From: an uncultured Chitinophagaceae bacterium
Lineage (GTDB): Bacteria; Bacteroidota; Bacteroidia; Chitinophagales; Chitinophagaceae
NCBI GenBank assembly: GCA_938017685.1
Contig: CALIIL010000084.1
Coordinates: forward strand, 2,089-34,088
Reading direction: 5' to 3'
DNA length: 32,000 nucleotides
Shown here: positions 1 to 32,000 of the stretch, one piece after another
How the letters are laid out: every line of letters starts with the position of its first letter
Position numbering within the stretch: the stretch's first letter is position 1
Position numbers and translations under genes: made by a program
Notes under the pieces: model-generated
What the model saw: only the letters and a program-made list of their open reading frames with translations
Told to the model about the DNA's origin: nothing
Database searches by the model: none

Positions 1-136
1 TGATAGTTATTATATCTTGAGGTAAGCTATTGTTAGAACGCTGACTGTTCATCATTGGTAAATGAAATAATAAAAACGGAGAAAAAATAATTTCTAATAA
101 TATTTATTCGTCATTAACCGTTACAAATGGATAATA

Positions 137-144
137 TATATTTG
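137..144 (+). promoter_or_regulatory. Candidate Bacteroidota -7 promoter box TATATTTG (TAnnTTTG), 22 nt upstream of the GTG at 167
   Basis: Exact TAnnTTTG match in the correct orientation; no clear -33 TTTG seen. Confidence 0.35.
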
Positions 145-166
145 AAGCTATTATTGAATTTGTCTT

Positions 167-517
167 GTGAATAAATGTAAAATATGTAAAGCTGTATTGG
201 AGGGTCGCAGGGATAAAATATTCTGCTCAGTGGCCTGTAAAAATTATTATCATATTCATTTACGCTATGCAACGCGCAAGGCGGCCATTAGAATAAATGA
301 ATACCTTAAACGAAATCATGGGATACTCTTAGAATTTATTGGTAAAAATAAATCACAAGTAAAAGTGGCAAGAAATAAAATGGCCGATAAAAAATTTAGG
401 TTTAAATATCATACCCATACGCACATCAATAGTAAGGGCAAAACATTTCACTACATCTACGATTTGGCTTGGATGGAGTTCTCGGATGATGAGATATTGG
501 TGATTAGAAAACGCTAA
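167..517 (+). CDS. Small hypothetical protein with N-terminal four-Cys (zinc-ribbon-like) motif
   Basis: 116-aa ORF with GTG start. N-terminus reads CKICK...CSVACK (CxxC-x13-CxxxC); basic, with an HTHTH stretch. No family recognised. Confidence 0.5.
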   Translation: MNKCKICKAVLEGRRDKIFCSVACKNYYHIHLRYATRKAAIRINEYLKRNHGILLEFIGKNKSQVKVARNKMADKKFRFKYHTHTHINSKGKTFHYIYDLAWMEFSDDEILVIRKR

Positions 518-2514
518 GCCAAAATAGGCTCAACCCAAGCTTCATTCTCTTTTAATAGATTAATCAATTCATCTACTGCTACTTCACTTGGTATCGAACG
601 CTTTACAACCTCTTGTCCTTTGTACAACGTTATTTTTCCTACACCACTTCCAACATAACCAAAGTCGGCATCTGCCATTTCTCCAGGTCCATTTACAATG
701 CAACCCATGATGGCAATTTTTACTCCTTTCAAGTGATTGGTTCTTGCTCTAATTTTTGCCGTTGTTTCTTGCAGGTCAAAAAGCGTACGCCCACAACTTG
801 GGCAAGAGATATATTCCGTTTTAGAAATACGCGTGCGTGTAGCTTGTAATATGCCAAATGAATTGAGGTTGGCATCGGCGCAATCGCTTAGTATTTTATC
901 CAATGAGTAATCTACGCCCAATATTAATCCATCGCCAAAACCATCGAGTAATAATGCTCCAGCTTCAGTGGCGTAATGAATTAAGTGTTCATCAGGATTG
1001 CTATTTTTTGAATTAATAATAAATACAACAGGCGCTTTAATATCATGATGTACTAATTGAAGCATCTGATGTCTCAATTGCTTCATAGATAATTGTTCCG
1101 TGCTATACATAACGAGTACCACGGTTTTATCTGCTTTTATTTTATTGACAAACTCATCGTCTAATGTTTCGTGCGCTCCCAAATCAACAAAGTTCAAAGT
1201 GTCAGAGGTTGTTTCAGTTAAATACTGCGAACGCGTGAGGTACGGAAATACTTTGTCTTGCTTCTTAGCGTTGTCACCCTGAGCTTGTCGAAGGGTGTCT
1301 TGGTATGCTTTCCATTCGTCGTACCAAGTGATTATTCTTAATGTGCCAGGAACATGAAAGGCTGGCACTTTTTCAATAAATAAATAATCAGCGGCAAAGT
1401 CGCTCACGTTCCATTTGTCTAAGGAGGCATCGTAAGTATATCCAATGGCTTGTAAATCTTCGGCCGTTGTATTTTTTAATTTTCCATAGTCTCCAACAAC
1501 AATGGGTACTTGCCCGCCGCCAATGTTTTGAACAGCGTAGGTATTTCGTCTTTGATAATTAAAGGGGTCATAATGCTTCTCGGCTTCGCTCGAAGTGACT
1601 GTGTCTGTATCATTGTCTGTTCGAGCAGATCCGAGAACACATTCATTAATTAAATCTGTACACACAGGCAGTTCAAATTCTGGATCTTCGGTTAGTGATA
1701 CACGAATGGTATCGCCCAAGCCATCTTTTAATAAGGTGCCAATACCTACGGCACTTTTTATTCTGCCATCTTCTCCATCACCTGCTTCGGTTACACCCAG
1801 GTGTAATGGGTAGCATACGTCAAACTCTTCCTGCATTTTTTGCACCAACAAACGATAAGCTTGCACCATCACTTGTGGGTTAGAGCTTTTCATACTCAAT
1901 ACAATATTATGGTAGTCTTGGCTGCGCGCTATGCGCAAAAACTCCAATGCGCTTTCTACCATGCCAATAGCTGTATCGCCAAAGCGGCTCATGATACGAT
2001 CACTTAGCGAACCATGATTGGTACCAATGCGCATGGCCGTACCATGCTCTTTACAAATAGTTACTAATGGAATGAACTTCTCACTAATTCTATCCAACTC
2101 TTCTTGGTAAGAAGCGTCGGTGTATTCGTGTGTTTCAAATTTCTTTTTATCGGCATAGTTGCCAGGGTTTACTCTAACTTTTTCTACAATCTTAGCTGCA
2201 ATCTCGGCAGCGTTGGGTGTAAAGTGAATGTCTGCCACCAATGGAGTATCATAACCAGCCGCGCGTATGCCGTCTTTAATGGCTTGTAAGTTATGGGCTT
2301 CCTTTTTAGAAGGGGCCGTAATGCGTACCAATTGTGCGCCTGCTTTTATGCAACGAATACTCTCGGCAATGGTTGCTTCGGTATCCATAGTATCGGCTGT
2401 AGTCATGGTTTGTATGGCTATAGGGTGTCCATTCCCTATTTTCAATGAACCAATCGTTACTTCTTTGGTTTTAAGTCGCTTATATTTGCCGAGGCTTTCG
2501 CAGAATAATTGCAT
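514..2514 (-). CDS. ispG: 4-hydroxy-3-methylbut-2-en-1-yl diphosphate synthase (flavodoxin), long form with inserted domain
   Basis: 666-aa ORF. VRVNPGNY in the N-terminal barrel. C-terminal 4Fe-4S ligand motifs ISCPSCGRT and MGCIVNGPGE. A large insertion lies between the halves, as in Bacteroidota/Chlamydia/plant-type IspG. Confidence 0.95.
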   Translation of the reverse strand: MQLFCESLGKYKRLKTKEVTIGSLKIGNGHPIAIQTMTTADTMDTEATIAESIRCIKAGAQLVRITAPSKKEAHNLQAIKDGIRAAGYDTPLVADIHFTPNAAEIAAKIVEKVRVNPGNYADKKKFETHEYTDASYQEELDRISEKFIPLVTICKEHGTAMRIGTNHGSLSDRIMSRFGDTAIGMVESALEFLRIARSQDYHNIVLSMKSSNPQVMVQAYRLLVQKMQEEFDVCYPLHLGVTEAGDGEDGRIKSAVGIGTLLKDGLGDTIRVSLTEDPEFELPVCTDLINECVLGSARTDNDTDTVTSSEAEKHYDPFNYQRRNTYAVQNIGGGQVPIVVGDYGKLKNTTAEDLQAIGYTYDASLDKWNVSDFAADYLFIEKVPAFHVPGTLRIITWYDEWKAYQDTLRQAQGDNAKKQDKVFPYLTRSQYLTETTSDTLNFVDLGAHETLDDEFVNKIKADKTVVLVMYSTEQLSMKQLRHQMLQLVHHDIKAPVVFIINSKNSNPDEHLIHYATEAGALLLDGFGDGLILGVDYSLDKILSDCADANLNSFGILQATRTRISKTEYISCPSCGRTLFDLQETTAKIRARTNHLKGVKIAIMGCIVNGPGEMADADFGYVGSGVGKITLYKGQEVVKRSIPSEVAVDELINLLKENEAWVEPILA

Positions 2515-2518
2515 CTTA

Positions 2519-2526
2519 CAAATGTA
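2519..2526 (-). promoter_or_regulatory. Candidate -7 promoter box (TACATTTG on minus strand), 4 nt upstream of the ispG ATG
   Basis: Plus-strand CAAATGTA is the reverse complement of TAnnTTTG. It is part of a 14-mer also found upstream of the T9SS cargo gene. Confidence 0.4.
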
Positions 2527-2575
2527 ATTGTAAGAATGTTATTTAATAATCAAATTTTGCTATAGACTAATTTTT

Positions 2576-3478
2576 ATGAACTTTAAACTTATTATATTTT
2601 GTGTGCTACTCGGCCTTGTATCAAGCTGCAAGGTGCAAAATGTTATGGTTGCCAAAAAGGCTGTGTTGCAAAATGATAGTTTGATTAGTGAAAGTCAGGA
2701 GTTACTGGCACATGTGCAACAATTATATATAAACGGCCAGATTGATAGTGTATCACTTGTTGGGTATAAACAGGAATTAAACAACCTGCTAGAGCCTGCT
2801 GTAATACGCCAACGGAACATCAAGAAATTTAATGTCTTAACGGCTGATCCATTGAGCCGTATTGAAGAAAGAAGAACTATTGATGCGCTTAAAAAAACGA
2901 TGCCTAATTACAGTAAAGACATTGAGAAAGATGCAAGTGTATTGTCAAGTTTGGGTGGGTTGTTGTTAAGTAAAGAAACGTTTTTTAATAATGCAAAAGC
3001 ACATACTGTAGAAAAGAAGGCATATTACGATGTAGGGAAGTATGTCATTCCCTATAAAATAAAGCCGCAGGCTATGGAGGTGTACGCACCAATGGTTGAT
3101 AGTATTTTTATGATTGCTCAGAGTAAGCTTGATCAAAATACACAAGCGTATATTTTGATCTCTGGTTATGCAGATGCAAGTCCAATAATTGATAGTTCTG
3201 AATTATATAATGATTTGCATTTTAGAATGGGAAGAAAAGACATTACCTATGATGAAATGAAAATGTACATCTCTCATTTAAGGTGTTACGATATTGCAAG
3301 TATAATTGAAACCCTGATTAGCCAAAAAAGAAAGGTGTTTGGAGGTATGAAAAACTTGAAAATAGATATTGACCGAGAGGGTTTTGGAATAAGCAAGCCG
3401 CATAGCGCCATAGAGTACCAAGCTATTGATGAAAGGCGCCGTACGGTGCATGTACAGTGGTATATTCTAAGCCAATAA
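2576..3478 (+). CDS. Lipoprotein with a weak OmpA/MotB-like C-terminal domain
   Basis: Signal peptide with lipobox LVSSC. The C-terminal region ILISGYADASPI ... ISHLRCYDIASIIETL ... GFGISKP ... RRRTVHVQ loosely follows the OmpA-like peptidoglycan-binding pattern. Confidence 0.55.
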   Translation: MNFKLIIFCVLLGLVSSCKVQNVMVAKKAVLQNDSLISESQELLAHVQQLYINGQIDSVSLVGYKQELNNLLEPAVIRQRNIKKFNVLTADPLSRIEERRTIDALKKTMPNYSKDIEKDASVLSSLGGLLLSKETFFNNAKAHTVEKKAYYDVGKYVIPYKIKPQAMEVYAPMVDSIFMIAQSKLDQNTQAYILISGYADASPIIDSSELYNDLHFRMGRKDITYDEMKMYISHLRCYDIASIIETLISQKRKVFGGMKNLKIDIDREGFGISKPHSAIEYQAIDERRRTVHVQWYILSQ

Positions 3479-4363
3479 GTTGTGCATGCAAGATGCGAGG
3501 TCAGCATGTTTAAATGTATAGCCAGCGTCTACTATTTTATCAGAAACTACATGGCTACTTTTTAATACTTCTATAGCGAGCTCTCCCATAATTATTTTGA
3601 GCATGAAGGCGGGTGCATGTACGGCAATCCAATAGTTTTTTTCTGCTTTAATGGCTTTAAATACATCGGTCATGCTTGATTTTTGAGGAGCTGCCGCATT
3701 GAAAACACCCGTTATTTTATGTTCATATAAATGAAGAAATATGCCGGCTACATCTTGCACATGTATCCACGGAAAAATTTGCTTGCCATTACCGGGTATG
3801 CCTACAAACTTAAAGGGTAGTGTGGCCACAAATTTGGGAAAGGCGCCATCTCCTTGGCCCAGCACCACGCCGATTCGTACAATGCTTGTTTTAATATTCA
3901 GTTTTTCAAACTGAGTGGCACCTTGTTCCCATGCTTGGCAGGTGGTCGATAGAAAGGATTCGTCTGGAGGTGTATGTTCGGTTAGTGCTCCATTAGCATT
4001 TCCATAAAAACCAATAGCTGATGCGGATAAAAGATGGTCACATTCGATACGCTGTTCACTACATAAACGATACAGCGTATTTAATATGTCTGTACGGCTT
4101 TTTAGCACACGCTCTTTATGGGCATCGCTCCAGCGTTCGTTGGCTATATTTTCTCCCGCAAGGTTTATGATGGTATATTTTTTACCATTGACCTGCTCAT
4201 GTACATAATGTTCTTTGGGCATCCAATGGATATAGTGTTTGTTGTTGGCAGCGAGTTGTTCTTGTCTGGTTAATATGTATACGTTGCAACCTTTCTTTTC
4301 TAATGCGGCTACTAGTTGTGTGCCTATAAATCCTGTTCCGCCTGTTATTAATATATTGTCCAT
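3467..4363 (-). CDS. NAD(P)-binding epimerase-family protein (YfcH/TIGR01777-like)
   Basis: 298 aa with N-terminal Rossmann motif ILITGGTGFIGTQL. Length and C-terminal region are typical of the YfcH-type SDR-like family (recalled, not searched). Confidence 0.75.
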   Translation of the reverse strand: MDNILITGGTGFIGTQLVAALEKKGCNVYILTRQEQLAANNKHYIHWMPKEHYVHEQVNGKKYTIINLAGENIANERWSDAHKERVLKSRTDILNTLYRLCSEQRIECDHLLSASAIGFYGNANGALTEHTPPDESFLSTTCQAWEQGATQFEKLNIKTSIVRIGVVLGQGDGAFPKFVATLPFKFVGIPGNGKQIFPWIHVQDVAGIFLHLYEHKITGVFNAAAPQKSSMTDVFKAIKAEKNYWIAVHAPAFMLKIIMGELAIEVLKSSHVVSDKIVDAGYTFKHADLASCMHNLLA

Positions 4364-4437
4364 ATGATTGCTTTTGATAAATTAAGTCTATTCTAACACT
4401 ATAACCTTAGCAATATTATTATATTGCTTCTTAGAAC

Positions 4438-5880
4438 ATGAGATTATATCATATCATAATATGCATTGTCATAAGTTTTGTCTATGCCAAGCCTGCGGTG
4501 GGGCAAGATTTATTGTATAGCGAAACGGAAAGAGCCAATGGCGCTATTGAAGAAGTGCAGGTCGTTGGTATGCTTAAGGAAAAGCTTGTGACCTATGTTA
4601 GAAGAGGTAATATAGCTAAGTTGATTTGGTATAACTTAAACTTAGATCGCTATGGTTATTCTTTGTTAGACTTTTATTCTAATAATGTGTCTGATATTAA
4701 CTTGAGTATTGTTGATGATGAAGTGCATATTTTTTATCAAGTGCGCGAAAAAAGAATGTTGAAATTATATGCCACTAAAATTTACGACAGAGACGATACC
4801 TTTAAACCAGTGCTATTGGATAGTATTCCGTTAAAAGGAGTATTTGATAAGACTAAGTTTGAGATTGTTCATAATGAGAAGGGTAAAAAACACTTTTATG
4901 GATTGGTAAGCAATATTGCTGGAGAGGATAAGTTATACATTAATCATACAGTATTAAATGGTGCTTATGAAATGGTGCAACGTTATGAGCAAGCGTTAGA
5001 TGTTACGCGCCGTTACGAGTTAATAGAAATGAATGTTGATAAGACAGGCAAGTTCTATAGTCTTATTGGTGAGTTGCGTGGTACCAAAAAGAATTATGAA
5101 GAGCTTGCCTTACTTACGAGGAGTGTGGGTGAGAATCAAGTAAGCAACCTAGCTATTGATTTAAAGAATTATGCTTATAGTGGTCTGAAGTCTCGCTTTG
5201 ATGATAATGAGTCTCACCTATATTTTGGAGGATTATTCCATAGGACAAGAAATGCGGAGCCGGAGGGTGTAGTCGCGTTGGTGTATAGCCGGAGCCAAAA
5301 TAAAGTAATTAGACAACATGTATCTCCAATTGTATTGCAAGGGAATATTGGCAGTAATGTGCTTTCTCATTTAAAACTAAGAGGTATACGCATTGTTGCG
5401 GATAATGGCTTTGAGATAGTTGCTGAGAAGTCTTACGTGGAGTCTCGTAACATGGGCACGTCCATCGGATTTATGAGTCCGATGGGTGGTATGTCTCCGG
5501 CGGGGAATCGAATAGAAAATATTTATCATGACCAAGACATCTATGTGTTTAATATGAAAGCCGATGGCAGCTTGCATTGGACGCAGACAGTTATGAAAAA
5601 CCAAGAGTCTAGACAAGATAACGGAGCTTTTTCATCCTTTGCGACCTTGGAGCATCCAATAGGTGCCGTTTATTTGTTTAATGAAATGGGTAATAATGGT
5701 CGTGTAATCACTTCCTATATCTCCAATAGTGGAGAGCTAAGTCTCAAACAGCTTCCTGGAGCAAGTAATAATGATAATAGACAGTTTATACTACGAGGGG
5801 CGCAGCAAATAAGTAAAGATGTATTAATAGCGCCCGCTATTTCTAAAGGAGACCTTAGCTTTGTAAAAATATCTTTTTAA
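4438..5880 (+). CDS. Hypothetical secreted or membrane-anchored protein
   Basis: 480-aa ORF with hydrophobic N-terminus (IIICIVISFVYAKPAVGQ). No recognisable motifs. First gene of a tightly packed five-gene plus-strand block. Confidence 0.7.
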   Translation: MRLYHIIICIVISFVYAKPAVGQDLLYSETERANGAIEEVQVVGMLKEKLVTYVRRGNIAKLIWYNLNLDRYGYSLLDFYSNNVSDINLSIVDDEVHIFYQVREKRMLKLYATKIYDRDDTFKPVLLDSIPLKGVFDKTKFEIVHNEKGKKHFYGLVSNIAGEDKLYINHTVLNGAYEMVQRYEQALDVTRRYELIEMNVDKTGKFYSLIGELRGTKKNYEELALLTRSVGENQVSNLAIDLKNYAYSGLKSRFDDNESHLYFGGLFHRTRNAEPEGVVALVYSRSQNKVIRQHVSPIVLQGNIGSNVLSHLKLRGIRIVADNGFEIVAEKSYVESRNMGTSIGFMSPMGGMSPAGNRIENIYHDQDIYVFNMKADGSLHWTQTVMKNQESRQDNGAFSSFATLEHPIGAVYLFNEMGNNGRVITSYISNSGELSLKQLPGASNNDNRQFILRGAQQISKDVLIAPAISKGDLSFVKISF

Positions 5881-5883
5881 TTC

Positions 5884-6873
5884 GTGCTACTCCTTTTTAA
5901 GCGTAACGACTTTCCTGCCTTTTTTATATTGGTGTTTTTTACCTTTCTGGTAAGGCTCGTCTATTTTATTGAAGTACCCAGTGTAGAGGATTTAGGTTTG
6001 TTTTATCAAAGTTCATTTTATAATTGGGACTGGTTGTTGGCTTTTTATAAATGGTCGCCACGCTTTTATTTACTACTGTCCACACTCTTTTGGTTAATAT
6101 TTGCTACCTATTTTAAGTATGTTATTGTATCAGAGAAGCTCATTGGTAAGAAGAGTTTTATCCCAGCGATGGCTTTTATCCTATTTGCATCCGTCTTGCC
6201 TAGTTTTGTTATCTTCTCGGTGCAAGCATTGAGTGCCTTGTTGCTTTTTATAGCTTTTGCGCAATCTATTCGTACACAGTATAATTTAAAATCAGCCTCG
6301 CATTACTTTATTATTGGTTTGTTGGTGGGCTTGGCAGCTTTATTGTATTGGCCTAGTACGCTGTTTATATTAGCTATTTTTTGGTTCTTATTGAGTATGC
6401 GCATATTTGTTTTGCAGGAGTATGTTTCTTTGCTTTTGGGTTTTGTCTTACCGCTGTATTTATTTGTAAGCCTGTATTATGTGTTGGTGGGCGAGTTTTT
6501 CTGGGGTAAGCTTTTGTCTTTAACCCTTATGTTTCCGATACAACTCATTAATAATTGGTCTGTTATGCTGTTGTCAGTGTTATCCATTTTCATTCTCTTA
6601 TATGGCTTATTCTTGGCGCGCCGTGGAATAACGGATAATAAGTTATTGGTTACTAAAAAGTGGAATGCGGTTACTGTCTATTTCATTTTTGGCTCTATCA
6701 TTGGTGCGGTATCTATCGTTTTTCCTTCAGTGAGCTGGATATTTTCTATCATCCCATTTAGTATAATATTAAGTTCTGCCCTTTCTAATAATCTTAAAAA
6801 ATATAATACATTTACGTTCTACTTAGTTATGCTGTCAGTTCTTGGCATTCAATGGCTAATTAGATTTTTATAA
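5884..6873 (+). CDS. Hypothetical polytopic inner-membrane protein
   Basis: 329 aa, about 9 hydrophobic segments. GTG start lies 3 nt after the upstream stop, and an in-frame TAA at 5878-5880 forbids an earlier start. Followed 7 nt later by purQ. Confidence 0.7.
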   Translation: MLLLFKRNDFPAFFILVFFTFLVRLVYFIEVPSVEDLGLFYQSSFYNWDWLLAFYKWSPRFYLLLSTLFWLIFATYFKYVIVSEKLIGKKSFIPAMAFILFASVLPSFVIFSVQALSALLLFIAFAQSIRTQYNLKSASHYFIIGLLVGLAALLYWPSTLFILAIFWFLLSMRIFVLQEYVSLLLGFVLPLYLFVSLYYVLVGEFFWGKLLSLTLMFPIQLINNWSVMLLSVLSIFILLYGLFLARRGITDNKLLVTKKWNAVTVYFIFGSIIGAVSIVFPSVSWIFSIIPFSIILSSALSNNLKKYNTFTFYLVMLSVLGIQWLIRFL

Positions 6874-6880
6874 TTGAAAT

Positions 6881-7570
6881 ATGAAATTTGGAGTAGTTGT
6901 TTTCCCAGGATCTAATTGTGATCAAGATATGCATGACGCGCTAGCGCATGATTTAGGCCAAGAAGTAAAAATGCTGTGGCATAAGGATAAAGACATTTCT
7001 GATTTTACAACAGATGACTGTATAGTATTACCAGGCGGTTTCTCTTATGGAGATTACTTGCGTTGTGGTGCCATGGCTCGCTTTAGCCCTATTATGGAGA
7101 GCGTTATAGCGTTTGCTAATAAGGGAGGTAAAGTGTTAGGCGTGTGTAATGGTTTTCAGGTATTGTGTGAGGCTGGTTTATTACCCGGTGCATTGCTGGC
7201 TAATGATCATCAGAAGTTTGTTTGTAAAAACATTTACTTAAAGAAAGAAAGTGCCAATACATTGGTCACTAGTGGTGTCAATGGCTCGGCAATTAAAATA
7301 CCTATTGCACATGGCGAAGGGCGCTACTATGCTGATGAAGCAACCATTGCTGAATTAAATGCCAATGATCAAGTGCTATTCACTTATTGTGATGAAAGTG
7401 CTGCGATAAACAAAGAAGCAAATCCTAATGGCTCATTAGAGAATATTGCAGGAATTACGAATAAAGCTAAAAATGTATTTGGCATGATGCCTCACCCAGA
7501 GCGCGCTTGTAGTGAAGTATTGGGTAATATAGACGGCCGTAAGGTATTTGAAGGCTTAATAAATCAATAA
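6881..7570 (+). CDS. purQ: Phosphoribosylformylglycinamidine synthase, glutaminase subunit
   Basis: 229 aa. Class-I amidotransferase nucleophile elbow GVCNGFQ and MMPHPERA His/Glu motif. Confidence 0.93.
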   Translation: MKFGVVVFPGSNCDQDMHDALAHDLGQEVKMLWHKDKDISDFTTDDCIVLPGGFSYGDYLRCGAMARFSPIMESVIAFANKGGKVLGVCNGFQVLCEAGLLPGALLANDHQKFVCKNIYLKKESANTLVTSGVNGSAIKIPIAHGEGRYYADEATIAELNANDQVLFTYCDESAAINKEANPNGSLENIAGITNKAKNVFGMMPHPERACSEVLGNIDGRKVFEGLINQ

Positions 7571-7574
7571 ATTT

Positions 7575-8063
7575 ATGCGAAACTTAATTTTACTTTTGTT
7601 CATATCAATATGTATTTCATGTAGTGCTCAAAAGGCGGCTAAAGTCAGTGAGAAATCCGAAAATATAATGTCAACATCAAAAGATCAGGCCATACCTATC
7701 GCTAGTTGGGCATTTACTAAAGAGAAATCAAATGCTCCCAATGAGTATGTAATAACGGCTAAGCTGCTTTTGGCTAAGCACTGGCACATCTTCGATTTTG
7801 AGCCAGGAGGTGATGGCTTGTTAATCGCGCCAAAATTTAATTTTGATAACGATCAAGTTAAGCTTATAAAGAAAGAAGCCGTTGGTGAAATAATAAATTC
7901 TCAAATTAGTGGCATGGGTAATGTGCGCTATTATGAAAACGAAGTAAGTTTTAAGGTGTTCATACGTTCTAATACAGAAGCGATTAGTGGTTCAGTCTAT
8001 TATCAATTATGTGATGAGCAAAAATGTATGGCACCAACCGAAGAACCATTTAATCTCAAATAA
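7575..8063 (+). CDS. Stand-alone DsbD N-terminal (alpha) domain-like lipoprotein
   Basis: 162 aa with lipobox ISCSAQ. HWHIFDFEPGGDGLLIAPKF and YYQLCDEQKCMAP are paralogous to the N-terminal domain of the next gene. Confidence 0.75.
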   Translation: MRNLILLLFISICISCSAQKAAKVSEKSENIMSTSKDQAIPIASWAFTKEKSNAPNEYVITAKLLLAKHWHIFDFEPGGDGLLIAPKFNFDNDQVKLIKKEAVGEIINSQISGMGNVRYYENEVSFKVFIRSNTEAISGSVYYQLCDEQKCMAPTEEPFNLK

Positions 8064-8073
8064 TTATTAGTTT

Positions 8074-10236
8074 ATGAAAAAGATATTATTACTGTTTATT
8101 GCCTTATTTGCCTTAATGAATCTGTCTGCTCAAGACAGAAAGATAACTTTTACTTCATGTGTAAATGTTCTTAATGATACTGAAGCTGAAATCATTATTA
8201 CGGGCAAAATTGCTAAAAGTTGGCACATGTACTCTTTTAATCCCGGAGGCGATGGGCTGGCAATTGTTCCAGATGTGCAAATTGAAGCGGTAAAAGGAAT
8301 TCAAAAACTGGGGAAAGTTAAGGAGAGAGGTAAATTAATTACTGAAGAAGTTATTGGTGAGAAATGGAATTGGTATAAAAATAAGGTCCAGTATATTCAA
8401 AAAATTAAATTTGATAACCTTGACAAAAAGCTCAAATGGAATATTTATTATACAATATGTAATGACCAAGGCTGCTTGCCTCCAGTCACGGAAAACTATG
8501 TTGTAGACTTGGATAAGGCTTGTGATGGTGGTAGTAATGTAGCTAAAACAACAGGCGTAAAACAAGACCCAAAGAAAGTAGCAGCTGAAAGAAAGCGTTA
8601 TGAAGATTCTGTGGCGGCAGCCAAAGCAGCTGAAGATGCTAAGTTTAAAGTGATACAAGACTCAATTGAGAATGCGCAACGACTAGCATTAGCTGCCAAA
8701 GACGATTCAACTAAGCAGGCAAATGACTCGCTTGCCAATCTTACAGGAGAAGGTACAAGTAATGGAGGTAGCAGTGAAAGTGCGGATAAGATATATGGAG
8801 AATATGGTTCTATCGTTGGCGATTGTGGCGAAACACAAGATGCCGGCTTAAGTATGTGGACAGCCTTTCTTTATGGAATTTTGGGTGGCTTAGCCGCATT
8901 GTTTTTCCCATGTACTTTACCTATGATACCTATGACTATTTCTTTTTTCTTAAAAAGTGCCGGCGATAAACGTCAAGGTATTAAAAATGGTATTTGGTAT
9001 GGCTTCTCTATTTTCTTAGTATATTTTTTATTGAGCCTTCCGTTTTTATTCCTCGGTTGGGGTGGTAATGCACTGAACTCCTTTTCTACAAACGTCTGGG
9101 TTAATCTAGTCTTTTTTGCAGTATTTATAGTTTTTGCATTCTCTTTATTTGGCTTTTATGATATCAGCTTGCCAAGTTCAATGACAAACAAGATTGATGC
9201 GAAAAGTAATACAACCAGTTTTGGAGGGATTTTCTTTATGGCTTTGACATTAGCCATAGTATCATTCTCTTGTACGGGTCCAATCTTAGGATTAGTATTA
9301 GGTAATATTAGCAATACTAAATTAATTACACCGGCCATGTCTGGTTTTGGAATAGGCTTAGGTGTTCCTTTTGCATTGTTTGCCATGTTCCCTAACTTAC
9401 TTAAAGCCTTGCCTAAATCAGGTGGTTGGCTTACGGTGTTGAAAGTAGTTTTTGGTTTCATTGAATTAGCCTTTGCTCTTAAATTCTTATCCAATGCTGA
9501 TCTAGTCATGGGCTGGGGATTATTGAAAAGAGAAACGTTCTTAGCTATATGGGTTATACTATGTATTATTACTGGCTTGTATTTACTAGGGAAGTTTACG
9601 GTTAAAAAAGGTGATGTCGTTCAGAGTACGCGTAATATGAAAATATTTGCAATTATTTTCTTTTTACTCGGTGGTTATGTAGCCTTAGATTTTGTTGGTG
9701 TTAATGTAAATCTATTTGGTTTCCCCCCGCCTAAGTTCTATGCATATAGCTATCATGATGATAATCATGAGGAAGGAACGCACACCATTAACGGTATAAA
9801 GACATACACGGATTTAGAGAAAGCCATGGAAATAGGTAAGCGCGAGGGCAAGCCAGTCATGATAGATTTTACAGGTTGGGCTTGTGTTAATTGTCGTAAA
9901 ATGGAAGAGTTAGTATGGCCAACGCCAAAAGTTAAATCCTACTTGGTAGACAACTATATTGTTGCATCACTTTATGTAGATGAGCAAAAAGAGCTGCCAG
10001 TTTCAGAACAGTTTATGTCACCTTATTTAAAACGAATGGCCGTTACGGTTGGAGATAAATGGTTTGATTTGGCATTGAGAAACTTTAAGGCCGCATCGCA
10101 GCCTTATTACGTTTTGATTGATCCAATTAATCAACGAATCTTAAATACGCCTAAGGCTTATACACCGGATGCTAGCGAATACGCCAATTTCTTGAAATGT
10201 GGTTTGAGCAATTTTGAGGAGTTGCATCCTAAATAA
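8074..10236 (+). CDS. dsbD: Thiol:disulfide interchange protein DsbD (alpha domain, TM beta domain, thioredoxin-like gamma domain)
   Basis: 720 aa with signal peptide. Alpha-domain motifs SWHMYSFNPGGDGLAIVP and YYTICNDQGCLPP. TM-domain cysteines FFPCTLPMIP and SFSCTGPILG. C-terminal thioredoxin CxxC GWACVNCRKME. Confidence 0.9.
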   Translation: MKKILLLFIALFALMNLSAQDRKITFTSCVNVLNDTEAEIIITGKIAKSWHMYSFNPGGDGLAIVPDVQIEAVKGIQKLGKVKERGKLITEEVIGEKWNWYKNKVQYIQKIKFDNLDKKLKWNIYYTICNDQGCLPPVTENYVVDLDKACDGGSNVAKTTGVKQDPKKVAAERKRYEDSVAAAKAAEDAKFKVIQDSIENAQRLALAAKDDSTKQANDSLANLTGEGTSNGGSSESADKIYGEYGSIVGDCGETQDAGLSMWTAFLYGILGGLAALFFPCTLPMIPMTISFFLKSAGDKRQGIKNGIWYGFSIFLVYFLLSLPFLFLGWGGNALNSFSTNVWVNLVFFAVFIVFAFSLFGFYDISLPSSMTNKIDAKSNTTSFGGIFFMALTLAIVSFSCTGPILGLVLGNISNTKLITPAMSGFGIGLGVPFALFAMFPNLLKALPKSGGWLTVLKVVFGFIELAFALKFLSNADLVMGWGLLKRETFLAIWVILCIITGLYLLGKFTVKKGDVVQSTRNMKIFAIIFFLLGGYVALDFVGVNVNLFGFPPPKFYAYSYHDDNHEEGTHTINGIKTYTDLEKAMEIGKREGKPVMIDFTGWACVNCRKMEELVWPTPKVKSYLVDNYIVASLYVDEQKELPVSEQFMSPYLKRMAVTVGDKWFDLALRNFKAASQPYYVLIDPINQRILNTPKAYTPDASEYANFLKCGLSNFEELHPK

Positions 10237-10255
10237 ACTTAAAATGTTTATAAAA

Positions 10256-10292
10256 GAAAATCCGCCTTCAACGAGGCGGATTTTCTTTTTTT
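10256..10292 (+). terminator. Rho-independent terminator after dsbD
   Basis: Perfect 12-bp stem GAAAATCCGCCT / AGGCGGATTTTC (10256-10267 and 10274-10285), 6-nt loop, then a T-rich tail TTTTCTTTTTTT. Confidence 0.85.
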
Positions 10293-10313
10293 AGTAAAGC
10301 CACAAATTATTGT

Positions 10314-10321
10314 TAGTTTTG
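10314..10321 (+). promoter_or_regulatory. Candidate -7 promoter box TAGTTTTG upstream of the 10371 membrane-protein gene
   Basis: Exact TAnnTTTG match 49 nt upstream of the ATG at 10371, just downstream of the dsbD terminator. Confidence 0.35.
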
Positions 10322-10370
10322 ACTGGACTTGCAATCATTTCTACATAACATAGAGCGTCGCTTGACGCAA

Positions 10371-11987
10371 ATGTCACAACTAATATTGTTTGGGATATTC
10401 TGTTGTGTGCTGTTATTATTATACTGGCCCGTGCGACATTATTTATTAATTGATGATGGGATTTCTGGTTTATGGGAGGTAAGGGATATGCCTTGGACTG
10501 ATTTCTTTCACTCTTTTGGCTACGGCAGTTTGTACCAATTTCATTATTTGTCTTTGGTTATTATGGAGCGTTTGTTTGGAATAGAATCGCAGTATTATTT
10601 TATTGTATTGACAGTATTACATGCATTTATTGCCTGTTACATTGTTCAAGTATTTAGGCAGTTGCTTACTTTTTTTAAGATTGCTTTTCCGGTTTTGTTT
10701 TCTTTTTTATTGGCTTTGTTTTTTGTTTCATCGCCACACTTATTTGAAACCATGGCATGGGCTGGACCCTCGCATTATGTTATTACGCTATTGTTATACT
10801 TGATTATGTTCAATGAGTTTTTTAAAGCATTGAATAAGCAAGTTTGGAATAAGTTTGTCTTTTTTACTGCCTTTGTTATGGCAGTATTCACCTTTGAAAT
10901 GAGTATGATGTTCTTGCCTAGTTTCATATTGTTAGCTCTTTTATTAAGAAGGGATGAGGCGTTTCTTATTCTATTTAAACGGCTAGCAGCTTTATACGTT
11001 CCCATGTTTCTAGTTTTGGTTGTTGCCTATACTTATTTATATTTTCAAACTAAAACCTTGATACCTCATGGTATGTCTATGGATGCAATGGGGCAGTCGT
11101 TTAGTATTTATGGCGATCATTTAATCGTTTATTTATCTCGTATTTGGGGCTATTCTCAGGCCTTGTCATTTCCATTAAGAGAAGGATATTACTCACTTGT
11201 TAGTGCTTATTATGGCTGGGGTGTGTTATTACTGTTGGTTGTTGTGGTTATTGTTTTTATTAAAAAGAAAAGGCTTGCACTGTTTTTGTTTTTTAATGGC
11301 GTGTTGTTTTTACTGCCGTATTTATTTCGTTCTCATTCAGTAATGAATCAATTTGAGAATATGCGTTTTGCCTATTTTGCTTTTGTGTTTATTATGGCAT
11401 CCGTATTAGTCTTGCTTTGGCAAAAGAGTGCTGTGCTGAGCACGGGTTTTATTATAATATTACTTATTATTAATACGATGACAAGCTTGCGCGGAGTGCA
11501 TGCTAAAGTGTTGAATGGTCAGTTGCATGAGCAATACCTCAGCGAATTAAATAAATTTGAGGCCGCAGAATATTACTTATTAAACGTACCCTCTTTTTGC
11601 CAAGGACACTTTGTATTTAGAGCAGATAATAGATTAGGTATAGCAGCACAAATGCATGCTAAGAAGGAAGCGCCTGAGGCCTTTAAAGAAGTAATGTGGT
11701 ACTATGCGCAGAGTGTTTCGGACTCCTTTGATGTTGAAGTGATGAATGATAGTACATTGAGCATTCAACCAAGAACAGATGGTGTGTGGTTAATGGATGA
11801 AGATCGCGGTGCCTCCAATTATGAAACGGATGATTACAAGGTGGAAATAGGAGAGTGGAGTAGGTACACTGTGACTTTTAAAAAGAAACACAACGCTAAA
11901 AAGAGCGTTGTGTTGTTATATTCTAAAGGCGAATTAATAGAGATTAATTTATCGCTTCCGCGCCAAAGTAAGATTGCAATACCTTAG
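10371..11987 (+). CDS. Large polytopic membrane protein of unknown function (possibly GT-C-like)
   Basis: The ORF track starts at TTG 10329; I prefer the first ATG at 10371 (MSQLILFGIF...). About 11 or more TM segments, an IDDG acidic motif in the first loop, and a ~150-aa soluble C-terminal domain. Confidence 0.65.
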   Translation: MSQLILFGIFCCVLLLLYWPVRHYLLIDDGISGLWEVRDMPWTDFFHSFGYGSLYQFHYLSLVIMERLFGIESQYYFIVLTVLHAFIACYIVQVFRQLLTFFKIAFPVLFSFLLALFFVSSPHLFETMAWAGPSHYVITLLLYLIMFNEFFKALNKQVWNKFVFFTAFVMAVFTFEMSMMFLPSFILLALLLRRDEAFLILFKRLAALYVPMFLVLVVAYTYLYFQTKTLIPHGMSMDAMGQSFSIYGDHLIVYLSRIWGYSQALSFPLREGYYSLVSAYYGWGVLLLLVVVVIVFIKKKRLALFLFFNGVLFLLPYLFRSHSVMNQFENMRFAYFAFVFIMASVLVLLWQKSAVLSTGFIIILLIINTMTSLRGVHAKVLNGQLHEQYLSELNKFEAAEYYLLNVPSFCQGHFVFRADNRLGIAAQMHAKKEAPEAFKEVMWYYAQSVSDSFDVEVMNDSTLSIQPRTDGVWLMDEDRGASNYETDDYKVEIGEWSRYTVTFKKKHNAKKSVVLLYSKGELIEINLSLPRQSKIAIP

Positions 11988-13212
11988 GAATTTTTATGCT
12001 GTCCTCCGTTTGGTTATTTTCTAATAGACAAGCTAGTATTCTTGGCAAAGCCAATGATGAACCATTTAATGAATGTACTAATTCCGTTTTTCCTTCTGCA
12101 TTGCGCGTGCGTATTTTCATACGGTTTGTTTGGAAGTTTTCGAAGTTAGATACTGAGCTTACTTCTAACCAACGTTTTTGCGCAGCGCTATATACTTCAA
12201 AGTCATAAGTAATAGCCGATGCAAAACTTACATCTCCACCACAAAGTCTAAGTATGCGATAAGGTAGTTCTAGGTTTTGGATTAATTTTTCTACGTGAGC
12301 AACCATTTCATCAAGCACATCGTAAGAGGTATCGGCCTTAACCATTTGTACAATTTCTACTTTATCAAACTGGTGTAATCGGTTTAAACCACGCACATCT
12401 TTCCCGTAGCTCCCGGCTTCTCTTCTAAAACAAGGCGTGTAGGCTGTCATTTTTATTGGCAGTTTTTCTGGTGCAATAATATCTCCACGATAGATATTTG
12501 TGACCGGCACTTCGGCAGTAGGTATTAGGTAAAAATTATCGGCCGTTGCATGATACATTTGACCTTCTTTATCTGGGAGTTGTCCTGTGCCATAAGCACT
12601 TTCTTCATTGACTAAATGTGGTGGCATGAACTCTTCATAACCAGCCTCGGTATTATAATCTAAGAAGTAGGCAATTAAAGCTCTTTGTAATTTGGCACCT
12701 TTTCCTCTGTATACTGGGAAACCAGAACCTGTAATTTTAGTTCCTAATTCAAAATCAATTAAATTGTATTTTTCAGTAAGCGCCCAATGCGGCAGGGCGC
12801 TCTCGCTTAATGTAGGTATTTCATCCGTTTTGATCACTTCATTTTCCTCTTCGGACTTTCCAGGAGGCACACTCGGGTGCGGAAGATTAGGAAGCTTCAC
12901 TAATTCATCATGCAGTTCTTTCTCTAACTGCTGTAATTGTGCACCCAATTCTTTTGATGTGCTTTTTAATTGGCCTACCTCGCCTTTCTTTACTTCAGCT
13001 TCTTCTTTTTTGCCTTGCCCCATGAGCATGCCAATTTCCTTAGAAGCTTTATTGATACGCGAAAGCTGCTCGTCATTTTGAGCTTGTGTTTTACGCTTTT
13101 TTTCATCTAAGCTTACGATAGATTCAACAATAGCTGTAGCGTCAAAATTCTTCGTTTTAAGACTGTTGATGACAGTTTCTTTTTCTTCTCTTATTTTTTG
13201 AATTTGGAGCAT
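11944..13212 (-). CDS. serS: Serine--tRNA ligase
   Basis: 422 aa. N-terminal coiled-coil arm. Class-II motifs FRREAGSYGKDVRGLNRLHQFDKVE and GSSLALPRILACLLENNQ. Confidence 0.95.
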   Translation of the reverse strand: MLQIQKIREEKETVINSLKTKNFDATAIVESIVSLDEKKRKTQAQNDEQLSRINKASKEIGMLMGQGKKEEAEVKKGEVGQLKSTSKELGAQLQQLEKELHDELVKLPNLPHPSVPPGKSEEENEVIKTDEIPTLSESALPHWALTEKYNLIDFELGTKITGSGFPVYRGKGAKLQRALIAYFLDYNTEAGYEEFMPPHLVNEESAYGTGQLPDKEGQMYHATADNFYLIPTAEVPVTNIYRGDIIAPEKLPIKMTAYTPCFRREAGSYGKDVRGLNRLHQFDKVEIVQMVKADTSYDVLDEMVAHVEKLIQNLELPYRILRLCGGDVSFASAITYDFEVYSAAQKRWLEVSSVSNFENFQTNRMKIRTRNAEGKTELVHSLNGSSLALPRILACLLENNQTEDSIKIPKVLQSYFGAEAIN

Positions 13213-13272
13213 AACAAAATTTTCAGTTGGTAAAGATACGGCAGTGAAAATAGCTAGGCGTAATTTTTACAT

Positions 13273-13935
13273 TTAGAATCTAACACCAACCCGTAATTCT
13301 AATTGGAAACGCGTAAGGTTCTCATTGCCATTTAAGTCTTCTATTTTAGGTAATCCATTGGGCACTTCTTCATATCCAATTCTTTCTCCTTTGCGCCCTC
13401 CAGTAAAGTATGTTGCAACATTAGCACCTAAATACCAATTTTCATAGGATTGATAAATACTACCTGCCTTTAATCCAAAGCCCACTCCTTTAGAACGGTT
13501 TTGACGATAAAATGCTTCGCCAAATTCCCCGCTAGAGTATGTTCCTAAAGTATTGAAGCGAGTATAATAGAAGCTACACTCCCCAAAATAATTAAAGGTC
13601 CCCAATATTTCTTGCTTAAAATAATGCCTTATACCAGTAGAAAATTGCCATTGATTATATTTAAGATTGCCTTTATAGAGATTGGAGCTGTCTTTGGAAT
13701 CATCGTTGTAGTTCATACTTATCTCTTGAATGGCCAATACAATATAAGTTTGTTCAAATGCATAACGCTGATAGTTCACACCAAATTCATTCAATACTTT
13801 TAAAGGCTTAGCACTTGCGTAGTGTATATTACCAATGGCAGACAATCCAAATTCAGCTACGTGCTTTTCTTGAGCAATAACTTTTACTGAACTTATTGTT
13901 AGAATTAACAGGATTAAGGAGCTAATTTTTTTCAT
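13273..13935 (-). CDS. Small outer-membrane beta-barrel protein
   Basis: 220 aa with signal peptide ending VIAQ. Alternating aromatic/Gly-rich strands and a C-terminal ...RVGVRF. Confidence 0.7.
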   Translation of the reverse strand: MKKISSLILLILTISSVKVIAQEKHVAEFGLSAIGNIHYASAKPLKVLNEFGVNYQRYAFEQTYIVLAIQEISMNYNDDSKDSSNLYKGNLKYNQWQFSTGIRHYFKQEILGTFNYFGECSFYYTRFNTLGTYSSGEFGEAFYRQNRSKGVGFGLKAGSIYQSYENWYLGANVATYFTGGRKGERIGYEEVPNGLPKIEDLNGNENLTRFQLELRVGVRF

Positions 13936-14020
13936 AATTCTGAGATAATTAAAGATAGTTACTTATTTGAAAGGGTAAGCCACTTGACAATCACTAATTT
14001 ACTCAACGTTCAAGTTGTAC

Positions 14021-14668
14021 TTAGAAACGATAGCCAATACGGAGTCCAATTAAGTTACTTTTCATATTAATTAGCCTTAAGTCTTTAATAGTAGTATAGG
14101 AAGAGCCAACAAGTACATTGTTTTCTGTATGCTGTTCAACCCATGAGTTTGATATGTTTAATGCGGAGTTTAAAGAAAAATAAAAAGTTCGCGAGATGTT
14201 ATATTGGTATCCAAGTCTAAGCGTTGAGCCTAACCCAAATCCCCTTTCGGCTGACTCGGTGCGCCCTCCTGAGAACCCGCCTGCTCCCCAACGAGAATTG
14301 TTCAATGTTTTATAAACAAGGCTAGCTTCGCCAAACAGTTGATTTTTTTTATTGACTTGCCAAAGTGTGCGTCTAACTCCAACTGACGTTTCAAATTCGT
14401 TTATTTCATTGCCATAGCAATAGTTTGCTGGACATGGCGAAGTGAACTTATTTTCACGAAAGGCAATACCAAAAATTAGTTTATAGTTTGGGTTGAGTTG
14501 GTAAGTGTAATATAGATTTGGATTAAATTGTTTATAAATTCTATTGCTCAGGACATTTATAATTGGATATGCAGTCAAAACTTCACTTTCTATCGCATGT
14601 TTTTTATTCTGCGCACACAATGGTTCTAGCATTAATATTAAAAGTAGCGATAAGGTGATAGCTTTCAT
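14021..14668 (-). CDS. Small outer-membrane beta-barrel protein (distant paralog of the neighbour)
   Basis: 215 aa with signal peptide ending LCAQ and a C-terminal ...LRIGYRF. Shares FGE.S..Y ... G.G..L..G pattern with 13273-13935. Confidence 0.7.
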   Translation of the reverse strand: MKAITLSLLLILMLEPLCAQNKKHAIESEVLTAYPIINVLSNRIYKQFNPNLYYTYQLNPNYKLIFGIAFRENKFTSPCPANYCYGNEINEFETSVGVRRTLWQVNKKNQLFGEASLVYKTLNNSRWGAGGFSGGRTESAERGFGLGSTLRLGYQYNISRTFYFSLNSALNISNSWVEQHTENNVLVGSSYTTIKDLRLINMKSNLIGLRIGYRF

Positions 14669-14730
14669 AGAGCTGGTTTTGTCTAAATGTACAAATTAAT
14701 GGGCTAGTTTTCTGTCATGAATAAATCATT

Positions 14731-14738
14731 TAACTTTG
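14731..14738 (+). promoter_or_regulatory. Candidate -7 promoter box TAACTTTG, 7 nt upstream of the SDR ATG
   Basis: Exact TAnnTTTG match in the correct orientation. Confidence 0.4.
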
Positions 14739-14745
14739 CTCAACT

Positions 14746-15519
14746 ATGGATTTAAACCTAAAAGGAAAAACAGCTTTAGTATGCGGGAGCACACAAGGCA
14801 TTGGTTGGGAAAGTGCAAAAGCCTTGGCTAATATGGGTGCTAAGTGTATTCTTTTTTCGCGTAGCGAGGATAAATTAAAAGCCAAAGTGGATGAACTAGG
14901 AGAAGGGCACGCATATATTCATGCCGATTTTTCTAAGCCAGAAGAAGTACGTACTGTCGTGCAGAAATTAGTACAGGATGAGCACATTCATATCTTAATT
15001 AATAATACAGGAGGTCCTCCAGGAGGTAAAATTATTGATGCAGAAGTAGATGCTTTTCTGTTGGCATATAATCAGCATTTAGTGTGTAATCATATCATTA
15101 CACAAGCAGTAGTTGATGGTATGAAAAAAGATAATTATGGTCGTATAGTCAATGTTATTTCTACTTCAGTAAAAATTCCGTTGAATGGATTGGGTGTAAG
15201 TAATACAACACGCGGCGCAGTAGCTAGCTGGTCTAAAACAATGGCTAACGAATTGGCAGAATTTGGTATAACGGTCAATAATGTATTGCCTGGAGCAACA
15301 GAGACTGGTCGCTTAAAAAGTATTATTGAAAATAAATCAAAAAAGCTTTCTAAAGAATATAGTGAAGTTGAGAATAGTATGCTGTCGGTCATTCCAATGA
15401 AGCGATTTGCACAGCCAGATGAGATTGCTAATGTCATTGCATTTTTAGCATCTCCTGCGGCAGCTTACGTAACGGGACAAAGTATTTGTGTAGACGGCGG
15501 TCGAACAGGTTCCATTTAA
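14746..15519 (+). CDS. SDR-family oxidoreductase (atypical BKR-like subgroup)
   Basis: 257 aa. Rossmann motif GSTQGIG and NNTGGPP. At the expected YxxxK position the sequence reads SNTTR, so the canonical catalytic tetrad is not evident. Confidence 0.85.
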   Translation: MDLNLKGKTALVCGSTQGIGWESAKALANMGAKCILFSRSEDKLKAKVDELGEGHAYIHADFSKPEEVRTVVQKLVQDEHIHILINNTGGPPGGKIIDAEVDAFLLAYNQHLVCNHIITQAVVDGMKKDNYGRIVNVISTSVKIPLNGLGVSNTTRGAVASWSKTMANELAEFGITVNNVLPGATETGRLKSIIENKSKKLSKEYSEVENSMLSVIPMKRFAQPDEIANVIAFLASPAAAYVTGQSICVDGGRTGSI

Positions 15520-15553
15520 TTTGATGGTTTGATGATGAGCTGATTTGATGATG

Positions 15554-15588
15554 TTTCCCCCGCTGGCGGGGGATCAAGGGGGAGGAAA
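15554..15588 (+). other. GC-rich hairpin element with two alternative G-runs in the SDR-ALDH spacer
   Basis: TTTCCCCCGCTGGCGGGGGATCAAGGGGGAGGAAA. CCCCCG (15557-15562) pairs with CGGGGG (15567-15572). The same C-run can instead pair with GGGGG at 15578-15582. No T-tract follows. Confidence 0.35.
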
Positions 15589-15629
15589 CTAGGAATCTTT
15601 TTAAATTCAAAAGAGAATAAAAAATAAAA

Positions 15630-17075
15630 ATGACTTACAAAATAAAGAACTACATCAACGGACAATTTACAGATGCACAAGGAGGCGGAAAGGTTAACAA
15701 TGTCAATCCAGCTACTGGAAAAAGTATTGGTAGTATACCCATGAGTACATCAGCCGATGTGGATGAAGCCGTTAAAGCGGCTAAACAAGCATTTGTAATT
15801 TGGAGCAAAACAACACCCGAGCAGCGCTTTCGAGTAATGAATAAAATTGCTGATTTGATTGAAAGTAAGTTAGATGAATTAGCACTAGCGGAAACTTTAG
15901 ATAATGGCAAACCGCTCAAATTAAGTAAGCGAGTTGATATTCCTCGGGCGTCAGATAATTTCAGGTTTTTTGCTACGAGTATCATGCATTATGCAAGCGA
16001 TAGTCATATCATGGAGGGTAAGGCGATCAATTATACTATGCGCCAACCGATTGGTGTGGTAGGTTGTATTTCGCCTTGGAATTTGCCCTTGTATTTATTT
16101 ACTTGGAAAATTGCTCCAGCTATAGCGGCGGGAAATTGTGTTATTGCTAAGCCAAGTGAAGTAACTCCTGTTACAGCTTTTCTATTAAGTCAGATTTGTG
16201 AAGAGGCAGGATTGCCTAAAGGTGTATTAAATATTCTACATGGCGATGGTGCTAGTTGTGGGAGCGAAATTGTAAAGCATAAAGAGATTAGGGCCATCTC
16301 TTTTACAGGGAGTACGAGAGCAGGTGCCCACATTGCCTCTATTGCTGCGCCAGTATTTAAAAAACTTTCCTTAGAGCTAGGAGGTAAAAATCCAACACTC
16401 GTATTTGCAGATTGTGATTGGGATAAAATGATGAAGACCATTGTGCATTCTTCTTTTGCCAATCAAGGACAAATTTGTCTTTGTGGTAGTCGCATCTTGG
16501 TGGAGCAATCAGTGTATGAAAAGTTCAAAGAAGAATTTATTGCACGAGTTACTAAACTAAAAGTGGGCGACCCATTATCGGATGATACAAATCAAGGGGC
16601 TGTAGTCAGTCAAATGCATTTTGATAAAGTGATGAGTTGTATTGCTTTGGCCAAAGAAGAAGGCGGTAAGATATTATTAGGAGGCGATGCTGTAAAACTA
16701 GATGGAGAAAATAAGGATGGTCTATTTATTGCACCAACCATTATTGAAAATTTAGGTCCAAATTGTAGAACGAATCAAGAAGAGATTTTTGGGCCTGTAG
16801 TAACGATACAGCCGTTCGAAACAAAAGAGGAAGCCTTGACGTTGGCCAATGCCACGGACTACGGCTTAGCTTGCTCTGTATGGACACAAGATATAAGCCG
16901 GGCGCATACACTAGCTAATCAATTGGAGAGTGGTATCGTATGGATTAATTGCTGGTTGCTGCGCGATTTGCGCACTCCCTTTGGTGGTATGAAAAATAGC
17001 GGTGTAGGACGAGAAGGAGGTTGGAATGCTTTAAACTTCTTTACAGAGCCTAAGAATGTATGTGTGCAGATGTAA
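15630..17075 (+). CDS. NAD(P)+-dependent aldehyde dehydrogenase family protein
   Basis: 481 aa. Catalytic motifs ELGGKNP, GQICLCGSR (Cys) and EEIFGPV. Confidence 0.9.
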   Translation: MTYKIKNYINGQFTDAQGGGKVNNVNPATGKSIGSIPMSTSADVDEAVKAAKQAFVIWSKTTPEQRFRVMNKIADLIESKLDELALAETLDNGKPLKLSKRVDIPRASDNFRFFATSIMHYASDSHIMEGKAINYTMRQPIGVVGCISPWNLPLYLFTWKIAPAIAAGNCVIAKPSEVTPVTAFLLSQICEEAGLPKGVLNILHGDGASCGSEIVKHKEIRAISFTGSTRAGAHIASIAAPVFKKLSLELGGKNPTLVFADCDWDKMMKTIVHSSFANQGQICLCGSRILVEQSVYEKFKEEFIARVTKLKVGDPLSDDTNQGAVVSQMHFDKVMSCIALAKEEGGKILLGGDAVKLDGENKDGLFIAPTIIENLGPNCRTNQEEIFGPVVTIQPFETKEEALTLANATDYGLACSVWTQDISRAHTLANQLESGIVWINCWLLRDLRTPFGGMKNSGVGREGGWNALNFFTEPKNVCVQM

Positions 17076-17102
17076 TAAATGATTTGATGATTCGTTAATT
17101 TG

Positions 17103-17753
17103 ATGATGAGAGGATTGAGTTTACTTATACTTTTGTTTTGTGTTTCTTGTACTCAAGAAATGCCAAAAGTGAAATTGCATTCATTTCCTAAGTTTGATGA
17201 TATTTTAGTTCAGCAACGCACATTTACGGATAGTGAGTTATTTCATACAGTTAGTGGTTACTATCAAACTATTAGATCTACATCAAGATGTTACTTATCT
17301 CTGCTACCTGACTCTGCTTATAAATTAATTGGAAGACATTGTAAAGGATCTTATATAGATACTGGGAATTATTTTCTGAGAGGAAATAGTATTTATTTTA
17401 AATCAATGTTTGAAAATCGTGATGACTTTGAAAGCTTAGAAGTTGGAGTAAAGATTACAAAGTTAGATAGAGGAATACTGGACGGATATTTATTGGATTT
17501 GAATAATTTTTATATAGATTATTTTAGAAAAGTAGGGCTGCCACATTTTGAGAGAAGAGGTTTAGACACTTTAGGCAACGGATATGGAATAAACTTAGAT
17601 ACATTTGGCAATATAATAGCTAGTGGAGAGTTCGTCCACAAGGATTTTGCCAATGGCTTTAAATATCTTTATACAAAGGAGCATTTCGACGGAACGGTTC
17701 GCGTAAGGAATTTTATTAACATAGACACCTCTAAGTTTTATCTTTATCAATAG
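17103..17753 (+). CDS. Hypothetical lipoprotein
   Basis: The ORF track starts at TTG 17100; the first ATG is 17103. Signal peptide with lipobox CVSC. No family recognised. Confidence 0.6.
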   Translation: MMRGLSLLILLFCVSCTQEMPKVKLHSFPKFDDILVQQRTFTDSELFHTVSGYYQTIRSTSRCYLSLLPDSAYKLIGRHCKGSYIDTGNYFLRGNSIYFKSMFENRDDFESLEVGVKITKLDRGILDGYLLDLNNFYIDYFRKVGLPHFERRGLDTLGNGYGINLDTFGNIIASGEFVHKDFANGFKYLYTKEHFDGTVRVRNFINIDTSKFYLYQ

Positions 17754-17757
17754 ATTT

Positions 17758-17776
17758 TAGGTTAATGAATAACCTA
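17758..17776. other. Short AT-rich hairpin between convergent genes
   Basis: TAGGTTA-ATGAA-TAACCTA, 7-bp stem; includes the stop codon of the minus-strand gene. Too weak to call a terminator. Confidence 0.2.
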
Positions 17777-19840
17777 GTTCATTAGGACACGTCTTACGAA
17801 ATAACCATTCTCAGTTCTAATTCTTAAAAAAAGAATAGCACTACATTGTTGGTCTAACTGCACCTTCCATTCATTCCAACCATGACTTACTTCTTTTTTC
17901 TTTTTAAGAATTACTCGGCCATTTATATCTATAATTTCTAGTTGCATTAGATCGCGACTTTCACTATATAACTTAATGTTTAACTCGCCTTTAGATGGGT
18001 TAGGATAAACTGTAATGTTTGAGGATTGGTTTTTTAATGGCTTAAGAATGGCCACATTGCTTGAGCAACAAATTTCATTATTTGACAAGCCAACTATTTG
18101 ATAAAAAACATCGCGCGGTAAGATGTTATAATCTGTCCATTCAAACACTTTATCATTTATATCAACCTCAATTTCTGCAGCTGAAGTAAAGCGCAGTCCG
18201 TCATAACTTTTCAATACTTTAAAACGATTAATTGGGAAGTCATTTATTTTTTTCCACTGCAATGCTGCATTATGATCGCTACTAGCAACGAATAAATTAA
18301 TATCATTGATAGCCAAAGGAATAAAAGGAGCTAAGGTATCACAGATGGTGAAGTTGGAAGCTGCATAGCTTGTTTCGGCAGGAATAGTTCCTGTATTAAT
18401 TGTATTAGCGTATCCAATGCTTGGCCATGTACCTGTCATAAATTCTGGCGCAGCCGTGGTATAATAAGAGTTGTCTGGCAGTGAGCTGGTCCCGCTTGGT
18501 TGCGTTGTGCCATTTACATTATTTCCATAAGTAAAGTTACCGTTGCCCGTCAAGGCATAGAGTCCATAAAATAAACTAGGAGCAGCCGTTACTTCATTCC
18601 CAATAAAAGCTGTAGAATCACCAGCGCCAGCATTCATAAAGATACCGGAATTGTCTGCTTGGTTTCTAAAGAATAAATTGTGTGGTCCATTTTCTGCATG
18701 GGAATTATCAACGACAATATTTTGAACAATATTGTGTTCGAATAAATTACTAAATGGATAGTTGCCATGCAATACGGCATCTCCTGCTACATCATTCGGA
18801 AAGAAGCCTTGAACCCAATAAGGCTCACGAGAATAATTATAGGATAGGACATTACCATTAGCGCCTGATTGCAATAACATGCTGTGGCGTAGTAGTCTGA
18901 AAATATTATTAATAATCAAACATTCGCTTGAGCTAGATTGGCATACAACGCCATAGCCTCTTCCGCCGCCGCCATGTTCGTATGCGTTTTCAAGGAAAGA
19001 TTGCTTCAACGTATTCTTATAAGAGTTTAAGAAATCTACATGTGCAAAATAAGTAGAGTCACTATGCACACCGCTAATCCATGAATGTGCGGTGTAGTTA
19101 AAACGAATGTTACGATATTGTCCGCTTGTTGTAGCAGCATCTGACCTTACAATTTTCATGCAAGAGATACCTACATTTTCTACGAAATTTACTTTTTGAA
19201 TATAAGGATTGCGTGCGGCAGGATATGTAATACGTAATGGTGATGAAAGGGTCAGGCTATCGTTTGTAACGGCAAGTACTTGTGCAAATTGCCCCAAGGT
19301 TCCATAGGCCCAAGTTGAGAACATTAAATCACTATCAGTTTCAATAATTCTGATGTAGTCTCCTATGGCAAATTTTGTTTCATCGCTCACTCGAATTTTA
19401 TAACTATTCTTTATACCAGAACCAATAATAGCTGTACTGTCGGTTCCCATGGAGCCAGTAGCTCTAATTAGATCTGCACCAACACCGCCAAAATTGAAGC
19501 GTAGCGTTGTATTGTCTGCACCGCTTCCTTTAAGGATTACATTTTCTGTGAGGTTCACCGTTGCATTAAAAAGGTATGTGCCAGCCGGGAATAAAATAAC
19601 TTTTAAATCTGTAGAACTATTTAAGGAAGCTATTGCAGCGCTCAATGCTGCATCATTGGCCAAGGCGCCCGTATTGTCTCCGCCAAAGTTTAATATACTT
19701 ACAGAGTCGTAATTGGCTGTAATGCCACTTGTATTAGCGGCAGCTAGGGACCAATCAGTTTGGTAATTGGGAGGTAAAACTTGTGCTTGAACACAGATAT
19801 ATACAAATAAGGAGAGTAGTAGACAACTTAGATTTTTCAT
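17774..19840 (-). CDS. T9SS-secreted right-handed beta-helix (pectate-lyase-superfamily-like) protein
   Basis: 688 aa with signal peptide ...CVQAQ. N-terminal LNFGGDNTGALANDAALSAAIASL motif. C-terminal ~80 aa ITVYPNPSKGELNIKL...GRVILKK...GYFVRRVLMN matches the type A T9SS sorting domain. Confidence 0.85.
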   Translation of the reverse strand: MKNLSCLLLSLFVYICVQAQVLPPNYQTDWSLAAANTSGITANYDSVSILNFGGDNTGALANDAALSAAIASLNSSTDLKVILFPAGTYLFNATVNLTENVILKGSGADNTTLRFNFGGVGADLIRATGSMGTDSTAIIGSGIKNSYKIRVSDETKFAIGDYIRIIETDSDLMFSTWAYGTLGQFAQVLAVTNDSLTLSSPLRITYPAARNPYIQKVNFVENVGISCMKIVRSDAATTSGQYRNIRFNYTAHSWISGVHSDSTYFAHVDFLNSYKNTLKQSFLENAYEHGGGGRGYGVVCQSSSSECLIINNIFRLLRHSMLLQSGANGNVLSYNYSREPYWVQGFFPNDVAGDAVLHGNYPFSNLFEHNIVQNIVVDNSHAENGPHNLFFRNQADNSGIFMNAGAGDSTAFIGNEVTAAPSLFYGLYALTGNGNFTYGNNVNGTTQPSGTSSLPDNSYYTTAAPEFMTGTWPSIGYANTINTGTIPAETSYAASNFTICDTLAPFIPLAINDINLFVASSDHNAALQWKKINDFPINRFKVLKSYDGLRFTSAAEIEVDINDKVFEWTDYNILPRDVFYQIVGLSNNEICCSSNVAILKPLKNQSSNITVYPNPSKGELNIKLYSESRDLMQLEIIDINGRVILKKKKEVSHGWNEWKVQLDQQCSAILFLRIRTENGYFVRRVLMN

Positions 19841-19841
19841 A

Positions 19842-19863
19842 TAGAATTACAAATGTAATTCTA
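19842..19863. promoter_or_regulatory. Perfect palindrome TAGAATTACA-AA-TGTAATTCTA between the metH stop and the T9SS cargo gene start
   Basis: 10-bp arms at 19842-19851 and 19854-19863, all positions complementary. It overlaps the metH TAG stop (19861-19863) and contains a -7 box. Confidence 0.45.
19850..19857 (-). promoter_or_regulatory. Candidate -7 promoter box (TACATTTG on minus strand), 9 nt upstream of the T9SS cargo gene ATG
   Basis: Plus-strand CAAATGTA, embedded in the palindrome. Confidence 0.4.
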
Positions 19864-22533
19864 TGCAGTCAAATTTGGTGCCAACCACTTATTAATGAAC
19901 TCAATACTTTCTTTTTTACGAGTAGCATAATCCTCCACTTGGTCTTCTTGTATTTTTCCAATGCCAAAATACTTACTCTCAGGATTAGCAAAATACCAAC
20001 CACTTACTGAAGAGGCAGGGTACATGGCTAGGCTTTCTGTAAGCATAATGCCTGTATTTTCTTGGCCGCCCAATAATTCAAACAATTTAATTTTTTCGGT
20101 ATGGTCGGGGCAAGCAGGGTAACCCGGAGCCGGTCGTATTCCTTGGTATTTTTCGCGGATTAAATCATTGTTCTCGTAACTTTCATCAGCCGCGTAGCCC
20201 CAATAATTTTTGCGCACTTGTTCGTGCAAATACTCGGCAAAGGCCTCGGCTAAACGGTCAGCTAATGCCCGTAGCATGATTTTGTTATAGTCGTCATGCT
20301 CTTCTTCAAAAGCCTTTAAGTGCGGCTCTATTCCTTTAATCGTTACAGCAAAAGCACCCATATAGTCTTTCTTGTTTTCTTCTTTTGGGCAAATGAAATC
20401 GGCTAAAGATAAATTTGGTTGAGTGGCTGATTTTTTAGATTGTTGGCGTAGGAAATTCAACTGTACAGTTTCCTCCCCTTTATCCCCTCCAGAGGGGAAC
20501 AGATTTATATCATCGCCAATGGCTGTCGCTTCCCACAGGCCAAATGTTCCTTGTGGTGTGAGCCAGTTCTGTGCTATTATTTTATCTAAAAGGTCATTGG
20601 CATCTTTAAATAATTTGGTGGCTTCATCGCCAACCACTTTATCATTTAATATTGCAGGATATTTTCCATGCATTTCCCATGTAATAAAGAACGGGGTCCA
20701 ATCAATATACTTTCTAAGGGTAGCAATGGCTACTTCTACATTTTGAACACCAAGTTGATTTGGGACTGCGGCATCAAAATTTTTCCAATCAATGTTTACT
20801 TTGTTAGCTTTAGCTTGTTCATAAGAAATTAGCTGTTTTACACTTTGTTTCTTTGCAAAGCTTTCGCGTAAATCTGAGTATTCTTCTTTGGTTGCTTGCA
20901 ATAATGCTTCTCCTTTTCCTTCTTGAAATAATTCGCCAACCGTCGTTACGCACTTACTCGCATCTAAGATATGTAATACGCCATGGTCGTATTGTGGTTC
21001 AATTTTTACAGCCGTGTGCATGCGGCTTGTTGTTGCGCCGCCAATAAGTAATGGTAGGTTTAAGTTACGTTTTTTAAGCTCAGTAGCTACGCCTACCATC
21101 TCGTCCAATGAAGGTGTAATTAAGCCGCTTAGTCCTATAACGTCTACTTTGTGTTTTATCGCTTCGTCTATAATTTTTTCTGTTGGTACCATTACACCAA
21201 GGTCTACCACGTCGTAGCCATTACAGCCTAAAACAACACCTACAATATTTTTTCCAATATCATGTACATCGCCTTTAACCGTCGCTAACAAAACTTTTAA
21301 TGCATTACTCGTATCCTCTTGAACCAATTTTTCTTCTTCGATATAAGGTGTAAGTATAGCTACGGATTTTTTCATCACACGAGCACTTTTTACCACTTGT
21401 GGCAAAAACATTTTACCAGCACCAAATAAATCACCCACTACATTCATGCCCGCCATGAGTGGTCCTTCAATCACTTCGAGCGGTTTGTTGTAATGTTTCC
21501 GAGCTTCTTCGGTATCCTCATCTATAAATTCTGTTATGCCATTGACCAAGGCATGCGATAATCTTTCGGCAACGGTTCCCTCTCGCCAAGTCAAATCTAC
21601 TTTTTTTAATTCCGTCCCTTTTTTATCTTTTAAGCCTTCGGCAAAATCGATTAAAGCGTCCGTAGCACCTTCATGTTTATTAAATAATACATCTTCAATA
21701 AGTTTTTTTAACTTGGGCTCAATGGCATCATAAATTGGCAAGGCACCTGCATTAATGATCCCCATATTCAATCCTTTTTGAATAGCATAATATAAGAAAA
21801 TACTATGCATGGCTTCACGCACATAATTATTTCCTCGGAATGAAAATGATAAATTACTAATACCACCACTTATTGAAACGCTCGGGAACTTTTCTTTTAA
21901 TTGCTTAGCTGCTTCTATGAAATCAATAGCGTAATTATTATGTTCTTCCAATCCAGTCGCTACAGCAAATACATTTGGATCAAATATGATATCGCTTGGA
22001 TCGAAGCCTATTTCTTCTGTTAGTATTTTATAGGCTCGTGAGCATACAGTAATTCTTCGGTCCAGCGTATCGGCTTGGCCTGCTTCATCAAATGCCATAA
22101 CAACTACTGCTGCACCATAACGCTTGCATAAAGTGGCTTGTTTTTTAAAACTGTCTTCGCCTTCTTTTAGGGAAATAGAATTTACAACACACTTGCCTTG
22201 CACACATTTTAATCCTGCTTCAATAATGTCCCACTTACTGCTATCAATCATGATAGGCACTTTGGCAATACTTGGTTCGGCTTGTACGAGATTTAAAAAA
22301 GTCTTCATGGCCTCTACACCGTCAAGCAAGGCATCATCCATATTGATATCAATAATTTGGGCACCATTTTCTACTTGTTGTAGTGCAACGGTTAGCGCTT
22401 CTTCATAATTATCTTCACGAATTAAGCGTGCAAATTTTCGCGAACCTGTCACATTGGTGCGTTCTCCTACATTGATAAAGTTGCTTCCTTCAAAAACTTG
22501 TAAAGGTTCTAATCCTGCTATTTTTAGTTTCAT
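19861..22533 (-). CDS. metH: Methionine synthase, cobalamin-dependent: pterin-binding, B12-binding and AdoMet-activation modules (lacks the Hcy module)
   Basis: 890 aa. Starts [11 protein letters not shown]...GERTNVTGS, the start of the pterin domain. Has [11 protein letters not shown] (DxHxxG), [11 protein letters not shown] and [12 protein letters not shown]. Confidence 0.93.
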
Positions 22534-22550
22534 TGTTATTGTTTTTTTTT

Positions 22551-22589
22551 ACCACAAGGGGCACAAAGGTTTACACAAGGTTCACAAGG
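22551..22589. repeat. Four tandem ~10-bp CACAAGG-type repeats (left end of the cassette)
   Basis: ACCACAAGG GGCACAAAGG TTTACACAAGG TTCACAAGG, read directly. Confidence 0.8.
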
Positions 22590-22591
22590 TT

Positions 22592-22975
22592 TTAAAGTGT
22601 ACCGTTGATAATTCTTTTTACTCCGTTTTTAAACTGTGTGGTATTAAAGTTTATTAATAAGCCTAGTTTTAATTCTGATAGTTTTAAATAAGTTAAGGTT
22701 TGGGCTAGGTGAATATCCGCCAAAGTATCTACTGATTTGATTTCTATGATTAGTTTATTTTCAACCAGTAAGTCTATTCTGTAACCAACTTCTAATTGTA
22801 CATTTTCATAGATTAATGGTAAGCCTTTTTCCTTTTCTACTTTTAATCCAGCTTGAATCAATTCATAAAAAAGACATTCTTGGTAGACACTTTCTAATAA
22901 TCCGGGACCTAATTTCCGATGAATTTTAAGTCCTAGATCAAATACTATTTTAGCTAAATCATTTTCCGAATACAT
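22592..22975 (-). CDS. GxxExxY protein (PD-(D/E)XK nuclease-like, TIGR04256/PDDEXK_3 type)
   Basis: 127 aa from the ATG at 22975 (MYSENDLAKIVF...). Signature GPGLLESVY, followed by RIDLLVENKLIIEIK (D..E.K nuclease-like core) and LLINF near the C-terminus. The longer track ORF (to 23104) overlaps metH and is rejected. Confidence 0.85.
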   Translation of the reverse strand: MYSENDLAKIVFDLGLKIHRKLGPGLLESVYQECLFYELIQAGLKVEKEKGLPLIYENVQLEVGYRIDLLVENKLIIEIKSVDTLADIHLAQTLTYLKLSELKLGLLINFNTTQFKNGVKRIINGTL

Positions 22976-22980
22976 AATTT

Positions 22981-23020
22981 CTTTGTGCCCTTTGCGTAAA
23001 AACTTAGTGAACCTTGTGGT
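22981..23020. repeat. Right-end repeat block of the cassette, inverted relative to the left end
   Basis: CTTTGTGCCC TTTGCG TAAAAAC TTAGTGAA CCTTGTGGT. It encodes the last five residues (HHKVH) and the stop of the upstream metH piece. Confidence 0.8.
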
Positions 23021-24002
23021 GAATAGAACGAGGTGCAACACCTTCCACCGCTTTGGCAATTGCATTGATATGCGGCGGCGTTGTTCCGCAGCAACCGCCC
23101 ACAATATTGATTAGGCCTTCTTCTGCCCATCCTTTAATTATGTTGGCTGTATACTCGGGTGTTTCGTCGTATTCGCCCATGGCGTTGGGTAAGCCAGCGT
23201 TGGGGTAAGCACTCACATAGCAATTGGCTATTTTAGAAAGGTTGGTTATAAAAGGTTTCATTTGCTCGCCTCCTAAAGCACAATTTAATCCTACAGAAAT
23301 AGGGTTGGCATGTTCTATTGAATAATAAAAAGCATCTAAGGTTTGCCCACTTAATGTTCTGCCAGAATTGTCTGTAATTGTTCCCGAAATCATAATGGGT
23401 AACTCCATATTGTTCTCATCAAAATATCGCTTGGTTGCAAAAATGGCCGCCTTAGCATTGAGCGTATCAAAAATGGTTTCTATCATTATGATGTCCACGC
23501 CACCTTTTACTAAACCAGCAACTTGCTCGTGATAGGCATTTTCAATTTCATCAAAAGTGACTGCTCTGTAACCAGGATTGTTTACATCGGGAGATAATGA
23601 AAGTGTTTTATTCGTTGGTCCAATTGCGCCAGCGACAAAAGTGGGTCGGTTGCTATCCTTGGCAAATTCATCACAAGCACGACGGGCGCATTGAGCGGCC
23701 GCCACATTGACTTCGTAGCTTATCTCTTCCATTTCATAATCTGCCATGGATATGACTTGGCCATTAAAAGTATTCGTTTCAATAATGTGTGCGCCTGCTC
23801 TTAAATATTCTAAATGAATGTTTTTAATAATATCAGGTTGTGTAATGCTTAGTAAGTCGTTGTTGCCTTTTACATCGCAATGCCAATCTTTAAATCGTTC
23901 TCCGCGATAATCGGCTTCTTCTAATTTGTGGCGTTGTATCATCGTGCCCATGGCGCCATCAATGATTACAATTTGTTGTTCGAGTAATTCTTGTAATGTC
24001 AT
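23004..24002 (-). CDS. metH: Homocysteine S-methyltransferase module of methionine synthase, encoded as a separate ORF
   Basis: 332 aa. Has DGAMGT, GLNCALG and [11 protein letters not shown] (zinc-ligand cysteines). Ends ...VEGVAPRSI followed by a cassette-encoded HHKVH and stop. Confidence 0.9.
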
Positions 24003-24116
24003 ATTAGTTCAGTTTTTTATTTTACTGAACTATAGGTTTCACAAAAATGTTTTTGGGAAATGTTTATTAGTTCAGTTTTTTAATACTTGGCCGAACAATA
24101 AACAAATCTGCCAAGT
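24003..24116 (-). promoter_or_regulatory. Structured 5' leader of the metH operon (unclassified)
   Basis: 18-nt direct repeat TATTAGTTCAGTTTTTTA at 24002-24019 and 24065-24082. A 9-bp hairpin (24005-24013 with 24024-24032) abuts the ATG. A second 7-bp hairpin ACTTGGC/GCCAAGT lies at 24085-24116. Confidence 0.4.
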
Positions 24117-24120
24117 GACG

Positions 24121-24128
24121 CAAAATTA
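24121..24128 (-). promoter_or_regulatory. Candidate -7 promoter box (TAATTTTG on minus strand) for the metH operon
   Basis: Plus-strand CAAAATTA. It predicts a leader of roughly 110-115 nt. Confidence 0.4.
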
Positions 24129-24173
24129 GACTTGAAAATGATACTAAGAAAATTTATTTGCCTTTTTAAAGTA

Positions 24174-24181
24174 TAAATTTG
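24174..24181 (+). promoter_or_regulatory. Candidate -7 promoter box TAAATTTG, 5 nt upstream of the histidine kinase ATG
   Basis: Exact TAnnTTTG match. Confidence 0.4.
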
Positions 24182-24186
24182 CTTTA

Positions 24187-25149
24187 ATGAGATTTACATT
24201 GTCTTATACCTTTTTGTTTCTTTATGTCATTTCTGCTATTGTGTGGTGGGGGTATTCTCATTTTTTGAAGTCAGATGAGATTTATGCATTAGAAAAAGAT
24301 AAGATAGCTTTGGAACAAAAGTTAAATCCCAACAATGATTATTCTGCAGATTATATTGAAGCGCAGAAAAAATTGGATACTGAGTATGCGCAGTATTGGG
24401 GCGAAGGGCTTACTTTCTTAATTATTATTTTGGTGAGTGCATTTTTTGTATATCGCGCTTTTTATAAACAGCTAAAATTAACCAAGCTGCAGCGGAACTT
24501 TATGATGAGTATTACGCATGAATTAAAAACCCCTTTGGCCGGTGTGATACTAAATATTCAAACAATGTTGCGCCGTAAAATGCCAGAAGATGTGCAACAA
24601 AAATTATTAGAAACATCGGAGAGCGAAGCCAAGCGATTGAGTGATTTGTGCAATAATATCCTTATTGCTACGCAGCTAGAGGAAGGTTCTAAAAGTGTAG
24701 AGACGGGAGGTTGTAATATTACTGAAGTTATTGAAAATGTTGTAGGAACATTTGCTAGGAGAAATAAAGATCGAACGATTAATACAGATATAGGGGAGGA
24801 TAGAATTGAAATTAAGGGAGATGAAAATCTTTGGGGACTTGTACTTAGTAATCTTTTAGAAAATGCTAAAAAGTATAGTCCTGCAGGAACAGAAATATCT
24901 ATTAGTTTGAAAAATAAAAATAAGCACTGGGTGCTTGCTGTCTCAGATTTCGGTAACGGAATATCAGATGAAGATAAAAAGAAGATTTTCAATAAGTTCT
25001 ATCGAGTAGGTAGCGAGGAGACACGGAAGACTAAGGGAACTGGCTTAGGGCTATTCTTAGTAAAAAAATTAGTATCCCTTTTTAAATATGACATTAACGT
25101 GAAAGACAACCAACCTTCTGGCTCTATTTTTGAAGTAGTATTTAGATAA
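24187..25149 (+). CDS. Two-component sensor histidine kinase
   Basis: 320 aa with two N-terminal TM segments. H-box MSITHELKTPLAG, N-box LLENAKKYS and G-boxes DFGNGI / GTGLGLFLVKKL. Confidence 0.88.
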   Translation: MRFTLSYTFLFLYVISAIVWWGYSHFLKSDEIYALEKDKIALEQKLNPNNDYSADYIEAQKKLDTEYAQYWGEGLTFLIIILVSAFFVYRAFYKQLKLTKLQRNFMMSITHELKTPLAGVILNIQTMLRRKMPEDVQQKLLETSESEAKRLSDLCNNILIATQLEEGSKSVETGGCNITEVIENVVGTFARRNKDRTINTDIGEDRIEIKGDENLWGLVLSNLLENAKKYSPAGTEISISLKNKNKHWVLAVSDFGNGISDEDKKKIFNKFYRVGSEETRKTKGTGLGLFLVKKLVSLFKYDINVKDNQPSGSIFEVVFR

Positions 25150-25161
25150 AATTACTCGGTT

Positions 25162-25869
25162 ATGGCAATGGATAAAAAAACAATATTAGTAGTAGAAGAT
25201 GAGAAAAGTTTAAGTGATGCTTTAAAACTAAATCTTGAATTGGAAGGATACGAAGTAACTGTAGCTGAAGACGGAAAGCAAGCAATTGATCGCTTTAAGT
25301 CTGAGTATTTTGACTGTATAATATTAGATATCATGTTGCCAGAAATGGATGGATTGATGGTTAGCGAAACCATACGCTTGCATAATGGCAAGGTGCCCAT
25401 CTTGTTCTTAAGTGCTAAAAGTGCTGGTTCTGATCGCGTAGCAGGACTTAAAAAAGGTGGTGATGATTATATGACCAAGCCTTTTAACCTTGAAGAGTTA
25501 TTGCTTAGAGTAAGTAATCTTATTGATAAGAACAGACAGTTAAATGGTAGTGCACCTGTAGCGGATCAAGTTGAATTTGGCGCTAATAAGATTGACTTCC
25601 AAGCACAAGAATGCACGGACCAAAAAGGGAATAAACACTCTTTAACCAAGAAAGAGTTGATGCTTTTGAAATTATTAGTTGAGAATAAAAATGAAGTGGT
25701 AACCCGAGAACATATTCTTAAAACGGTTTGGGGTTATAATGTATACCCTTCAACAAGAACCATTGATAATTTTATTCTGACGTTTAGAAAGTATTTCGAG
25801 AATGATTCAAGACATCCTGAATTTTTTCATAGCGTGCGCGGTGTAGGGTACAAGTTTACAATGAACTAA
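25162..25869 (+). CDS. OmpR/PhoB-family response regulator
   Basis: 235 aa. Receiver motifs LVVEDE, ILDIMLPEMDG and TKPF. C-terminal winged helix ...LTKKELMLLKLL...VRGVGYKF. Confidence 0.9.
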   Translation: MAMDKKTILVVEDEKSLSDALKLNLELEGYEVTVAEDGKQAIDRFKSEYFDCIILDIMLPEMDGLMVSETIRLHNGKVPILFLSAKSAGSDRVAGLKKGGDDYMTKPFNLEELLLRVSNLIDKNRQLNGSAPVADQVEFGANKIDFQAQECTDQKGNKHSLTKKELMLLKLLVENKNEVVTREHILKTVWGYNVYPSTRTIDNFILTFRKYFENDSRHPEFFHSVRGVGYKFTMN

Positions 25870-27064
25870 TCCGTTCCTTTTCCTTAAAAAGATAAAGACA
25901 CCATACTAATACAAAAAACACAACGCCGGCTTGTATATCAAGCATATCGTCGGTGGCTAAATACAAGGTGACCAATAGTGTAAACCACCATGCTGTTTTT
26001 AAATTATATTTTCTAAAATAATAGAAGAGAAAAATAAGTAAGAGTATTAATGCAATGAAGCCTATTAGGCCCATAGATATCCATTGACTAAAATACTGAT
26101 TGTGGGTGCTCATCTGTTTTGATAATTCTAGATATCCCGTATTTTTTAACCTTTGTCTTAATGTTTTATTGGCCTGCCCTAGACCATAACCCATTAATGG
26201 TTTATTTTTTATAAGTTCCCATTCCTGCTCGTATGCAATACGCCTTGTTGCTGTAGCCGATGAGATTTTTGTATCCTTACTTGCATTGTTTAAATTATTA
26301 ATACTCTCCTTAATCCTTGCTTGCACAGTAGGTACTTGATAAATGCTCAACCCTAACACAATGCCAATAAGTAATAGCCCAAATGATTTGATTAATTTTT
26401 GACTGGTGTTACGTAAATAGTTGAGCGTGATTGTTAAAATAAAAATCACATAGAAAATTAAAACGATACGTGACATTAAAAGAATGACCGCAATGCTGCA
26501 TAAGCTAAGGAAGAAATATTGGCCCTTAACTCTATTGAATATTAAATAGATTATACCCAGCATAAAAAAGTTGGAGTAATACCCTGGGTGCATAATAGCC
26601 ATGGAAATATGCATTCGGTTAAGTACGAGCCAAAAACTAGTTTTTTTCAAAACCATTATAATCACATAATACGAATTACCGAGTGCATATATGAAGCTTA
26701 GCGATAGGCTAATTAAGAATATTTGAAAGATTAGCTTTTGGTTTTTCTGAAAGTAATTTTCAGTAGAAAGGAATAAGGGTAGGAGCAGAAAAGTCAATTT
26801 ACTTTCGATGCTGTGTGATGCAGAGGTATCAAAGTCAGAAAATAAATAAAAGACTAAATAGATGCCAAAGAATGCAAATAAGGGCCAAGTGTTTTTTTTA
26901 CTGAAAATGCTTTTGAACTTATGATAAATATTTTTGTCCAAAAGCCAATGAGCAGCTAATAATACTATTCCTATACTATTCATCTGCTTGCTAAATGCAA
27001 AAGAGCATAGCGTAAAAGTGACAATGGCGGTCCAAAGCGTTTCTCTTGTTAAAGAATGCCTCAT
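25856..27064 (-). CDS. O-antigen ligase/polymerase-like (Wzy_C-type) membrane protein
   Basis: Polytopic. THNQYFSQWISMGLIGF motif in the large loop region. Start moved to the ATG at 27064 (MRHSLTRETLW...), because a -7 box lies 6 nt upstream and the longer ORF would overlap the tsaC start. Confidence 0.72.
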   Translation of the reverse strand: MRHSLTRETLWTAIVTFTLCSFAFSKQMNSIGIVLLAAHWLLDKNIYHKFKSIFSKKNTWPLFAFFGIYLVFYLFSDFDTSASHSIESKLTFLLLPLFLSTENYFQKNQKLIFQIFLISLSLSFIYALGNSYYVIIMVLKKTSFWLVLNRMHISMAIMHPGYYSNFFMLGIIYLIFNRVKGQYFFLSLCSIAVILLMSRIVLIFYVIFILTITLNYLRNTSQKLIKSFGLLLIGIVLGLSIYQVPTVQARIKESINNLNNASKDTKISSATATRRIAYEQEWELIKNKPLMGYGLGQANKTLRQRLKNTGYLELSKQMSTHNQYFSQWISMGLIGFIALILLLIFLFYYFRKYNLKTAWWFTLLVTLYLATDDMLDIQAGVVFFVLVWCLYLFKEKERISSL

Positions 27065-27070
27065 TCGCAC

Positions 27071-27078
27071 CAAATATA
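27071..27078 (-). promoter_or_regulatory. Candidate -7 promoter box (TATATTTG on minus strand), 6 nt upstream of the ATG at 27064
   Basis: Plus-strand CAAATATA. Confidence 0.4.
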
Positions 27079-27137
27079 AGGAAGGTACATCATCTTTGTA
27101 CCGAATGTTTTTAGAAGTATTTTCATCAAGCCCGGAT

Positions 27138-27716
27138 ATGCGCAAAATTGCTCAAGCTGTTGAGGTATTGCGCAATGGCGGCATTATTATTTATCCGACC
27201 GATACCATCTACGGATTGGGTTGTGATATTCATAACAAGAAAGCGATTGAAAGGTTATGCTTATTAAAGAACATTCCAGTGAAAAAAGCCAATTTTTCAT
27301 TCATTTGCTCCAACCTTAGTCATTTAAGCCAATTTTCTAAAAGCATTTCTACACCAACATATCGTGTATTAAATTCTAACCTTCCTGGTCCATTTACCTT
27401 TATACTCGAAGCTAGTCGAGAAGTGCCCAAATTGATTATGCGTAATAAAAAGACTGTTGGGATACGCGTGCCTGATCATCCCATATGTCAGTTATTGTTG
27501 CAAGAATTTGGCTCACCTATAATCAGTACATCCTTACCCGAAAGTGAGGATGTTGAAGAAAGTACCATTCCTGATGTGATTTATGATCATTACGGCAAGC
27601 GGGTTGATGCTATGCTTAGCGCAGGTGTCGGTGGTACGGAGAGTTCAACGGTTGTAGATTGTACTTCTGGCGAGTTTGAAATCTTAAGACAGGGAAAGGG
27701 AAACCTTTTAATGTAA
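27138..27716 (+). CDS. tsaC: L-threonylcarbamoyladenylate synthase (YrdC/TsaC type)
   Basis: 192 aa from the ATG at 27138 (MRKIAQAVEVLRNGGIIIYPTDTIYGLGCD...). The track ORF start at 26988 overlaps the divergent gene and is rejected. The ATG at 27105 remains a possible alternative. Confidence 0.82.
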   Translation: MRKIAQAVEVLRNGGIIIYPTDTIYGLGCDIHNKKAIERLCLLKNIPVKKANFSFICSNLSHLSQFSKSISTPTYRVLNSNLPGPFTFILEASREVPKLIMRNKKTVGIRVPDHPICQLLLQEFGSPIISTSLPESEDVEESTIPDVIYDHYGKRVDAMLSAGVGGTESSTVVDCTSGEFEILRQGKGNLLM

Positions 27717-27771
27717 GAAAAAGGTATACAAGTTTCTTAGATTGCTAATATTTAATTAATTTGGTGCTCAA

Positions 27772-28455
27772 ATGATAATTAAACCATTTCAAAGATTAAC
27801 AGCTGTATTATTCTTAGTCACTGTTTTTAGTGCATTGGGCAATGAGGCAAAAGCCGACCGATGGGGCTATTTGTGGGATACAAAGGCTCACAACAAAGGT
27901 CAGATCCATATTTCTTATGGCTATGGCCTGCCAAGGTTGGAAAATTCAAACTTTAAGTTTCATAAAGACAAAGCCGATTATCGAGTAGTAGGCGTTGGTC
28001 CATTTGCATTTAAAGCCGAGTATGGTTTATCTCGTCAGTTTAGTATTGGCCTAAGTTGTAACTACATTAAGTATACTTCTGATTGGCGTGAAAATCGATT
28101 TGATTCTTTTCACCAAAGAGATTTACCCTTCGTATACGGGACCATTGCTCAAGATATATCTATTATGTTGCGCATGAATTATCACTGGGTGGTCAATCAT
28201 AGAACTGATGTATATATTGGTGGCGGTATGGGTTACAATCATTGGATTGCTGAAGATTTTACAAATAACGCACCAGATGACTCAACTTTTACTGCACAAT
28301 TTAAAAGACCCATGCCAGCTGCATTTGAAATGACCGCAGGCATAAGATATTATTTCAGGTCACGCAATGCTGTGTATTTAGAAGCTGGTTACGGTAAGTC
28401 TTTAATTCAGGGTGGTTTTGTTTTCAAGTTCCGTCAATGGAAAAAACAAGAATAG
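27772..28455 (+). CDS. Outer-membrane beta-barrel protein
   Basis: 227 aa with a signal peptide. Alternating-hydrophobic strands rich in Y/G/F. Confidence 0.65.
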   Translation: MIIKPFQRLTAVLFLVTVFSALGNEAKADRWGYLWDTKAHNKGQIHISYGYGLPRLENSNFKFHKDKADYRVVGVGPFAFKAEYGLSRQFSIGLSCNYIKYTSDWRENRFDSFHQRDLPFVYGTIAQDISIMLRMNYHWVVNHRTDVYIGGGMGYNHWIAEDFTNNAPDDSTFTAQFKRPMPAAFEMTAGIRYYFRSRNAVYLEAGYGKSLIQGGFVFKFRQWKKQE

Positions 28456-28458
28456 TAT

Positions 28459-28466
28459 TATATTTG
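28459..28466 (+). promoter_or_regulatory. Candidate -7 promoter box TATATTTG upstream of a 42-codon ORF
   Basis: Exact TAnnTTTG match 22 nt upstream of the ATG at 28489. Confidence 0.35.
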
Positions 28467-28488
28467 CACTCTTAAATTTATAATTAGT

Positions 28489-28617
28489 ATGACACCATTA
28501 TTATCAATTATTGAAATAGGCGACGCAATTGGAACAATTGGTTGTTATTTTTATAGCTTTCTTATCGCTGCAGGAACAATTTTCTGTATGATTAAGTACC
28601 TTAAAGTAGACAAATAG
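28489..28617 (+). CDS. Possible 42-aa hydrophobic small protein (below the ORF-track cutoff)
   Basis: ATG...TAG read by hand: MTPLLSIIEIGDAIGTIGCYFYSFLIAAGTIFCMIKYLKVDK. A promoter-like box lies upstream and a strong terminator downstream. No homology evidence. Confidence 0.3.
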   Translation: MTPLLSIIEIGDAIGTIGCYFYSFLIAAGTIFCMIKYLKVDK

Positions 28618-28647
28618 ATATCAATAATATCTTTTAAAAAGAAATTC

Positions 28648-28680
28648 AAAACTGAATACCTTTGTATTCAGTTTTTTTTT
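28648..28680 (+). terminator. Rho-independent terminator immediately 5' of the pdxH ATG
   Basis: Perfect 12-bp stem AAAACTGAATAC / GTATTCAGTTTT (28648-28659 and 28664-28675), loop CTTT, T-run to 28680. The pdxH ATG is at 28681. Confidence 0.8.
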
Positions 28681-29325
28681 ATGATAAAATCAGAGATCGC
28701 CAACATTAGACAATCCTATACCAAAGCTTCTTTAGATGAAAAGGATTTAGAGAAAAATCCTATTAATCAGTTTGAGAAATGGTTTCAGGAAGCAGTAAGT
28801 TCAGAAATAGATGAGGTGAATGCTATGACCTTGGCAACAGTAGATAGGAACAATCATCCCGACGCGCGTATAGTATTATTGAAAAGTATTCATGAAGGTG
28901 GTTTCGTATTCTTTACAAATTATAACAGTGCCAAAGGCCGACATTTAGAAGTAAATAATAATGCAACATTAGTATTTTTCTGGAAAGAGCTGGAACGTCA
29001 GGTTCGTATTAAAGGACAGGTCCAAAAAATTGATGCCAAAGATTCAGACACATATTTTTACTCAAGGCCAAGAGAAAGTCAGCTAGGTGCCTTAGCATCT
29101 GACCAGAGTAATGAAATCTTGAGCAGAGAAAAACTGGAAGAAAAGTATGCCAAGTACTTAGCTGAGCCAATAAGTAATATAAAAAGACCTGAACATTGGG
29201 GAGGTTATATTGTAAAGCCCAATATTGTTGAGTTTTGGCAGGGGCGAGCTAGTCGCCTACACGACAGAATGCAATACGAAAGATCTGCAGATAAGCATTG
29301 GGAAGTAAAGCGATTACAACCTTAA
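28681..29325 (+). CDS. pdxH: Pyridoxamine 5'-phosphate oxidase
   Basis: 214 aa. IANIRQSYTK...FEKWFQEA aligns with the E. coli PdxH N-terminus (from memory). Also RIVLLK, FFTNYNSAKG and WGGY...EFWQGRASRLHDR. Confidence 0.93.
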   Translation: MIKSEIANIRQSYTKASLDEKDLEKNPINQFEKWFQEAVSSEIDEVNAMTLATVDRNNHPDARIVLLKSIHEGGFVFFTNYNSAKGRHLEVNNNATLVFFWKELERQVRIKGQVQKIDAKDSDTYFYSRPRESQLGALASDQSNEILSREKLEEKYAKYLAEPISNIKRPEHWGGYIVKPNIVEFWQGRASRLHDRMQYERSADKHWEVKRLQP

Positions 29326-30065
29326 GCCGTATAGAGTTTATTCTTCTTGATACCTTTTTTGTGTAGCCAGTGATTAATAGATACACGTAATACGCCTAAG
29401 CCATAAGTTACGCTGCGAGAAAAGTTAATACTACTAGCTTCTTCGAAGTATTTAGTAGGACAAGTAACCTCTGCTATTTCAAATCCTGCCATAAAAATTT
29501 GAGACAGCATTTCATTGTCAAAAACGAAATCGTCATCATTTTTGTTGTAAGAAATACTATTTAATACCTCTTTGGAAAATGCTCTGTAGCCAGTGTGATA
29601 TTCGCTCAGTTTTTGACCGATCATTATATTTTCAAACAGCGTTAGGAGACGATTAGCTACATATTTATAATACGGCATACCACCGTTTAAAGCGCCCTTA
29701 CCAAGAATACGAGAACCAAGTACGCAACCATATAAGTCGTTGGCAATAATGCTACTCATAGCAGGTATAAGCTGCGGAGTGTATTGGTAATCTGGATGAA
29801 GCATAACCACAATATCAGCATTTAATTCTAATGCTTTGTTGTAGCAGCTTTTTTGGTTACCGCCATACCCCTTGTTTTTATCATGTTTAATTACATGTTT
29901 AATGCCCAATTTCTTGGCAACTTCGACTGTGTTGTCTGTGCTTACATCGTCTACAAGAACAACTTCATCTACAATATCGAATGGAATTTCATTGTAAGTC
30001 TTTTCTAAAGTCAATGCAGCATTATAGGCTGGTAGAACGATTACAATTTTTTTTCCTGCTAACAT
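29322..30065 (-). CDS. Family 2 glycosyltransferase (polyprenol-phosphate sugar synthase-like)
   Basis: 247 aa. Has VLPAYNAA, VDDVSTDNT and an HPDYQY region. Small and soluble-looking, with no C-terminal TM segment. Confidence 0.85.
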   Translation of the reverse strand: MLAGKKIVIVLPAYNAALTLEKTYNEIPFDIVDEVVLVDDVSTDNTVEVAKKLGIKHVIKHDKNKGYGGNQKSCYNKALELNADIVVMLHPDYQYTPQLIPAMSSIIANDLYGCVLGSRILGKGALNGGMPYYKYVANRLLTLFENIMIGQKLSEYHTGYRAFSKEVLNSISYNKNDDDFVFDNEMLSQIFMAGFEIAEVTCPTKYFEEASSINFSRSVTYGLGVLRVSINHWLHKKGIKKNKLYTA

Positions 30066-30088
30066 ATTCGCGTAAAAGTAGTTTTTAT

Positions 30089-30550
30089 TTATTTATTGTC
30101 GAACGAGCTAAGGTCAAAAATTTCTTTTTGAGTATTTACAAGGTTTGTAGTGGCTCTGGCTAAGCACGTTCCTTTGCTGTCAAACACTTCACAGCTAACG
30201 TTAGCTATCTTTTTACCTTGGCGTTGTACTTTACCTTTAGTAAAGACAATTTCACCGACTGGCGCGCTATACAGGTAGTCTACAACAAGATTTACAGTTG
30301 TATAGTAAGTTGCGGAACCGAGGCTGTAAAACGCCACACCTGATATTTCATCCATAATCATAGCCATCATACCGCCATGTAATTGCTTGCTTGGGTTGGT
30401 CATTTCTGGTCTAATAGGAAGGGATACTTCTACGCTTCCTGGTTCTACTTTTATAATTTTGTAAGCTAACCATCTGCCTGCGGCGGAAAGTGATTGGTCA
30501 AAACCTTTACCTTCAAAACGCTTTAATTTGTTAAAAATTATGTTTTCCAT
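30089..30550 (-). CDS. PaaI-family hotdog-fold thioesterase
   Basis: 153 aa with the HGGMMAMIMDEISGVAF motif typical of the PaaI/YbdB family. Confidence 0.82.
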   Translation of the reverse strand: MENIIFNKLKRFEGKGFDQSLSAAGRWLAYKIIKVEPGSVEVSLPIRPEMTNPSKQLHGGMMAMIMDEISGVAFYSLGSATYYTTVNLVVDYLYSAPVGEIVFTKGKVQRQGKKIANVSCEVFDSKGTCLARATTNLVNTQKEIFDLSSFDNK

Positions 30551-30607
30551 ATTGCCAATATTATTTTGTGACTTATCTTGGCGAAATTAGAAAATCCATA
30601 GCAGATT

Positions 30608-31549
30608 ATGACGTTAACTCAAATTCAATACATAGTAGCAGTAGAAAAAAATGGAAGTTTTGTAACAGCAGCTGAAAAATGCTTCGTTACACAACCAACC
30701 TTAAGTATGCAAATACAGAAGTTGGAAGAAGAGCTGGGAGTAAAGATTTTTGATAGAAACCATCATCCAATTATTCCAACAGAAGTTGGTAAAACAATTA
30801 TTGAACAAGCTAAGATTGTTCTTTATGAAAAGAATAAAATTGATGAGCTATTATTGAAGGATAGAAAAGAAGTAGAAGGGATTCTAAATATTGGTGTTAT
30901 ACCCACCGTTGCTCCTTGCATTTTGCCTAGGGCTTTGCAATCATTTGTAAAGAAAAACCCCAAGGTGGATATAACAATTAACGAAATGACTACACAGCAG
31001 ATCATTGATAAGTTAAAAAGTGATGAGATTGATTTTGGATTATTGAGTACACCATTAAAAGAGCGTACTATTAAGGAAACGCCTATTTATGATGAGCCAT
31101 ATGTAGTTTATGCGCATAAAGATCATCCTATCTTATCTAAGAAAAATGTGTCTCCTACTGATTTGGATCCAAAAGAAATATGGAGCTTGAATGATGAGCA
31201 TTGTATGCACTTTCAGGTCGTAAATCTTTGTGGTAAAAAGAAATTTAGAAACGCAGAGAGTATGTTTGACTATCGTTCTGGTTCATTAATGTCGTTGATA
31301 AGAATGGTAGAAATTAATGGCGGTTATACTTTGTTGCCAGAATTGTGCTTGAGTGATTTCCCAGAGGATATGATGGGTAATATTCGCTTCTTCAAAAGTC
31401 CAATACCTGTTCGAGAGATTGGAATAGTTACTAATAAATACTTTACAAAAAATAAGTTGCTGAACTCATTTAAGCAAAGTGTATTGGACACAATACCTGA
31501 GGAAATGCTAAAGTCTAAAAAGAAGAAGACGAAGCTTTCTATCAGATAA
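30608..31549 (+). CDS. oxyR: LysR-family peroxide-sensing regulator OxyR
   Basis: 313 aa. N-terminal HTH FVTAAEKCFVTQPTLSMQIQKLEEELG. EHCMHFQVVNLC has two cysteines spaced as E. coli OxyR C199/C208 (GHCLRDQAMGFC, from memory). Confidence 0.82.
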   Translation: MTLTQIQYIVAVEKNGSFVTAAEKCFVTQPTLSMQIQKLEEELGVKIFDRNHHPIIPTEVGKTIIEQAKIVLYEKNKIDELLLKDRKEVEGILNIGVIPTVAPCILPRALQSFVKKNPKVDITINEMTTQQIIDKLKSDEIDFGLLSTPLKERTIKETPIYDEPYVVYAHKDHPILSKKNVSPTDLDPKEIWSLNDEHCMHFQVVNLCGKKKFRNAESMFDYRSGSLMSLIRMVEINGGYTLLPELCLSDFPEDMMGNIRFFKSPIPVREIGIVTNKYFTKNKLLNSFKQSVLDTIPEEMLKSKKKKTKLSIR

Positions 31550-32000
31550 GCGGTTTACATATAAAAATATAGTTTGGGTTGTAATCAATCCTACTAACAT
31601 CAAAGTGTTTGGCTAATTTTTCTTGATAGCCTTTGGCTCTTTTTTTGTCTTGAAATATTGTATTGATTATAATTATTCCTCTTGCAGTTGCAGTTCGTTT
31701 AAGCTGCTCAAGGAATTTGTTAGATTGAACAATAGGCGCCATTTCCATTTCTTTAAATAAATCGACACCTATTAAATCATATTTTATTTTATTAATAGCT
31801 AAGTAGTCTTCCGCCTTGTAACAATGAAAATGTAATTGGTCAAAAGAAATTAAAGTAGGGATGCTTTTATTTAAAGCCAGAATTTTATCATCGTAATCTA
31901 TAATGTCACAGCTAGGAAAATGATCATATTTTTCTTGCAATATTTTTACTGCACTGCATAAGCCGGCTCCTAATAATAAGAAGTTATTCGTTTCTTTAAG
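31542..32000 (-). CDS. Class I SAM-dependent methyltransferase / spermidine-synthase-like protein (5' end outside the window)
   Basis: The reading frame stays open from the track's TTG (31940) to the window edge. The upstream part encodes motif I NFLLLGAGLCS, then DIIDYD and YDLIGVDLF. Confidence 0.55.
   Translation of the reverse strand, partial: LKETNNFLLLGAGLCSAVKILQEKYDHFPSCDIIDYDDKILALNKSIPTLISFDQLHFHCYKAEDYLAINKIKYDLIGVDLFKEMEMAPIVQSNKFLEQLKRTATARGIIIINTIFQDKKRAKGYQEKLAKHFDVSRIDYNPNYIFICKPLI

Follow-up and report, generated by a model that had tools for sequence, protein, structure and literature searches.

In the 32-kb stretch of Chitinophagaceae DNA analysed here (the window), metH is present as two adjacent genes, and a compact cassette with a single GxxExxY gene is situated between them. 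The locus is probably best explained by an ancestral split of metH and the recent gain of a compact selfish cassette of ~475 bp, which has ends similar to terminal inverted repeats (TIRs) and would spread at the DNA level. The features of the locus are listed in Table 1.

Table 1. Features of the metH locus and of the GxxExxY cassette in the window.
Feature	Coordinates	Strand	Basis
metH part 1, Hcy module, 332 aa	24002..23004	minus	ORF list, PF02574 at 2.6e-101
Cassette 5' (left) end: terminus TTCACC, then four heptamers	23023..22981	minus	sequence, array scan, inverted repeats, terminal consensus
5' heptamers	CACAAGG 23018-12, CACTAAG 23009-03, CGCAAAG 22996-90, CACAAAG 22987-81	minus	
GxxExxY gene, minimal PD-(D/E)XK nuclease family, 127 aa	22975..22592	minus	PF13366 3.5e-40, TIGR04256 4.1e-42
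Cassette 3' (right) end: four reverse-complement heptamers, then terminus GGTAAA	22589..22548	minus	sequence, inverted/direct repeats, array scan
3' heptamers	CCTTGTG 22589-83, CCTTGTG 22580-74, CTTTGTG 22568-62, CCTTGTG 22559-53	minus	
A-rich leader A9-CAATAACA, cassette end to metH part 2 ATG	22550..22534	minus	
metH part 2, pterin + B12-cap + B12-binding + activation, 890 aa, intact	22533..19861	minus	PF00809, PF02607, PF02310, PF02965

The two metH ORFs and the GxxExxY gene between them were found where the sequence-only reading of this DNA had placed them, and Pfam and NCBIfam assign them to the expected families. The full set of MetH modules (Hcy, pterin, B12 cap, B12-binding and activation) is distributed over both ORFs in Pfam. 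On the MetH profile PRK09490 of NCBIfam (1234 positions), part 1 corresponds to positions 11-339 and part 2 to positions 343-1230, with 3 positions missing, and neither ORF alone reaches the profile cut-off of 1497 bits. The MetH of the window is a split form and does not have the single-polypeptide architecture of the E. coli type. Related loci of Chitinophagaceae were compared. Each of the 80 related Hcy ORFs ends in a stop of its own. In every locus with both halves (76 of 76), metH consists of two ORFs with the cut at this boundary, and no fused form was found. The best 120 matches of the Hcy protein are all stand-alone proteins of 329-373 aa with PF02574 only. The split of metH into a pair of adjacent genes at the Hcy/pterin linker is evidently ancestral in Chitinophagaceae. 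It follows that the enzyme would work as two chains, as the sequence-only reading had presumed, and the conservation of both halves as separate ORFs in all 76 both-half loci supports this view. That reading had also left two origins for the locus. A once-continuous metH split by the cassette is refuted by the above counts, while the other origin, entry of the cassette between the halves of a metH that had been split before, is correct, as the cassette-free relatives already possess two ORFs.

Split MetH is known from Phaeobacter inhibens, where it has three parts along with a separate RamA-like reactivation system (PMC5764234). The likeness lies in modules placed on separate polypeptides which must assemble, with the cut between domains. 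Unlike this three-part form, MetH of the window has two adjacent parts (Hcy / pterin+B12+activation), which are probably co-transcribed and are conserved across one family. A conserved micro-ORF of 32-33 aa is kept between the metH halves at 17 loci.

The cassette is apparently a recent gain in the lineage of the window. Its 5' end encodes the last 7 codons of the Hcy ORF (SIHHKVH) and the TAA stop. All 14 protein clusters at 87-96% identity keep the native Hcy tail (PRKLKELA, then stop), and the five sequenced spacers among these clusters have no cassette. Neither the GxxExxY gene nor an array was found in L001-L006 and L169, which belong to these relatives, and the spacer of L001-L006 is 19-72 nt long between their own stop and their own ATG. 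The cassette is also present in two independent assemblies, L081 and L082, with 97-98% nucleotide identity across Hcy, cassette and C-part. The cassette took the place of ~80 nt, namely the six final codons of the native Hcy ORF with their stop and most of the spacer, and both metH ORFs are intact. Removal of the cassette had been described as precise, which does not hold because native sequence, including the Hcy tail and its stop, was replaced. A precise empty site is not definable: among the 87-96% relatives the spacers differ too much, both from one another and from that of the window, for breakpoints to be placed to the base, and the sequence of the closest cassette-free relative, L169 (96%), ends 57 nt past its stop. 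As ~80 nt were replaced and there was no clean insertion, the exact cassette ends were taken from the consensus and not from a filled/empty pair.

The cassette has a highly ordered anatomy. The last 5' heptamer ends 5 nt ahead of the GxxExxY ATG, and the 3' array, the sole tandem repeat found by TRF in the window, begins 2 nt past the stop of the gene. The perfect 9-bp inverted repeats ACCACAAGG / CCTTGTGGT reported before were confirmed at 23020-23012 and 22559-22551; as a boundary of the cassette, they are merely the outermost unit of a larger repeat. The word occurs a third time at 20549, and matches with one mismatch number 9 in the window against 4.5 expected. The 9-mer is unremarkable by itself, while the inverted similarity of the whole flanks is significant. 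The flank inverted-repeat score of 41, compared to 13.5 +/- 2.6 in shuffles, was reached by none of 5000 shuffles and by none of 844 sliding controls taken within the window. The repeats do bound the unit 22551-23020 proposed by the sequence-only reading, but its extent is ~23023..22548, with a T-rich/A-rich terminus and four heptamers on each side. As in IS and MITE elements, terminal inverted repeats are present, formed by TTCACC with four heptamers at one end and four heptamers with GGTAAA at the other. No direct repeat flanks the cassette at the window locus, in agreement with the earlier observation that a target-site duplication is not visible. The sole ORF of the cassette is the PF13366 nuclease, and no recognisable transposase, integrase or relaxase is encoded. 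The view of a discrete, non-transposase GxxExxY cassette at the Hcy/pterin junction, with inverted repeats as its bounds, is supported. The distal part of the A-rich leader is similar to the native leader of the relative L004, and in most related cassettes the array end is followed by 8-25 nt of A-rich sequence and the ATG of the next gene. Word and array scans revealed no second copy of the cassette in the 32-kb window. A search of a 5.8-billion-protein collection found no second copy above ~80% identity, and therefore there is no sign of recent transposition of the window copy.

The GxxExxY protein is a predicted PD-(D/E)XK nuclease on the basis of its fold and motifs. It matches TIGR04256 with 143.2 bits (cut-off 35) over positions 2-116 of 116 and PF13366 (PDDEXK_3) with 137.4 bits (cut-off 22) over positions 2-117 of 117. 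The motifs are intact in the window copy (G25-L-L-E28-S-V-Y31, D68, E78-I-K80 and Q92-xxx-Y96). In an alignment of 40 homologues, G25, E28, Y31, D68, K80, Q92 and Y96 are invariant and E78 is nearly so. The AF2 model has a pLDDT of 78.6, and its best Foldseek matches are weak PD-(D/E)XK matches, with Cas4 SSO0001 (E 4e-3, TM ~0.46) followed by lambda-exonuclease-like proteins. By sequence, no match to any solved structure in PDB was found. PADLOC gave a marginal match to Cas4b (E 0.013) only, and PHROGs gave two marginal matches. The function of GxxExxY/PF13366 is given as 'Unknown' in the literature (PMC3424549).

According to the sequence-only reading, a complete lack of related copies outside the locus would speak against mobility; related copies do exist. 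A TTWACC terminus and 3-4 CRCARAG heptamers abutting the ATG, with a mirror array abutting the stop, form a design common to ~60 non-redundant GxxExxY loci of other genomes in three phyla. At 58 non-redundant loci, 102 sense heptamers were counted upstream and 124 antisense heptamers downstream, compared to ~3.6 expected. The commonest heptamer spacing is 9 nt, and the array is often 0-5 nt from the ATG and 0-6 nt from the stop. At both ends the outermost unit follows a consensus of its own, TT[AT]ACC-CRCARAG (58 element ends). The design is also found in Bacteroides, Gemmatirosa (Gemmatimonadota) and Sphingomonas (fabD-Gx-fabG). Some cassettes, in Sphingomonas and L085, possess one array alone, and gene-less array-loop-array hairpins and back-to-back junctions were observed in L023, L025, L105, L141, L142, L144 and L168. 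TTAA is recurrent at the ends of other cassette copies; this terminal TTAA is itself part of the palindrome and therefore not scorable as a target-site duplication. A filled/empty pair at fabD/fabG of Sphingomonas has ~73% nucleotide identity, which is too distant for defining the ends. The two arms agree in their motif variant (Spearman 0.85 and 0.82), which could follow the G+C content of the host. Co-evolution of protein and motif is weak, with a mean identity of 66.3% vs 63.9% by motif class. A literature search of limited scope on the GxxExxY family and the repeat sequences found no description of the cassette. A role of the arrays as Bacteroidota promoters (-33/-7) was rejected, as the spacing is a misfit by eye and arrays are also found in Proteobacteria and Gemmatimonadota.

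The cassette has supplied the new tail and stop of the Hcy ORF and an A-rich leader for metH part 2. Its arrays may act at the DNA level as terminal inverted repeats, with iteron-like sites for protein binding in subterminal position. The protein binding to them would most likely be the nuclease of the cassette itself, or else a partner supplied in trans. On this model, the cassette may spread rarely, through homing or through recombination assisted by the nuclease, with short spacers between conserved and co-transcribed housekeeping genes as targets, and in such a spacer it would be transcribed by read-through and be nearly neutral. The gene-less and tandem forms, the independent entries into the metH spacer, the co-orientation with neighbouring genes, the lack of a predicted terminator and the codon changes in the gene, which are given below, also speak for this model.

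The main rival to a DNA-level cassette is an intervening sequence acting at the RNA level. In the polycistronic transcript of metH the two arrays would form a helix that leaves the GxxExxY ORF as its loop, an RNase III-like cut would separate the three cistrons, and the arrays would serve RNA processing or insulation. Intervening sequences of 23S rRNA which bear an ORF provide a precedent for RNase III-type cutting of a helix with an ORF in its loop. The predicted fold of 23035-22530 pairs both flanks with -103.9 kcal/mol, compared to -87.0 +/- 5.5 in shuffles (z = -3.1), and the arrays adjoin the start and stop codons. The cassettes are nearly always co-oriented with both neighbours in tight gene strings (35 of 43 downstream and 35 of 41 upstream neighbours), and no intrinsic terminator was predicted within the window cassette. 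However, arm-to-arm complementarity is 89% in the motif columns and falls to 46% between motifs, where arms swapped between unrelated loci pair equally well (49%). G:U pairs on the sense strand are not in excess over A:C pairs (35 vs 50, p=0.13). Arms under selection as a stem are thus unsupported, and a DNA-level TIR-like cassette is favoured over an RNA stem because the complementarity is confined to the motifs and there is no G:U bias. Furthermore, a stem needs neither identical 7-mers at a 9-nt period nor a distinct TTWACC terminus. The gene-less hairpins, tandem junctions and solo arrays away from any ORF, and also the single-array cassettes, do not suit an RNA role. In Rfam, no family passed the gathering threshold for the window, and around the cassette a search at E up to 10 gave noise alone. 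The RNA-level reading is unlikely, though the predicted 5'/3' panhandle leaves it some probability.

A resident host gene is a still less probable explanation. A nuclease useful in repair, defence or regulation would have occupied the metH spacer from an early ancestor of Chitinophagaceae onwards and been lost in most lineages, with the arrays as operator or regulatory sites. Conservation of the family is strong: in 40 homologues the columns have a mean identity of 79%, and the catalytic residues do not vary. The family is also chromosomal, being nearly absent from plasmids (8 of 72,556 records, with 0 of them predicted mobilizable) and absent in phages, which counts against the mobile cassette as well. 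A sub-cluster of metH-spacer copies (L007, L077, L090 and L176/L185) is loosely grouped in the NJ tree. Against common descent in the spacer, the genes most similar to the window copy lie at unrelated loci and are not other metH-spacer copies; its nearest relatives (79-81% alignment identity) are situated between SDR and GH63-like genes and between hflX and a Na/H exchanger gene. The spacer with a GxxExxY cassette was found in at least 8 lineages, which take at least 4 separate places on the NJ tree (a tree with no support values), and the copies differ in junction positions and motif variants. Thus, the metH spacer appears to have been entered independently at least four times by GxxExxY cassettes. 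GxxExxY matches were found 6 times in 80 metH spacers vs 0 in ~640 kb of flanking DNA. An identical GxxExxY protein at two different loci would be direct proof of recent movement; the two multi-contig proteins checked, P0073 and P0097, are each at one locus, again the metH spacer. The 14 closest clusters with their native tail and the sequenced close spacers, which have no trace of an array, would require many independent clean losses of a resident gene. Since the split between the window and L081, synonymous to nonsynonymous codon changes are 2:5 in GxxExxY and 51:9 in metH (Fisher p=0.003), suggesting that the constraint on the window gene is relaxed in situ. The family itself, with 18,952 clusters at 50% identity (~19,000), has its members spread over unrelated housekeeping operons of several phyla, which also does not suit a resident gene. 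The metH junction has also been entered by ORF6N genes, and elsewhere in the same enzyme a nuclease domain, DUF559, is present in frame.

Insertion of the cassette into a continuous metH at the interdomain linker, so that it made the split and its excision restores a 1223-aa MetH, can practically be dismissed: deleting 22551-23020 does give a stop-free ORF of 3672 nt, as the frame arithmetic of the sequence-only reading had it, and the linker length is near that of the single-chain profile, but the split is older than the cassette, the cassette-free 87-96% relatives have their own stop, spacer and ATG, and 164 of 960 (17%) nearby pairs of deletion end points also give stop-free fusions. The in-frame fusion, which had been offered as evidence, is uninformative because of these pairs and because the ancestral state had a stop codon. 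The verdict on the locus is deflationary, as the cassette is not the cause of the split MetH and the in-frame fusion is coincidental.

The proposed mobile cassette shares features with several known systems. REP/RAYT (REPIN) elements of proteobacteria also have a small nuclease-type gene between inverted short repeats and gene-less doublets in intergenic regions. RAYTs are HUH/Y1 (IS200/IS605-like) transposases and usually single-copy, whereas the gene here encodes a ~125-aa PD-(D/E)XK protein of a very large family. REP hairpins are headed by GTAG, while the arrays here have 3-4 heptamers at ~9-nt spacing and a TTWACC terminus, and their link to the protein is putative. MITEs (e.g. Correia/NEMIS-type) resemble the cassette in their TIRs, gene-less forms of ~80-110 bp, insertion in intergenic regions or operon spacers and potential for co-transcription. 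In contrast to them, the cassette has no target-site duplication, no recognisable transposase family and multi-copy subterminal repeats, and ~80 nt of the target were replaced.

Homing endonuclease genes, inteins and introns are similar in that a small selfish nuclease gene is situated at conserved loci (here the metH halves, fabD/fabG, radA, hflX and carA/carB). Repeated and independent entry of the same site and relaxed constraint after fixation are further features common to homing endonuclease genes. Unlike inteins and introns, the cassette is neither in-frame nor self-splicing; it has its own ATG and stop, is a different reading unit from metH and matches no Rfam intron. Domains of the LAGLIDADG, GIY-YIG, HNH or His-Cys box type are not present, and classical homing endonuclease genes have no repeat arrays, whereas the cassette is bounded by them. 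Integron cassettes are likewise promoter-less, single-ORF, co-oriented and sometimes tandem, with an imperfect palindrome at the junctions (L102, L089 and L105). Here, however, half-palindromes are found on both sides of the ORF even in single cassettes, and the cassettes are dispersed in housekeeping operons and not placed beside an attI/intI platform. A role of the arrays as attC sites was rejected, as the termini GGTTAAA / TTWACC are by eye a misfit to the R' core GTTRRRY and the R'' core RYYYAAC and arrays are also found in Proteobacteria and Gemmatimonadota.

On a broader scale, GxxExxY genes with TTWACC-(CRCARAG)n arrays might tentatively be viewed as a widespread class of compact mobile elements. 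A Cas4/RecB-like nuclease of ~125 aa, as the only encoded function, would recognise the iteron-like terminal arrays, and the gene-less hairpins would be non-autonomous derivatives similar to MITEs or REPINs. Such elements may home into the spacers of housekeeping operons and be expressed by read-through. The phyla of the proposed class are Bacteroidota, Gemmatimonadota, Proteobacteria and others.

At the metH locus, residues encoded by the repeat make up the whole interdomain tail of the Hcy chain, and this exchange is tolerated, which is useful for the engineering of split MetH. In Chitinophagaceae, the junction of split metH is a natural landing pad and offers a compact system for the study of small nuclease elements which colonise essential operons without killing them. 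For the large GxxExxY/PF13366 family, the fixed genomic anatomy provides a concrete and testable hypothesis for its function.

On the minus strand of the window, the homocysteine (Hcy) ORF, a GxxExxY ORF and the ORF of the remaining MetH modules (C-part) follow in succession. On the single-chain MetH profile PRK09490 (1234 positions) the outer ORFs span positions 11-339 and 343-1230, so the metH cut is placed within the interdomain linker, with hardly any of the profile missing. The ORF list, Pfam and NCBIfam confirmed the GxxExxY gene between two metH ORFs described in the sequence-only reading. Its 9-mers ACCACAAGG and CCTTGTGGT are in place, computed removal of 22551-23020 yields a stop-free fusion of 1223 aa, and no target-site duplication was seen at the cassette. 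An Rfam scan of window positions 1-32000 found no family at gathering score; the stretch preceding the metH genes (about 24003-24186) thus has neither a cobalamin nor a SAM riboswitch.

Coordinates of the cassette, the metH ORFs and related features (window positions, or positions in a related locus after its L handle)
Feature	Position	Strand	Match or description
metH part 1, homocysteine S-methyltransferase module, 332 aa	24002-23004	minus	PF02574
GxxExxY gene (Gx), 127 aa	22975-22592	minus	PF13366 PDDEXK_3; NCBIfam TIGR04256 'GxxExxY protein'
metH part 2, 890 aa: pterin-binding, B12-cap, B12-binding, activation modules	22533-19861	minus	profile matches
5' flank of cassette, gene orientation	last heptamer ends 5 nt before ATG		TTCACC, then CACAAGG, CACTAAG, CGCAAAG, CACAAAG
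3' flank of cassette, gene orientation	begins 2 nt past stop		CCTTGTG, CCTTGTG, CTTTGTG, CCTTGTG, GGT, A9
Spacer micro-ORF	L011:5029-5127 and 16 other loci, e.g. L015, L023, L031, L032, L037, L039, L044, L057, L063, L076		
ORF6N gene in place of GxxExxY in metH spacer	L071:~5075-5605; L072:~5058-5590; L078:3019-3576		PF10543, 7.3e-35 (L078)
DUF559 (Vsr-like endonuclease) domain, ~140 aa, in MetH activation module	L008:4212-4651; L032:7314-7732; L080:7437-7903		PF04480, 2.2e-31 (L008)
Gene-less or tandem array forms	L168:1387-2242 and 3208-3610; L105:65-3130; L142:638-757 and 2167-2453; L144:2379-2468; L023:3669-3740		
Solo 5'-type array, Lacibacter cauensis CGMCC 1.7271	L020:5029-5062		CACTAAG, CACAAAG, CGCAAAG, CACAAAG
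GxxExxY gene, Sphingomonas parapaucimobilis NZ_CP155749.1	L171:1471-1899		between fabD and fabG
Sphingomonas			fabD-Gx-fabG; three CGCGAAG-type motifs touching ATG
Gemmatirosa			CGCAGAG hairpin next to GxxExxY gene
Bacteroides finegoldii			radA-Gx; CACAGAG-type heptamer array upstream, mirror CTCTGTG downstream

A genome-collection scan with the window Hcy ORF gave 80 loci. Most carry Chitinophagaceae or related Bacteroidota labels, and six show 87-94% protein identity. The Hcy ORF is terminated by its own stop in all 80; the C-part lies downstream in 76, always with its own ATG and never fused. Of the remaining four, the L007 sequence stops just beyond the cassette, and three, from Taibaiella and Flavipsychrobacter MAGs (L019, L034, L064), showed no C-part within the 1.2-3.6 kb available downstream, so in some lineages the halves may be non-adjacent altogether. 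The best 120 Hcy matches in a collection of 5.8 billion proteins were without exception stand-alone, 329-373 aa long and with PF02574 as their sole domain. In 17 loci, the metH spacer of ~95 nt (95-98 nt) encodes a conserved hydrophobic micro-ORF of 32-33 aa (consensus MTTxQLLLIxSILILVVNNFSxIKKLFxKKNS; no Pfam match), whose start codon shares bases with the stop of Hcy (ATGA) in 17/17 and whose stop abuts the C-part ATG in 16/17. It is missing from the window's own clade. These own stops, the lack of any fusion, the stand-alone proteins and the micro-ORF show that the two-gene arrangement is old and under selection. The observation of the sequence-only reading thus stands, while its striking interpretation, insertion into a once-continuous metH, is refuted by the separate halves of the relatives with their own stop and start, an arrangement which that reading itself had named as contrary. 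The in-frame fusion carries no weight as evidence, since 164 of 960 nearby pairs of deletion end points also fuse without a stop and a stop codon was already there ancestrally. The split of metH is not the work of the cassette, and the matching frames mean nothing.

Two parts of the verdict are solid: metH was split ancestrally, and the cassette was gained recently. The same cassette is present in the window and in two independent assemblies (L081, L082), with 97-98% nucleotide identity over Hcy ORF, cassette and C-part. PRKLKELA or a close variant is the C-terminus of all 14 Hcy protein clusters with 87-96% identity, and in seven related loci (L001-L006 and L169) this native tail is followed by spacers with neither GxxExxY gene nor heptamer array. 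The window tail reads PR-SIHHKVH*, its last seven codons and stop lying inside the cassette terminus and the first two heptamers. The cassette thus displaced the final six Hcy codons with their stop, as well as most of the spacer; resemblance to a relative (L004) survives only in some 10-15 nt directly ahead of the ATG of metH part 2. The arrays arrived together with the gene. The window cassette is a recent, well-delimited insertion.

The repeat unit is larger than the 9-mer, which by itself was unremarkable in a word search of the window: multi-heptamer arrays lie on both sides. The 3' array is the sole tandem repeat detected by TRF in the 32-kb window, and an array scan found these two arrays only. 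Inverted similarity between the flanks scored 41 (shuffles 13.5 +/- 2.6), a value reached by 0/5000 shuffles and 0/844 sliding controls in the window. Five other metH spacers among the 80 loci (L007, L025 (decayed), L055, L070, L077) carry GxxExxY genes in the window's layout with differing motif variants such as CACAAAG, CACGAAG and CACAGAG. The relatives of the window's GxxExxY protein at 77-78% identity are at other loci, between hflX and a Na+/H+ exchanger gene or between SDR and GH63-like genes; all have the 5' array and the hflX-locus copies the 3' array too.

A metagenome scan added 80 further loci, and in 58 non-redundant loci upstream heptamers were 102 sense and 35 antisense, downstream ones 124 antisense and 31 sense, against ~3.6 expected by shuffling. 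Heptamers are most commonly spaced at 9 nt, and many arrays lie immediately beside the gene, 0-5 nt from its ATG and 0-6 nt from its stop. At either end the outermost unit follows a consensus of its own, TT[AT]ACC-CRCARAG (T 86%, T 79%, A 88%, C 79%). Neighbouring genes are co-oriented (35/43 downstream, 35/41 upstream) with short gaps, the next ATG commonly following 8-25 mostly A-rich nt past the array. The same design recurs in Bacteroides and outside Bacteroidota (Sphingomonas, Gemmatirosa). In S. parapaucimobilis the gene sits within the fatty-acid synthesis operon with gaps of 33 nt upstream and 2 nt downstream and no 3' array; in related alphaproteobacterial replicons the fabD-fabG distance is ~430 nt shorter, consistent with absence of the gene. 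Gene-less array-loop-array hairpins, back-to-back unit junctions and long tandem series, which look like non-autonomous derivatives, were found in L023, L025, L105, L141, L142, L144 and L168. They often lie directly upstream of a GxxExxY gene; the L168 tandem unit of ~165 nt comprises a 3' array, GGTAAAAAAAGGAATAACC, a 5' array and a conserved ~95-nt spacer. The L. cauensis array, between Hcy stop and C-part ATG without GxxExxY gene or 3' array, is either what is left of a lost cassette or an array of independent origin.

The arrays could alternatively pair as a selected stem of the transcript, and the predicted transcript fold is indeed a panhandle pairing both arrays (z = -3.1). However, the two arms are 89% complementary in motif columns and 46% between motifs, compared with 49% for swapped arms of unrelated loci, and G:U pairs are not in excess among the mismatches (35 G:U-type, 50 A:C-type; p = 0.13). 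Motif variants match between the two arms of a cassette (Spearman 0.85 and 0.82), which host G+C content may explain, and the link between motif class and protein similarity is weak (66.3% vs 63.9%, a difference reached by 17/2000 permutations). A conserved RNA helix would not be expected to show identical 7-mers repeated at a fixed period, a terminal sequence of its own or gene-less derivatives, but all three are expected of terminal inverted repeats with putative subterminal protein-binding sites, so a DNA-level element is favoured over an RNA role.

The cassette gene belongs to a large, functionally uncharacterised nuclease family, listed with function 'Unknown' in the only review entry found (PMC3424549) and comprising 18,952 clusters at 50% identity (E <= 1e-3; 6,379 at E <= 1e-10). 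The homologue alignment shows full or nearly full invariance of E28 (within the GxxExxY motif), D68, E78-x-K80 and Q92xxxY96. The AF2 model (pLDDT 78.6) predicts an alpha-alpha-beta4-alpha-beta layout, as in a minimal PD-(D/E)XK domain. Foldseek matches were weak, led by Cas4 SSO0001 (E 4e-3, TM 0.46) and followed by lambda-exonuclease-like and restriction-endonuclease-like folds; a sequence search of the PDB gave no match. GxxExxY searches found none in phages and only 8 plasmid records, none predicted mobilizable. About a dozen of 150 cluster representatives listed have two tandem domains (263-295 aa; e.g. P0241-P0246, P0251) and may be fused neighbouring cassettes.

Since the divergence of window and L081, synonymous and nonsynonymous codon changes number 2:5 in GxxExxY, against 21:6 for Hcy and 30:3 for the C-part (Fisher's test against metH, p = 0.003, on small numbers), which fits relaxed constraint on the cassette gene. 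Taken together, conserved flanks and genomic habits make it fairly probable that the cassette is a DNA-level mobile element with no recognisable transposase, moving by a mechanism that we infer. No description of this architecture was found in the literature searched, whose partial coverage makes this no proof of novelty.

GxxExxY occurs in 6/80 metH spacers, against no hit in the ~640 kb of DNA flanking them; further spacer copies are the abundant proteins P0073 and P0097 (Ferruginibacter-like) and metagenome locus L090. Spacer copies occupy no fewer than four distinct positions on an NJ tree, which without support values gives a minimum estimate of insertions rather than proof. The window copy groups with genes at other loci (79-81% alignment identity, versus <=73% to other spacer copies by tblastn). 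ORF6N genes occupy the spacer in three loci; that of L078 has its own perfect flanking hairpins (ACTTGAAGTCACAAATTGTGACTTCAAGT). Non-coding GAAAATGTG-type repeats, together with a CCCTCTCC...GGAGAGGG hairpin, are present in the spacers of L073 and L080. In three relatives a DUF559 domain is inserted in frame and stop-free at a site equivalent to about aa 715-725 of window ORF 19861-22533 (loop ADFICP|KEENKK|DYMGAF). An essential enzyme thus carries a nuclease domain within it, neither intein nor separate gene. Its flanking SPSP...REEGE-type peptides probably derive from GGAGAGGG-type repeat DNA. These GxxExxY, ORF6N and DUF559 insertions show that small nuclease-type elements have landed repeatedly in the metH locus, where conserved flanking genes would plausibly supply homology for transfer and read-through transcription would supply expression.
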